DNA of 64,000 bases, from NCBI GenBank assembly GCA_033763895.1, contig JANRJQ010000003.1, forward strand, positions 29,791 through 93,790. Reading direction: 5' to 3'. The first letter of the stretch is position 1; the number at the start of each line of letters is the position of its first letter. The notes under the pieces are model-generated. The model was not told where the DNA came from. It worked only from the letters and a program-made list of their open reading frames with translations, and did no database searches. Below are positions 1 to 64,000 of the stretch, piece after piece. The translations under genes were made by a program, and so were the position numbers. This DNA is from Chloroherpetonaceae bacterium. GTDB taxonomy: Bacteria > Bacteroidota > Chlorobiia > Chlorobiales > Thermochlorobacteraceae.

Positions 1-90
1 TTTCGCTTTGGGTGAAAAAAGAAAAAGGAAAGAATTAAAGAGAAATCCGACAAGTGGTAGGATGACGGTGTAACTGATGAGCTGATGCAT
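1..90 (-). CDS. nuoL: NADH-quinone oxidoreductase subunit L, 5' end only (truncated by window edge)
   Basis: Manual translation from the ATG at 90 gives MHQLISYTVILPLVGFLFNSFLFLFFTQSE, matching the NuoL N-terminal LPLxGFL helix; directly downstream of nuoK. Confidence 0.7.
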   Translation of the reverse strand, partial: MHQLISYTVILPLVGFLFNSFLFLFSPKAK

Positions 91-200
91 AGAAATAAAT
101 ACTGATTACTTCGTTTGATGAGTAAAAACATGACAGAATAGATCTCGATATTGAGAAATGCCGCATTCAAATTGTCGTCTTCAAGAAATGCAGATCCTAT

Positions 201-506
201 TTATCCTTTAAGAATATTGATTTCATCGATGTTCACAGTTTCTTTGTTTCGAAATAATGAAATCACGATTGCAAGGCCAATCGCTGCTTCGGCCGCGGCA
301 ACAGTCATCACAAAAAAGACCATCATCTGCCCTTGAATGTCTCCCATAAAATGGGAAAAAGCGACAAACGATAAATTCACGGCATTCAGCATGAGTTCAA
401 TACACATGAAGATGACGATCGCGTTTCGACGAGTAAGAACACCCAATACGCCAACTGTGAACATAAATGCACTTATCCACAGATAATAGTTTAACCCAAT
501 TTTCAC
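201..506 (-). CDS. nuoK: NADH-quinone oxidoreductase subunit K
   Basis: 101 aa, three TM helices, [20 protein letters not shown] and [12 protein letters not shown] motifs; GTG start. Confidence 0.97.
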
Positions 507-692
507 AAGTGTTGAATAAAAGATTAATTGATATGAAGTTTCATTGCGAGGATCTCAATAACTTGTAAAGGTAGAGATTCCGTGCCGTCTATACAACATT
601 TCAGTCTTGGCCTTTTTTACTTTGTTCTTCTTCAAAAAACGGGTCAGACTTTTTTGTTATCTTCCCTCAAATACATGATTTCTTAAAACAAA

Positions 693-1451
693 ATGAATTC
701 GATTTTTACTTATCACAAAATTACCGACCGGCTCGACTTCGGAATTTGCACGCGTAAAATCGACGATTTTAAGCATGATATCTCGTGGATTTCTTCACTT
801 CCACATAACGAACGACCAAGAATCATTTTCGACGATGGTTATGAGGATACATTCCATACCGCGTTCCCAATTCTTGAAAAAGCCGGACTCACGGCTACCA
901 TTTATGTCATTGGGGGTATGATTGGAAAGCTCAATACTTGGGACGCAGATTTTTTAGGAAATTTTAGGCACATCAATGACACAGAGTTAAAATCACTTTT
1001 CAAAGCGGGGTGGAAAATAGGAAGCCACGGATTTTCGCACCGCGCGTTAACGGCACTTTCAAGTGAACGGGTGAAAGAAGAATTGAAAAAGTCAAAAGAC
1101 GAATTAGAGCAATTGCTCGGGATAAAGGTGAATGAAATTTCCTTCCCGTTTGGAAATTTTAATCAAAGGGTTTTGGAGTTAACTAAAGAAGCCGGATTCG
1201 AATCGGCAATCTCAATTTCAAGATCATCTTCTGATGGCTTTGTAAAGCGGAGCTTAGCCGTGTATCGAACAGATACAATCAATCATTTAATTAAGAAAGC
1301 AGCGGGGATTCCGCAAGAATTGATACGGCTTAGGATGATTAACGCTTTTTCAGAACTGACGGTTTGGATGCACCGATTAGAAGATTTTCGTGACCGATTT
1401 AAGCATCCAAAAAAAATCCAAAATATCATTAGGAATGATCGTAGAGAATAG
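693..1451 (+). CDS. Polysaccharide deacetylase (CE4/NodB family)
   Basis: FDDG, GSHGFSH and FPFG motifs. Confidence 0.85.
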   Translation: MNSIFTYHKITDRLDFGICTRKIDDFKHDISWISSLPHNERPRIIFDDGYEDTFHTAFPILEKAGLTATIYVIGGMIGKLNTWDADFLGNFRHINDTELKSLFKAGWKIGSHGFSHRALTALSSERVKEELKKSKDELEQLLGIKVNEISFPFGNFNQRVLELTKEAGFESAISISRSSSDGFVKRSLAVYRTDTINHLIKKAAGIPQELIRLRMINAFSELTVWMHRLEDFRDRFKHPKKIQNIIRNDRRE

Positions 1452-2676
1452 AATAATCTCATTTTGGTTGGCTCTTGGAGCGTTCCTTGTCGCGTATTTA
1501 GGATTTGAAATTCGTGATTACTTTAGCCCACTTTTTTTGTATCTATTGTCAATTTTCATTCTTTATCCAATACGAAAAAACCTTTTTGCCAATCGATTAA
1601 TCATACTCGCTTCTACGATTTTTGCATTATGGTTCTTTCGAACGCTTTCAGGTATCATTTTCCCGTTTATTATCGGCTTGGTTGCCGCATTCCTTCTTGA
1701 ACCGCTAACCCATTTTTTGACAAGCAAACCCATTTTAGGTAAAACGTTATCAAGGTCTTCCGCGGCACTTCTAATTACCTTGACCATTGTTACATCGATT
1801 GTTGGATTAATTTCTTTTGCGACGCCAAGACTCTACGAGCAGATTCAGTCACTTGCCGAAACGCTAAAGTTTCTACCGGAGCAAGTTCAATCCGTCTTCA
1901 ATGACCATCAAACAGTTGAATTTTTCTCGAAATATGGAATTAATGTTCAAACACTTCAATCTCTATTTTTTGAAAAAATCCACACCCAACTTTTTGATTT
2001 CAGCAAATTAGGTACCGAACTCGCCGTTGAACTCGCCGGAAATGTTCCGAAAGCATTTTCAATTATCCTTAACCTTATTCTTATCCCTTTTTTATCGTAT
2101 TATTTCATCGCTGATTTTCCAATCGTAGAAGAAACCTTTAAGGAAATGATATCGCCAAAGTATTCAGAAAAAGTCAATGAGTATTTAAGGCTTGCCGGAA
2201 CCATTTTTCGTCAGTATTTGCAAGGGCAATTCATTATCGTCCTCATTTTATCTGTGTTGTATTCGACAGCCTTTTGGCTCATCGACCTCAAGTATTCTTT
2301 GCTCATCGGTGTTTTATTCGGGGTTCTTTCTTTTATACCGTATATCGGAGGGATTATTTCTGTGGCTTTAGCATTGATTGCTGCCCTTTTCGGAGAAAAT
2401 ATTTTTCAAACAATCGGATTAATTGTTGTGATTTATGCGGTGATTCATCTTTTTGAAAACTTCTATTTGGTTCCCAAAATCATTGGTTCTAAAGTTCATC
2501 TTAATCCATTAGTCTTGCTCTTTTCTGTATTTATTTTTGGGTTTTTCTTCAACTTTATTGGAGTTCTACTAGCAGTGCCTCTTTCAGCTTTTTTAGTTGC
2601 AGTTTACCGAAAGGAGTTTCTCGATAAAAAGAAACCGTTGCCTGAAAATGAATCACAAAAAGGTTCATCGAACTAA
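1435..2676 (+). CDS. AI-2E family (PerM/TqsA) transporter
   Basis: Multi-TM protein with FIPYIG and ENFYLVPKIIGSKVHLNP...GVLLAVP signatures; ATG at 1435 preferred to GTG at 1390. Confidence 0.88.
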   Translation: MIVENRIISFWLALGAFLVAYLGFEIRDYFSPLFLYLLSIFILYPIRKNLFANRLIILASTIFALWFFRTLSGIIFPFIIGLVAAFLLEPLTHFLTSKPILGKTLSRSSAALLITLTIVTSIVGLISFATPRLYEQIQSLAETLKFLPEQVQSVFNDHQTVEFFSKYGINVQTLQSLFFEKIHTQLFDFSKLGTELAVELAGNVPKAFSIILNLILIPFLSYYFIADFPIVEETFKEMISPKYSEKVNEYLRLAGTIFRQYLQGQFIIVLILSVLYSTAFWLIDLKYSLLIGVLFGVLSFIPYIGGIISVALALIAALFGENIFQTIGLIVVIYAVIHLFENFYLVPKIIGSKVHLNPLVLLFSVFIFGFFFNFIGVLLAVPLSAFLVAVYRKEFLDKKKPLPENESQKGSSN

Positions 2677-2696
2677 CAAATTTTAAATTTTATCCG

Positions 2697-4886
2697 ATGA
2701 GTTTTCTTAAATCGATTCTTAGCTTCTTAAAAAAATCAAAAATTATCCTTGTTGGTGCAGTCATCATTGCTGGGTTTGCTTTGGCTGTTTTGATGAAGTC
2801 TTTCAACGGATTAGAGATTTTCGAAAATAAAATATTGGACAAACGATTCCAATATGCCTCACACCCTGAGCTTGCCGATACTAACATTGTCATGATTGCA
2901 ATTGATCAAAATAGTCTTGATTATTTTGAGCAAGAATTGAAATTTGGGTTTCCTTGGCCACGTCAATTTCACGGTCTTGTGGTGGATTACTTGGCAAAAG
3001 CAGGCGCAAAAACAATTTCGTTTGATATTATTTTCTCAAGCCCCGATGTCAATAGGCTCGAGATTGACGGTGCGGAATCCGACGGTGCCTTTGCAAGTGC
3101 GGTTCAAAATGCAGGGAACGTAATGCTTGGTGTTCAATTAATGCCGATAGAAGAAGGCGACGCTGCAGGTGGAAGAATTCATTCAAACTTTTTTGCAACA
3201 GGCGAATTCCCTCGGTTAAAAATCCCTTCGTATCAACGCGCGACCGCCCCACTTGACACTTTTCAATCAGTTGCCTCAAGATTAGGCGTGTTTAATTTTA
3301 AGGCCGATGATGATGGCATTTGCCGAAGAACACCATTGCTTTACCGTTGGGGGCCATACATCATTCCACATTTTTCTCTTTCAACCCTTTCAATCGGAAA
3401 AAATATTTCCCTAAAAGTGGCGAATGCCAACACTGATTTACAATCAATGTGCCAATATTTACCTGTCGATGACAAAGGGGAATTTATGATTTATTGGTAC
3501 GGGAAGGGCGGTCCAAACGGTGTATTTAAATACTATCCATTTGCAGGTGTTCTTCAATCGGCAGTTCAAATGGCTTCAGGCGAAACCCCCGCAATTGATA
3601 TGAGTGTCTTTAAGGACAAGTATGTTATTGTTGGTGCGTCAGCAGCGGGTCTCAGCGACTTTAAACCGACCCCTTTTACCAATTTGGAAGAGTATCCCGG
3701 GATGGAAATTCACGCGACCATTTTAAGCAATCTTCGCAATGAACATTACATCCGAGAGTCACCCAAGCACTGGAATTATCTTATTGCGCTTGCGCTTTCG
3801 ATTATCGTTGCAGTTCTTTTTTTTACTATCAAACGCGTGACAATATCAATCCCATTGATTTCGTTAAGTGTCAGTATTTATGTAGCAATTGCCTTTTGGC
3901 AATTCTACGAATCAAGATTGTGGTTACCGGTTGCATTCCCGTTTATCTCCGCTCTCTTCACCTTGATACTCTCTGCCGTAGCAAGCTACGCCACGGAAGG
4001 TCAGCAGAAACAAGAACTTAGGAAAGCGTTCAACCGCTACTTGAATCCACAGGTTATTGATCAGATCATTCAAAATCCCGATAAACTCGAATTGGGAGGA
4101 ACTGAAATTGAAGCCACCGTTTTTTTCTCAGATATTGCAGGATTTACTTCAATCGCTGAAAAACTACCTCCAAAAGAACTCATCCTTTTCCTAAATGAGT
4201 ATCTCACGGTAGGGTCAGAAATTATTTTGGCTCGGGATGCAATGATTGATAAATACATCGGTGACGCCATAATGGCCATTTTTGGTGCCCCGATTCCAAA
4301 GCCCGGTCATGCCTCAAACGCTTGTCTCACCTCACTTGAGATTCAACGGAGGATGGCTGATTATTATTCAAAAAAATCAACGGAGATGCCTCACTTCGAA
4401 ACCCGTATTGGTCTCAATACAGGAAGACTTGTGCTTGGAAATGTAGGCTCCTCCAATCGCTTAGATTTTACCGCCATCGGAGATACCGTTAATCTTGCCT
4501 CACGACTTGAAGGGGCAAATAAACAATATGGTACGAATATTCTTATCAGCGAAAGTACCTACAATCAGGCCAAAGAAGCCGTCGAAGTTCGCGAACTCGA
4601 TTTGTTACGAGTCAAAGGAAAAGAAATCCCGATTCGACTTTTTGAAGTGGTTACTGAGAAAGGAAATTTGATTGGAAATGAAAAGGAAAAAATTGATACT
4701 TTCCACGAAGGACTTCGGCTTTATCGAAGTCAACTCTTCGACTTAGCCATCATTCGTTTTAACGAAGTCTTAAAAATTAACCCGAAAGATGGACCGGCCA
4801 ATACTTACCTTGAGCGGTGTGAGTCGCTCCGAGGTCAAACAATGCCTGAAGATTGGGATGGCGTTTATATCATGAAAACAAAGTAA
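2697..4886 (+). CDS. CHASE2-domain class III adenylate/guanylate cyclase with C-terminal TPR-like tail
   Basis: CHASE2 (FPWPR, YPGMEIHA), three TMs, cyclase motifs FSDIAGFT, DKYIGDAIMAIFGAP, GDTVNLASRLEGANK. Confidence 0.93.
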   Translation: MSFLKSILSFLKKSKIILVGAVIIAGFALAVLMKSFNGLEIFENKILDKRFQYASHPELADTNIVMIAIDQNSLDYFEQELKFGFPWPRQFHGLVVDYLAKAGAKTISFDIIFSSPDVNRLEIDGAESDGAFASAVQNAGNVMLGVQLMPIEEGDAAGGRIHSNFFATGEFPRLKIPSYQRATAPLDTFQSVASRLGVFNFKADDDGICRRTPLLYRWGPYIIPHFSLSTLSIGKNISLKVANANTDLQSMCQYLPVDDKGEFMIYWYGKGGPNGVFKYYPFAGVLQSAVQMASGETPAIDMSVFKDKYVIVGASAAGLSDFKPTPFTNLEEYPGMEIHATILSNLRNEHYIRESPKHWNYLIALALSIIVAVLFFTIKRVTISIPLISLSVSIYVAIAFWQFYESRLWLPVAFPFISALFTLILSAVASYATEGQQKQELRKAFNRYLNPQVIDQIIQNPDKLELGGTEIEATVFFSDIAGFTSIAEKLPPKELILFLNEYLTVGSEIILARDAMIDKYIGDAIMAIFGAPIPKPGHASNACLTSLEIQRRMADYYSKKSTEMPHFETRIGLNTGRLVLGNVGSSNRLDFTAIGDTVNLASRLEGANKQYGTNILISESTYNQAKEAVEVRELDLLRVKGKEIPIRLFEVVTEKGNLIGNEKEKIDTFHEGLRLYRSQLFDLAIIRFNEVLKINPKDGPANTYLERCESLRGQTMPEDWDGVYIMKTK

Positions 4887-4893
4887 TTAATTA

Positions 4894-5529
4894 CTAAAAA
4901 GCAAAAGACAATCCTCCCCCAAAACCAAAGCCCACGTGACGCCCTGAGGTGGAAGAGAAATCGGGACTGTTTCGTTGATCAAATTCAGAATACGGGGAAT
5001 ATCGTAAACCCGTTTCAAAGTTAATAGCCAAAAGGTCAAATGCGATCAATTCAAAGCCAATTCCCGACCCGAAATTTAGCCTTCGAAAGCGTTCATACAC
5101 CGCTTGATTGGACATTGATGAAAAAGAAAATAATTGACGACTTTCATCATTATAATTAATACCACTTCCCAAGAAAAGATAGAAGCGGTTTTGATGTTGA
5201 TAAATCAGCGAATATTGAAGTTCGAATCCTAAGCTGGCAGAATTTGAGAAGTTATTCAGGCTTTGATTTTCGGAATCGGTATTTCGATAACCAAAGAAAA
5301 TGACTTTAGAGGTTAACCGCTCATTCCAAAAATATGAGAAGTTTAATCCATAAGCAGAAAACTGAGAGTAAGAAAAGCCAACACGAAACCGTCTTAATTC
5401 TTCCCTTTTTGAATAAGCAATATTGTCTTGAGAATGAAAATCTTGACTTTGAGCCAATAGGGATGAAGCCAAAAAAAATGAAAGAAGAATAATGCGATTT
5501 TGGCTTATCATAAGAGAAAAGGGTTTCAT
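4894..5529 (-). CDS. Putative outer-membrane beta-barrel protein
   Basis: Signal peptide, alternating Gly/aromatic strands, C-terminal Phe (GLSFAF); paralog of 5548..6198. Confidence 0.65.
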   Translation of the reverse strand: MKPFSLMISQNRIILLSFFLASSLLAQSQDFHSQDNIAYSKREELRRFRVGFSYSQFSAYGLNFSYFWNERLTSKVIFFGYRNTDSENQSLNNFSNSASLGFELQYSLIYQHQNRFYLFLGSGINYNDESRQLFSFSSMSNQAVYERFRRLNFGSGIGFELIAFDLLAINFETGLRYSPYSEFDQRNSPDFSSTSGRHVGFGFGGGLSFAF

Positions 5530-5547
5530 TAGAAAATAGGATGTATG

Positions 5548-6198
5548 TTATAATCCGTAACTTAACCCAAGCCCTAACCCAAAACCAATGAACGTTGATC
5601 TTGCTTCAGGCGGAATCCGGAATTCCGAAAACGTGGAGGAATTTTCATATATGCCACCAATGTCAATATTCAAAAAGAATGAATTGAATATTTTAAATTC
5701 TGTTCCAAATCCAAATCCAAATCTCCAATCTTCCATCGAGTTCATTACATTATTTGACCTAACAGAAGCTGAATTCGTAGTTTGCTCATAAAATCGATTT
5801 ACACCACCTAAGAGGTAAAACCTAACCGATTCAAACGACTTAAGTGTGTATTGCAATTCGGTACCTAAAACCAAGGTAGATTCAGTCCTTTCATTGATTG
5901 TGGAAACATTTGATGAATTAACAAATCCAAATCCTGTAAACCGAATCAAAATTTTTTCTGAAAATGCAATTCGATAAGATAGACCATATCCCGAAAAAGA
6001 AGATGCTGAAACCCCTATTTGATGCCGATGAAATGGATAAGATTGGGGCATCTTCGATGAATCTTGACGCGAAGAATCCAAAAGGTTTTGCGAATCACTT
6101 CCCGAAACCGAGTTTTGTGAGAAACCTACTGTTGGATGAAGAAAAGAGAGCAATAAGGAGAAGAAGAATATAAGTTGAGTGTAAAAATTGAGGCGCAT
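5548..6198 (-). CDS. Putative outer-membrane beta-barrel protein
   Basis: Signal peptide, amphipathic strands, C-terminal GLGLSYGL; paralog of 4894..5529. Confidence 0.65.
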   Translation of the reverse strand: MRLNFYTQLIFFFSLLLSFLHPTVGFSQNSVSGSDSQNLLDSSRQDSSKMPQSYPFHRHQIGVSASSFSGYGLSYRIAFSEKILIRFTGFGFVNSSNVSTINERTESTLVLGTELQYTLKSFESVRFYLLGGVNRFYEQTTNSASVRSNNVMNSMEDWRFGFGFGTEFKIFNSFFLNIDIGGIYENSSTFSEFRIPPEARSTFIGFGLGLGLSYGL

Positions 6199-6279
6199 AA
6201 GGAAATAAGTTATTTGAATAAGGATTATTCAAATAACAAAAATTAATCCACTATTCAAAAAAAATTTTGCCTAATTGTC

Positions 6280-6918
6280 TTAAGCAAATGTTACACGCTC
6301 AAATGGGCGTGCTTTACGATTCCCAAGTCTATGAAAAGAAGGAAGAGCCATAATCGAAGTCCGTTGCGCTTTTGGTTTCGGCAATCGTTTTGAGACCTCA
6401 CTCTCAGGTAAAAGTCGTGCTTCTTCGGCATAAAACTCTCTCAATTGTGATGTCTGAATACCTAAAGCACGACGAATTTTCCAAATGGGTTCATCAAGAA
6501 AAGGAATGAAATTGACTTTGTAAATTTCCATCGCTCCGGATTTTTTCCCCGCTTGAACTCCCAAATCAAAGACTTTTAAATCGTCTTGACTAAAACGATA
6601 TTCTTTCGGGTATAAAAATCGTGTCGCAAACTTAAATAGATTTTGTTCCAATCGGCTCAGTGATTTGCTTGTTCCCATTGTAAACCCAATCGTAAATGCC
6701 TCATCTTGGGCCATCAACCCTCTTCCAAGCAAAATGTGAATACAATCGTGACCAAAAAGATCTACGGCACCTGTCAGTGAAAAAGGGCTTTGGGGATTTT
6801 CAAGGGCTCGTACTAATGGACTTATCTCACTTTGCTCAAAGCCCGGCAAAGACGCATAAACCTGCCGTAATGTAAGCGATTCATTTTCAAAATTAGGAAT
6901 CCACGCTGTCCAAGTCAT
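6280..6918 (-). CDS. Coq4-like protein (HDxxH-x11-E metal motif)
   Basis: HDCIHILLGRGLMAQDE followed by a C-terminal IWKIRRALGI segment, as in Coq4-family proteins. Confidence 0.55.
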   Translation of the reverse strand: MTWTAWIPNFENESLTLRQVYASLPGFEQSEISPLVRALENPQSPFSLTGAVDLFGHDCIHILLGRGLMAQDEAFTIGFTMGTSKSLSRLEQNLFKFATRFLYPKEYRFSQDDLKVFDLGVQAGKKSGAMEIYKVNFIPFLDEPIWKIRRALGIQTSQLREFYAEEARLLPESEVSKRLPKPKAQRTSIMALPSFHRLGNRKARPFERVTFA

Positions 6919-7195
6919 AAAATATTGGTTTGATTTCAGCCGAAAAAATTTGGCTTTTATCTTTTGTTTGCCCTAAGTTAAACGAAGCGTGGAAAGAGAC
7001 CTTATTTATTAAGTCATTTTTGATCCTTTTAGCAAAAAAACGCCTTAAGTTTAAGGGATTATGCATCAATAGGCATAAATATGCATGAAACTTGAAGTAA
7101 ATAATAGCGAAGCGAGGTGGAGATAAAAAAAGTAATAGCAAATCATTTAAGTAAATCTGCCTTACAAATTAAGCCATTTCAAAGATTGTGCGAGG

Positions 7196-7492
7196 TTACC
7201 CGATATGCTTACGGAGTCTCATCTCCAAGTGTTCATTCTTAAATAAAAGCCAATCCCCGTCAAGACGGTAATGATAGCTGCTTGTAAATTTTCCTTTTCC
7301 ATAAAAAAAGCGAACCTTTTCTTTATCAAGCTTAAAAGTCCCCTCTAAAAGTTGAACTTGTTTGTTTGAACGAGCGGTATGGCAGATAAAAGCACCGTTT
7401 TCTTTGAAGGTGTATTGTCGAAAAGTTTCATCCTTAGGAATCCCGGATTCGGGAAAAGCATCCCAAATTCCTACGATTTCAGAGAAAGGCAT
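7196..7492 (-). CDS. Hypothetical small beta-rich protein (lipocalin-like GxW motif)
   Basis: IVGIW...YTFKENG...GTFKLD pattern; ATG at 7492. Confidence 0.5.
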   Translation of the reverse strand: MPFSEIVGIWDAFPESGIPKDETFRQYTFKENGAFICHTARSNKQVQLLEGTFKLDKEKVRFFYGKGKFTSSYHYRLDGDWLLFKNEHLEMRLRKHIG

Positions 7493-7600
7493 AGAAAGTG
7501 TCAAATAATTTAGAATTAGTCTAAAATACTATAAATCACATTGAATCCAAGCCTACAAAATGTTCCCTTTAAGTAAATTTTACCTCGCAACTTAAAAGAA

Positions 7601-8602
7601 GTGAACGCATTTACTGTATCTTCACTGCCAAAAATTGATTCAAACTTGGAATACAAAGACTCACTCGATTCATCAGCAATTAACCCTCAAAGAAGCCATC
7701 AAGAGGAAAAGGCGTTTCAGCTAAAATTAATTCTTAGCTTCGCCGCCGTTTATATCATTTGGGGCTCAACTTACCTTGCCATTCATTATGCTGTTGAAAC
7801 TATTCCGCCGCTTCTCCAATCAAGTTTTCGATTTATTTGTGGAGGAATCATCTTATTTATTTGGGCTACCATCCAACGGGCACCAATGCCATCATTAAAT
7901 GAATGGCTAGGAGCCGGGGGAATAGGATTTTTATTACTTTTTTGTGGAAATGGAAGTGTTTCTATCGCAGAAAAAACAGTGCCTTCTGGGCTTGTGGCAC
8001 TTATAGTTTCAATCAGCCCGGTTTGGGTTGTGGCGATTGATTGGTTCAAAACGAAGTCTGTCCCTAAGATTGTAACGTTTTTGGGGTTGTTTTTAGGATG
8101 CCTTGGAATATATCTGCTTTGTCAGCCACTACTTTCAGTAAGCCAAGCAAATTTTAAGACCCAAGGAATTGCAATCATGTTACTCATTTTTGCAACATTA
8201 ACTTGGTCTTTAGGTTCTGTTTATAGCAAATCAATTACTCAACCGAAAAACCCTGCGATGTCTTCAGCCGCACAAATGCTATGCGCGGGTGTTTTGCTTT
8301 TTGTTTTCGCATTTGTAAAAGGAGACTGGGCATCCTTCAAGGCTTCAGAAGTAACACTTCAATCTTGGTTGGGTTTATCGTACCTCATTGTGTTTGGCTC
8401 GTTGATTGCATACACTGCCTATACTTGGCTTGTTAAAAATGCGAAGCCTTCGCATGTTGTGACTTATGCGTATGTGAACCCGATTGTTGCAGTTTTTTTA
8501 GGGTGGCTGATTGCTGGAGAGGGCGTTACCCCACAAACAGTTATTGCTGGAACTTGTTGTGTGGCTTCAGTTGTCTTAATGTCTCTTGATAAAAACAAGT
8601 AA
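7601..8602 (+). CDS. EamA/DMT family transporter (YedA-like)
   Basis: Ten TMs, VYIIWGSTYLAI and YAYVNPIVAVFLG motifs; start codon uncertain. Confidence 0.92.
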   Translation: MNAFTVSSLPKIDSNLEYKDSLDSSAINPQRSHQEEKAFQLKLILSFAAVYIIWGSTYLAIHYAVETIPPLLQSSFRFICGGIILFIWATIQRAPMPSLNEWLGAGGIGFLLLFCGNGSVSIAEKTVPSGLVALIVSISPVWVVAIDWFKTKSVPKIVTFLGLFLGCLGIYLLCQPLLSVSQANFKTQGIAIMLLIFATLTWSLGSVYSKSITQPKNPAMSSAAQMLCAGVLLFVFAFVKGDWASFKASEVTLQSWLGLSYLIVFGSLIAYTAYTWLVKNAKPSHVVTYAYVNPIVAVFLGWLIAGEGVTPQTVIAGTCCVASVVLMSLDKNK

Positions 8603-8609
8603 GAAAATA

Positions 8610-8969
8610 TTACTTTGAACTCGCTGACCCTAAATGTGGATTTGCTTGAAGTAAAACTTCTTTTTGTTCAGGGGTAAGTGAATCAAGGTATTTGTTCCAA
8701 TCGGCTTCAAGTTTAATGGGGCAGTCATCTATAAAATCACAAATGGTACATTCATGAGTACCAAACATCTGATCCATCCAACAACCTGTTTCGCTTTTCT
8801 TAACTTCATCAACAAAGTTTGGATTTTCTTCAATCAGTTTATCGCTGATATCAATTAACTTTTTTAATCGTTGTTCCTTTTTTTCATCTTCCAACAAGCG
8901 CGTTAAATAGCTTTCATCATATGAATAATGACCAACAACGCCCTTAAAGATTTTATTGAATAATGACAT
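8610..8969 (-). CDS. Hypothetical protein with a C-x10-C-x2-C-x5-C motif
   Basis: Clean ORF; AGGAGG Shine-Dalgarno 7 nt upstream of the ATG at 8969. Confidence 0.75.
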   Translation of the reverse strand: MSLFNKIFKGVVGHYSYDESYLTRLLEDEKKEQRLKKLIDISDKLIEENPNFVDEVKKSETGCWMDQMFGTHECTICDFIDDCPIKLEADWNKYLDSLTPEQKEVLLQANPHLGSASSK

Positions 8970-9173
8970 AAACAAACCTCCTTGAATGGAACAAACATTA
9001 GAAACTTAACTGAATTGAAACTACATAAGTAAGTTTCCAATTACATACCGAAAAGATTAAAAATATTGGATTAAAGAGGCGAAATGGCCGAATTTGATTG
9101 GGCAAACTTCTTTTACATCATATTTTGATTGTTTTAATTAGATTCATTTTCGCCTCAATACAAAAAAAAAATT

Positions 9174-10943
9174 ATGAAGCAAAAACTGAAATCCGTTGTA
9201 AAATCAAGCGCTGTTTATATAGCCGGCGTATTCTTGCTTATTGGAGCCATCGCCGTCTCTTATGGGTTTGTGCGCCCAACCGAAAATTTCTTTGAGATCG
9301 GAAAGAATATCGAGTTGCTTGGAAGAATATATAAGGATGTATCGATGAACTATGTCGATCAAATTAGCGTCTCTCAATTTATGCGTGCTGGAATCGATGG
9401 GATGCTTTCAACACTCGATCCATACACGGTTTTTATGGATGAGGAGCAGTCGGATGATATTGATCAACTTACAACAGGGAAATATGCCGGAATTGGGGTA
9501 ACCACGGGTACTGATAAAGACGGTGGCGTAATCATTGTTTCGGTAACTGATGGTTACTCGGCTGATAAAGCAGGATTAAGAATTGGCGATCGAATAGTAA
9601 AAGTGAATGGAACCGCCGTAAAAGGTCGTGCGGTATCTGATGTTCGCACAATGATGAAAGGCGAAGCAGGCACCGAAGTAAAGCTATCGATTGAGCGTGA
9701 AGGGGAAAGAAGCATTCTTGAGTTTAGTCTGATTCGCCAAGAAATCATGATCAAGAATATTCCTTTTGCCGATATCATAGAGGGAAACATCGGTTACATC
9801 AAGCTCGAACGATTTAATTTGAATGCCGCCGAAGAAATGTCAATTCAAATTCGGTCGATTATGGATTCTGCGTTGAATCGAAAAACGCCCTTAAAAGGTT
9901 TTATTCTTGACCTTCGCGGAAATCCGGGTGGGTTACTTGATGCCGCAGTTTCGATTACGAGCAAATTCGTGCCTCAGGGCAGTGCAATTGTGACAACGAG
10001 AGGGCGAGACTCAAGCAAAGTCCGCGTTTACAATTCTGTAAGCACACCATACCTCAAAGATATTCCCTTGGTAGTAATGATCAACGGCAATAGCGCGTCA
10101 GCTTCGGAAATCGTGGCTGGAGCAGTGCAAGATCTTGACCGAGGTGTAATAGTTGGAACTCGCTCTTTCGGGAAAGGGCTCGTTCAAACCATAACCCGCT
10201 TGCCATACAACACATCATTAAAAATTACAACCGCCAAATATTATACCCCATCAGGTCGCTTGATTCAAGCAGTTGATTACTTCCATCGGAATCAACGAGA
10301 AGGAAAACGAAATGTGTTTATCGAAGAGCCGGATACCTTGCACAATTCTTTCAAAACAAAAATCGGTAGAACCGTTTATGACGGCGGAGGAATCGCGCCA
10401 GATGTTCATACCGACGAGCGAGAAACGACACCCTTAGAAACTGCTTTATGGAGAAATTCACTTTTCTTCAAATTTGCAAATTCTTATCAAGCAAAATACC
10501 CGAAATTGCCAGAGGGGTTTAAAGCCGATGACAAACTCTTCAATGAATTCAAGCAATATCTCGCAGGTTCTAAATTTGACTACCAATCTGATGCGGAACG
10601 GAAACTTCAAGAACTGATAGAAGCTGCTGAAAAAAATTATTACAACGATCAATTGGTGAAGCAACTTAAATCCTTACAGGCCAATCTTGTTTCAGAAAAA
10701 AACAATGATCTTGAAAGACAGAAAAACGAAATTTTATCTGTACTTGAGACGGAAATAATAACCAGATATCAAGGTGAGCGAATGGGTATTGCAGCAAGCC
10801 TAAATTCGGATGTCCAATTGAATGAAGCAATTTCAGTTTTAATGGATCAACAGCGGTACAAATCGCTTCTCTCATCCGGGCACGAAGTTGGAAAAACGCC
10901 CGGAAAAAGGGAAAAATCAAAACAGGCTCGAAAAAAGTCTTAA
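9174..10943 (+). CDS. ctpA: C-terminal processing protease, S41 family, with PDZ domain
   Basis: LDPYT, DLRGNPGG, SASASEIVAGAVQD and SFGKGLVQ motifs. Confidence 0.95.
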   Translation: MKQKLKSVVKSSAVYIAGVFLLIGAIAVSYGFVRPTENFFEIGKNIELLGRIYKDVSMNYVDQISVSQFMRAGIDGMLSTLDPYTVFMDEEQSDDIDQLTTGKYAGIGVTTGTDKDGGVIIVSVTDGYSADKAGLRIGDRIVKVNGTAVKGRAVSDVRTMMKGEAGTEVKLSIEREGERSILEFSLIRQEIMIKNIPFADIIEGNIGYIKLERFNLNAAEEMSIQIRSIMDSALNRKTPLKGFILDLRGNPGGLLDAAVSITSKFVPQGSAIVTTRGRDSSKVRVYNSVSTPYLKDIPLVVMINGNSASASEIVAGAVQDLDRGVIVGTRSFGKGLVQTITRLPYNTSLKITTAKYYTPSGRLIQAVDYFHRNQREGKRNVFIEEPDTLHNSFKTKIGRTVYDGGGIAPDVHTDERETTPLETALWRNSLFFKFANSYQAKYPKLPEGFKADDKLFNEFKQYLAGSKFDYQSDAERKLQELIEAAEKNYYNDQLVKQLKSLQANLVSEKNNDLERQKNEILSVLETEIITRYQGERMGIAASLNSDVQLNEAISVLMDQQRYKSLLSSGHEVGKTPGKREKSKQARKKS

Positions 10944-10946
10944 TCT

Positions 10947-11633
10947 GTGTCTTTATTTATTCTTATTCCGTGCTATAACGCAGAAAATTCGATTCATACA
11001 CTATTTCAGCGAATCAAATTCGCATTGAAAGATGCACCGCCTTATACCATCATTTGTGTTAATGACGGATCTTATGACCAAACGGTTGAAAAACTTAATT
11101 CAATTGATGTTCAAGTAATTCATCATAAAAAAAATTTAGGGAAAGGCGCCGCACTCAAAACCGGTTATACTTTCGCGCTTGAGAATAACGCAACTTCGGT
11201 TTTAACTTTAGATAGCGACTTGCAGCACGACCCAAATGATATCCAAACGTTTCTCGCTGCAAGTTCTACCGCTGATATTATCATTGGTTCCCGCAAAGCG
11301 TCGTTCACTCAATTAGAGAGTGAAATGCCCTTTTTAAGACAATTTTCAAATCGTACAACCTCACGAATGATGAGCCGTTTAACCGGACAAGTCATTGAAG
11401 ACGCTCAGTGTGGATTTAGATTAATCAATAAAATATGTTTAAAAACCATTTTACCTCTTTGCTCCGAAAATGGTTATATGTTCGAAACTGAATTTCTTAT
11501 CCTCGCTTCACAAAAAGGTTTTAAGGTGCAGTTTGTACCCATTCAAACAATCTATGGTGTTGGAAAGAGTTATATGAGACCTGTTCGTGAAACAATTAAT
11601 TTTCTAAAGTTGTATTTCAGGCACTGTCAATAA
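10947..11633 (+). CDS. Glycosyltransferase family 2 (DPM1-like)
   Basis: LIPCYNA, VNDGS.D, GKGAAL, DSDLQH and DAQCGFR motifs. Confidence 0.92.
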   Translation: MSLFILIPCYNAENSIHTLFQRIKFALKDAPPYTIICVNDGSYDQTVEKLNSIDVQVIHHKKNLGKGAALKTGYTFALENNATSVLTLDSDLQHDPNDIQTFLAASSTADIIIGSRKASFTQLESEMPFLRQFSNRTTSRMMSRLTGQVIEDAQCGFRLINKICLKTILPLCSENGYMFETEFLILASQKGFKVQFVPIQTIYGVGKSYMRPVRETINFLKLYFRHCQ

Positions 11634-11697
11634 TTGAATTCATGAAATTTCGCTAATCCATTTTTGAAAACAGTTAAACACAAAAGATTCTAAGACG

Positions 11698-12264
11698 ATG
11701 ATTTTAGTAATTGATAATTACGATTCATTCACATACAATTTGGTTCAGTATCTCTCTGAATTAGGAGCTGAGATTATCGTGAAACGAAATGACGAAGTTT
11801 CTCTCGATGAGATATCAAAACTTAAACCACAGAAAATTGTCATCTCTCCGGGACCTTGTACCCCAAAAGAAGCGGGGATTTCTATGCCGTTGATTCATCG
11901 ATTTAAGGGAGAATTTCCAATTCTGGGTGTTTGCTTGGGTCATCAGTCAATTGGGGAAGTAATGGGTGGAAAAGTGATTCGCGCCCCAAAGCCAATGCAC
12001 GGAAAAATTTCTCAAGTTAGCCATTCTTCGAAAGGGATTTTTAGTGGGGTTGAAAACCCTTTTGAAGCCACACGTTATCACTCCTTAATTATTGAAAGGG
12101 AAACTTGCCCATCAACGTTGAGTATAACCGCGTGGACAACAGATGGGATGATTATGGGAATCGAAAGTGAGCAATTGAAACTTTTTGGGGTGCAATTTCA
12201 CCCGGAGTCAATTATGACAAAGGAAGGAAAGAAAATTCTCAAAAATTTCCTTTCGCTCAATTAG
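11698..12264 (+). CDS. pabA: Aminodeoxychorismate/anthranilate synthase component II (glutamine amidotransferase)
   Basis: IDNYDSFTYNLVQY, GVCLGHQ, RYHSL and QFHPES motifs; pabA versus trpG cannot be resolved here. Confidence 0.9.
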   Translation: MILVIDNYDSFTYNLVQYLSELGAEIIVKRNDEVSLDEISKLKPQKIVISPGPCTPKEAGISMPLIHRFKGEFPILGVCLGHQSIGEVMGGKVIRAPKPMHGKISQVSHSSKGIFSGVENPFEATRYHSLIIERETCPSTLSITAWTTDGMIMGIESEQLKLFGVQFHPESIMTKEGKKILKNFLSLN

Positions 12265-12429
12265 TGCTCGAATATTCTTAGCAAATTTTCACATTTAATT
12301 TCTCATGCATTGAGATGCAACGCTGGTAAAGCGTTGGAGAAATAGAACGCCTTTAATAGCGAATTTTTTACGATATTTGCCGTTCAAAAAATTTGATTGC
12401 AACCACTTTTAAACACTTGAGACGACCAA

Positions 12430-15400
12430 ATGATTAAGTTTCTTGAGAAAATTTTTGGCTCAAAACACGAAAAGGATGTTAAACGAATTCGCCCGATTGT
12501 TGACGAAATCAATGAAATTTATGAAACACTTAATTCTCTTTCCGATGATGATCTTCGTTCCAAAAGTGAGGCGTTAAAAAAACATATTCAAGAGTCTGTT
12601 TCCTCTATTGAAGAAGAGTTAGTTTCTAAAAAGAAGGAACTTGAGAATCTGGATCTGACTTTTGATGAGGTTCAAGTCATAAAAGAAGAAATTGAATCCC
12701 TCGAAAAAGATCTACACGAAAACGAAGAAGAAGTTCTAAATGAAATTCTTCCTGAAGCTTTTGCGATTGTCAAAGATACCTGCCGAAGGCTGGTTGGAAA
12801 GAGATGGATGGCCGGCGGAAATGAAATCGTATGGGAAATGATTCCTTATGATGTTCAATTGATTGGTGGTATCGTACTTCATGAAGGAAAGATTGCTGAA
12901 ATGGCAACCGGGGAAGGAAAAACCCTTGTTGCTGTAATGCCAACATTCTTAAATGCACTCACCGGTAAAGGCGTTCATATTGTCACTGTCAATGACTACC
13001 TCGCCCAACGCGACTCTGAGTGGATGCGGCCCGTCTTCGAATTCCACGGTCTTAAAGTCAGTGTGATCCTTTCTGATATGGATTCTTCTGAAAGAGCCCA
13101 AGCCTACTCAGCCGATATCACTTACGGAACAAATAATGAATTCGGTTTTGATTATCTCCGCGATAATATGGCGACTGATAAAGTTGATGTTGTTCACCGT
13201 AAGTTTAATTATGCCATAATCGATGAAGTCGATTCAGTCTTGATTGATGAAGCAAGAACGCCACTCATTATTTCAGGACCAGTTCCTCAATCCAATTCCG
13301 ATAAATATGCGGAGCTCAAACCAAAAGTCGATCGTTTGGTAAAAAGCCAACAAAACTTGGTCGGGAAATTATTGGCTGAAGCAGAAAAATTAATTCTTGA
13401 AAAAGAGAAAGCCGATAAAGAATGGGAGTTCAAAGCAGGGCTTGCATTATTGCGTGCAAAAAGAGGACAACCCAAGAATAAGAGATATCTCAAGGTCATT
13501 GGAGAACCTCAAAACATGAAATTGTTACAGGCTGTTGAAAATGAATATCTCAGAGACAATGCGAGAAAAATGCATGAGGTGGATGAAGAACTTTATTATG
13601 CTATTGAAGAGCGATTTCACACCATTGACCTTACTGAAAAGGGAAGAGGCTTTCTAACAGATTCAGAATCAAATTCAGATTTTTTCCTCCTGCCGGATGT
13701 CGGTTCGGAAATTGCAAAAATCGATTCAAAAAATGAACTCTCTGACGATGAAAAAGTTAAAGCAAAAGATGAACTTTATCGTGTCTTTTCAGAGCGTTCA
13801 GAGCGAATTCACAATGTCTCCCAATTGCTAAAAGCCTATTCTCTTTATGAACGCGATGATGAATATGTTGTGCAAGATGGCAAGGTTTTAATTGTCGATG
13901 AATTTACCGGTCGGATCCTTTCTGGCCGCCGTTACAGCGATGGTTTACACCAAGCAATTGAGGCGAAAGAAGGTGTAAAAATTGAAGGCGAAACTCAAAC
14001 AATGGCGACGATAACCCTTCAAAATTATTTCCGACTTTACAAAAAGATTTGCGGGATGACAGGCACGGCAGAAACAGAGGCCTCCGAATTTTTTGAAATT
14101 TATAAACTCGATGTCGTTGTCATTCCCACCAATCGTCAAATTGTCAGAAAAGACGATGATGATTTGATTTATAAAACTAGAAGAGAAAAGTATAACGCTG
14201 TTATCAATAAAATAGACGAACTGCGCGAAAATGGTCAACCGGTTTTGGTAGGAACAACTAGTGTCGAGGTTTCAGAAACTATTTCAAGAATGCTCACGCG
14301 TAAAGGCATTAAGCATAATGTCTTAAATGCGAAACAAAATCAAAGGGAAGCGGAGGTAATAGCCCAAGCCGGTCAACGCTCGGCAATTACGATTGCGACC
14401 AATATGGCTGGTCGTGGAACCGATATTAAATTGGGTCAAGGAGTAAAGGAAAACGGAGGTTTATTCATTTTAGGAACCGAGCGGCATGAGTCACGGAGAA
14501 TCGACCGACAGCTGCGAGGCCGAGCTGGTCGTCAGGGTGACCCCGGTGTTACCCAATTTTTTGTCTCACTTGAAGATGATTTGATGCGCCTTTTCGGCTC
14601 CGACCGGATTTCATCGTATATGGAAAAGGTAGGCTATCAAGAAGGTGAAGTGCTGGCACACCCATTACTTACAAAATCAATTGAAAGAGCCCAACGGAGA
14701 GTTGAAGAGCAAAATTTCGGAATTCGAAAAAGACTGTTGGAATATGACAATGTCATGAATCAACAACGAGAAATTATTTACGCTCGCCGAAGAGATGCGC
14801 TTTTCAAAGACAGGTTAAGAATTGAAATCTTCGATATGCTTCATGAATATGCAGAGCGTATCGCTTCAACTTATTTCGCAGAGTTCAATTCAACTGCTTT
14901 AAGAGAAACGGTTCTCAGAGAACTCTCTGTTGATGTGCCCCTTACAGAACAAGAGTATCAAAAAATTGGAAAAGAAGGCGTTCTCGAAAAGATTTATCAT
15001 GCAGGTGCTGAGTTTTACAAGCGAAAAGAAGACCAAATTGGTGAGGATTATACGGCAAGAATTGAAAAGTTTGCGGTCCTAAGTGTTATTGACGAAGCGT
15101 GGCGCGAGCACCTCCGCGATATCGATGATCTTAAGGAAGGGATTAACCTCCGAGCCTATGGACAAAAAGATCCACTGTTAGAATACAAACAAGAAGCCTT
15201 CAAACTTTTTGTAGAGATGTTGGATAATATTCAACAGAATACGCTCTCATTGGCTTTTAAACTCTTTCCGGTCGTCCCAAATGATGACGGGGCAAGGAAG
15301 GGAAAAGCAGCATCAGTTCCTGATATTTCAATTCGCGCACGAGTTAGAAAAGATAAATTAGTTGCAAAACATGTTGCAGCTGAAAGTGCATATAGCATTG

Positions 15401-15558
15401 CGGCCTCGCATGCGGCCGCCTCTGAAAGTGGTGCCGATGTGGCTGAAGAAGAAAAACCAAAACAAGAACCAATCCGAGTTGAAAAAACCCCGGGGCGCAA
15501 CGATCCCTGTTTTTGTGGCAGTGGGAAGAAGTATAAAAACTGCCACGGCAAAATGTAG
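12430..15558 (+). CDS. secA: Preprotein translocase subunit SecA
   Basis: [38 protein letters not shown]-terminal SEC-C motif [19 protein letters not shown]. Confidence 0.99.
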
Positions 15559-15620
15559 GTTGGAAATCCCGTGCTTTAGTGTGAATTTTTTGTTCCAAAA
15601 CACAGGTCAAAGAGATGGCA

Positions 15621-15650
15621 TTGACATTAAGTCGGGGTTGTCGTTAATTT
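15621..15650 (+). promoter_or_regulatory. Candidate sigma70-type promoter for the C25/PorV locus
   Basis: TTGACA at 15621-15626, 18-nt spacer, TAATTT at 15645-15650, about 60 nt upstream of the ATG at 15710. Confidence 0.45.
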
Positions 15651-15709
15651 AGAATAAGCCAAAGATTTCGCTTCAATTTCTTTTAAGTCGAATTATTGAA
15701 TCCGCAAGA

Positions 15710-18700
15710 ATGAATTCATTTTATTTTGAAAAGCTAAACGTGAACAGAGTTTTTTTTGCTTTTTTGGCAATTTTTCTTTTTATCGCTTTAAATCAAAGCG
15801 ATGTGTATTCGCAAAGCGAATTAAAAGAAAATCGTCCAGCTCAGAATCCCTTAAATACAAATACCAACCCATTGGAGTCGTCACTTCCTCAAACTTTGGA
15901 TGAAGGTTTTGCGTCACAATCAACCGGTGAAACAAAACCAACGCTTGTATCTCTCAAGCAAAAGTCGAAAGGGATTTCAATTCTTACATTTAATTTTCCT
16001 TCTCCTTACAAAAAGCTAAAGGGTGTCGCAGATAAAATTGAAGAAACGCTTGGCTTGCCTAAAGTTGATCACTTAATTTCCGGTATCGGATACGATGTCC
16101 CTTCTTTTTCATATATCATTCAAGGAAAAATCACCTCAGTAAAAATTGTTTCGAAAGAGCATCTTGAATCCTTACCGCTTTCGCTAACCTTTCATCCCGA
16201 GGAATTTGAAGATATCCCAATCGGAAATGATGGACCTAAGCCTAAACCGGTTTCAAGAGAATCAAGACAAAAAGAATTCAATGTATTTCCCGAAAAAGAG
16301 ATTTCATTTTTCTTTGGTGGGTCGATGCGGGGTGTTCCAATTTCAACAATTACCGTTTCACCATATCGTTATGATCCCCGAAAAAAAATGGTAACCGTTT
16401 CAAAAACCGTGACGGTTGAAGTAAGTTTTGATCTCGCAGAGTCCGATAAGATCGCAATTGGAATCGATGAAGAATCAATCTTAAAATCGAAACCCAGAAA
16501 GAAATTACCTTACTCACAAAGTATATCAAAAGGTAATATTCAAATGGCTTCCCCAAATCTTGGAGAAGGTAAAAATCGTATTGCAAATCTTCCGGTTTCT
16601 CAAATTCCCGGACTTTCTTCGTTACCGGTTCGACCAAAAGCAAAAATTATTACCGATAAAGATGGAATTTATCGTATCGGGTTTTTTGAATTCCAAGAGT
16701 ATTTAAGGAGCGGAAGCATTACAGCAGATTTTTTCACGGCTGACCCAAGAACCTTACGCTTGTTTAATAAGGGAATTGAAATTCCGATTTTAGTAAAAGG
16801 TGAGCAAGATGGGGCATTTAATCGCAATGACTTTATTGAGTTTTTTGGCGAAAAAAATGCGTTAAAATTTGCCGATTCCCAACGGCCTGATATGTACACC
16901 GATCCCTATTCCGATGAAAACATCTATTACTTGTATTGGGAACCCAGTTTGAACAACACCAATAGAGGTTTAAGGCTTGTTGAAATTCCCGTGGAAGTGA
17001 GGAATCCTGTAGCAAGAGGTTTTAATCTTGCAACACAAACCTTTCGATCGAACCTTCATTTCGAAGAAGACCTTGGCGGATTAGGTGGACTTGTACCAAG
17101 CCAAAGTATTGAACAGAATCTCAGTCGCGCGTTCGCGAGGTTCAATACCACAGAGTATAAGAGGACGAGGAACGAAAGCGATTTTCGCGACCGAGCATTT
17201 TGGGATGCGGTATTTCTAAATTCGCAACGGGAATTTCCGATTGAACTTCCCGGCTTAGCGGATGTCGCCGATGATTCTATCCGCATCAAAGTTGCCTATC
17301 ACGGCTTAAGCTACGATTCACGCTTTAATCCACAGAATCGAGCAGTGTTACAGTTGGGAGGCGTTGTTGTAGGTCAAACCAATTGGGGAAATGGCGCAAA
17401 GTCACAAGAACTGAAGATTGATAACTTTGTCACCTCAGCCCGTCAGTTTTTTGTGGGTGTTCGAAGAGATTATGATACAATCAAAACAATTCAAGTTGCC
17501 AATCAGGACGATAATTCGACCGTACTGCCGGGAGAAGAAGGCCGTTCTTTTTTTGTTAATTGGTTCAATATTTCATATCCAAGAACCTATCAGGCATTTG
17601 ACGATAAAATCTCTTTTTCAATCCCTGTTGGACGCGCAGCGGGTCGATACGAATTTTTGATTACCGGTTTTACAACACCGAATATTCAAATTTACAAAAG
17701 AGGTGTTGGTATCCTGAATAACTTTACTGTAGAGCCTTACTTTGAAATTATAGAAAACCCAGATGGCTCTGCGACAAGAATAGAAAAACAAGTTTATCGA
17801 ATTCGCTTTCAAGATAATGTCATCAACCCAAATGACGTAATTTATGACGCTATTCCACAAACAGAAAAATTGCTTCCACTTCGTGTTGAAAAATTGCTTC
17901 CTTCAAATCTTTATGAGCCCGGTGTGAGATTGGTTGATAAGACAAATGACTACAGTTTTATCATTATTACCTCATCAAAATTTATTGGCGAGCAAAATTT
18001 TAACGATTCTCGCAATGTCATTTTTCAGTATAAAACATACCGAGAGGAACGCTTAGCACAACTTGGCGAGCGTTCAAGAGTATTGGTGGTTACAGCAGAA
18101 AGTATCTACGATGAATTTAATTATGGTATTAAAAGTCCAAGAGCAATTCGAGATTTTCTTGATTATGCCTATCACGAATGGCGTGAATCTCCAATTTATG
18201 TCCTCTTAATTGGGGGTGCCTTCCGAATCAAAAATTCCGGGAATCTTGTTCCAACAATGAGAATTCAAACCATTGAATTTGGAGCGACCGCAGCTGATGC
18301 GTGGTATGTCATGATTGATGGCACAGATGAATCCGGAAAATTAGATCTCCTACCTGATATGCAGATTTCACGAATCGCGGCATCAAACACAGGAGATGTA
18401 GCGAATTATTTAGAAAAGCTTAAGCAATACGAAGAATACGCTGTTACCGGAGAGTGGCGAAACCGAGTGATTATGATCGCTGGAGAGGCGGGTAGAACCA
18501 GTTTTAACGATCCAAACGATAATAAGATTATCCAAACCGATGAAATTATCCGGCAAAATTTAGGTCGCAATTTTTTTGTTTCAAGAATCAACACAGGTGA
18601 GGGAAGATTTCCATCTAACCCGCAACTAGACATTCATCTTGGAAACAGTGAGACATTAAGAAACTTGATGAATAACGATGGGTCTTTGGTCCTAAACTTT

Positions 18701-21385
18701 ATCGGTCACGGAGGGGGCGCGGTTTGGAGCGATAGTCAAGTTATGGAACTCGGTGATGTCTCGAGGCTATCCAACACCACTGCCTTGCCATTCGTTACAA
18801 GTATGTCCTGCTTTACAGGCGCTTTTGACGATGGAATAGGTGCCTACACGCTTTCTCAAGCTTTGACTTTATCAAGAAGAGTCGGTTCGATTGGGGTTAT
18901 TGCTTCGGCGGGATTTGGTTGGTACAGAAATGACTTTCTGATGTCCCAATCAGTCTTTGAATTTTTATTAACCGACCAGTATCAAGGGCTTTCAATCGGT
19001 GATATGCTGTTTCGAGGTAAGACACGCTATTACCTCCAGTATAAATACACAGACATCGACATCGCACCCTCAATGATGTATCAATACGGCGTTTTTGGAG
19101 ATCCTGCGTTGAGGCTTGCTTCTGCAGGGGTAACAAGAAGCAGAAATTCACTTTCAGGCGGAGCGAATACCGCAAATCTTAAAGCAGTTTCAAGCCTTGT
19201 CGCGTTAAATGACTCATTAAGAATTACCGGATCAATTCCGGGTATTACGGAAGGCAATGGTTTTGCAAAAATTTCGGATCAAGACAATTTTGATGTTACG
19301 GTACAACTCCAACCATTTGTCGTTCGTTCAGGAAAAATAGGGCAAATCGTTGGCGGCGTGTTTCGCGATACGCTTGCTATTCAAATTACTCAGCCTCCAA
19401 CGATTACTGCTACAAATGTTCAAAATTTTAAAGGCGGGCAGTTCAAGTATTACATTCGCTCAACTGCTCAGCCAGATGGTGTGCAACCTTCCGATATCTC
19501 GGGAAGAGTACCCTTTATTTTGCAGGGAACGGCAATTCAAAAGGTGATTCCATCATTAACAATTCAAGAGGCGCAAAATAAATCGATAACCTTTTCAGTT
19601 CAAGCAGAGTCTAGTCAGCCAATTGATAGTGTCAGAATTGTCTCTGAGATTTACAGGCCAAGTGCAACCAACCTAAATCAAAATACCCTCATCTATACCC
19701 GAAGCTTTTCGACAAGCAGATCTCAGAATGTCTTTATAGCGGTTGATTCCATCCCGGCCGCCTTTATGAACTTTTCCAACCGCATCATTTATTATGCAGA
19801 GTTATTTCGAAACGGAACGAGGCAAATATCACAAGTCTCATCTGAATTTATCGGCAATCCAAATGACATCTCAGCGGTTCCAAAAGCAAGAACTGGGTTA
19901 ATCCAATACTATGATAACCAAACAATTGGTTTCTATATGGAAAATGGAAAACCGAGAATTGGAGCTGATATCTTTAATTGGAAAGGAACTGAAGTTCAAA
20001 AGGCGTTAGTTTATTTCTATCATAATTCGGTTATCAATAGACAAACATCACAGCCACCAACCCTTAGAACAAACCCGATTCTTTTGGGAATTGACACGAT
20101 TTCTCTTCCGGCTTTTGACCCAACCAAAACCTCAGGCGTTAGAGCCTCAATCCCAGTTCCTGACACACTTAATTTATTTTCCACACTGAATGTCGGGATA
20201 AGGGTTTTAGCAGATACTTCCGGTATGAGTTATGAAGAAAGTTATCAGAATAACTTATCCAATCAAATTCCGATTAATTACACCCTTCAAACAATAAATG
20301 ATCTAACTTCAACGACGATTTCGATTGCGGGAGATTTAACAGTTAAGTTTGAACCATCAACATTTCAATTGTCAAAAGCAACTGTAATTTCAAAAATTGT
20401 TAACCCAGTAAAAATATTGCAGCCCGACAATCAATTTGTCCCTTTTCAATCCGATCCTTTCAATCCAATAGCATTTCAAATTTCACCCTCAGATTCTGCT
20501 GAACCTTTGTTAAAACCTGTCACACTTACATTTAACATTGCCAAAAATGTATTTAGCGCAGACAGGTCTAACATTTATGCATTTATTTACAATTCGTCTT
20601 TTCAGAGGTGGTTAAAAATTCCTGATCAACAGAGATTAAACGATACCACAATTTCATGTCAAGTCAACGAACTAGGTCAATTTGCACTGATGCATACGAC
20701 GGATTTACAAAGGCCAATTGTTACGCTAGGTATTGAGGGACAGGTTTATTTACCAAATGGCCCGGCTCCAAAAAGGCCAAGAGTTTCAGCCACGATTCAA
20801 GATCAAAATGGGGTTTTTGTTGATCGACGGCAAATGAAAGTGATTCGAAATGGCGATAGTTCGGAAGCAGTTCAAGGAAAACTCTTAATACCTCAAGCAT
20901 CATTCAATTCTAATACAATTGGCGTAGTATATGATGATGAATTTGATCAAGGTTCTCATGAATTAATATTTGTTTTTAACGACGCAAATCTTAATGAGAC
21001 CCGAACTGAACCAATGCTTTTTCAGGTGCAAACAGAGTTTAACTTGAATGTGTATGGGGTTTATCCAAATCCATTTGAGGAACAAACACGAATTGTTTAC
21101 GAGATTAGCGGAGAGCAAGCCGCCGAGGTTCTTGAAATCAAAATCTATAATGTTGCCGGAAAGCTCATTAATTCTTTGAGAAACGGCGAAATTGGGGCTA
21201 CAGGCTTTATACTTGAAAATTTAGCTTCTACAGATTTGAATAGCACTGGTGCTAAAATCGTAATCTGGACGGGTCAAGATAAAGATGGTGCACCAGTTGC
21301 GAATGGTGTTTATTACATCAGAATTCGTGCGACTTATCAAGGCAGAAGCTTTGAGCAAATCTTAAAAGCAGCTAAAGTAAGATGA
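15710..21385 (+). CDS. PorU/gingipain-like C25 cysteine peptidase with T9SS-type (FlgD-Ig) C-terminal domain
   Basis: Signal peptide; propeptide-like segment; DGIYRI...DFIEFFG...DPYSDENIYYL; IYDEFNYG..SP.AIRDFL; catalytic GHG (His1000) and SMSC (Cys1034); FGDPAL; C-terminal YPNPF...IYNVAGKLI...WTGQD..G..VANGVY. Confidence 0.88.
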   Translation: MNSFYFEKLNVNRVFFAFLAIFLFIALNQSDVYSQSELKENRPAQNPLNTNTNPLESSLPQTLDEGFASQSTGETKPTLVSLKQKSKGISILTFNFPSPYKKLKGVADKIEETLGLPKVDHLISGIGYDVPSFSYIIQGKITSVKIVSKEHLESLPLSLTFHPEEFEDIPIGNDGPKPKPVSRESRQKEFNVFPEKEISFFFGGSMRGVPISTITVSPYRYDPRKKMVTVSKTVTVEVSFDLAESDKIAIGIDEESILKSKPRKKLPYSQSISKGNIQMASPNLGEGKNRIANLPVSQIPGLSSLPVRPKAKIITDKDGIYRIGFFEFQEYLRSGSITADFFTADPRTLRLFNKGIEIPILVKGEQDGAFNRNDFIEFFGEKNALKFADSQRPDMYTDPYSDENIYYLYWEPSLNNTNRGLRLVEIPVEVRNPVARGFNLATQTFRSNLHFEEDLGGLGGLVPSQSIEQNLSRAFARFNTTEYKRTRNESDFRDRAFWDAVFLNSQREFPIELPGLADVADDSIRIKVAYHGLSYDSRFNPQNRAVLQLGGVVVGQTNWGNGAKSQELKIDNFVTSARQFFVGVRRDYDTIKTIQVANQDDNSTVLPGEEGRSFFVNWFNISYPRTYQAFDDKISFSIPVGRAAGRYEFLITGFTTPNIQIYKRGVGILNNFTVEPYFEIIENPDGSATRIEKQVYRIRFQDNVINPNDVIYDAIPQTEKLLPLRVEKLLPSNLYEPGVRLVDKTNDYSFIIITSSKFIGEQNFNDSRNVIFQYKTYREERLAQLGERSRVLVVTAESIYDEFNYGIKSPRAIRDFLDYAYHEWRESPIYVLLIGGAFRIKNSGNLVPTMRIQTIEFGATAADAWYVMIDGTDESGKLDLLPDMQISRIAASNTGDVANYLEKLKQYEEYAVTGEWRNRVIMIAGEAGRTSFNDPNDNKIIQTDEIIRQNLGRNFFVSRINTGEGRFPSNPQLDIHLGNSETLRNLMNNDGSLVLNFIGHGGGAVWSDSQVMELGDVSRLSNTTALPFVTSMSCFTGAFDDGIGAYTLSQALTLSRRVGSIGVIASAGFGWYRNDFLMSQSVFEFLLTDQYQGLSIGDMLFRGKTRYYLQYKYTDIDIAPSMMYQYGVFGDPALRLASAGVTRSRNSLSGGANTANLKAVSSLVALNDSLRITGSIPGITEGNGFAKISDQDNFDVTVQLQPFVVRSGKIGQIVGGVFRDTLAIQITQPPTITATNVQNFKGGQFKYYIRSTAQPDGVQPSDISGRVPFILQGTAIQKVIPSLTIQEAQNKSITFSVQAESSQPIDSVRIVSEIYRPSATNLNQNTLIYTRSFSTSRSQNVFIAVDSIPAAFMNFSNRIIYYAELFRNGTRQISQVSSEFIGNPNDISAVPKARTGLIQYYDNQTIGFYMENGKPRIGADIFNWKGTEVQKALVYFYHNSVINRQTSQPPTLRTNPILLGIDTISLPAFDPTKTSGVRASIPVPDTLNLFSTLNVGIRVLADTSGMSYEESYQNNLSNQIPINYTLQTINDLTSTTISIAGDLTVKFEPSTFQLSKATVISKIVNPVKILQPDNQFVPFQSDPFNPIAFQISPSDSAEPLLKPVTLTFNIAKNVFSADRSNIYAFIYNSSFQRWLKIPDQQRLNDTTISCQVNELGQFALMHTTDLQRPIVTLGIEGQVYLPNGPAPKRPRVSATIQDQNGVFVDRRQMKVIRNGDSSEAVQGKLLIPQASFNSNTIGVVYDDEFDQGSHELIFVFNDANLNETRTEPMLFQVQTEFNLNVYGVYPNPFEEQTRIVYEISGEQAAEVLEIKIYNVAGKLINSLRNGEIGATGFILENLASTDLNSTGAKIVIWTGQDKDGAPVANGVYYIRIRATYQGRSFEQILKAAKVR

Positions 21386-22524
21386 AAATCGTACTCAATT
21401 TTTCCAAGTGTTTCGTACCCGAGAGGATGATCTATTTTATGTTATCAAAAGTTTTTGTCTTCAGAAAAAGTGGATTGTTTTTGCTTTTTTTAGCGGCGCT
21501 TTCAATAGAAATTGAAGCTCAAACCGTTCGTGATGATTATCAATACACGGCCGCATTTTTAGATATCCCTTTGGGGGCACGCGCATTAGCCTTAGGCGGT
21601 CAGTTTACACCCATCGATAACATTGACGGAACAGCATTCTTCTGGAACCCGGCTGCTGTATCTGCAACAAAAGGAAATGTGATTTCTACGATGTATTCAA
21701 ATCAATTTGGTACAATAGGAAGCCCTCTTTCAAATTACTTTCATATTGGATACTCTCACGAACTTTCAAGTGGTTTTGGATTTTCAGTGAATTGGATTAG
21801 AAACAGTGTTTCAAATATTCCATTAACAGGAGCAATTGACCCGACACAAGGGTTTGATCAAATCATTCAACGAGTAAAAAATGGTGAGTTTAATTTAGGT
21901 GAATTTAATAACGCAGATGACGCGCTATTTTTAACCTTTGGTAAAAATCTATTAAGTCAAGTTGACTTTGGTTGGCAATATTTTAAGGTGCCAATCGAGA
22001 TTCCAATTGGTCTTACGATTAAGTATATCAACCAAAGCTTTGGCGGGAATCCGAATGTTGATTACCGAGGAAGTGGAATCGGTGTTGATTTAGGAACACT
22101 ATTTAAGATGAACTTAGGGCAACTCTTTAAGACACAAGCTGTTGGGGATTTTGCTTTGGGTTTTACAATTCGAGATTTGTTTAACACGCCGGTTTCTTGG
22201 AATACTTTTTTAGGAACACGGTCAACCATACAAAGATCGTTTCTTGTGAATTTATCTTACAAGCAACAACTGAATTTTATATCCAGCTCACTTCTCGTCT
22301 CTTATACTTTCAATAGCAAATATCAAGGTGAAAATTCGATTGGGGTTGAATATAAGTTCCAAGATATAGTAACACTAAGGGCTGGAACATTAGAAGGTAA
22401 CTTTACTATTGGCGCAGGAATAGCGATTATTCAGGCGGTTTATATTGATTATGCATATCAAGCCAATGATCTTGGAGGTCCGCATAGAGTAGGTCTTACG
22501 ATGAATTTAGCAAAACTCTTTTAA
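21382..22524 (+). CDS. PorV/PorQ-family outer-membrane barrel protein
   Basis: AAFLDIPLGARALALGG...AFFWNPAA N-terminal signature, IDYAY...LGGPHRVGL C-terminus; true start may be 21427 or 21439. Confidence 0.82.
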   Translation: MKIVLNFSKCFVPERMIYFMLSKVFVFRKSGLFLLFLAALSIEIEAQTVRDDYQYTAAFLDIPLGARALALGGQFTPIDNIDGTAFFWNPAAVSATKGNVISTMYSNQFGTIGSPLSNYFHIGYSHELSSGFGFSVNWIRNSVSNIPLTGAIDPTQGFDQIIQRVKNGEFNLGEFNNADDALFLTFGKNLLSQVDFGWQYFKVPIEIPIGLTIKYINQSFGGNPNVDYRGSGIGVDLGTLFKMNLGQLFKTQAVGDFALGFTIRDLFNTPVSWNTFLGTRSTIQRSFLVNLSYKQQLNFISSSLLVSYTFNSKYQGENSIGVEYKFQDIVTLRAGTLEGNFTIGAGIAIIQAVYIDYAYQANDLGGPHRVGLTMNLAKLF

Positions 22525-23381
22525 TGAAACCTTCCAAAAGAGTATATAAAACCGTTTTAAATTTCGAATCGATGATCTCAACAAAAGTTTTGTTAGTTCT
22601 TTACTATGCCATTACTTTGTTTTTAACTGCATGTGTTGAACCTGCCGACCCACCGGTTCCACCAACTCCCGAATTTATCCCTAAGAGTTCAGATACTGCA
22701 AGAATCGAAACAGGAATAAGGCCTGCCTATGGCAGAGATGGAATCTATATTGAATGGAAAAACATTAACTCAAGAGATATCTCAGGTTATCGTGTATTTA
22801 GAACCGTTGATACTTTAGGGGGAAGACCTGTTAACTTCAGATTGTTGCGCGAAATTCCAATTGGAACTCAGGTTATTGGCGGGGATACTACTTTTCTTGA
22901 TACACAGGTTGGTCTTGATACAGCTTATTATTATCAAGTTGCCTCGTATTCAAGATTTGGAACTCAAAGCAATCTATCGACCACCGAAAGTTACCGATTA
23001 ACAAGAAGACCTTCTCTTTTAGGCCCAAAAAATGTTATAGATTTACCAAGTGATAGTATAATAACTTTTTTTTGGAACAAACCTAATGTCAGCAGTGGAT
23101 ATTATGTTATTAAAGTCTACGAATTTAATGGGTCTGAAAACTTTATTGAAGAAGAATGTATGGCAGTAGGATACCAGAAATCAACCTTTTTGTTTACAGA
23201 TTCACTTAGGATTGACTTTAGAACGATTCGCACACAACTTTCTTTTGACGAAGGGATTCGTGTTTTTAAGAAAATACAATCAGGAAACAGGCAGTATCGT
23301 TGGCGTGTGTTTCTTTATCCAAGAGGAAGAGAGCTTAATTTTGGATCAGCTTCTGAAGCCTTACCTTTTATCATACGATAG
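22524..23381 (+). CDS. Lipoprotein with fibronectin type III-like domains
   Basis: Lipobox LTAC; IEW...GYRVFR...FLDT....YYYQVASY FN3 pattern. Confidence 0.72.
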   Translation: MKPSKRVYKTVLNFESMISTKVLLVLYYAITLFLTACVEPADPPVPPTPEFIPKSSDTARIETGIRPAYGRDGIYIEWKNINSRDISGYRVFRTVDTLGGRPVNFRLLREIPIGTQVIGGDTTFLDTQVGLDTAYYYQVASYSRFGTQSNLSTTESYRLTRRPSLLGPKNVIDLPSDSIITFFWNKPNVSSGYYVIKVYEFNGSENFIEEECMAVGYQKSTFLFTDSLRIDFRTIRTQLSFDEGIRVFKKIQSGNRQYRWRVFLYPRGRELNFGSASEALPFIIR

Positions 23382-23409
23382 GTTTTTTATCATCATAAAA
23401 TTGAATTCA

Positions 23410-23943
23410 ATGAAAAAGTTTAAACTGACCATCCCTTTTTTTGTAATTCTGCTGATTACTGTTCAACCGGAAAAAATTTTTTCACAAGCTTTTGGCAATA
23501 ACCAAGATGTTTCAACCCCAAGAGTTGATTTCTCAGCAGGACCAACAGTTTATCAATTTACTCAGGCAAAGGGAGTTCAAATTGATGTAAATTTATGGGG
23601 TTTTGTAGGCCGGCCGGGAAAGCATTACATTTCATATGTAACGAACCTTATCGATTTGCTATCTGTTGCTGGTGGGCCAGATCGGGAGGCCAAGCTTGAT
23701 GAAATCCGTATCATCCGTTACTCAAATCAAGACACAACAATTGTTGAGCGTGTATTAAGAGTTGATATAGATAGGTTTATTGAGACTGGTGATATGTCCG
23801 GTATTCCAGTGTTGCTTCGTGGAGACACAATCATTGTACCGGGTGGAACTCTAAACTTGATACGCGATTTTAACTTTGTTTTACAAACAATTCTTGGGTT
23901 AATGAATTTTACTTTAATTCTCGTTACGCTTAGAAATCGTTGA
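23410..23943 (+). CDS. Secreted SLBB (beta-grasp) domain protein with C-terminal hydrophobic helix
   Basis: Signal peptide from ATG 23410; VNLWGFVGRPG, LLSVAGGP and LLRGDTIIVP are SLBB/Wza-like motifs. Confidence 0.8.
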   Translation: MKKFKLTIPFFVILLITVQPEKIFSQAFGNNQDVSTPRVDFSAGPTVYQFTQAKGVQIDVNLWGFVGRPGKHYISYVTNLIDLLSVAGGPDREAKLDEIRIIRYSNQDTTIVERVLRVDIDRFIETGDMSGIPVLLRGDTIIVPGGTLNLIRDFNFVLQTILGLMNFTLILVTLRNR

Positions 23944-24033
23944 TTTTTTTAAAAGAAGCCTTTATTGAAACAAAAAAAAGTACTATTTTACACTATTGCT
24001 TCCAGACCTAACAAACTGCACTCTAAGTGTCTT

Positions 24034-25257
24034 ATGAAGAAATTTTTACAAGTTGTCTTAATTCTGTTTCTCTTCTCTTCTACTACAGAGAAGGTTTTTT
24101 CTCAATATGTACTTACATCTGGGGGAAGGCTGATGAGAGCTCAGGAAGCATATCTTCCAAATGTGGGGGCGTTTTCAATTTATAATCACTTTGACTTTAA
24201 TACGGTAGCGGGTGCTTATGGAGATGGGTTTGGGGGAGCTGTTCCACAATGGTTAATGAGAAATATCACCGTCGGTGATTATGTGGTTTTCCAAAATTTA
24301 CAAGTTTCGGGAGCGGCTTTGCTTTATCAAGATGTTCACCATCTTGATACCAAAAGCAGTTTCCTTGAAAACATCACTTTGGTTGCGAAGTACGCATCTC
24401 TCCCTCTATTTAATGAAAATATTTATGTTGGATTTTTAGGAAGTTTAATGATTCCGTTAGGTTCAGGTGTCTATAATTCTTATGGAAATCCTTACACAGC
24501 TGGTGGGACTGAAATCGGAGTTATGACGATTTTATCCTATTACACCGATGAACTTTTCCCTAGAGAATCATTTAGCGTTAACCTAAATTTAGGTTATTAT
24601 AACTTTCTTGATAACGGTAAAGACATCTCAAATAACTCAAATCCGTTGCCTTCTTCAGCCTCTGCTTCAGCGCTGAATTATGCTTTAGCTTTTAGGCTTC
24701 CAACTTCTTCTGTAGAGTTAATGGCTGAATTTTGGGGATGGTCGTTTGTAAACAAGCCACCACTTCAAGCCTATACAAGAGAAGATTTATCTTTTATCAC
24801 TGTTGGCTTAAAATTGAGGCCACTTGAAACGGCTGCTTTAACATTGGGAATTGATTACTTGCTATCGGGTAATAAAGATGAAACCTCTTACAACTCATTT
24901 TATGATATCATTCAGAGGCCCGGAGCAAACCCTATCAATTATACACAGTGGAGAGCCATTATCGGTATTCAAGTCAATATCAGTAACGGAACTGCAAGCA
25001 CCACCAGATTTGGCTCAACTGAAGAAGAAGTTCTTCTGCCCGAAACAACATCTCAGGGTGCTATGATAATTTTACGCAAATTGGAAGAAAATTACAGGCC
25101 CGGAGGTAAGGATGATGCCATTACAACCAAAGGAAAAGAAGAATTGAGTCGGAGAAGAATAGAAATAGAACAAAATCTTGAAGTCTTAAGGCAAATTTTG
25201 CGTCAAGCAGAAAGTCAACAAGGGACTTCTCAACCTTCAACAAACGAACCTAAATAA
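24034..25257 (+). CDS. Predicted outer-membrane beta-barrel protein with C-terminal coiled coil
   Basis: Signal peptide from ATG 24034, amphipathic strands, C-terminal ELSRRRIEIEQNLEVLRQIL helix; paralog of the next gene. Confidence 0.65.
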   Translation: MKKFLQVVLILFLFSSTTEKVFSQYVLTSGGRLMRAQEAYLPNVGAFSIYNHFDFNTVAGAYGDGFGGAVPQWLMRNITVGDYVVFQNLQVSGAALLYQDVHHLDTKSSFLENITLVAKYASLPLFNENIYVGFLGSLMIPLGSGVYNSYGNPYTAGGTEIGVMTILSYYTDELFPRESFSVNLNLGYYNFLDNGKDISNNSNPLPSSASASALNYALAFRLPTSSVELMAEFWGWSFVNKPPLQAYTREDLSFITVGLKLRPLETAALTLGIDYLLSGNKDETSYNSFYDIIQRPGANPINYTQWRAIIGIQVNISNGTASTTRFGSTEEEVLLPETTSQGAMIILRKLEENYRPGGKDDAITTKGKEELSRRRIEIEQNLEVLRQILRQAESQQGTSQPSTNEPK

Positions 25258-25284
25258 ATTTTTAATAACAAATATCAACGCTTT

Positions 25285-26739
25285 ATGTCAAAAAATTATA
25301 CTAAAAAGTTTTTGTTATTAGTTTCACTGCTTGTATTAACAGTTAGCTCAACATTTGCACAATACACTTATACGGCAAGTGGAAGATTGATTCAGGCTCA
25401 AGAAGCGTTGATTCAACGATCTGGTAGCTATGCTTTTTTTAGCAGAACGGATTTTAACTTTTTACCTGATGCTTATAGAAATAATGGAATCCCAGTCGCT
25501 CACTCATTAGTGAGAACATCGCTACACGCCGATTACTCATTACTTGACAATGTTCAATTTGGCTTAAATGCGATGCTCTATCAAGATATTAACCATCGTG
25601 ACAAGTTCAGTTCATTCCTTAATAATGTTACTTTAGTAGGAAAAGTGGGTTCTATCTCTCTTTTTTCTGATAATATCTATGCTGGATTGTTGCTTTCAGT
25701 AATGGTTCCAACTGGTGGTAATAGTGTTTGGAATTCCTATGGTAACCCATACTCTGCTGGTGGTGTGGAATATAGTGGTAATGTTCTTTTGTCTTATTAC
25801 TTAGACGAGATATTCCCACAAGAATCGATAAGTTTTACTGCAAATTTTGGCTTTTACAACTTTAATGATGTTGGCGGTAATTTGGCAAATGTTTCTGACC
25901 GTGAATTGCTCAATCAAGGTGCCTCGACCACATCTCTAAATTATGCTATTGGTGCAAAAATACCTTTTCAAAATTTTGACTTGATGCTTGAGTATTGGGG
26001 TTGGTCTTTTGCAACAGAACCACCAGTAAATGCATATACAAGACTCAATGCATCTTTCTTATCAGCTGCGATGAAATTTAGAACTTCTCGTAGTTTTTCC
26101 ATAACATTAGGTTTTGAATATCGCGTGGGTGGCGGTTCAGAATCAACAACAGTTCTTTCCCCAATTAACGGTATTGTTCCTCGCCCCTCAGCAATTACAG
26201 GAGTTCCTTACACCAATTGGAGAGGAATTCTTGGTTTTGAAATGAATTTCCCGACTTTCAGAAATACGACTTATTCTGGTGGAAGTGGTGGATTTGATGA
26301 ATTCTCTGATGGTCAAGTAATGCCATCATCGCAGGATTCTTATTCATTGATTAGGAAAATTCAAGAAATTGATGAAGATAAAGAAACAATTGCAAGAAAA
26401 ATTGAAGAGTTCAGACGCCGCCGTCAAGGTATTGAAGCAAATCTTGAACAAATAAGACGCGCACTGAATGAATCTAAAAAGCCAGTAGAAGAAGCACCTG
26501 CCCCAAGTCCGGCACCGGCACCAGAAACACCGGCACCGACGCCTGCGCCAAGTCCAGCTCCAGAAACACCGGCACCGACGCCTGCGCCAAGTCCAGCACC
26601 AGAAACACCAGCACCGACGCCTGCGCCAAGTCCGGCACCAGAAACACCAGCACCGACGCCTGCGCCAAGTCCAGCTCCGGAAACACCAGCACCGACACCA
26701 GCGCCAAGTCCAACGCCTACTCCAAATCCTCAATTTTAA
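25285..26739 (+). CDS. Predicted outer-membrane beta-barrel protein with coiled coil and Pro-rich repeat tail
   Basis: Signal peptide (TFA-Q), paralogous to 24034..25257, EFRRRRQGIEANLEQIRRAL helix, then PAPETPAPTPAPS x5. Confidence 0.65.
   Translation: MSKNYTKKFLLLVSLLVLTVSSTFAQYTYTASGRLIQAQEALIQRSGSYAFFSRTDFNFLPDAYRNNGIPVAHSLVRTSLHADYSLLDNVQFGLNAMLYQDINHRDKFSSFLNNVTLVGKVGSISLFSDNIYAGLLLSVMVPTGGNSVWNSYGNPYSAGGVEYSGNVLLSYYLDEIFPQESISFTANFGFYNFNDVGGNLANVSDRELLNQGASTTSLNYAIGAKIPFQNFDLMLEYWGWSFATEPPVNAYTRLNASFLSAAMKFRTSRSFSITLGFEYRVGGGSESTTVLSPINGIVPRPSAITGVPYTNWRGILGFEMNFPTFRNTTYSGGSGGFDEFSDGQVMPSSQDSYSLIRKIQEIDEDKETIARKIEEFRRRRQGIEANLEQIRRALNESKKPVEEAPAPSPAPAPETPAPTPAPSPAPETPAPTPAPSPAPETPAPTPAPSPAPETPAPTPAPSPAPETPAPTPAPSPTPTPNPQF
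26515..26709 (+). repeat. Coding tandem repeat, 5 x 39 bp
   Basis: ccagaaacacc/ccggaaacacc recurs at 26521, 26560, 26599, 26638 and 26677; units differ only at synonymous sites. Confidence 0.97.
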
Positions 26740-26750
26740 TTGAAGGTTTA

Positions 26751-26786
26751 AAATGATAAAGGGCTCTTCGGAGCCCTTTATCATTT
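26751..26786. terminator. Bidirectional intrinsic terminator
   Basis: Perfect 16-bp stem aaatgataaagggctc-TTCG-gagccctttatcattt between convergent genes. Confidence 0.9.
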
Positions 26787-26800
26787 GAGAACAAAATGAA

Positions 26801-28002
<1,202 letters not shown>

Positions 28003-28017
28003 AAATATTACAAAAGA

Positions 28018-28677
28018 TTAAAACGAGCCCCTGTCAGGATTATAATACTCTGTGCCTGTGTAGTGTTTTTTGAAAATTAAATCAAAGACATAATTAAAAT
28101 CTTTTTCGTTATCAGAAAAGTCAATATCGGTAACATTAATGATAAGCAGAGGCGTTTTCTTATATCGAAAGAAAAAATAATTATAGGAATCATGTAACTC
28201 ACGAATGTATTCTTCTTCAATTCTTTTTTCCATTAAACGGCTACGTTTACGAATGTTTTTCATGAGCCTTTCTGGTGATGCCTGTAAATAAACAACCAAA
28301 TCGGGTTGAGTAATGGTTTTATCCATAAAGTTTACGATTGTATCATACAAATGGAGTTCATCTTCTTGGAGATTAAGGTAGGCGAATATTTTATCCTTAT
28401 CGAAGATATAATCAGAAATGAGGTACTCAAAAAACAAATCATAATTACGGAGGTTTTGTTGTTGTTTGTATCGGCTTGTTAGAAATGCCATTTGAGTTTG
28501 AAAGGCAAATCTTTTCCGATCTTCATAAAAGCGTTCCAAAAAGGGGTTATCTTCAAACTCTTCGAGAACGATTCTGCAATTCCCCAACTTTTGTCCTAAA
28601 CGATTGACAAGAGTTGTTTTCCCAACACCGATAACGCCTTCGATTGCGACATACTTTGGTGAATTGACAAAACTCAT
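28018..28677 (-). CDS. Deoxynucleoside kinase (dCK/dGK family)
   Basis: IEGVIGVGKTTL P-loop, NPFLERFY, FQTQMAFL, PDLVVYLQA. Confidence 0.93.
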   Translation of the reverse strand: MSFVNSPKYVAIEGVIGVGKTTLVNRLGQKLGNCRIVLEEFEDNPFLERFYEDRKRFAFQTQMAFLTSRYKQQQNLRNYDLFFEYLISDYIFDKDKIFAYLNLQEDELHLYDTIVNFMDKTITQPDLVVYLQASPERLMKNIRKRSRLMEKRIEEEYIRELHDSYNYFFFRYKKTPLLIINVTDIDFSDNEKDFNYVFDLIFKKHYTGTEYYNPDRGSF

Positions 28678-28692
28678 AGGTGAGAGTAAAAA

Positions 28693-28944
28693 TTAAGTTT
28701 TAAGTTCACGTCGAAGTTTTTCTTTTAACTCAAGTTCATAAACATGATACTTAAAAGCCATTCTCCCGTTAATAAACACCACTGGGATTTTTGATCCGAA
28801 CTCTTGAATTAGGTGATGATCTTCTTGAATTTTAATCTCTCTAAAAGAAAAGGGGATACTCTTTTGGGTTTGAAGCAAGACTTCCTTGGCTTCATCACAG
28901 AGGCAGCATCCATCTTTTGAATACAACTCAACTAGTACTGTCAT
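28693..28944 (-). CDS. Glutaredoxin-like protein (DUF836 type)
   Basis: LYSKDGCCLCD and IPVVFING motifs. Confidence 0.85.
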   Translation of the reverse strand: MTVLVELYSKDGCCLCDEAKEVLLQTQKSIPFSFREIKIQEDHHLIQEFGSKIPVVFINGRMAFKYHVYELELKEKLRRELKT

Positions 28945-28953
28945 GAATAGTCA

Positions 28954-29817
28954 TTAATTCTTTTTTGCAACTTTCTTTTTTACAGGATCCGGTAAAGATT
29001 CCCAATGAGGTCTTTTACTAACAATGAATAGCATCCCTAACCCAGAAAGAAACAGACCAATTGAAATCACTTGTGCTTGAGTAAATCCAAATAAAAAAAG
29101 ATCGTTGAGGCGAATGAACTCAATGAAAAATCTTGCAGCAGCTTGCAAGATAAGGTAAATCGCAAATAATTTTCCGGCAGGTGAAGAAGCTGTTCTTATT
29201 AACCAAAGAAATCCGAAAATACCAAGAGAATAAAAGAATTCATAAATAGGAGTTGGATGAACAGGAATATCTTTTGGGATGGGTTCCTTTGGATAAAGTT
29301 CAGCAAAACGCTGAGCTAACTCTAAATTAACAGACGAAAGCGTGGAGATAATTCCATTAGGGAAAGTCATCCCGAATTGAGAAAGTGTAGGGTCTCCATA
29401 ACATCCATCACCAGCAAGCAAACAACCAATTCTTCCAATTCCGTAAGCAATCATTAATGAAGGTGCAGCAGCATCAAAAAATGGGAGCAAGGGAATGTTG
29501 TTTTTTTTAAGATAATACACATTGCCTGAAATCGCCAAGATAAGGCCCCCGTAGAATGTTAGCCCTGACGCATTAAATATCATTTCAAAAGGGTTATCTA
29601 AAAAAAGAGAAAAGTTTTCAAAAAGATGAAATAGTTTTGACCCTAAAATTCCTAAGAAAATCGATATCAAGGTTACCGTTGAACCCGCTTCAATGGGAAG
29701 TTTCTTTCTTTCTAACTCCTTTTCTAATAGAAAACTTGCGGTCAGAAAAGCCAAAACAAGCATCGCACCAAAACTATTAAGCGTGATTGGTCCAAACTTA
29801 TATATTACCGGATACAT
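28954..29817 (-). CDS. lgt: Prolipoprotein diacylglyceryl transferase
   Basis: GLTFYGG, GRIGCLLAGDGCYG, HPTPIYE, RFFIEFIR motifs. Confidence 0.95.
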   Translation of the reverse strand: MYPVIYKFGPITLNSFGAMLVLAFLTASFLLEKELERKKLPIEAGSTVTLISIFLGILGSKLFHLFENFSLFLDNPFEMIFNASGLTFYGGLILAISGNVYYLKKNNIPLLPFFDAAAPSLMIAYGIGRIGCLLAGDGCYGDPTLSQFGMTFPNGIISTLSSVNLELAQRFAELYPKEPIPKDIPVHPTPIYEFFYSLGIFGFLWLIRTASSPAGKLFAIYLILQAAARFFIEFIRLNDLFLFGFTQAQVISIGLFLSGLGMLFIVSKRPHWESLPDPVKKKVAKKN

Positions 29818-29853
29818 GTTTCAAACGTCTGGTTATAATAACGGATAAAAATT

Positions 29854-31125
29854 TTAAGCTAACTTTAGTTTTTCATAAATAGCTTCAAATGTCAGAGCTT
29901 CTTGATTGGATGTAGCAAGGTTTTTGAACTGGAAGATGTTTTCATTTAACTCTTTTTCACCAACAATTAGCGCGTATTTAGCACCGATGCGTGAAGCTTC
30001 TCGAAATTGCGCTTTTAGGCTTCTTTTCAAAAGGTCGGTTTCGGCAAATATATTTTGTTGACGCAAAAAATTTGTTGTTTTTACAACCCAAGGTCTTGCA
30101 GATTCAGATTGTGCAACAAGAAAAACATCGACTCTTTTTGTAAGATCAGAAGGAAATCGACCATTTTTTTCAAGAGCGATTAATAGACGTTCAACGCCCG
30201 AAGCAAATCCAACAGCGGGAATTTCTTTTTCAGAACCGAGAACAGTCGAGAGCCCGTCATAACGCCCGCCACCGCCCAAAGCATCTTGCGATCCTAAATC
30301 AGTACTGCTTAGTTCAAAGGCCGTACGAGAATAGTAGTCTAGGCCACGAACGAGTGTAAAATCTTCAACAAAAGCGATACCAAACGCTTCTAAATAACCC
30401 TTAAACAAATTAAAATGCTCTTTCGATAAAGAATCAAGATAATCAGTGATTTTAGGAGCAGATTGAATCAAATGAGTTAAATCAGGATTCTTTGAATCAA
30501 GAATTCTTAAGGGGTTTTTTTCTAATCGAACCTTAGAAACATCATCAAGCATTGATTCAAAAGGCTTAAAATATTCTTGAAGAATATTACGGTAGGTTAT
30601 TCTTGTTTCTGTATTGCCAAGGCTGTTGATTCTCAAGCTAAAATTTTTTAAGCCAAATCGTTGATAAATCGTCATCATTAATGAAACGATTTCAGCATCG
30701 GCTTCAGGTTCAGTGCTGCCAAGGCACTCTGCACCAAATTGCCAGAATTGTCGTTGTCTTCCTGCCTGAGGGCGTTCTTTTCGGAAGAGCTCGGAGAAAT
30801 AATAAAATTTTTGGGTAGGTGAATGACCAAGAAAATTATGTTCAATTGCGGCTCTCATAACACCAGCCGTCATTTCTGGTCTTAAGGTTAAAGAGTCGTG
30901 GTTGTTCGGATCGGGTTGAAAAGAATACATTTCCTTACCGACAATATCGGTTGTTTCTCCGATTCCTCTTGCAAAAAGTGAAGTATCCTCAAATACTGGT
31001 GTTCGGATTTCTTGATAACCAAAGGTATCAAAAACATCGCGTATGGTCTTTTCGGCGAATTGCCAGCGGTAGATTTCAGGGGCAAAAACATCTTTTGTCC
31101 CTTTGATTGATTTTAGTTTTGACAT
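29854..31125 (-). CDS. hisS: Histidine--tRNA ligase
   Basis: LRPEMTA, ERPQAGRQRQFWQFG, LVRGLDYY, GGGRYDGL motifs. Confidence 0.98.
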   Translation of the reverse strand: MSKLKSIKGTKDVFAPEIYRWQFAEKTIRDVFDTFGYQEIRTPVFEDTSLFARGIGETTDIVGKEMYSFQPDPNNHDSLTLRPEMTAGVMRAAIEHNFLGHSPTQKFYYFSELFRKERPQAGRQRQFWQFGAECLGSTEPEADAEIVSLMMTIYQRFGLKNFSLRINSLGNTETRITYRNILQEYFKPFESMLDDVSKVRLEKNPLRILDSKNPDLTHLIQSAPKITDYLDSLSKEHFNLFKGYLEAFGIAFVEDFTLVRGLDYYSRTAFELSSTDLGSQDALGGGGRYDGLSTVLGSEKEIPAVGFASGVERLLIALEKNGRFPSDLTKRVDVFLVAQSESARPWVVKTTNFLRQQNIFAETDLLKRSLKAQFREASRIGAKYALIVGEKELNENIFQFKNLATSNQEALTFEAIYEKLKLA

Positions 31126-31136
31126 ATGCGATGGGA

Positions 31137-31607
31137 CTAAAATTCGGGGAGAACTTTTTCTTTCTCGGTTAAAATAAAGAGAATATCTTCGATTGATTGA
31201 GCTGAACTTAAGCGAAGTCGCATTTCAGGCTGCTGGACTGTTTTGGCGATTTGACTCAGAAATTTTAAGTGAAGGATTGCTAAGTTTTCAGGAACTGCTA
31301 AGAGAAAAACAATTTTAACGGGTTCGTTATCGCTTGACCCATAATCGATTGGTTTACTAAGAATTGAGAGTGCGACAACTGGCGCTGTAACTGCCTTTGT
31401 TTTTGCATGAGGTAATGCAACGCCATTTCCAATACCAGTAGGTGCATCCTTTTCTCGTTTCAAAACATCAAATCTTAGCTTTGTTTTGTCTGTCACTGAT
31501 TGATTTGATGAAATCAATGTCAGCATCTTCTCCAGCAAATCGTTTTTGGAGCGAACATCAAGCCCTAATGAAATGAATTCGGGTGTAATAAAGTCAGTCA
31601 ATCTCAT
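31137..31607 (-). CDS. PTS EIIA domain protein (Ntr/Fru-Mtl type)
   Basis: RE...TGIGNGVALPHA with the phospho-acceptor His. Confidence 0.88.
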   Translation of the reverse strand: MRLTDFITPEFISLGLDVRSKNDLLEKMLTLISSNQSVTDKTKLRFDVLKREKDAPTGIGNGVALPHAKTKAVTAPVVALSILSKPIDYGSSDNEPVKIVFLLAVPENLAILHLKFLSQIAKTVQQPEMRLRLSSAQSIEDILFILTEKEKVLPEF

Positions 31608-31796
31608 GAAAAAAAAGTCAAAGTGGTATCGATTTTTGGCTTTAAAACTGCCGTAGTCAAGAGAAAAGTGAATATAAGCAAGCGTCGGAATTCAACGATG
31701 AAAAAGACAAAAAAGATTGGCGTCTTACAAAAAATTCTGCAAGGCGTGACCTGTAAAGTGAGAAAAATTGTATTTTGAAAAAAAGAAAATCACCAA

Positions 31797-32606
31797 ATGA
31801 AAATGGAAACAGAATTTCTTTCAGCCTACGAAAAAGCGACCGAATCAGGCGTCTTAGATCCCCGATGCATCCCTCAACACCTTGGCACAGATGTTCCGAT
31901 TGGAGAGGAAATCAAGACGCCAAATTATACCGAATCTGAGCATTTGACTTGGAAATCGCTTTATCAGAGACAAGAAAAAATATTACCTCATCGAGCGTGT
32001 GATGCCTTCTTGAATGGCGTTCACACCCTTGAGATGTCATCAGAATCCATTCCTTCACTTCGTGAACTCTCACGAAAATTAGATTCTATGACCGGTTGGA
32101 AAGTTGCCCGTGTTCCGGGCCTTCTTCATGAGAAAGATTTTTTTGAGTTGCTTTCAGAAAGAATTTTCCCATCAACAGACTATATCCGTGGAGACAATGA
32201 ATTGAAATACACTCCCGCACCTGATTGCTTTCACGATATTTTTGGCCACATGCCAATGCTGACTAATCCCGATTTTGCGGATTTTTATCAACATTTTGGA
32301 AAAGTAGCGCTTCATGCTATGGGGCATCAACGGGTGGCTTTAGAGCGTTTGCATTGGTTTACCGTCGAATTTGGGTTGATTCGATCTGAAAATGGTCTGA
32401 GAATATTTGGTTCGGGAATTCTTTCTTCTGCTGAGGAAGTCGAGCATTCACTTTCAAATTCTGTCATCGTAAAGCCATTTGAAACAAAGGGGATAACTTC
32501 CCAAGACTATGATGTTTGGCATTTACAGCCCATTTTGTTTGCTATTGATTCATTTGAACAATTAAAGCAAGGTTTTCAGAATTGGGCGTTTAACGAGAAA
32601 CTATAA
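31797..32606 (+). CDS. phhA: Phenylalanine 4-monooxygenase
   Basis: YTPAPDCFHDIFGHMP and WFTVEFG iron-binding motifs, GSGILSS. Confidence 0.93.
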   Translation: MKMETEFLSAYEKATESGVLDPRCIPQHLGTDVPIGEEIKTPNYTESEHLTWKSLYQRQEKILPHRACDAFLNGVHTLEMSSESIPSLRELSRKLDSMTGWKVARVPGLLHEKDFFELLSERIFPSTDYIRGDNELKYTPAPDCFHDIFGHMPMLTNPDFADFYQHFGKVALHAMGHQRVALERLHWFTVEFGLIRSENGLRIFGSGILSSAEEVEHSLSNSVIVKPFETKGITSQDYDVWHLQPILFAIDSFEQLKQGFQNWAFNEKL

Positions 32607-32609
32607 GTG

Positions 32610-33473
32610 TTATTGAGGTAATGTCAATTTTGATTTTGTAGTATCGGTATAGACTCTATTTTTAACCTCGTTCAGTCGAAGATATTTAGAGCGAAGTCTT
32701 GATAAATCTTCACTAAATTTACTGTTAAATCGTGGAAGATTATTTTTTCCATCGAGTTTATCTCCCAGAAAAACAAATGAATCGTTTGACATATTATACA
32801 CCAAGTCATTCTCAAAAATATAGAGAAAGATTAGCGGAGCACTTTCCGGGGTTGTTTTTTCAATCGCCTCGGTAACTTTTTGAGCGCTTGAATAAGTAAG
32901 ATTCGGGGCAGTAAGGAGAGCCGTTAGAAGTGCGCTTTTGAATTGAGGTGTTTGAACTTCGTCGGCTTGAAGTCCAAGTTTTTCTCGAACCCAATTTCTC
33001 TTCAGTGCAATACTGAGATATTCATCAATCGGTAATCCAAAAAGGTGGCGTCTAAACGTTACCAAAGCTTCCAAAACGGTGAAGTCTTGATTCGTTTTAA
33101 GCTTCGTTGAATCAGCTAAATGAACAAATCGGTTGATATCATCAACGAGTGAACAGCCAGTGATAAGCAATTTAGAAATTCTGAATTCGTCCGTTGTGAA
33201 ATATCCATCGGCTAAAAAACCTTCAATCTTTTCTACAGAGCTTTCTGCTTCTCGATTGAGAATTAGAGCACGATATTCTTCGGGAGTGAATTTTGGCATC
33301 ACATAGGCGGGTCTCAAATAGGTATAGAGAATTAAAGCAATAACGAATGCAATAGGAATCCCTAATGAGGTGAGCTTAGATTTTTTCCAAAAAAAAATAG
33401 AAACGCCAATCATGACGAGGAGAAAAAGTAAAATCAAGGAGACCGAAAAAAAAGAAAGCGAATAGTTTAGCAT
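32610..33473 (-). CDS. Hypothetical membrane-anchored protein (two N-terminal TMs)
   Basis: 287-aa ORF filling the gap between phhA and the DUF309 gene; no family recognised. Confidence 0.7.
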   Translation of the reverse strand: MLNYSLSFFSVSLILLFLLVMIGVSIFFWKKSKLTSLGIPIAFVIALILYTYLRPAYVMPKFTPEEYRALILNREAESSVEKIEGFLADGYFTTDEFRISKLLITGCSLVDDINRFVHLADSTKLKTNQDFTVLEALVTFRRHLFGLPIDEYLSIALKRNWVREKLGLQADEVQTPQFKSALLTALLTAPNLTYSSAQKVTEAIEKTTPESAPLIFLYIFENDLVYNMSNDSFVFLGDKLDGKNNLPRFNSKFSEDLSRLRSKYLRLNEVKNRVYTDTTKSKLTLPQ

Positions 33474-33543
33474 TGATGATCAATAAATTCAATTTATTAT
33501 TGGGGGGCAAAGATAGAGAATCTAAATGTAAAAAGGAATTTAG

Positions 33544-34230
33544 TTGGTGGAAGAAAATCAAAAGGGAAATTTATTAGTATTCAAAGATGAGCTAAGAAGG
33601 GGAATAGAGGAATTTAACCGACAAGACTTTTTTGAGGCTCATGACACATTCGAAGAAATTTGGCAAAAGGTATCGGGTTATGATAAACTCTTTTTGCACG
33701 GATTGTTAAATCATACCATCGGATTTTATCACTTTTCATTTGGAAGATGGAAAGGCGCTGTAAGTCAGTTTGAAAAAGGATTGGAAAAGTGGGAATTCAT
33801 GCTGGGGTCATACAAAGGTTTTCAGGTACTATCAATTAATCAGTTAATCCTAAATGAATTTTTGCCTTTAGCAAAGGAATATGAGGAAAAGCAAACTTCA
33901 ATTCAAGAATTAAAAGACTCAAATCAAACTTTTCATTTTCCGAATGTGAGCATTCCTCAATGGATTTTAGAAGAAAACGAAGAACATTTAATAAAAGTGA
34001 ATCAAACTCAATTACAATCGGATGAGGAACTTGCCTCTCTTTGGTATAGGATATCCCAAGAACGCGTTGAAAAGGAAGAATTTCAAAAGATTGTTTTTGA
34101 TCTCAAATTAAAAATAGACCTTTTGAATGAAGAGCATATAAAGGATGTCAAACGAAAAAAACTTTGGTTCTTCTCGTTCCTTCTATCTGTCTTTATAATA
34201 TTAATGTTAATCCTCAAGTTCCTTTTATAG
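33544..34230 (+). CDS. DUF309-domain protein with C-terminal coiled coil and TM anchor
   Basis: GIEEFNRQDFFEAHDTFEEIW...FLHGL DUF309 signature; start codon uncertain. Confidence 0.75.
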   Translation: MVEENQKGNLLVFKDELRRGIEEFNRQDFFEAHDTFEEIWQKVSGYDKLFLHGLLNHTIGFYHFSFGRWKGAVSQFEKGLEKWEFMLGSYKGFQVLSINQLILNEFLPLAKEYEEKQTSIQELKDSNQTFHFPNVSIPQWILEENEEHLIKVNQTQLQSDEELASLWYRISQERVEKEEFQKIVFDLKLKIDLLNEEHIKDVKRKKLWFFSFLLSVFIILMLILKFLL

Positions 34231-34297
34231 GAAACAAAGATTTTCAATCACTATTCTGTATCTTTGTGGCTATTCAGAAAAACGAAAAACAATATCT

Positions 34298-34669
34298 ATG
34301 ACTTCAATTTTGAACTTCACCATTTTCTTTGCTTTTTCTCCAAACAATCCTAACGATACCGGATCAACTTTTATAAATCTCTTGATGCCGCTATTGCTGA
34401 TTGTGGTGTTCTATTTCTTTTTAATTCGACCTCAGCAAAAAAAACAGAAGGAACGTGAAAAAACGCTTGATTCTTTGAAAAAGGGAGATAAAGTGGTGAC
34501 AATTGGAGGATTACACGGTAAGGTCGTTGGGATTAACCCAGAAAAGAAAACCGTTATGATCGATGCCGGTGATGTAAAACTGACGTTCGACCGCTCTGCA
34601 ATTGCAACCATAGAGGGAGTAGCAGATGGAAAGAGTGAGACGGCCGAAAAGCTTGAAAGTGCTTCTTAG
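34298..34669 (+). CDS. yajC: Preprotein translocase subunit YajC
   Basis: [14 protein letters not shown]...[15 protein letters not shown]. Confidence 0.96.
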
Positions 34670-34676
34670 TGATTTT

Positions 34677-34700
34677 GGCCGCGAAAGCGGCCTTTTTTTT
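34677..34700 (+). terminator. Intrinsic terminator between yajC and carA
   Basis: ggccgc-GAAA-gcggcc followed by T8. Confidence 0.8.
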
Positions 34701-34722
34701 GACACATTATTCGCTGAACACA

Positions 34723-35844
34723 ATGAAAATTAAAGCCCAACTTGTTTTAGAAAACGGTGAAGTTTTTGCAGGCTATGCTTTTGGGAATACCAATGGAATG
34801 GCAAAAGGTGAAGTTGTTTTTAATACCTCAATGACCGGTTATCAAGAGATCTTAACCGATCCATCTTATTTTGGACAAATTGTGGTAATGACTTACCCAT
34901 TGATTGGTAATTATGGTACAAACCAAAGAGATCGAGAGTCAGAAAAGGTTTGGGCATCAGGAATCATTGTGCGTGAGAACTCACCAATCGCGAGTAATTT
35001 TGAATCAGAAAAGAGTTTAGATGATTATCTCAATACTGAAGGCGTGACAGGGTTTTACGGCATCGATACGAGGAAATTGGTCAGGATGTTGAGGAATGAA
35101 GGCGCAATGCGAGGCATTATCTCAACTTCACATGAAACTCAAAGCATATTGGAAGAGGTTAAAAGTATTCCATTGATGAATGGTTTGGATTTGGCCAAGG
35201 TCGTTACGAATCAAAAGGTAAGAAAAGTTGGAGGGGAAGATTCAAACGCGTTTCATGTTGTGGCTTATGATTTTGGAATCAAGGAAAACATCCTTCGAAT
35301 GCTCTCAAATTCAGGTTGCAATGTAACGGTAGTGCCTGCTCAAACAACCGCAGAAGAGGTAATAGACTTGAACCCAGATGGTGTTTTTTTATCGAATGGC
35401 CCCGGCGATCCCGAACCGGTGAGTTATGCAATCGACGCGATTCAAAAACTATCAGATCGAAAATTTGCCGGCAGGGAAATTCCAATATTTGGAATTTGCT
35501 TAGGCCATCAATTGCTTTCCTTGGCTTTTGGAGCAAAAACTTACAAATTAAAATTCGGGCATCACGGTGGAAATCACCCGGTGAAGAATTTGAAGACCGG
35601 TCGAATTGAAATTACCGCTCAGAATCACGGCTTTGCGGTTGATCCAAAAAAATTGCCAAAAAATTTAGAGTTAACACATATTAATTTGTACGATCAAACA
35701 GTTGAGGGTGTCAGACACAAAACCTTGCCCATTTTTAGTGTTCAATACCATCCTGAAGCTTCACCGGGGCCTCATGATTCCCATTATTTGTTTGAAGAAT
35801 TTACGAGTGAAATGAGAAAACGAAATTCAAAGAAAATCGTTTGA
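34723..35844 (+). CDS. carA: Carbamoyl-phosphate synthase small subunit
   Basis: [52 protein letters not shown] at 34723. Confidence 0.98.
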
Positions 35845-35874
35845 GAAGGAATTACAAAGCGAAAGAGATTGGAA

Positions 35875-36993
35875 ATGAAAAAGAAAGTTGTGGTTGGAAT
35901 GTCTGGTGGGGTTGATTCCTCCGTTGCAGCGTGTTTGCTCAAGGAACAAGGGTTTGATGTCATTGGTATTACGATGAAAACTTGGGATTATGATATGGCA
36001 GGGCTCGGCAAAAGCAATAAGAAGGAAACAGGTTGCTGCTCGCTTGAATCCATAAATGATGCGAGAAGCGTTGCTGTGGCTAACGGTTTTTTGCACTACA
36101 CAATTGACTTTCGTGAAGACTTTGGTGGGGCTGTTATTGACTACTTTAAAGAAGAGTATTTACACGGCAGAACACCAAATCCGTGCGTAATGTGCAATAC
36201 AAAAGTCAAGTGGGATTCGCTTCTCGAACGCGCAAAGTTATTAGGTGCCGACTATATCGCAACAGGTCATTATGCGAGAGTAGTATTTAACAATGGAAGA
36301 TATCAACTGCTTAAAGGAAAAGACGAGAAGAAAGATCAAAGTTATGTGCTGTGGGGAATTTCTCAAGAAGCATTGGCACAAACCCTTTTTCCACTTTCTG
36401 AATTGACAAAACCTGAAGTAAGAGATTTGGCAAGGCGATATGGACTTAAGGTGGCTGATAAGGGTGAAAGTTATGAGATTTGTTTTATACCCGATAATGA
36501 TTACGAGCGGTTTCTCAAAGAAACGATTCCCGCATTGGAAAAGGACGTTTCGGGTGGGAAAATACGTGATGAAGCCGGTGAAGAATTGGGAGAGCATCGT
36601 GGCTACCCATTTTACACCATAGGGCAAAGAAAAGGATTGGGAATATCAACACCCGAACCCGTTTATGTAACTGAAATCGATTACCTTTCCAATACGATTA
36701 AGGTTGGGAGTGAAGATAAACTTATGCATCGTGGGCTTTATGCAAATCAATTAAATTGGATTGGGATTGAGCCATTTGGCGGCGAAAAAAACGAGGTGCG
36801 ATGTTTCGCAAAAATTCGATACAAAGATGTTCCTGAGCCTTGCACGATTCGGAGATGGAGTGAAAACCCAAATTTAGCAGAAGTGCTTTTTGACAAGCCA
36901 AAACGAGCCATTACACCCGGGCAAGCAGTCGTTTTTTATAATAATATTGAAGTTCTTGGGGGCGGTTTTATTCATAGTGTTATAAAAGATTAA
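35875..36993 (+). CDS. mnmA: tRNA 2-thiouridine(34) synthase
   Basis: MSGGVDSS, TPNPCVMCN, ATGHY, KDQSY, TPGQAVVFY motifs. Confidence 0.98.
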   Translation: MKKKVVVGMSGGVDSSVAACLLKEQGFDVIGITMKTWDYDMAGLGKSNKKETGCCSLESINDARSVAVANGFLHYTIDFREDFGGAVIDYFKEEYLHGRTPNPCVMCNTKVKWDSLLERAKLLGADYIATGHYARVVFNNGRYQLLKGKDEKKDQSYVLWGISQEALAQTLFPLSELTKPEVRDLARRYGLKVADKGESYEICFIPDNDYERFLKETIPALEKDVSGGKIRDEAGEELGEHRGYPFYTIGQRKGLGISTPEPVYVTEIDYLSNTIKVGSEDKLMHRGLYANQLNWIGIEPFGGEKNEVRCFAKIRYKDVPEPCTIRRWSENPNLAEVLFDKPKRAITPGQAVVFYNNIEVLGGGFIHSVIKD

Positions 36994-37000
36994 GTATTTT

Positions 37001-37031
37001 TTTGCTGGGTGATGTCAGTCAATTATATTTG
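37001..37031 (+). promoter_or_regulatory. Candidate promoter for the tRNA-Leu pair
   Basis: TTTG (37001-37004), 19-nt spacer, TATATTTG (37024-37031), matching the Bacteroidota -33/-7 consensus. Confidence 0.5.
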
Positions 37032-37094
37032 CGACCCGTTTATGAAAGCGGAATTCGATTGGATGTTAGAATTGTATTGATGAATCGTCAAAAT

Positions 37095-37176
37095 GCGAGT
37101 GTGGCGGAACTGGCAGACGCGCGGGTCTTAGAAGCCCGTACCGCAAGGTGTGTGGGTTCAAGTCCCTCCGCTCGCA
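37095..37176 (+). tRNA. tRNA-Leu (anticodon TAG)
   Basis: Acceptor stem gcgagtg/cgctcgc, D arm with GG, anticodon arm cgggt-ctTAGaa-gcccg, long variable arm, ttcaagt T loop; CCA not encoded. Confidence 0.96.
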
Positions 37177-37213
37177 CATAAGTTAAGATTAGATGAGTGG
37201 AATAGCTCATTAT

Positions 37214-37299
37214 GCCGAAGTGGCGGAACTGGCAGACGCGCTGGACTCAAAATCCAGTATCTCTAAAAAGATGTGTGGGTTCGATTCCCTCCTTCGGCA
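37214..37299 (+). tRNA. tRNA-Leu (anticodon CAA)
   Basis: Acceptor stem gccgaag/cttcggc, anticodon arm ctgga-ctCAAaa-tccag, long variable arm, ttcgatt T loop; CCA not encoded. Confidence 0.96.
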
Positions 37300-37342
37300 C
37301 AATACCCCATAAAATCGAATGGGTTAATTGAAAAAAGGATAC

Positions 37343-38197
37343 CTAAATTGTTTTTTCCGCTATTGGATATTCGACCGTGATTTCTTCCCCAGTGATTGCA
37401 TCAAAGTAAATGGTTGCGAGGGGCTTCGATAATCCAAGTTCGATGTTGAATTGATAAGCGAGGTGAACGATACACCTTTTCAATTTTCGATCAATCACCG
37501 CCCCAGAGTTATCATAAACATCTTCCAAAAACTTTTCCTCAAAAACACAAGTCTTTGCAAAGCGAATTACATCGGGTGACTCAACAAGATATTTGATTTT
37601 ACGACCTTCGAGAGAGACTCGAAAGGATCGTCCAATTAATCGTTTATATATTTTTTCCTTTTCAAAACTGCCAGAATCAGGTAAGGTATTTACTTTTCTT
37701 GTGAGAGTAGTGACTAAAACCGAGATCTCGCCCTTTTTCGAAATCACGAATTCAATCATGCTGCGGGTTGAGCCGCTAGTGTGATGTTTTCCGTAGGTAG
37801 CCCGTTGAAAGATGATATTGTAGAAGGTGCCGTAGTCGGTAAGCGAATAAAGTATAAGTTCGGAGGGCGTTGAATGAAAAATTTCATTGTTGTCTAAAAG
37901 AAATTTTTTCAAAGATTCAAGGAAAACCGTTTGCGTATCAACCGGCAGAGGCTTTTGAGGAAAATTCAAGGATATTTTGATTGGTTTTTCTGCGTAAGTC
38001 AACTGAGTTATTGCGCACGCTATGGGGTCGAGCCGTTCGTTTTGATACTTGAAGTGGTATTTCGATTTAAACCTTGAAAAGTTTTCTAAAAAACTTGAAT
38101 AGTCTTTCTTGTCAAAGTTGATGACGGGAGGATATCCTACTGTTTGAGCGGAAATTGAGGAAATAAAAAAGAGCGCAAACAGAGGATAAAGCCTCAT
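37343..38197 (-). CDS. Secreted hypothetical protein with FTP/PepSY propeptide-like features
   Basis: Signal peptide from ATG 38197; C-terminal LAYQFNI...IYFDAITGEEI PepSY-like motif; no HEXXH seen. Confidence 0.55.
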   Translation of the reverse strand: MRLYPLFALFFISSISAQTVGYPPVINFDKKDYSSFLENFSRFKSKYHFKYQNERLDPIACAITQLTYAEKPIKISLNFPQKPLPVDTQTVFLESLKKFLLDNNEIFHSTPSELILYSLTDYGTFYNIIFQRATYGKHHTSGSTRSMIEFVISKKGEISVLVTTLTRKVNTLPDSGSFEKEKIYKRLIGRSFRVSLEGRKIKYLVESPDVIRFAKTCVFEEKFLEDVYDNSGAVIDRKLKRCIVHLAYQFNIELGLSKPLATIYFDAITGEEITVEYPIAEKTI

Positions 38198-38238
38198 AGT
38201 CTTATAAAAGTTAGGGGTGCATGTTTTGCGCATAAATT

Positions 38239-38952
38239 TTAAATAAGGATTGGCTCGAGACTTTGTAATAAAGATTGAAAAAATTTCTTTCCACCGGTAG
38301 AGCCTAAGCGAGGTTCTGCAGCTCTTTCGGGGTGAGGCATTAAGCCAACGACATTTCTCTGTTTATTTGTGATACCCGCGATATTAAGCAAGGATCCATT
38401 AGGGTTGGCGTGATCTCCAACAATTCCATTTAGATCGCAATATTGAAAAAGGATGCGATCTTCATCTTGAAGTGATTTAAGAGTGTCTTCGGAAGCAAAA
38501 AAATTGCCTTCGCCGTGTGCAATAGGGATTTTGATAATTTCATCTTTTTGATATTGAGCGGTCACAAAACAATTTTGAGTAACAACTTTTAGATGAACGA
38601 AACGGCAAACAAATCGCCGAGACGCATTGCGCATCAATGCTCCATCTAAAAGACCCGCTTCAGTGAGAATTTGAAACCCATTGCAAATCCCAATGACCGG
38701 GCGGCCTTCGTTTGAAAATCGAAAAACCTCTTCCATTACCGGTGAAAACTTTGCTATCGCACCGGTTCGTAAGTAATCGCCATAAGAAAACCCTCCCGGG
38801 AGAATGATTGCATCACAATTTTGGAGATTCCGCTCTTTATGCCAAAGCATAACGGCCTCGGTATTTTGAAATGAATTAATAACTGAAACTGCGTCATGAT
38901 CGCAGTTTGATCCGGGGAAAACGATAACACCAATTTTATTTCTTTTCTGCAT
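38239..38952 (-). CDS. purQ: Phosphoribosylformylglycinamidine synthase subunit PurQ
   Basis: FPGSNCD, PGGFSYGDYLR, GICNGFQIL, AHGEG, MPHPER motifs. Confidence 0.98.
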   Translation of the reverse strand: MQKRNKIGVIVFPGSNCDHDAVSVINSFQNTEAVMLWHKERNLQNCDAIILPGGFSYGDYLRTGAIAKFSPVMEEVFRFSNEGRPVIGICNGFQILTEAGLLDGALMRNASRRFVCRFVHLKVVTQNCFVTAQYQKDEIIKIPIAHGEGNFFASEDTLKSLQDEDRILFQYCDLNGIVGDHANPNGSLLNIAGITNKQRNVVGLMPHPERAAEPRLGSTGGKKFFQSLLQSLEPILI

Positions 38953-38969
38953 GTTTGGTTAAGGTTTAT

Positions 38970-40874
38970 CTAAAATAGGTCATTCCATTTTGTTTTCATC
39001 CACGATTCAAAAATATCCTTTTGCTCTGCAGTGGCATCTTCATTTTTTTGAACCAAATATCGCTTCGATGCTGAAAGAGTGACAGGGATCTGAAGGAGTT
39101 TTTTATTTCGAATCACAGAGAAATTGATGGTGGTATCTTTTGCTGAAAATGAAAACCTTTCAAGAGCCATCGTTAAGGATTCTTTGAGTAAGGATTCGTT
39201 ACCAACGGCAATAATTAAATCATTTTGATCAAGCCCCGCTTTGAAAGCCGGAGATTCAGGAATGATTGAAGTGATGAGTTGAAAATCGGATGAAGCTACA
39301 ACACTGACACCGATGTAGGGTGAATTAGAATCATCTTCCAATAAATCTAATCCTGCAAATGAGAGTGATTCTTTGAAAGGTAATTCTTCTGTTCCATAAA
39401 CATATTTTTCAAAAAACTCGGATAGCTTTGATCCGGCCACTCGTTCACATGTTGTTTCAAAGTCCTTTGCAGAAAAGCCTTTGGCGGCTTTTCCAAAACG
39501 AGAATTCATTTCTCGCATGACATCATCAAGCGATTTTTTGTTTTTCGTTTTATTTCGAATTTCGAGATCAAGAATAAGTCCGATAAGTTCGCCTTTGCTG
39601 TAAAAATTAACGGTACTGTTCGCTCGGCCTGCGCCGTAACCTGAGAGCCAAGCATCAAAAGAAGCAAGTGCAACGGATTGTACTTTTCTGCCGTAAGTAT
39701 TTTGCATCGCCGTGATATCGTTGCCTAAGTTGCGAATGTAATCGCGCGCAGTCCAAACACCACTTCGAACCAAAGTCAAATCGCCGTAATAACTTGTGAA
39801 TCCTTCACTGACATAGAGCATTGGCGTATATCCTTCAGTGGTATAATCGTAGGGAAAATATTCCTTGGGAATAATTCGCTTGATATTCCAAACATGAAAA
39901 AATTCGTGCGAGCTCACTGAAAGGAAAGAGGAATATCGAGAATCCATTTCATACGAAGCCCCCACGACAATGGATGTAGAGTTTTTATGTTCCACGCCGT
40001 GAGAATATCGAATTGGCAGTACATGATAAATGAAAATATATTCCTTAAAAGGAACATCATTCATTAAGGTAAACTGTTCTTCTACGAACTTTGAAACATC
40101 GCGAACAATATTTTTTTCGTTAAAGCGTCCAAGGCCAATACCTTCTGCATTTTGAAAGCACATTCTAATCAAAGCGCCTTTGACGGTTGCTTGAAATTCA
40201 ACCATTGTTGGGCTTGCAAGTGTTGGCGAGTCGATTAAGTCGTCATAGGTTTCAGCGGTAAAAAGGCGAGGGTCTGAGGTTTTGGTGAGCTGTGTTGCAA
40301 TTTTCCACCCGTTTGGATAGTCCACAAAAAGAGAGACCGGTTTGAAGCGAGATTCTTTCGTGAACATGAAGAGATTTGAGCCATTAAAGTACATTTCTTC
40401 GCGGCCGACATAAGAATTTCCGGCATCAATGGCAGCGCCTGCAAAATATTTATAGCGAACGACGATTTCCTTGGCGCCATTGGCATTTACTCTCCAAGTT
40501 TGTTTATCTATTTTTTTGAATTCAAGTGACTTACCGGCGGAGGTTGCTAGAAACTCTTGAACATTTGCGGCATAGTTTTGGATTTGATAACGGCCGGGTC
40601 TCCAAGCCGGTAAGATGAAATCGATTTCGTCTTGCTTTTTTGAATTTTGAAGCGTTATCGTGATTTGATAGGTATGCAAATTTGGCGCTAAGGAAGCGAT
40701 GTGATAGGCGGCTTCAGTTTTAGTTGGCTGTTCCTGACGGGCGTTAGTAGGCTTTTTTGGCATTGAAGCAAAACATTCTTGATGAAATGAAATGATGACA
40801 AGAAATAAAACAGGCACAAAATTAAAAGTCGATAATCTTGTTACTTGATGGGAACAAAAACGAAGTTGTTTCAT
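38970..40874 (-). CDS. M61 family glycyl aminopeptidase with PDZ domain
   Basis: PAWRPGRY, GVEH, SHEFFHVWNIKRI, EGFTSYY, YSKG, PDZ SPAFKAGL; start uncertain. Confidence 0.93.
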   Translation of the reverse strand: MKQLRFCSHQVTRLSTFNFVPVLFLVIISFHQECFASMPKKPTNARQEQPTKTEAAYHIASLAPNLHTYQITITLQNSKKQDEIDFILPAWRPGRYQIQNYAANVQEFLATSAGKSLEFKKIDKQTWRVNANGAKEIVVRYKYFAGAAIDAGNSYVGREEMYFNGSNLFMFTKESRFKPVSLFVDYPNGWKIATQLTKTSDPRLFTAETYDDLIDSPTLASPTMVEFQATVKGALIRMCFQNAEGIGLGRFNEKNIVRDVSKFVEEQFTLMNDVPFKEYIFIYHVLPIRYSHGVEHKNSTSIVVGASYEMDSRYSSFLSVSSHEFFHVWNIKRIIPKEYFPYDYTTEGYTPMLYVSEGFTSYYGDLTLVRSGVWTARDYIRNLGNDITAMQNTYGRKVQSVALASFDAWLSGYGAGRANSTVNFYSKGELIGLILDLEIRNKTKNKKSLDDVMREMNSRFGKAAKGFSAKDFETTCERVAGSKLSEFFEKYVYGTEELPFKESLSFAGLDLLEDDSNSPYIGVSVVASSDFQLITSIIPESPAFKAGLDQNDLIIAVGNESLLKESLTMALERFSFSAKDTTINFSVIRNKKLLQIPVTLSASKRYLVQKNEDATAEQKDIFESWMKTKWNDLF

Positions 40875-40886
40875 TGATAGGACGAT

Positions 40887-42293
40887 TTAAGTTGAAATGA
40901 TCTCGTTGCGAAATGAATCGGCTAAAGTATCGGCAATGCTTTTGGTTTTTGCTTCTGCATAAATTCGTATGATTGGCTCAGTATTGGACTTTCGTAGATG
41001 AACCCACTTATCTGGGAAATCAATTTTTACGCCATCTTCAGTGGATACAGTGTTTTCTGAAACCGTTTGATACTTGTTGGCGATTCGATCTAAAACTGAA
41101 TCAATTTGAATTTCTTGATTTAATTTTACTTTTTGTTTCGCCATTTCATAATGTGGAAGCGACTTCTTAAAATCAGAAACCCTCGCAGTAGGGTATTGAC
41201 TTAAGAATTCATCAAAGGAAGCAAGGAAGAGTACAATTCCAACTAAAGCATCTCTTCCATAATGGCAATCCGGAAGAATTACCCCGCCATTCCCTTCTCC
41301 CCCAATAACGGCATTTACCGCTTTCATTTTTTCGATGACATGTGCTTCGCCGACTTTAGAAGCGAAATATGGCACTTCATGTTTAAGAGCAATGTCTTTC
41401 AGTGCGCGGCTGCTTGAAAGGTTACTGACGACTGGCCCACGATGATGTTTAAGCCAAAAATTAGCCGCGGCGACCAAAGAATACTCTTCACCAAACAAAC
41501 TTCCATCTTCAGAGATAAAGCAAACGCGATCAACATCGGGGTCAACGACGATTCCAAAATCGCATTGATGATAGGCTGTAAGCCCTTGTGTTTCTATAAG
41601 ATTTTCTTCGATTGGTTCTGGATTTCTGGGAAAAATTCCCGTGGGCTTGCAACTAATTTCAACAAGATTATCGAAACCTAAAGCGCGACAAAGGGATGGA
41701 ATTATTTTAGATCCCGCGCCATTAACAGCGTCAATTAAGATTTTAAAGTTTCGCTTCGCAAGTTTTGTGGTATCAACGGAAGGAATTGAAAGAACTTTAC
41801 GAATGTGGAAGTCATTGATTTCATCTCGCGGAACGGTCATTCCAAATTGATTCCATTGGGCAAGATGAAATTTTTTAGAATGATAAATTGATAAAAGGCG
41901 GTTGCTTTCATCCGCTGTTAAGAATTCGCCTAATTCATTGAGTAACTTTAAGGCGTTCCATTCCAAGGGATTATGAGATGCTGAAAGAATAATTCCTCCC
42001 GCTGCTTTTTCATCAAGCACAGCAAGTTCAACGCTTGGGGTTGTGGCAACACCGAGATTAATCACATTACAACCGGATTGAACCAAGGTACTTTGAACAA
42101 ACTCCATTAAAGTTATTCCACTTGGGCGGGTGTCCCTCCCTAACACAACCAACGGAGACTTTGAATCTGAATTTTCTGAGCGCTTATGTCTTAAAAGTGT
42201 TGCGTAAGCTTGAGTAAAATCTGAAATAACATTTGGTGTTAAGCTTTCTCCGATGATTCCTCGAATGCCGGAGATACTGACCATTAAACTCAT
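40887..42293 (-). CDS. glmM: Phosphoglucosamine mutase / phosphomannomutase
   Basis: SISGIRG, SASHNP active site, DPDVDR metal loop, GGEGNGG, RKSNTEPIIRIYAE. Confidence 0.85.
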   Translation of the reverse strand: MSLMVSISGIRGIIGESLTPNVISDFTQAYATLLRHKRSENSDSKSPLVVLGRDTRPSGITLMEFVQSTLVQSGCNVINLGVATTPSVELAVLDEKAAGGIILSASHNPLEWNALKLLNELGEFLTADESNRLLSIYHSKKFHLAQWNQFGMTVPRDEINDFHIRKVLSIPSVDTTKLAKRNFKILIDAVNGAGSKIIPSLCRALGFDNLVEISCKPTGIFPRNPEPIEENLIETQGLTAYHQCDFGIVVDPDVDRVCFISEDGSLFGEEYSLVAAANFWLKHHRGPVVSNLSSSRALKDIALKHEVPYFASKVGEAHVIEKMKAVNAVIGGEGNGGVILPDCHYGRDALVGIVLFLASFDEFLSQYPTARVSDFKKSLPHYEMAKQKVKLNQEIQIDSVLDRIANKYQTVSENTVSTEDGVKIDFPDKWVHLRKSNTEPIIRIYAEAKTKSIADTLADSFRNEIIST

Positions 42294-42301
42294 TATGGTT
42301 G

Positions 42302-42625
42302 TTAAGATTGAAGTGTTATTGTTTGTCCAAGTCTTGAAGAAAGGAGTTCATTAAGAAAAAGGAGTAAATCTTTTTTTTCTTTTTCAGATATCCACCGCTG
42401 CTCGCCTTGTTTTTCTACCAAGTTAAATCGCCAGCCATTAAGGGGTTCTGCAAGCCAGATTTGCTCGGTGGCACTTTGGCGACTAAGAATGAACTTTGAA
42501 CCATCCGGTGTTTCGATCGTCAGTTTTCCATCTCCTGAATCGATTTCAAGCTCTTCATATTTTTCAAGTTGCTTTTCAATTGAGGCAAATTGTTTGTCAA
42601 TCAAAATTAAAACGGATTCTGGCAT
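42302..42625 (-). CDS. cyaY: Frataxin-like iron donor protein CyaY
   Basis: Acidic N-terminal helix, DGKLTI, RQ...QIWLAEP..GWRF, W near the C-terminus. Confidence 0.8.
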   Translation of the reverse strand: MPESVLILIDKQFASIEKQLEKYEELEIDSGDGKLTIETPDGSKFILSRQSATEQIWLAEPLNGWRFNLVEKQGEQRWISEKEKKDLLLFLNELLSSRLGQTITLQS

Positions 42626-42754
42626 TTGTATGATTTAGAAACATAGGTGTGGTGTCTTCAATTTAAGGAACCACACGTTTAAGCTTAATAATTAAGATTG
42701 TAAAAATAGAGATTAACAAGGTATTTTTCGGGCTAACTTTTGAAATTTACTTTA

Positions 42755-43930
42755 ATGCCACTACCGAATTTTAACAACACTGAAATCGCTTTTAAAAATA
42801 AAAGCGATCGCGATCTTCAATTTATTTCGCTACTCTTTCGGTTTATGAATAACCAACGCATTACCGATTTAGGAACTGCGATTACCGATTGGCTCATTCG
42901 AAAAAATCTCCCTTTTTCAGAATCCTTAATCAAATCAACTCTTTTTAGGCATTTCTGCGGCGGCGAAACACTCGAAGAATCAAAACAATGTATTGAAGAG
43001 CTAGCAGCTTTCGGAATCGATACCATTCTGGATTACAGCGTAGAGGGTGAAAATGATGAAGCGGCTTTTGAAGCAGCATGTCAGAAAATTGAAGAAACCA
43101 TTGCGCTTTCAATTGAATCCGAAAATATTCCTTTTGCTGTTTTTAAAACGACTGGGATTGCGCGCTTTGAACTTCTTGAAAAAATCAGTGCGAATCAAAC
43201 ACTTTCGGAAGATGAGGTGAAAGCGTTAAATCGGGTAAAACAACGATTTACAAAACTCTGTCAAAAAGCCTTTGATTGCCGAGTGCCTGTGATGATCGAT
43301 GCAGAAGAGAGTTGGATTCAAAAGGCAATTGACGACTTGGTGTATGAGGCGATGCAAAAATTTAACCGAGATAAAGCGGTTATTTATAATACCATTCAGC
43401 TTTACCGAAAGGATCGTTTGAGTTATTTGCAGCAACTTTTTGAAAAAACTAAAAATGACGGTCTATTTTTAGGCGTGAAACTTGTTCGTGGGGCTTATAT
43501 GGAAAGGGAGCGTGAAAGAGCCGCTCAATTCGGGTATCCTTCGCCAATTCATGACACGAAAGAAGAAACGGATCTTGCGTTTGATGAAGCTTTGAGATTT
43601 GTAATGAATAATACCGATCGAATAAAAATCTGTTGCGGAACACATAACGAAAAAAGTAATCTACTTTTATCAGAACTCATTGAAAAGAGCAAGACGATTG
43701 AATTGAAGGATGAAATCTATTTTTCACAACTATATGGAATGGGAGATCATATCAGTTATAACTTGGCTAAAAGTGGATTTAAGGTTGCGAAGTACGTTCC
43801 TTATGGTCCGGTAAAATCAGTTCTACCTTATTTATTCCGGAGAGCAAAGGAAAATACGGCGATGGCAGGGCATGTCAGTCGGGAGCTGCACTTGATTCTT
43901 TCAGAAGAAAAGAGAAGAAAGGAAATTTAA
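42755..43930 (+). CDS. Monofunctional proline dehydrogenase
   Basis: HFCGGE, IDAEES, KLVRGAYME, GTHN, QLYGM, KYVPYGPV..YLFRRAKEN; ATG at 42755. Confidence 0.93.
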   Translation: MPLPNFNNTEIAFKNKSDRDLQFISLLFRFMNNQRITDLGTAITDWLIRKNLPFSESLIKSTLFRHFCGGETLEESKQCIEELAAFGIDTILDYSVEGENDEAAFEAACQKIEETIALSIESENIPFAVFKTTGIARFELLEKISANQTLSEDEVKALNRVKQRFTKLCQKAFDCRVPVMIDAEESWIQKAIDDLVYEAMQKFNRDKAVIYNTIQLYRKDRLSYLQQLFEKTKNDGLFLGVKLVRGAYMERERERAAQFGYPSPIHDTKEETDLAFDEALRFVMNNTDRIKICCGTHNEKSNLLLSELIEKSKTIELKDEIYFSQLYGMGDHISYNLAKSGFKVAKYVPYGPVKSVLPYLFRRAKENTAMAGHVSRELHLILSEEKRRKEI

Positions 43931-45673
43931 ATGAATCGTATTTCAACTAGTGTGTGGGTTGGTTTGATTTTCTCCATTTTCATTCTCTATACAATCTCAA
44001 TTTCGTTTGTTCCCGGATATTCCTCAAATGCTGCTCCTATTTCGCGAACATCAATGATGTCACAACCGACCTATTCAAAAAATGGAATGGTTGTTTCTTC
44101 ACACCCAATCGCCTCGAAAGTAGGGGTTGAAATTTTGCAGAAAGGTGGAAATGCGATTGATGCAGCGGTTGCGACTGAGTTTGCGCTTGCAGTGGTATTT
44201 CCAAGCGCTGGGAACATTGGCGGAGGCGGGTTTTTATTGGTGAGGCAGAAGAATGGGGAAGTCGCGGCGTTGGATTATCGTGAAAAGGCTCCTATTCGTG
44301 CAACCCGTGATATGTTTCTAGATAGTTTAGGAAATGTAAATATTGAAAATGCAAGATTTGGGGCGCTTTCGGTTGGTGTGCCCGGAACAGTTGCCGGTAT
44401 GGTCGAATTGAACCGAAGATACGGAAAACTTCCTTTCGCGAAACTCTTACAACCGGCAATTGAACTTGCTGAAAAGGGATTTGTGCTTTCTTATGAAGAT
44501 GCTGATCTCCTGAATCGGCATTTAGTTCGATTTTCAAAGTATGCCTCGACACGAGAGTACTTTGTTCGATCGAAGCCGTGGGAAATGGGCGATCTTCTTG
44601 TCCAAAAAGATTTAGCACAAACGCTGAAATTGATTGCAAAAAAAGGGAGAGATGGATTTTATAAGGGACGTGTTGCTGATTTGATCGTGGAAGAAATGAA
44701 ACGAAGTAATGGCATCATTTCTCATCTCGATTTAGAACAGTATCAGCCACAGTGGCGAATTCCCCTAAAATCAAATTATCGTGGATTTACTGTGTATGCA
44801 ATGCCCCCGCCAAGTTCCGGAGGTGTTATCTTACTTTCTCTCTTAAAAATGATTGAGCCATACCCGATCAAAGAATATGGATACAATAGTTCAAAGTCGA
44901 TTCATCTTTTTTCCGAGGCAATGAAACGCGTTTATGCAGATCGTGCAGAATATTTAGGAGATCCTGACTTTGTTCAAGTTCCGATTGATGCACTGCTTAA
45001 CCCAAAGTATTTGTTGAAGAGGATGTCAACATATGATTCTACAAAAGCGTCACCTTCCGAAAATATCAAATATGGAAAGATTGAAAGCGAACCCACAGAA
45101 ACAACGCATTATTCAGTAATTGATTCTGAGGGAAATGCAGTTTCTGCGACTACAACTCTCAATGGATCTTTTGGCTCAAATTTAGTAGTCGGAGGGGCAG
45201 GCTTCTTCTTAAATAATGAAATGGATGATTTTAGTGCTAAAGCTGGTGCGCCAAATCTATATCAAGTGGTTGGATCGTCTGCCAATGCGATCGCTCCCGA
45301 AAAGAGAATGCTGAGTTCTATGACACCGACGATTATCACCCAAGGTGATTCCCTTTTCTTAATTGTTGGAACAAGAGGTGGATCAAGAATTCCAACACAG
45401 GTATTTCAATCGATAATCAATGTCATTGATTTTGAAATGAACATTCAAGATGCGGTTTCTTTTCCGCGATTTCATCATCAATGGCAACCAGATTTGATCT
45501 TTTATGAACCCAACGGTCTCTCGAATGATGTTATTGATCAATTAATAAAGATGGGCTGGAAGTTACAGTCATCCTCGCCTTGGGGAAGTATAAATGCGAT
45601 TCAGCTGACAAAAGAAGGTTTGAAAGCCGGTGGTGCAGATTCACGTTTTCAAAACAAAGCCTTTGGCTACTAA
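43931..45673 (+). CDS. ggt: Gamma-glutamyltransferase
   Basis: GGNAIDAAVA, DYREKAP, ETTHYS (nucleophile Thr), LNNEMDDF, LSSMTPT. Confidence 0.97.
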   Translation: MNRISTSVWVGLIFSIFILYTISISFVPGYSSNAAPISRTSMMSQPTYSKNGMVVSSHPIASKVGVEILQKGGNAIDAAVATEFALAVVFPSAGNIGGGGFLLVRQKNGEVAALDYREKAPIRATRDMFLDSLGNVNIENARFGALSVGVPGTVAGMVELNRRYGKLPFAKLLQPAIELAEKGFVLSYEDADLLNRHLVRFSKYASTREYFVRSKPWEMGDLLVQKDLAQTLKLIAKKGRDGFYKGRVADLIVEEMKRSNGIISHLDLEQYQPQWRIPLKSNYRGFTVYAMPPPSSGGVILLSLLKMIEPYPIKEYGYNSSKSIHLFSEAMKRVYADRAEYLGDPDFVQVPIDALLNPKYLLKRMSTYDSTKASPSENIKYGKIESEPTETTHYSVIDSEGNAVSATTTLNGSFGSNLVVGGAGFFLNNEMDDFSAKAGAPNLYQVVGSSANAIAPEKRMLSSMTPTIITQGDSLFLIVGTRGGSRIPTQVFQSIINVIDFEMNIQDAVSFPRFHHQWQPDLIFYEPNGLSNDVIDQLIKMGWKLQSSSPWGSINAIQLTKEGLKAGGADSRFQNKAFGY

Positions 45674-45753
45674 ATCAACGTTCGAAAAAAAAGAATTTGT
45701 GCAAGAGATTGATATCTATTGATCAATCATCGATTCCAAGTTATTCTTTAGCT

Positions 45754-47631
45754 TTAAACAATCTCGGGGAAATAAATGGAGACTGTAGTACCTTTTCCTT
45801 CTTCGGAATCAACCTCAATACCCCCTTTATGATTTTTAACAATCCCATATACAACAGACAAGCCCAGTCCTGAACCTTTACCAATTGGCTTTGTTGTAAA
45901 AAAAGGATCAAAAACTTTAGATTTTAATTCTTTTGGAATACCTGTTCCGTTATCGGCGACTTTCAGAAAAACAACATATTCTTTGTTTCCATATTCAAGT
46001 GGATTACTGATTTCAGAAGTTTTTTTGATACCCGCTGAAATTTCGATAAAGCCCAAATGGCCGGAGTCTAACATTGGTTCCAGTATTTCCTTTGAATTAT
46101 TTGTGAGGTTAAAGAGAATTTGTTCGATTTGATTTGAATCTGCAATGATTTCGGGAAGTGAGGGTTCAATCACTTTTTTGATGGTAATCCTTCGATCAAT
46201 TGAATTTTGAAGGAGATGAATTGTTTTCTCAATGAGTTTTTCAAGTGATAACGGTTTTCTTACCAAATCTTGCTTCTGAGAAAAATTGAGTAACTGTTCT
46301 GTAAGGGCAGAAGCCTTTTTGGCAGCAGTTTGAATTCGGGTAACTTTTTTTAATAAAGTTGGGTTTTCACTTACATCCTGTTGAAGCAATTCGGCTGTTC
46401 CTCCAATTGCCATCAAAAGATTGTTGAAATCATGTGCAATTCCGCCGGTGAGCGTGCCAATAGACTCCATTTTTTGGGCATGAGCCAATTGCGATTCTAA
46501 ATTTTTTTGATTTGAAATATCGGTTTCAACCCAGATTCGACCAATATTTTGTCCTGCTTGATTTCTGAGCAAACTACCAACGGCATAAAGATTGATCAAA
46601 CGTCCTGAGCGATCTTTGGAGATGAATTCGCCTTCCCAATAGCCGGTTTCTTCAATGCTTGAAATAATTTCTTTGCTCTCAGAAGATGAAAATTGGGGAG
46701 CAATTCCAAGTTCTTGTGATGTTTTCCCAATGGCTTCTATTGCACTCCAACCATAAAGTTTCTCAGCATAAGAGTTCCAATAAATGATTGTCCCGTTTGA
46801 ATTCAAGACAATAATGGCATTTCGAACCTGCTTCAGTATTGAATCTTGCAGCCTTAATTTTGATTCCGACTTAATTTTCTCGCTGATATCAATCAAGCTA
46901 AAGAATATCGCATGAGGTTTTGACTGTTCATCATAAATGGGGATGTAATTGATACCGAACCACCGCTGCTGTCCGGAACTTAATTCAATCATTCGATCAA
47001 CTTTGAATTGCTTCCCACCAAGGCATTTTTGCAAATTATGTTTGATTCCAAGGTATAAATCGGGTGGTACCAAGTCTTTTACTTTTGCACCTACGGAGAG
47101 TTCTTTGTGATAGATAAATTTCAGGGTATCGAAAGCCATTCGATTAAAGAAAAGTATTGATTCATCTTGATCAATCATAACAATGGCTTGTGTGCTTGCA
47201 TCTAATAAAGCGCGAGCGTTGGTTTCCGAAAAGCGAAGTTCATCAACGGTCTTTTTAAGATGTGAGATGTCTTCAACCATCCCCAAAACAAAAGCTTTAT
47301 CTGCTTCAAAAATTCTTGTAGCGGTAACTTTTACCCAGATGTGACTTTCATCGGCACGGATATATCTTTTTTCAAAAATATAGTGCGAATCCTCTTTACT
47401 GATTTTGATTTTCGCCAGCTCTAATTCTCTAAGGTTATCTTCGGGGTGACTTATAGAGTCGATGGTTTTATGTCGCAATTCTTCAAGCGAATATCCAAGC
47501 ATTTCACAAAATCGCTCATTTGCATATTCGATGATTGATCCTTTACTTACGAGAACATATCCAAGTGGAACACGTTCAAAGATTTGCTTGAAAAGCGGAT
47601 AATTGAAAAACAAAGGATGTTCAAAATTCAC
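45754..47631 (-). CDS. Cytoplasmic multi-PAS sensor histidine kinase
   Basis: Three PAS-like repeats, GGIAHDFNNLL H-box, DNGTG, FDPFFTTK, GSGLGL; no receiver domain. Confidence 0.92.
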   Translation of the reverse strand: MNFEHPLFFNYPLFKQIFERVPLGYVLVSKGSIIEYANERFCEMLGYSLEELRHKTIDSISHPEDNLRELELAKIKISKEDSHYIFEKRYIRADESHIWVKVTATRIFEADKAFVLGMVEDISHLKKTVDELRFSETNARALLDASTQAIVMIDQDESILFFNRMAFDTLKFIYHKELSVGAKVKDLVPPDLYLGIKHNLQKCLGGKQFKVDRMIELSSGQQRWFGINYIPIYDEQSKPHAIFFSLIDISEKIKSESKLRLQDSILKQVRNAIIVLNSNGTIIYWNSYAEKLYGWSAIEAIGKTSQELGIAPQFSSSESKEIISSIEETGYWEGEFISKDRSGRLINLYAVGSLLRNQAGQNIGRIWVETDISNQKNLESQLAHAQKMESIGTLTGGIAHDFNNLLMAIGGTAELLQQDVSENPTLLKKVTRIQTAAKKASALTEQLLNFSQKQDLVRKPLSLEKLIEKTIHLLQNSIDRRITIKKVIEPSLPEIIADSNQIEQILFNLTNNSKEILEPMLDSGHLGFIEISAGIKKTSEISNPLEYGNKEYVVFLKVADNGTGIPKELKSKVFDPFFTTKPIGKGSGLGLSVVYGIVKNHKGGIEVDSEEGKGTTVSIYFPEIV

Positions 47632-47682
47632 GAGAATTGTTGTTTAAGGTTGGGATAAATTTAATGAATAAATCAGGCATGA

Positions 47683-47716
47683 AATATAAAAAGCGGCTTT
47701 AGCCGCTTTTTATATT
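47683..47716 (-). terminator. Intrinsic terminator downstream of ptrB
   Basis: aatataaaaagcggc-ttta-gccgctttttatatt, 15-bp inverted repeat with T tracts. Confidence 0.85.
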
Positions 47717-47732
47717 ATTGTTAAATCAAGGG

Positions 47733-49850
47733 TTACTTCTTGATTCCTAACTGACTCATCATATAGCCATATTCAAAAGCGAACTCTTTAATGCGATCAA
47801 ATCTGCCGGAAGAGCCCCCGTGACCTGCGCCCATATTTGTTTTCAAGAGGAGTGGTTCGTCGCCAGCTTTGAACGCCCGCATTTTGGCTGCATATTTTGC
47901 AGGCTCCCAATACATCACTTGACTATCATTCAAAGAAGTTGTGATAAGGATTGAAGGATACTTTTTTCGTTCGATGTTGCTGTATGGGCAATACGATTTC
48001 ATATAAGTAAATGCCTCTTTCTCGTTTGGGTTTCCCCATTCAATATATTCGCCCGTCGTTAGAGGTAAAGAGGCATCCAGCATTGTATTAATCACATCTA
48101 CAAATGGGACGGCAAGATGGGCAACTTTGCAAATATCAGGGCGGAGATTAAGTACCGCGCCGATTAATAGTCCTCCCGCGCTTCCTCCTTCGATTGCAAT
48201 TTGTTTGTAATCTGAATATTTATTCTTGACCAAATAATCTGCACAATCAATAAAATCTGTAAAGGTGTTTTTCTTGTTCATCATTTTGCCATTATCATGC
48301 CACTCTTCGCCCATTTCGCCGCCGCCGCGAATATGGGCTAAAGCGTATATCACCCCGCGTTGTAACAAAGATAGTCTTGAGATGCTGAAGGTTGAACTCA
48401 TTGAAATTCCATAAGAGCCATAACCGTAAAGGAGAAGCGGCGCCGTGCCGTTGCGTTTAGTTCCTTTTTTATACACGATTGAAATTGGAATTTGTGTTCC
48501 GTCTAGGGCTGTCGCAAAAACTCTTTCAGAGGTGTAAAGTGAAGCGTCGTAACCACCAACAACTTCTTGTTGTTTTAACATCGTGCGTTCACGACTATCC
48601 ATATTGTAATCATAAATCGAATTTGGGGTTACAAACGATTGATAACTAAAGCGAAGTAGGTTCGTTTTGTATTCCGGCGTGGGAGTCATATACGCACTGT
48701 AAGTCGGTTCAGGAAACGTAATGCTATGCTTTTCCATAGAAGTGAAGTTTAGGACTTCAATTTCTTGGAGGCCATTTTTACGCTCACTGACCGATAAGAA
48801 ATTTTCGAAGAGGGCAAATGATTCAATTTTTACCTCAGGTCGATGAGGAATAACTTCTACCCAATTTTTTTCTTCAGGTGAGTCGAACGGAGCGGAGACA
48901 ATCTTAAAGTTTTTGGCATTTTTATTGGTTCGGAGATAAAACAATCCATTACGATGGTCAACAGTGTATTCGTGTTTTGTTTGACGAGGAATAACAACTT
49001 TGAATTCCTCGAAAGGTTTAGAGGATTGAAGATATCTGAATTCAGAAGTTTCTGAACTAAAGCAATAAATAAAGATAAACTGCTTATCCCTTGAATTTCC
49101 AACTCCGCTTTGAAAGAGCTCGTCCCTCTCTTCATAAAGTTTTTTGGGTGAATGATTTAAGAGAGAACTTTGATAAACAAGATCACTACGTTTCGTAACA
49201 GCGTCTTCGGTTGAATAGAAAAAGGTTGCATTGTCACTCGCCCAAGCAACCGATGTCACTCGCTCGATTGAAATTGGAAGAGTTTCTCCGGTTTTAAGGT
49301 TCTTAAATTGAAGCAAATATTGGCGGAAGCCGGTTGTATCAAGAGAATAAGCCAACATTTCGCCATTTGGGCTTACTTCATAGTCGCCTAATGAAATAAA
49401 TTTTAATCCTTCACCCAATACATTTAAATCGAGAATAACTTCCTCTTTTCCTTCTGGTAAAAGTGACTTCCTGCAATAAATACCATATTGCTTTCCTTCT
49501 TCAAAGCGGGTGTAATAGGAATAATTCCCGTTTTGATATGGAACGCTCATATCCTTTTCTTTGATTCTCCCTTTGATTTCTGAATAAAGGCTATCAACAA
49601 ATGGCTTGATTTCAGAAGTCATTGAATCGGTATAAGCATTTTCTGCTTCGAGGTAAGCGATGACTTCAGGGTTTGATTTTTCACGAAGCCAGAAGTAATC
49701 GTCGACAAGTATTTCGTTGTGAATCGTATCAACTTTAGGTTTTTTTGAGGCGATTGGAGGTGTTGGTTGCTTTTTCACTGTATCAGAGCAACTGGTTAGA
49801 GTCGTAAAAATGAGCATTATGATTAAGTATTGGATAAGATTACGCATCAT
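47733..49850 (-). CDS. ptrB: Oligopeptidase B (S9A), lipoprotein
   Basis: Lipobox LTSC, DDYFWLR, YGYGSYG, GGSAGG nucleophile, D.QV.YWEPAK, AGHGG. Confidence 0.93.
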   Translation of the reverse strand: MMRNLIQYLIIMLIFTTLTSCSDTVKKQPTPPIASKKPKVDTIHNEILVDDYFWLREKSNPEVIAYLEAENAYTDSMTSEIKPFVDSLYSEIKGRIKEKDMSVPYQNGNYSYYTRFEEGKQYGIYCRKSLLPEGKEEVILDLNVLGEGLKFISLGDYEVSPNGEMLAYSLDTTGFRQYLLQFKNLKTGETLPISIERVTSVAWASDNATFFYSTEDAVTKRSDLVYQSSLLNHSPKKLYEERDELFQSGVGNSRDKQFIFIYCFSSETSEFRYLQSSKPFEEFKVVIPRQTKHEYTVDHRNGLFYLRTNKNAKNFKIVSAPFDSPEEKNWVEVIPHRPEVKIESFALFENFLSVSERKNGLQEIEVLNFTSMEKHSITFPEPTYSAYMTPTPEYKTNLLRFSYQSFVTPNSIYDYNMDSRERTMLKQQEVVGGYDASLYTSERVFATALDGTQIPISIVYKKGTKRNGTAPLLLYGYGSYGISMSSTFSISRLSLLQRGVIYALAHIRGGGEMGEEWHDNGKMMNKKNTFTDFIDCADYLVKNKYSDYKQIAIEGGSAGGLLIGAVLNLRPDICKVAHLAVPFVDVINTMLDASLPLTTGEYIEWGNPNEKEAFTYMKSYCPYSNIERKKYPSILITTSLNDSQVMYWEPAKYAAKMRAFKAGDEPLLLKTNMGAGHGGSSGRFDRIKEFAFEYGYMMSQLGIKK

Positions 49851-49872
49851 TGAAAAGATTTATGAATTCAGT

Positions 49873-52800
49873 TTAGCCGATTGCCGGAGTTTGGATTGAT
49901 GGAAGTTCTAGAGTAAAAGTACAGCCTTTTTCTTTACCGGGTGAACTTACAAAAATCTTTCCGTTATGTAAATCAACAAGTTTTTTAACAATTGATAAGC
50001 CCAGTCCTGATGATGTTTCCCCGCCGGTTGGTCTTGCAGAAAGCCGTTGAAACCTACCAAAGATTCTCTTTAAGTCGGTTTCACTCATACCCAAACCTTC
50101 GTCTCGAACTGTAAAGACAAGGACTTCAATCATGACTTCTTTCGTATTGACTTCCGGTCTTGTAAGTACAATTGAAGATGAGAAGGGATTGAGAAAACGT
50201 TGCAATTTTGATTCATTTGATTTTGATGAGGCGTCAATTAAAAATGAATGCGGCCGTGTATCACGCTTTAGTTCAATCCAAATTCTCTTTCCATTAGGTG
50301 AAAATTTGATCGCGTTGCTGATGATGTTTTCTATGATTTGATCGAATCTGCGTTCATCAATTATTGCATAGCAATTGGGCTCAATATTGCAAATCAGAGT
50401 TTGGTTTTTCTTTTCTGAAGACTGCCGCTGAAGTTTGACGGTTTGCTCGATAACTTTTGAAATATTGTACGCAAGAAAATTCAACTTAAGAGAAGAGGAA
50501 TCAAGTTGTACCGTTTCCAATAGATCGGAAATAAGGCTAAACATTCGTTGTGAAGCTTTTGAGATGTATTCAGAAAGTTCTGCCACATTACTCTCTTTCG
50601 GAACATCTTCTTTAATCAGCGTTGCGAATCCTTGAATGGTTTGAAGCGGGTTTCGAAGGTCGTGCGCTGCCAGCCCAAGGAGTTCGGTTTTAAATCGATT
50701 GGCTTCTTCTGCAAGTTCCTTTTGTTCATTCATTTCTCGAAGCGCAGTCGCCAATTCTTGAGTTCTTTCTTTCACCAATTGCTCCAAGCGATCGGCGCGC
50801 TTTCGCTCTCTAATTACACGGTACGAATAAAAACCTACTGAAGAAAAAACGATGAAGATACCTACAAGAGTAATAAACCATCGAGAAAGGTAAAAAGGTG
50901 GAATGACTTCAATGCGTATAGCACGTTCATTGGCGTAGCTCCAAATGCCATCACTGTTCGTTCCAACAACGCGAAGCACATGTGTTCCGGGGTTTAACTT
51001 GGCAAAAGTGATAGTGCGATTTGTACCTACTTCATTCCATTCTTTTGACTTATCAAACTTATAACGAAATCGATTCTTGACGGGTGCTTGAAAATCGAGA
51101 GAAGAAAATTCGAGAGTTAAAGGGTCATCGATATATGAAATTTGGATTGAACTATCACTAAGTCGATTCAGGTTAATCGAATTCATCCCTTGCCGTATAT
51201 CCGTAATGACAAGCTTTGGGGAATACGGATTCTTCTTGATTTGGGAAGGATAAAACGAATGAAGCCCATTAACGCCACCAAAAAATAACTCATGATCTTT
51301 TGATTGAAAGAATGACTTTCGGTTGAATTCCATTGAAAGTAATCCATCATCGGTTGTGTAATATTCAAAACTTCTTGTCCTTGGATTGAACGAGCAAATT
51401 CCGGCATCGCTGCTTATCCACCAATTTCCGTTTTCATCATCCAATGCCCCATAACAATTATTATGAGGAAGGCCTTGTTCTTTAGAAATTACTTCAATCA
51501 CTTTAAGAGAAGTGGTACAGACTAAAATTCCTTTTCCTTTTGTGACTATTCTTAAAGTGGTATCGGTTAGAGAGGTAATTTGTGAGATGAGTAAATTCGG
51601 GGTTTGAAAGGCATTTAATAAAAGTGAATCCAAAGAACGAAAGACTTTGGTTTCGGGGTGATAAGCAAATCCGCTGTTAGTGGCTCCAAACCATAGCGTG
51701 CCATCTTTTGTTTCAAAAATGTCTTGAATTGCATTGTGATAATTTTGCAATTCAAATGATAAAAAATTTGTTTCTACATATTTTTTTCGATCAGGGGTTA
51801 AGTAACAAATGGGACTAGAGCCAAGCCACAATCGCTGTTTTGAATCTTCAAAAATCGTGTTTATCTGATGAAATGATTGAACAATTGGGAATTTGTCGAA
51901 ACGGTTCGCTTTTCGATTAAACTTGTATAAGTAAAATTTACCAACACCGCCAGCCCAAATGTCACCTTTTTTATCTTCTAAAATTGCCCAACTTCCAATT
52001 TGATTTGGTATTGAATAGCGCTGAATATCTTTTCTATTCGGCGATATTCTATGAATGCTTCCAAATTGAGTGCAAATCCAAATGAAATTTTCCCGATCTT
52101 TAATGACCCCTCGCATAAAGGCATTATCTACTGAAAGCGGATCAAGATATTGTGACGAGTATGATGCAAATTTATTTTGATATGGCGCAAAATAATTGAC
52201 ACCACTCGTAAACGATCCAATCCAAAATACCCCAGATCGATCTTCAAAAAGACACGAAATAAAGTTATCGTGTAAAGTATTGCGGGAATTTGCGTTTCGG
52301 GCGTAAGTCCACTTTTTTTGTGCATCAGAATCATAAATATAAAACCCGCTTGACATGTCCTTATTTACAATTGCAACAGCAATGTGATTTGACTTCATCG
52401 AGACAATATCATAGCATTCAGAAAATTTGAAGGTGTCAATATTTGAAACGGTGATTGGAATATTTTCAGAAGCGACTAAGGGATTTGTGCATTTTCCCAA
52501 AAAGATTGAACCTAAATTTTTTGAGGAAAGGAAGGGTGTTACAAAGTCACTTTCGCTGAATGCATCATTGCTATAACTAAACCAAAGAGAACCATCAGTA
52601 TGAAAATGAATATTTTCTATCCATCGAAAACCCTTGTTCATTGAAACGGGCTTGAATGATTCTTTGTATGGCTCAAAAATGTATAATCCGCCAAAACCGT
52701 GAGACAACCATAAATTTCCGGCTTTATCAAAAGCGATGTTCCGCCCATCATACTCATCAATCATGTTTAATGGGGAATTCCAAAATTTATACGGAATTTG

Positions 52801-53388
52801 GGGTAATGAAAAAGCTGAAACCGCTAAAGTCTTTGTCGAAATTTTATAAAGTTGATGCGCTGTAAGTACCCAAATATGATTGGTATCAATACTTGTAATG
52901 GAAAGAATTTGGCTAAATCGGGGGAGATGCGATACCTTTTCAAAGGGTAGCTTGATTCGTAAAAATTGTTCTTTTCTATCCAAGTATAGATTAAGTCCAT
53001 TTCTTGTTCCTACCCAAAATCGATTTGACTGATCAACATAAAGCGAACTGATATCTGAATCAGAAAGGGATGTCGAATCATTCGGAAGATTGATAAAAAC
53101 CTTAAAACGATAGCCATCATAACGATTAAGACCATCTCCGGTAGCAATCCAAATAAATCCGGTGCCATCTTGAATAATTTTATTTACACCTGAATTCGAA
53201 AGCCCATCAGCCGAAGTAAGAGAAGAAAAGTCAGCATTTTCCGGAATTGGAGGCAATTGAGCAAATAGCGAGTTAAAAAAAATGAGAGAAAAAAATGTGA
53301 ATAGAATGATCAATTTGGAATACCATACTGAACCCCGAGGTCGAATGATTTTTGGGATCAAATGCATCAAGGAGAAGTAAGTTTCCAT
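49873..53388 (-). CDS. Periplasmic beta-propeller (Reg_prop/YYY) sensor histidine kinase
   Basis: QDGTGFIWIATGDGLNRYDGY repeats, Y_Y_Y domain, TM, AAHDLRNPL H-box, NAIKFS, DEGLG, SSGLGL. Confidence 0.92.
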   Translation of the reverse strand: METYFSLMHLIPKIIRPRGSVWYSKLIILFTFFSLIFFNSLFAQLPPIPENADFSSLTSADGLSNSGVNKIIQDGTGFIWIATGDGLNRYDGYRFKVFINLPNDSTSLSDSDISSLYVDQSNRFWVGTRNGLNLYLDRKEQFLRIKLPFEKVSHLPRFSQILSITSIDTNHIWVLTAHQLYKISTKTLAVSAFSLPQIPYKFWNSPLNMIDEYDGRNIAFDKAGNLWLSHGFGGLYIFEPYKESFKPVSMNKGFRWIENIHFHTDGSLWFSYSNDAFSESDFVTPFLSSKNLGSIFLGKCTNPLVASENIPITVSNIDTFKFSECYDIVSMKSNHIAVAIVNKDMSSGFYIYDSDAQKKWTYARNANSRNTLHDNFISCLFEDRSGVFWIGSFTSGVNYFAPYQNKFASYSSQYLDPLSVDNAFMRGVIKDRENFIWICTQFGSIHRISPNRKDIQRYSIPNQIGSWAILEDKKGDIWAGGVGKFYLYKFNRKANRFDKFPIVQSFHQINTIFEDSKQRLWLGSSPICYLTPDRKKYVETNFLSFELQNYHNAIQDIFETKDGTLWFGATNSGFAYHPETKVFRSLDSLLLNAFQTPNLLISQITSLTDTTLRIVTKGKGILVCTTSLKVIEVISKEQGLPHNNCYGALDDENGNWWISSDAGICSFNPRTRSFEYYTTDDGLLSMEFNRKSFFQSKDHELFFGGVNGLHSFYPSQIKKNPYSPKLVITDIRQGMNSINLNRLSDSSIQISYIDDPLTLEFSSLDFQAPVKNRFRYKFDKSKEWNEVGTNRTITFAKLNPGTHVLRVVGTNSDGIWSYANERAIRIEVIPPFYLSRWFITLVGIFIVFSSVGFYSYRVIRERKRADRLEQLVKERTQELATALREMNEQKELAEEANRFKTELLGLAAHDLRNPLQTIQGFATLIKEDVPKESNVAELSEYISKASQRMFSLISDLLETVQLDSSSLKLNFLAYNISKVIEQTVKLQRQSSEKKNQTLICNIEPNCYAIIDERRFDQIIENIISNAIKFSPNGKRIWIELKRDTRPHSFLIDASSKSNESKLQRFLNPFSSSIVLTRPEVNTKEVMIEVLVFTVRDEGLGMSETDLKRIFGRFQRLSARPTGGETSSGLGLSIVKKLVDLHNGKIFVSSPGKEKGCTFTLELPSIQTPAIG

Positions 53389-53566
53389 TCGAGTTACAAG
53401 AAGTTAAAAAAGACAATGGGTTTCACCCCAAATACGCCAATAAATAAGATTAAAAGGATTTTTTGAATTTGAAAGCTGGTATTATTCAATTCAGAATTCT
53501 TACAAGATAAATCCCAAATCATTGACAAAACTCGAAGGAAACTTTGATCTCTGCTCCTTCAAGCGC

Positions 53567-55084
<1,518 letters not shown>

Positions 55085-55149
55085 TTATTAGCGGGTAAAC
55101 TTAAAAATACGAATAAGGAAGGGCAGCGCAAACAATTACTGAAATAACA

Positions 55150-55176
55150 AAAGAGCCAACTTGTCGTTGGCTCTTT
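55150..55176 (-). terminator. Intrinsic terminator downstream of the RND gene
   Basis: aaagagccaac-ttgtc-gttggctcttt, 11-bp stem, followed by Ts on the minus strand. Confidence 0.8.
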
Positions 55177-55187
55177 ATAGAAGTTCT

Positions 55188-58100
55188 TTAATCTGCATTT
55201 ACAGGGCTAGGCTCTGAACCCGAAATCGCAGAAGGCTTTTTGCGTAAAAACGGGAGTTCTTCCAGCCTGAGTTTCAATCGGTCGAAGGTTTGATACACAA
55301 TCGGAACCAAAAGTAAGGTCAATAACATTGAACTTGTCAGACCTCCAATGAGTACCCAAGCCAAACCCGTTTTCCACTCCGAGCCTGCGGAGGTTGATAA
55401 AGCGATAGGCATCATACCAAAAATCATCGTGAGGGTTGTCATCAAAATTGGGCGAAGTCTTTCGCGACCTGCTTCTAAGAGCGCATCACGAGTATTCATC
55501 CCTTCCTCCTTAAGTTTATTGGTAAAGTCCACCAAGAGAATGGCATTTTTAGCAACTAAACCAATGAGCATTATCATGCCGAGCATTGAAAAGATACTCA
55601 AGGTTTTTGCAGCGAGCCCTAATCCAAACATTGCACCGATTCCAGCAAGTGGAATTGAGAAGAGAACCACAAAAGGATAAAGATAAGAATTATAAAGGGC
55701 AACCATAATAAGGTACACAAATGTAATTCCAGCGAGCATTGCAAGTCCAAGACTGCCAAAAGAATCCCCTTGGTTTTTCAATTGACCCTGTGGTGCAATG
55801 GTAACGCCTGCTGGTATTGAAGTGGTCTTTAACTTTCCTTGTACTTCCTGCCAAATGCTTCCACTTGCACGACCTGCGACTTGCGAGAGCACGGTTACGG
55901 CGGTATTTCGATCCCGTCGTTGAAGTTTTGTTGGCCCCGTGGTTTGATAAATATTTGCAAACTGTTTGAGTTCAATAATTTGACCCTTTGGATTCACAAA
56001 AGTAAGAGAACCAATAAAGTCTGTATTCGAACGGTCAAATTCATCCAATTGAACTCGAATATCATATTCGGTTTCGCCATCACGATATTTTGCATCTTCA
56101 TCACCACTAAGTAAAACGCGAAGTGAGCCTCCTACATCAGCGATGGATAGACCAAATTGTGACATCTTATTTCGATCAATTTCTATCCTTGTTTCTGGTT
56201 TTCCATCTTCCGAAGAAAGACGAACATCGGTTGTACCTTTGGTTTGTTTAATTACTTCTTTGAGAACTTCTGCTCCAACTCTAACACTATCCCTATTCGT
56301 GCCACTTACAACCAATTGAATTGGGGTTTCATCAGCTGAGCCGAAAATTCCTATAGTATTGATTCGAATTTTAGCCCCGGGGATGTTTTTCGTTTGAGTT
56401 TTAATATAAAGACCAACATCGGAAGTTGATCTCATGCCCTTTGCTTCTCTTTCAGCTTTGGGTAAAAGTGAAACATTAATATCGGCGATATTACTTGATG
56501 AGAAGTTCAAAAAACCATCGGCTGAAGCACCAACATTGGCAGAGACTTTCACAACTTCAGGAATATCGCGAATCATTGTCTCTACTTGTTGAGAAATCAG
56601 ATTTGTTTCTTCTAATGAAGTCGATGGCGGTAATTCTATCCCTACTGAAAATTCTCCCCGATCAGATTGAGTGATAAATTCAAATCCCACATACCCAAGT
56701 GGCATCAATGAACATGAGGCAAAAAGCAATAGTATTGAACTTGTACCAATCACCCAACCTCGTTTAAGACTCCAAGCCAATAACTCTTTATAGAAGTCAG
56801 CAATTTTCGAATAAATATTTTCAAAAAAGGCACCGAAAGTTCCCAATAAAGTCCCGTTTCCGATTGGTTCAAATTTTGAAATCCGCGACGCTAAAACAGG
56901 AGTTATCGTAAACGAAACAAGAAGACTGAAAAGGGTAGAGACCACAATCACAATAGCAAATTGACGCATAATATTCCCGATAATTCCGCCACTAAAGGCA
57001 AGAGGGAGAAAGACCACGACATCAACAAGCGTTATCGATAGTGCCGTAAATCCGATTTCTTCTCTGCCCTTCAAAGCAGCCGTGCGTTTGTCATCTCCCA
57101 TTTCAAGATGACGGTAAATATTTTCAAGCACCACAATCGAATCGTCAACCCAAATTCCAACGGCCAACGAGAGTGCCAAGAGCGTCATCAAATTCAAAGT
57201 GAAGCCCATAAAGTACATGACGGTAAATGTAGAAATGAGCGATGCGGGAATTGCAACCATCACGATAAAAGAATTGCGAATGCTATGAAGAAATACAAGC
57301 ATTACAAGTGCAACCAAAAGAACGGCGATCATTAAATCGTGCTTAACGGCATCGGCAGCATCAACTGTGAATAGAGAGTTGTCTTGGGCAATATCAAATT
57401 TTAGTCCCTTTTCAGCGTGCAGTGATTCAAGTTCTGCAATTTTTTTCTTTGCTAGCTTTGAAACCTCAACGGTATTGGCTTCAGAGCCCTTTGAAATAAA
57501 CATTCCTATTGAGGTCTTGCCGTTGATTCGATTGATATTTTTATATTCCTTTTGCCCATCGCGAATTTCAGCGATATCGTTTAAGCGAACATCACCACCT
57601 TGCTTTGAGCGAGCAACAATGAGTTCGCGAAGTTCTTCAATGGAAGCAAACTTCCCTGCCAAACGAACCACAAATTGGCCATCGGTATCTTTTATTCTTC
57701 CCGTTGGAAAATCAAGATTCGAATTTTTGATGGCTTGTGTAACTTGTAGAATTGAAATTCCATAAGAACGAAGCTTCGCCGCGTCCACATTAACTTTTAT
57801 CTCTCGTTCATCGCCACCAAGAAGGGTAATTTGAGCCACTCCAGCGACGCGCGCGAGTTCGGGCTTGACATAGTCTTTTACAAATTGATAAAACTCCCGT
57901 GGAGCCATATTTCCTGTCACTCCGGCACGAATAACAGGAACTTCATCAAGAGCGAATTTTGAGAGTATCGGTGGTTTTGAATCTTTTGGAAGCAAGGCAA
58001 CAATTTCATTCACCTTTCGCTGCGCGTCTTGCAAGGCAACGTCAATTTTTGCCGCTTGATCAAATTCGACGGTCACAACAGAATTCCCTTCGCTTGAGGT

Positions 58101-58346
58101 TGAGGTTATAGTTACAACTTTATCCAAACCGGAAACAGCATCTTCGATGTATTTGGTAATCCCTGTTTCAACTTCATTCGGAGAAGCCCCGGAGTAACTC
58201 GTTGTAATAATGACAACCGGTGGAGAAATTTTTGGCAGGAGTTCATAACTCAGTTGTGTGTAACTAAACGCTCCGAGAAGACCCAACACCGCAAAAAGAA
58301 CGACAACAAGGGTCGGGCGTTTGATAAATAAACCTGTAAATGACAT
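55188..58346 (-). CDS. RND efflux transporter permease (AcrB family)
   Basis: 1052 aa, VDDSIVVLENI, KNAILLVDF and RLRPILMT motifs. Confidence 0.96.
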   Translation of the reverse strand: MSFTGLFIKRPTLVVVLFAVLGLLGAFSYTQLSYELLPKISPPVVIITTSYSGASPNEVETGITKYIEDAVSGLDKVVTITSTSSEGNSVVTVEFDQAAKIDVALQDAQRKVNEIVALLPKDSKPPILSKFALDEVPVIRAGVTGNMAPREFYQFVKDYVKPELARVAGVAQITLLGGDEREIKVNVDAAKLRSYGISILQVTQAIKNSNLDFPTGRIKDTDGQFVVRLAGKFASIEELRELIVARSKQGGDVRLNDIAEIRDGQKEYKNINRINGKTSIGMFISKGSEANTVEVSKLAKKKIAELESLHAEKGLKFDIAQDNSLFTVDAADAVKHDLMIAVLLVALVMLVFLHSIRNSFIVMVAIPASLISTFTVMYFMGFTLNLMTLLALSLAVGIWVDDSIVVLENIYRHLEMGDDKRTAALKGREEIGFTALSITLVDVVVFLPLAFSGGIIGNIMRQFAIVIVVSTLFSLLVSFTITPVLASRISKFEPIGNGTLLGTFGAFFENIYSKIADFYKELLAWSLKRGWVIGTSSILLLFASCSLMPLGYVGFEFITQSDRGEFSVGIELPPSTSLEETNLISQQVETMIRDIPEVVKVSANVGASADGFLNFSSSNIADINVSLLPKAEREAKGMRSTSDVGLYIKTQTKNIPGAKIRINTIGIFGSADETPIQLVVSGTNRDSVRVGAEVLKEVIKQTKGTTDVRLSSEDGKPETRIEIDRNKMSQFGLSIADVGGSLRVLLSGDEDAKYRDGETEYDIRVQLDEFDRSNTDFIGSLTFVNPKGQIIELKQFANIYQTTGPTKLQRRDRNTAVTVLSQVAGRASGSIWQEVQGKLKTTSIPAGVTIAPQGQLKNQGDSFGSLGLAMLAGITFVYLIMVALYNSYLYPFVVLFSIPLAGIGAMFGLGLAAKTLSIFSMLGMIMLIGLVAKNAILLVDFTNKLKEEGMNTRDALLEAGRERLRPILMTTLTMIFGMMPIALSTSAGSEWKTGLAWVLIGGLTSSMLLTLLLVPIVYQTFDRLKLRLEELPFLRKKPSAISGSEPSPVNAD

Positions 58347-58363
58347 ATTTTTTTGGGTTAAGT

Positions 58364-59428
58364 TTATTTTGAAATCGCAACAACTGAATAACCTTCGCGC
58401 AAATTATTTTGACCTGATACGACAACGGTCTCGCCTTCTTTTAATCCGCTGAGTACTTCTAAATTTTTACCCGATTCTCTTCCAACAACAATAGAACGGA
58501 GCTTTGCTATATTTTCTTCAACCACAAAGACTTGAGGATTCTTAACACTACCAATCAGGGCTTCTCTTGGAACCATTAAAGCATCCCGATTTTTGAGGGA
58601 TTCAAAATTTACTTTCGCGAACATCCCTGCTTTTAAAGGGTAATTTCTATCGCGATTTTCAATCATAATCTCAACCGGAAAAGTATGTGCTTCATCGCCT
58701 TTTGCACTGATGCTTTGAATGCGTCCTTCAAACTGCTTACCCGGAAATACATCAAGATCGATTGTAACTTTATCACCCTCTTTTAACTTGAATACATCAG
58801 ATTCAGTTACTAATACCTTTACCTTTAAGCGTGAGATATCAACGACATTCCCTATCAGCATACCTTGGCTGATATAGGCGCCGACATCAACTTTTCGTTC
58901 TGTTAAATATCCTGATATCGGTGTGGTGATTTTCGTATCAGAGTACGCCCTTTTTGCAATGATATATTGAGACTCCGCTGATTGCGTGGCATAGCGAAAC
59001 TGCTCAATTTGAGCAACAGAAATGGCATTCTGTCGAAAGAGTTCCTCGTATCGATCTAAATCTTTTTTTGACTTTTCGTAACTCACGCGAGCAGTCTCAT
59101 AATTGGCTTTTTTAACTTCATCATCCACTTGGATGACCACAGACCCAGAGTTACGGAAGTCTCCAACTTTGGCAAATACAGCCGTGACTCGTCCCTGAGT
59201 TTCTGAAATCAGCGGGACATCGTTATTGGCGATTGTTGTCCCAACAATTGAAAGCGCCTCTGTAAAAGAGCTTCTTTGAATTTGACCTGTTGAGACCGTG
59301 ATGGCGCGTTCGGTTTCTTGACTTGCCTCCGCTTTTGCTTCACTAATTGATTTATTGTGTTGAAGGGTATAGATTATTGCTGCTATGAGTACAGCAATCG
59401 CGCCAAATGCAATGAGTTTGTTTCGCAT
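58364..59428 (-). CDS. RND efflux periplasmic adaptor (membrane fusion protein)
   Basis: N-terminal anchor, lipoyl-hairpin architecture, LKAGMFAKV, GLKEGETVVVSG. Confidence 0.94.
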   Translation of the reverse strand: MRNKLIAFGAIAVLIAAIIYTLQHNKSISEAKAEASQETERAITVSTGQIQRSSFTEALSIVGTTIANNDVPLISETQGRVTAVFAKVGDFRNSGSVVIQVDDEVKKANYETARVSYEKSKKDLDRYEELFRQNAISVAQIEQFRYATQSAESQYIIAKRAYSDTKITTPISGYLTERKVDVGAYISQGMLIGNVVDISRLKVKVLVTESDVFKLKEGDKVTIDLDVFPGKQFEGRIQSISAKGDEAHTFPVEIMIENRDRNYPLKAGMFAKVNFESLKNRDALMVPREALIGSVKNPQVFVVEENIAKLRSIVVGRESGKNLEVLSGLKEGETVVVSGQNNLREGYSVVAISK

Positions 59429-59468
59429 AAATGAGTTTGATTTGAAATTGTTCGATAAAAGTTCTATA

Positions 59469-60122
59469 TCATTTGTTTGTCTCCATCTTGTTGCTCATGC
59501 CGTCAAGCAGCATGTTGGCAACCTCTGTGACAAAAGTTTCAGGGGGTAAATCAAGAGTCATATCTAATTTTGAACACTTTTCGACAGACATAATGACGGC
59601 CCCTAATGTGGCCGCCCAAAGCATTAACATTAAGTCTTTGCTTGATACATCAGAACGGAGCAAACCCTTCGCTTGTGCTTCAAGAATTAAATTTTCAATC
59701 GTTGAGATGGAGGCTCGGCGCATTTCACGAAACTGTTGAAGTTTTTCTGCATCAACTTTGCTTTCCATTGCCCCCATATCCATCATCATAAAAATTCGCC
59801 AATAATCGCGGTGTTTATCAGTAAAATGAAAATAGGCGCGAGCCGTAGCTTTGAGTTTATCGAGTACATCAACTTCAGAGTCTATTGCAGATTTCATCAT
59901 TTCATTCAGTAACTGAGTCCCTTCCTCAACCAACGAAATGTAAAGCTCGTCTTTACTCTTGAAATAAAGGTAGAGTGTCCCTTTGGCTAAAGTGGCGGTT
60001 TCAGCAACCTTTTCCATTGATGTGTGCTCAAATCCCAATCGAAAAAAAACTTCTCTTGCAGCATTGAGGATTTCCTTCCGACGCTCAGCCTTTTCTTTCT
60101 CTTTACGTTCTGTGATATTCAT
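59469..60122 (-). CDS. TetR/AcrR family transcriptional regulator
   Basis: ILNAAREVF...TSMEKVA...AKGTLYLYFKSKDEL HTH. Confidence 0.96.
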   Translation of the reverse strand: MNITERKEKEKAERRKEILNAAREVFFRLGFEHTSMEKVAETATLAKGTLYLYFKSKDELYISLVEEGTQLLNEMMKSAIDSEVDVLDKLKATARAYFHFTDKHRDYWRIFMMMDMGAMESKVDAEKLQQFREMRRASISTIENLILEAQAKGLLRSDVSSKDLMLMLWAATLGAVIMSVEKCSKLDMTLDLPPETFVTEVANMLLDGMSNKMETNK

Positions 60123-60177
60123 TGATAAATAATCTGTCCTTTAATGACCTGTATCAAATGTTTAGTGACCTGAAAAT

Positions 60178-60214
60178 AAATGACGGTGAGTCAGTTACTG
60201 ACTTTCGGTCATTT
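60178..60214. promoter_or_regulatory. Putative TetR operator (two TGAC-N5-GTCA palindromes)
   Basis: TGACggtgaGTCA at 60181-60193 and TGACtttcgGTCA at 60199-60211, together forming an 18-bp imperfect inverted repeat upstream of tetR. Confidence 0.7.
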
Positions 60215-60636
60215 TACTATTTTGTATAACGAAAGTTTCAATCGAAAAAGTTTTTGATATTGGCGATCTTTTGACTCTTGGAGCTTAATGAAGTGAGAAT
60301 TAAAGGAAATCGCGATATATTCTTTATCTTCTCAAGTCAGAAAATGATTCGAATGAAGGGAGAATGATTCTTCGGCTATAGGATAATTAAATATCTAGTA
60401 AATTTTTCAGTTGAAGTTGGAATGGTGAAAGATCCTAAGCTTAAAATGAGTGAAAAATCTTTGCCAATAGCGGGATCAAGACTTTGTTAGATTTTCACAA
60501 ACTGGGGTTTCGTTCATGAAATGATGAGGCTGAAGGAATGTTCAAAAAAATTAAAGTGTAAAATTGAATAAAAAGTCAAAAAATTTTGGGCAATGCCAAA
60601 AAGTTTTTTATTCTAAGTGAAGTCAAACGAATAGCG

Positions 60637-62409
60637 ATGCCTGATTCACCTGAAAAAAAAGGATTCGATTTATCTGAAGAGATTACTTTGGTTGGAATTT
60701 CAGCTTCCAAAGGTATCGGAATTGGGCCACTCTATATTTACAATCGGGATAAATTCCAAGCCATTGATGTTGTTATTGAATCAAATGAGTGTGATTCTGA
60801 ATTAGAAAGATTTGATTTGGCTATTAGCCGCTCAGCCGGAGAGTTGCAAAAAATTGCGGGGATCACTGAACAAAAGATCGGCACCTTGCATGCAGAGATT
60901 TTTACTTCCCAGATTCAGATGCTTCACGACCCCGAGTTCCACAAATATGTCCATTCAAAAGTCAAGCGAGAAAAGCGTTCAGTAGAAGGCGTTGTTAGTG
61001 AATTTATCAGTGACATTCAAAATAAACTCCTGCAATCGGATGAATTACTATTTCGCGAGCGAGTGGATGACTTTCAAGATTTAAAAGATCGGATTTTACG
61101 CAATCTGAGTGAAGGACAATTGATTTCGCGAATACCTGAAAATGTTGTTGTGTTTTCACATTCGCTCACTCCGGCCGATTTGATTCTTTTTAGCAGACAA
61201 AATTTTATTGGGTGTGCTGTTGATACCGGAGGTCAAACCTCTCATGCAGCATTAATATGCCAATCGCTCGCATTGCCAATGGTAGCCGGTCTTGTCAATG
61301 TAGCTGAAAAACTTCGTGAGAACGAGAAGAACCTCACGGCAATTATTGATGGAAACAGCGGCAAGTTTATCATTAATCCCAATAGCGAAACGCTTGCTCT
61401 TTATTTACGAAAGCAAAAAAGATTAGCAGCGAGTGCTTTAAGCTTAGTTGAATTGACAGAGCAAGAGGCACGAACAAAATGTGGAAAAAGGATTCAAGTT
61501 TTATCGAATATAGATTTTAAGGAGGAACTTCAACACATTGAGCGATACGGCGCTGATGGAGTTGGGCTTTACCGAAGCGAAAGCATGTTTATTGCAAAAG
61601 GAAAACCCCCTGCTGAAGAAGAACAGTTTGAGTATTACTCAGAACTCGCCGATGTTTTGAACCCAAAGCTACTTACACTTCGTCTGTTCGATGTTGGGGG
61701 TGATAAACTGATTTATTCATCGTATCGGGAAGAAAATCCAAACCTTGGGTGGCGAGGTGTTCGAGTATTGCTGGACGTACCTGAAATTTTGGAACAACAA
61801 TTGAGGGCACTCTTGAGGGCAAATAAACACGGGAATATTCAGATTTTAGTGCCAATGGTTTCATCACTTGATGAAATTAGAAATGTGAAAAAGATACTCT
61901 CGAAAATAAAAGGAGAGTTAAGAAAGTTAAAGCAACTGCATGTTGAAGAAGTCAAAATTGGGGTTATGATTGAAATTCCAGCGGCGGTTGAAATTATCGA
62001 GGAAATTGTAAAAGAGGTAGATTTTATCAGTATTGGAACAAATGATTTAATTCAATATACACTTGCTGTTGACCGAGGAAATGAAATCGTTCATAATCTT
62101 TATAACAAATTTCATCCGGCGCTGATTCGCAAGCTTTCGAGAATTATTCGTGCAGCCTATAAACATAAGTGCCGTGTGAGCTTGTGCGGTGAAATGGCTT
62201 CCGATTCTTACGCTACGCCACTGCTGTTAGGGCTTGGATTAAGAGATTTTAGCGTTGTCAATTCCGCGATACCGGACTTGAAAAAAACAATTTCACAGGT
62301 TCGATTAAGTCAGGCGAAGGAACTGGCAAAGAAATGCTTGACGCTTGGAACTGTGTATGAAATCGAGCATTTAATTAAGCACTTTAAGCCGCTTCATGTT
62401 GGTGCATAG
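60637..62409 (+). CDS. ptsI: Phosphoenolpyruvate-protein phosphotransferase (PTS enzyme I)
   Basis: GGQTSHAAL phospho-His, GVGLYRSE, EENPNLGWRG, SIGTNDLIQY, CGEMA; ATG at 60637. Confidence 0.93.
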   Translation: MPDSPEKKGFDLSEEITLVGISASKGIGIGPLYIYNRDKFQAIDVVIESNECDSELERFDLAISRSAGELQKIAGITEQKIGTLHAEIFTSQIQMLHDPEFHKYVHSKVKREKRSVEGVVSEFISDIQNKLLQSDELLFRERVDDFQDLKDRILRNLSEGQLISRIPENVVVFSHSLTPADLILFSRQNFIGCAVDTGGQTSHAALICQSLALPMVAGLVNVAEKLRENEKNLTAIIDGNSGKFIINPNSETLALYLRKQKRLAASALSLVELTEQEARTKCGKRIQVLSNIDFKEELQHIERYGADGVGLYRSESMFIAKGKPPAEEEQFEYYSELADVLNPKLLTLRLFDVGGDKLIYSSYREENPNLGWRGVRVLLDVPEILEQQLRALLRANKHGNIQILVPMVSSLDEIRNVKKILSKIKGELRKLKQLHVEEVKIGVMIEIPAAVEIIEEIVKEVDFISIGTNDLIQYTLAVDRGNEIVHNLYNKFHPALIRKLSRIIRAAYKHKCRVSLCGEMASDSYATPLLLGLGLRDFSVVNSAIPDLKKTISQVRLSQAKELAKKCLTLGTVYEIEHLIKHFKPLHVGA

Positions 62410-62421
62410 CGGTTAAAAGAA

Positions 62422-62444
62422 AAGGGAAGCGATTGGCTTCCCTT
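62422..62444. terminator. Intrinsic terminator between convergent ptsI and proS
   Basis: aagggaagc-gattg-gcttccctt with a T tract on the minus strand. Confidence 0.75.
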
Positions 62445-62494
62445 ATTCATTTCTACTTGACTCGAATCTCCTATTGATAAATGCAAAACGAAAA

Positions 62495-63943
62495 TTAGTA
62501 AGCCTTTGCGAAGATTACTTTTTCTTTCGCAGGCTTTTGTGAATAAACACAATGACCACTGGTTTGAGTCCCGAATTTCTCGATAAATGCAACATCGGTT
62601 GGTCTGCAGCGAATCGTAGCTTTTAATTCTTCTTTAATTTTTGCTTCGGTTTCTCGCGTTCCGTCCCAATAAGCAATTGCAAAACCGGTTTCTACTTGCG
62701 CTTTCAGCTCTTCAAAAGTCGATACTTCTTTCATCTTTTCATCGCGGAACTTTTCTGCGCGAGTGAAAAGGGAAGATTGAATGGTTTCGAGGAGTGTCTT
62801 TATTTCTGAACCGAAAAAATCTGATAGCGGCATTGGCATTTTTTCAGAAGTATCTCTTCTTGCAATAACACATTGATTTTTTTCAACATCTTTTGGACCG
62901 AGTTCAATTCTTATTGGAATGCCTTGAAGTTCATACTCTGCAAATTTCCATCCCGGGGTTTGTTGATCATTGTCATCAAGAAAAACACGAATTCCCTCTG
63001 CAAGCAGTTGTTTTTTTAGTTCTAAAGCTTTTTCAAGAACCATTGATTTTTGATCGCCTTTGATGATTGGAACAATTACAACTTCACGGGCTGCTAGTTT
63101 TGGCGGTAGCACCAGCCCTTTATCATCGCTGTGAGCCATAATCAACGCCCCGATTAGTCGAGTTGAAACCCCCCAACTTGTTGCATAAACATATTCCAAA
63201 ACACCCTCTTTTGATTGGAACTTGCAATCAAAGGCCTTCGCAAAGTTTTGACCCAAGTAATGCGACGTTCCGGATTGAAGTGCTTTACCATCTTGCATCA
63301 TCGCTTCAATACAGTAGGTATCTACAGCTCCGGCAAATTTTTCTGAATCTGTTTTTTTTCCAACAATCACCGGCAACGCCATATAAGATTCAACAAAATG
63401 GCGATAAACGTTAATCATCTTAAGAACCTCTTCTACCGCTTCATTTTCAGTTGCATGAGCCGTATGCCCTTCTTGCCAAAGAAATTCAGTGGTTCTTAAG
63501 AAAAGGCGAGTTCTCATTTCCCAACGAACCACATTCGCCCATTGGTTAATTAGTATGGGTAAATCGCGGTAAGATTGAACCCATTTTGCATAGGTTGACC
63601 AAATGATCGTTTCAGAGGTTGGACGCACATAAAGTTTTTCCTGCAATTCTTCTCCGCCACCGTGAGTTACGACGGCGCACTCGGGTGCGAAGCCTTCAAT
63701 ATGATCGGCTTCCTTTTTCATATAGCTTTCGGGAATAAACAATGGGAAGTAAGCATTTACATGTCCGGTTTCTTTGAACATCATATCCAAGGCGTATTGC
63801 ATTTTTTCCCAGATGGCATAGCCATTAGGGCGAATAACCATACAGCCGCGAACATCAGAATAATCTGCTAACTTTGCCGAACGAACGACATCAATGTACC
63901 ACTGCGCATAGTCAGCCGCGCGTGATGTAATTTTTTCTGCCAC
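62495..63943 (-). CDS. proS: Proline--tRNA ligase (archaeal/eukaryotic-like type)
   Basis: [37 protein letters not shown]-terminal FAKAY; GTG start. Confidence 0.98.
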
Positions 63944-64000
63944 AGAAATAGGTTGTTTTTTTTGAAAAAAATTGTTTATCTCAATCTTAAAACCAATAGC

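Follow-up and report, generated by a model that had tools for sequence, protein, structure and literature searches.

We analysed a 64,000-nt stretch of DNA (the window, in whose positions all coordinates are given). Six co-oriented open reading frames follow secA, with gaps of -4, -1, 28, 90 and 27 bp between them. The genes and signals are as follows.

12430..15558, + strand: secA (Pfam SecA domains), the upstream neighbour; context, outside the module proper
15621..15626, + strand: TTGACA hexamer; a -10 partner of acceptable quality is absent and a promoter is unsupported
15710..21385, + strand: gene 1, C25 cysteine peptidase and PorU paralogue, 1891 aa
21382..22524, + strand: gene 2, divergent PorV/FadL-type outer-membrane barrel, cognate to gene 1, 380 aa
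22524..23381, + strand: gene 3, lipoprotein with two FN3-like beta-sandwich domains, 285 aa
23410..23943, + strand: gene 4, mini-OPX (mini-Wza), 177 aa
24034..25257, + strand: gene 5, predicted 12-stranded plugged barrel of the COG4313/FapF type, 407 aa
25285..26739, + strand: gene 6, tandem paralogue of gene 5, 484 aa
26751..26786, no strand assigned: perfect 16-bp hairpin with a 4-nt loop and T/A-rich flanks, -28.0 kcal/mol

These spacings agree with the first-pass annotation, which had described six co-oriented genes that overlap or lie at most 90 bp apart. Gene 2 probably begins at a later ATG (21427 or 21439), as does gene 3 (22572), so the overlaps between genes 1 and 2 and between genes 2 and 3 may be short gaps. 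A putative export signal is visible on all six products, as had been claimed. Read by eye, the sequences of genes 1, 2, 4, 5 and 6 have hydrophobic N-terminal leaders, each ending before a Gln, and that of gene 3 ends at a lipobox Cys. The hairpin downstream of gene 6 has a perfect stem longer than any other in the window and lies between gene 6 and a convergent hemB gene; the perfect terminator described earlier is thus present, and it is likely a bidirectional one common to both sides. The terminator consensus scan did not include this hairpin. The TTGACA hexamer, put forward earlier as a promoter candidate, exists, but no -10 element at 16-18 nt spacing passes the promoter scan, which finds fewer promoter-like sites in the window than in shuffled sequences (37 versus 42.2 +/- 6.2). 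The transcript may instead start at secA, which ends 151 bp upstream of gene 1 on the same strand and is a recurrent neighbour. It precedes the C25 gene in 11/11 assessable close relatives, in 5/5 genomes of family f8 and in 19/49 wider loci; in loci of the Kryptonia type the gap shrinks to as little as -3 to 13 bp.

Gene 1 contains a C25 domain at residues 750-1136 (PF01364, 252.6 bits, E 9.7e-75). Its dyad, His1000 (codon 18707) and Cys1034 (codon 18809), aligns to that of gingipain R and is unchanged in all 54 full-length copies of the gene. A type A CTD follows at residues 1784-1873 (TIGR04183, 26.2 against a cut-off of 23); the score for PF18962, also a CTD model, is 23.9, below its cut-off of 27. 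Gene 1 falls below the cut-offs of the PorU equivalog NF033707 (211.6 versus 420) and of PorU2 (NF052324; 193.8 versus 450). Gene 2 resembles the PorV family over residues 56-376 (NF033709, E 7.1e-18), and its profile matches the solved PorV structure 6h3i_F (E 8.1e-6). It too stays under the curated cut-offs for PorV_fam (65.3 versus 90), PorV (20.5 versus 250), PorQ (43.0 versus 220) and PorV2 (NF052325; 52.2 versus 325), and it gives no match to the BamG model NF053685 at E 0.1. The C25 gene lies immediately upstream of the gene 2 homologue in 73 of 75 loci. A complex prediction for genes 2 and 3 (63-row alignments; score 0.01, mark 0.32) bears neither way.

The source genome encodes a canonical set in other genes, all over cut-off: PorU (922.7; cut-off 420), PorV (280.8; 250), PorQ (222.4; 220) and PorZ (366.8; 260). 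Its nearer relatives of PorU2 and PorV2 are likewise other, unlinked genes (382.1, cut-off 450; 257.9, cut-off 325). Judged by these scores, genes 1 and 2 are a separate paralogous pair, a third type beside PorU/PorV and PorU2/PorV2. That this could be the ordinary porU-porV locus of the genome, with unrelated neighbours, is therefore hardly credible: the C25 domain, the CTD and the adjacent PorV-family gene are arranged as in Bacteroidia, but the window pair scores only 211.6 and 20.5 where other genes score as PorU, PorV, PorQ and PorZ, and the identity is refuted at the sequence level. Of the earlier description of a PorU-like peptidase with a PorV-like partner, the C25 domain, the CTD and the PorV-family similarity hold; the pair is not, however, the genome's own PorU/PorV. 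A second, PorU-sized C25 protein also occurs in 5/5 carriers of the module tested, and it is this protein that scores as canonical PorU in the source genome. Since canonical PorZ and PorQ are present, the genome already has an acceptor route of the LPS type.

The searches for sprA and porK/L/M/N and the count of CTD proteins suggested by the first-pass annotation have now been run. SprA is encoded elsewhere in the source genome, outside the module, GldK/L/M/N were not found in that genome, and 62 CTD matches exceed the cut-off. SprA is present in 49/50 genomes behind module loci. Among carriers, GldN and GldM were found in 0/50 and 0/63 (controls 2/2) and GldL in 0/4 (control 1/1). Genes 3-6 match no named T9SS component (GldK/L/M/N, PorZ, PorP and others) at E 0.1 in Pfam and NCBIfam, which bears out the earlier remark that the downstream genes resemble neither PorZ nor PorK/L/M/N. 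The same holds for 23 barrel homologues. Among the best structural matches to genes 3 and 5, T9SS components occur only as generic folds (PorU CTD, Z 8.0; PorV, Z 13.4).

The predicted structure of gene 3 is a tandem FN3-like beta-sandwich (pLDDT 94.8), and its lipobox Cys (codon 22632) is invariant in 63/63 homologues, so the FN3 lipoprotein of the earlier description stands. It falls in no named family, and full-length orthologues were found in 16 of 301 genomes of the phylum. The segment tested for the acidic lipoprotein export signal is net acidic in 34 of the 63 homologues, neutral in 20 and basic in 9. The model is unlike the carbohydrate-binding fold that the accessible part of PMC12611786 gives for BamH of the Bacteroidota BAM complex.

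Gene 4 consists of a leader, one SLBB beta-grasp domain and a hydrophobic C-terminal helix (about 23842-23940). The SLBB domain (PF10531) is matched by 12/13 aligned family members, the window copy on its own giving no match. The family profile finds OPX proteins among solved structures (best 9n9a, E 1e-8), in line with the SLBB assignment made earlier. There is a weak match to the OPX model of PEP-CTERM systems (TIGR03027, E 3e-5), and gene 4 gives no match to the Poly_export domain (PF02563). The hydrophobic segment at the C-terminus is conserved, and its mean best 19-residue hydropathy is 1.95 in module copies and 2.00 in wzc-linked relatives. In 17 of the 19 loci of non-module relatives, the neighbour is a Wzc or chain-length protein. 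By profile and neighbourhood, gene 4 belongs, as this analysis newly shows, to a mini-Wza family whose usual place is beside wzc. The module copies form a single group in a quick tree (SH-aLRT 93). No wzc or other polysaccharide-synthesis cluster occurs within 80 module loci, save an RmlA-like gene, named by eye, in 7.

Wzc itself is encoded elsewhere. The best Wzc was found in 28/28 carriers and in 15/27 non-carriers. Of 25 carriers fetched, 24 have no OPX gene near it, as do 6/6 in a separate check, whereas in non-carriers an OPX gene lies within two genes of it in 15/15 loci, on 5 of which the mini-OPX profile used in the comparison was partly trained. The exception is carrier G351, where an OPX gene adjoins the best Wzc; in G339 two further Wzc-like genes are likewise without an OPX neighbour. 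The partnerless Wzc proteins form three groups interleaved with OPX-flanked ones (3 changes, at least 2 of them forced by starred branches), so the contrast is not that of one lineage. The suggested link to glycan export gains from these complementary patterns, namely wzc-adjacent relatives and a partnerless Wzc in carriers. One or two long Poly_export OPX proteins are encoded elsewhere in 5/5 carriers tested; the source genome has two PF02563 matches, both in genes other than gene 4 and unlinked to wzc. Such proteins could serve the partnerless Wzc in place of gene 4.

The model of gene 5 is a 12-stranded barrel with an N-terminal plug and a C-terminal helical hairpin (pLDDT 86.9), the hairpin being likely periplasmic. 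It matches the COG4313 channel 4rl8 (Z 21.7, rmsd 2.9, 242 aligned) and FapF 5o65 (Z 20.8, rmsd 2.7, 234 aligned; Foldseek E 3.8e-8). Gene 6 is identical to gene 5 at 160 of 403 aligned positions, from which a fold of the same type is inferred; its tail, from about 26476, is a Pro/Ala-rich repeat. PF13557 gives no match in either gene, and among 30 scanned barrel homologues one is over its cut-off and one just below. Single-sequence searches found only 3 and 5 homologues, and a profile search found 194 relatives at E 0.001 or better; against solved structures, the barrel profiles returned coiled-coil noise only by sequence. Two long barrel fusions (P0020, P0141) look like gene-calling artefacts and were set aside. 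The family also has unlinked members, whose C-terminal domains differ (AgmX/TonB_C-like, caspase, TPR). A tandem second barrel is present in 3/14 close relatives and in 4/71 loci. As it is lineage-specific, only four or five of the six genes make up the conserved unit. Thus, of the two coiled-coil-tailed barrels reported before, gene 5 is modelled as a barrel with a helical hairpin and the fold of gene 6 follows from it, but the doubling is not general.

The gene order is kept in 14/14 close relatives with a match and in 5/5 genomes of the distant family f8. C25 peptidase, PorV-like barrel, FN3 lipoprotein, mini-OPX and barrel follow one another in this order in Chlorobiales, Kryptonia, Calditrichota, Latescibacterota and further FCB lineages, and the flanking genes vary between phyla while the order of four genes stays. 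Downstream of the pair, in assessable loci, the lipoprotein is found in 73/79, the mini-OPX in 70/76 and the barrel in 48/71. The barrel is thus dispensable or unlinked in the 23/71 loci that miss it. Four weakly matching loci (L145, L146, L148, L149) have the C25/PorV-like pair without the downstream genes. In a family of the same order without SprA (0/18), the barrel and the lipoprotein are also absent (0/64). These counts overstate independence because the genomes are related; the wider scan used the PorV-like alignment and two short patterns of limited reach, so further lineages may still carry the module. The synteny search proposed earlier therefore shows the downstream genes co-occurring with the pair across FCB lineages. 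Of the variant anchoring module postulated for a non-Bacteroidia FCB lineage, a conserved T9SS-related module remains, but its pair is an addition to PorU/V/Q/Z and not a replacement. A paper describing the six-gene operon was not found in the literature searched, most subscription papers lying outside it.

We favour, with a probability of about 0.5, the reading that the locus encodes a second processing station of the T9SS, with a functional tie to a capsule-like polysaccharide exported by Wzc. In it, a C25 peptidase that has kept its dyad and bears a secretion signal would pair with its own PorV-like barrel. By analogy with PorU/PorV biology, the peptidase would leave through SprA, be held at the surface by the gene 2 barrel and cut CTD cargo by transpeptidation. 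By analogy with Wza/Wzc, gene 4 oligomers would form a pore of helices across the outer membrane, which the unlinked Wzc would feed. In the least supported step, the lipoprotein and FapF-type barrels might act as a scaffold joining both halves, and the acceptor or binding matrix of the processed cargo might be the polymer being exported or its lipid-linked form. The mini-Wza likely serves the partnerless Wzc, and the station therefore likely acts on a subset of the secreted proteins, processing or anchoring them alongside the exported polysaccharide. Against this reading count the lack of wzc in the module loci, the long Poly_export OPX proteins encoded elsewhere in carriers, the Wzc neighbourhoods of G351 and G339, the loci that miss the barrel and the LPS-type route that PorZ and PorQ already offer. 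A stronger version is doubtful: that in several GldKLMN-less FCB lineages the second sortase covalently attaches CTD proteins to capsule or exopolysaccharide exported by Wzc and the mini-Wza, not to A-LPS, with mini-Wza pore, FN3 lipoprotein and FapF-type barrels in one outer-membrane assembly.

The genes could also form an ancient housekeeping cluster for the outer membrane, transcribed together behind secA but with parts that are mechanistically uncoupled, which we consider somewhat unlikely. The pair would then pass some CTD cargo to the usual PorZ/LPS acceptor or simply release it, the mini-OPX and Wzc would export polysaccharide independently, and the lipoprotein and barrels would have jobs of their own. 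Such a cluster would suit the conservation (19/49) of secA, which serves all exported proteins, as a neighbour, the barrels found unlinked with other C-terminal domains, the four weakly matching loci that keep the pair alone and the presence of canonical PorZ. However, four genes hold their order across several phyla while the flanks change, the mini-OPX is away from wzc exactly in carriers although its relatives are almost always beside it, and the module copies form one tree group.

Could the downstream genes stand in for the missing ring and motor of GldK/L/M/N, the barrel tails and SLBB protein bridging the periplasm to energise SprA? Carriers encode SprA while GldN, GldM and GldL went undetected in them, barrel matches (15/301 genomes) share no genome with GldN matches (74/301 over cut-off), and an unlinked barrel paralogue bears a TonB_C-like domain. 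Yet SprA occurs in 60/60 other GldN-negative genomes tested and the full-length lipoprotein and barrel are absent in 59 of them, so a motor-less SprA needs no module; the locus also lacks an inner-membrane motor gene. The idea of a general motor substitute is largely rejected, and this reading is very improbable. We give equally little credence to a Fap-like unit in which FapF-type barrels export an unfolded polypeptide that the C25 enzyme processes. FapF is among the top structural matches of gene 5, but the COG4313 small-molecule channel matches equally (tied within 1 in Z), the loci have no candidate subunit gene, the C25 protein, with its T9SS CTD, has a PorV-like barrel for a partner, and the FapF-type barrel is the least conserved module member.

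What is understood of T9SS anchoring comes from a handful of Bacteroidia, with one PorU and an LPS acceptor. On the favoured reading, the locus is a second, deeply conserved sortase-like station where SprA runs without a detectable GldKLMN motor, and it gives a concrete, testable link to Wzc-dependent polysaccharide. Should that link prove mechanistic, T9SS anchoring would gain a new acceptor, and the association of exosortase with EPS a convergent counterpart. Three unnamed families are defined: the FN3 lipoprotein, the mini-OPX without Poly_export and the tailed 12-stranded barrel. SprA was found here in Chlorobiales, contrary to a 2025 paper whose accessible part states that Chlorobiota lack it (PMC12611786). 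Cultured members of carrier lineages would permit direct tests.

The closest known system is the PorU-PorV-PorQ-PorZ attachment complex of the Bacteroidota T9SS in Porphyromonas gingivalis (PMC10202324, PMC11285876; accessible parts). As far as those parts go, both have a C25 enzyme with a His/Cys dyad and its own CTD, an adjacent PorV-family barrel, and SprA and many CTD proteins in the genome. The solved PorU has 1156 aa and gene 1 has 1891 aa; the module pair falls below the PorU/PorV cut-offs and coexists with the canonical set in a host without detectable GldK/L/M/N; and in place of PorQ and PorZ its linked genes encode an FN3 lipoprotein, a mini-OPX and 12-stranded barrels. The putative PorU2/PorV2 of NCBIfam (NF052324, NF052325) are also an additional pair beside the canonical one, but the module is below their cut-offs and the better candidates are unlinked genes of the source genome. 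Gene 5 shares the 12-stranded barrel and N-terminal plug of 4rl8 and FapF in its model, at 9-15% identity, whereas its helical extension is C-terminal and PF13557 is unmatched; the coiled coil of FapF sits at the N-terminus. The SLBB domain of gene 4 is homologous to solved OPX proteins and wzc is the family's usual neighbour, but all three OPX classes have the Poly_export domain (accessible part of 10.1101/2022.02.11.480155), and gene 4 lacks it, has 177 aa, is not a lipoprotein and is unlinked to wzc. The hydrophobic C-terminal helix of gene 4 is placed like the pore helix of class 1 Wza, and the class 3 translocon, like the module, places an OPX gene beside a barrel gene, though that barrel is 18-stranded and PgaA-like and the gene 5 model has 12 strands. 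The PEP-CTERM/exosortase system, in which the accessible part of PMC1569441 ties a C-terminal sorting transpeptidase genomically to exopolysaccharide export, resembles the module in joining a sorting enzyme to polysaccharide export genes. The likeness is an analogy only: the exosortase is a membrane enzyme acting with a PEP-CTERM signal, gene 1 a surface C25 protein of the T9SS with a CTD, and the enzymes are unrelated.

The six-gene locus is real, and the module in it is conserved across phyla and uncharacterised in the literature searched, where no description of the operon was found. We regard it as a novel form of T9SS attachment machinery. The locus lies 151 bp downstream of secA on the same strand and comprises a C25 peptidase (gene 1), a PorV-like barrel (gene 2), an FN3 lipoprotein (gene 3), a short Wza-like protein with an SLBB domain (gene 4, mini-OPX) and two tailed barrels (genes 5 and 6). 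Inspection of the ORFs and sequence of the window bore out the first-pass annotation for the six ORFs, their spacing, and their leaders and lipobox. The terminator it described is also present, as a perfect 16-bp stem at 26751–26786, the longest of the window, which faces the convergent hemB. The TTGACA promoter placed at 15621 did not hold up; it has no acceptable −10 element, and a promoter scan of the window was at chance level. A second perfect hairpin, of 15 bp, lies between convergent ORFs at 47683–47716 of the window and is likely another bidirectional terminator.

The downstream genes co-occur with the C25/PorV-like pair. The order C25, PorV-like, lipoprotein, SLBB, barrel was found in 14/14 relatives fetched (one further relative, 84% complete, gave no match), and it recurs in 5/5 genomes from another, distant family of this phylum. 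Scanning GTDB species with the alignment of gene 2 yielded 87 confirmed loci. The 80 kept, some repeating earlier genomes, span Chlorobiales, Calditrichota, Kryptonia, KSB1, Latescibacterota and other lineages. Counted over loci with enough flank, C25 is upstream of the gene 2 homologue in 73/75, the lipoprotein is present in 73/79, the SLBB gene in 70/76 and a barrel in 48/71 (two barrels in 4/71), and secA is a neighbour in 19/49. Kryptonia-type loci have no barrel, and all downstream genes are missing from four weakly matching loci. An RmlA-like sugar nucleotidyltransferase gene (about 240 aa, named by eye) lies inside the module in seven loci, between mini-OPX and barrel in L112, L117, L119, L121, L129 and L131, and also in L125. 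At L233:2990–7991 (genome G098), a mini-OPX and a sugar-binding lipoprotein come straight after secA, and C25, the PorV-like gene and wzc are all missing; this is possibly a module remnant.

The nearest matches of gene 2 (51–57% identity) are from Chlorobiales, Thermochlorobacter and Chloroherpetonaceae. Besides its C25 domain, gene 1 carries a T9SS C-terminal domain (CTD). It scores 211.6 against the PorU model (cut-off 420) and 193.8 against PorU2 (cut-off 450), and gene 2 scores 20.5 against PorV (cut-off 250). This pair is not the host's own PorU and PorV, since the scores are below the cut-offs and other host genes encode canonical PorU (922.7), PorV (280.8), PorQ (222.4) and PorZ (366.8). 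PorD is also encoded outside the module (213.8, cut-off 170). The host has three C25 proteins. An unlinked PorU2-like gene (C3:195962–201544) reaches 382.1 of 450, and an unlinked PorV2-like gene (C8:478436–479581) 257.9 of 325. C25/PorV-type pairs in the host total three, genes 1 and 2 being the third. A shorter second C25 coexists in five other genomes with the module (carriers). Residues His1000 and Cys1034 of gene 1 align with gingipain R and are invariant in 54/54 gene 1 copies longer than 1500 aa, the window copy counted; the enzyme is thus likely active. The C25 gene appears broken into several pieces, by assembly error or in reality, in the assemblies of L019, L099, L120, L127 and L135, as does secA in L019. 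Two PorV-family paralogues of the host (L160:5794–9301 and L157:8655–10919) are each followed by a lipoprotein-like gene, and in L160 also by a CTD protein, so that barrel-plus-lipoprotein pairs are recurrent in this genome. Another PorV-family-like barrel (L162:6513–7643, contig C11) carries a ComEA helix-hairpin-helix domain fused at its C-terminus.

The host genome, 99% complete, encodes one full-length SprA (C4:495673–502431; L001, L163) and several PorV-family genes, and has 62 CTD matches over the cut-off. Searches of it for GldL, GldM and GldN, with models that all detect positive controls, found none, nor did a search with a GldK model that has no positive control. SprA is also present in 10/10 relatives from three families (f1–f3). 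A statement in excerpts of PMC12611786 that Chlorobiota are without SprA therefore fails for these genomes. The excerpted text of PMC11285876 describes T9SS as possibly present in other FCB phyla, and TXSScan recovered it in Bacteroidetes only, according to a portion of PMC4793230. The large family f4 of the same order, inferred to be Chlorobiaceae, has SprA in 0/18 genomes and the barrel and lipoprotein in 0/64.

In a 301-genome sample of the phylum, the barrel profile matches 15 genomes, and a full-length lipoprotein is present in 16 (E 2.3e-45 or better; next match 6e-19). GldN is over the cut-off in 74 other genomes. All 60 GldN-negative genomes picked from this sample (24 families) have SprA; SprA without detectable GldN is common in the sample. 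The module occurs in one of these 60 (G146). SprA was found in 49/50 genomes behind the distant loci, and GldN and GldM in none of the 50, many of which are incomplete. We considered the module as a general replacement of the GldKLMN motor and largely rejected this: the module turned up only alongside a motor-less T9SS, but the majority of motor-less SprA genomes are without it.

The predicted structure of gene 3 has two FN3-like sandwiches (pLDDT 94.8). That of gene 5 (pLDDT 86.9) has a barrel of 12 strands, an N-terminal plug and, at the C-terminus, a helical hairpin. Its best structural matches are tied: the COG4313 channel at Z 21.7 (242 residues aligned, rmsd 2.9) and FapF at Z 20.8 (234 aligned, rmsd 2.7). 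KdgM comes next (Z 20.1, 170 aligned). An even-stranded barrel has its C-terminus on the periplasmic side, and the modelled hairpin is therefore likely periplasmic. At 50% identity, 194 representatives make up the barrel family, whose tails are interchangeable: 7/23 aligned members have an AgmX/PglI (TonB_C-like) domain, NF033768. The family resembles a modular membrane anchor or a small channel, although similarity of fold does not establish function. Other tails carry a C-terminal caspase (C14), TPR or DUF5683 domains (P0036, P0102, P0157). An unlinked barrel paralogue of the host (C4:655161–656576; L032:9162–10577) has the AgmX/PglI domain in place of the hairpin, as at L028–L031, L033 and L069–L071. 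This paralogue joins an outer-membrane barrel to a TonB-type periplasmic domain, in a host whose T9SS is motor-less.

A leader, a single SLBB domain and a C-terminal hydrophobic helix make up gene 4. The gene 4 profile matches solved OPX proteins, and a search for the Poly_export domain in it found none. The segment before the SLBB core (window 23485–23700, alignment A9), which we take to resemble the first strand of Poly_export, reads as if the mini-OPX had arisen by internal deletion of that domain. Poly_export is found in all three OPX classes, according to excerpts of 10.1101/2022.02.11.480155. Gene 4 relatives are common outside the module. In 17 of the 19 such loci fetched (the best 15 and four more from f4), they adjoin Wzc (15, kinase domain over the cut-off) or a chain-length protein (two). 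The copies within the module cluster together as one group (SH-aLRT 93, quick tree), and wzc was not found in any of the 80 module loci.

The only full Wzc of the host (C14:219973–222447) has no OPX beside it; upstream are a glycosyltransferase, a membrane protein and a PHP-type phosphatase (named by eye). Gene 4 is the sole short OPX found in this genome. In five other carriers, too, the best Wzc has no OPX beside it; two of these carriers have between them four further Wzc-like copies, two with an OPX neighbour and two without. A Wzc match at E 1e-40 is present in 28/28 carriers versus 15/27 non-carriers. We took the neighbourhoods from 25 of these carriers (the three with the weakest, partial matches were set aside) and from all 15 non-carriers with a match. 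OPX lies within about 4 kb of Wzc in 1/25 carriers, five of the stretches being cut by contig ends, and within two genes of Wzc in 15/15 non-carriers, five of these loci being in the profile's training set. In a fast tree, partnerless Wzc proteins fall into three groups with OPX-flanked ones in between, and the independent contrasts thus number two or three rather than forty. The conserved contexts of the partnerless Wzc among L254–L303, named by eye, are GT2, YbhN-like, (PHP) and wzc in Chlorobiales (host C14:216881–222447, L263) and ftsK, lolA-like, wzc and UDP-sugar dehydrogenase in Calditrichota-type genomes.

In the PorU model, according to excerpts of PMC10202324, SprA exports a C25 bearing a CTD; a PorV-family barrel holds this enzyme, which passes its cargo to an amine of A-LPS that PorZ supplies. 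With the canonical PorU-type set separate, genes 1 and 2 are a second enzyme/barrel pair that travels across phyla with the mini-Wza (gene 4), whose likely partner is the unlinked Wzc. Most economically, the module would act as a second processing station together with a Wzc-exported polysaccharide, a reading to which we give a probability of about 0.5. A long Poly_export OPX is encoded elsewhere in the genome in 5/5 carriers tested, which counts against the pairing of gene 4 with Wzc. The non-carrier locus L234, with a long OPX alongside a mini-OPX–wzc pair, shows that the two can coexist with separate partners. A strong rival is that the module genes are co-regulated without any coupling, which we consider the less probable account. 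The bold form of the processing-station reading, in which cargo is covalently attached to the Wzc-exported polymer, seems to us unlikely.

The module gives the T9SS attachment machinery a testable link to polysaccharide export. Its C25/barrel pair resembles PorU/PorV in its working but misses the cut-offs of PorU, PorU2, PorV, PorV2 and PorQ. Gene 4 likewise resembles Wza of the Wza/Wzc systems in its working but lacks the Poly_export domain that marks them. The exosortase systems, as described in parts of PMC1569441, provide a precedent for a sorting enzyme associated with EPS export.
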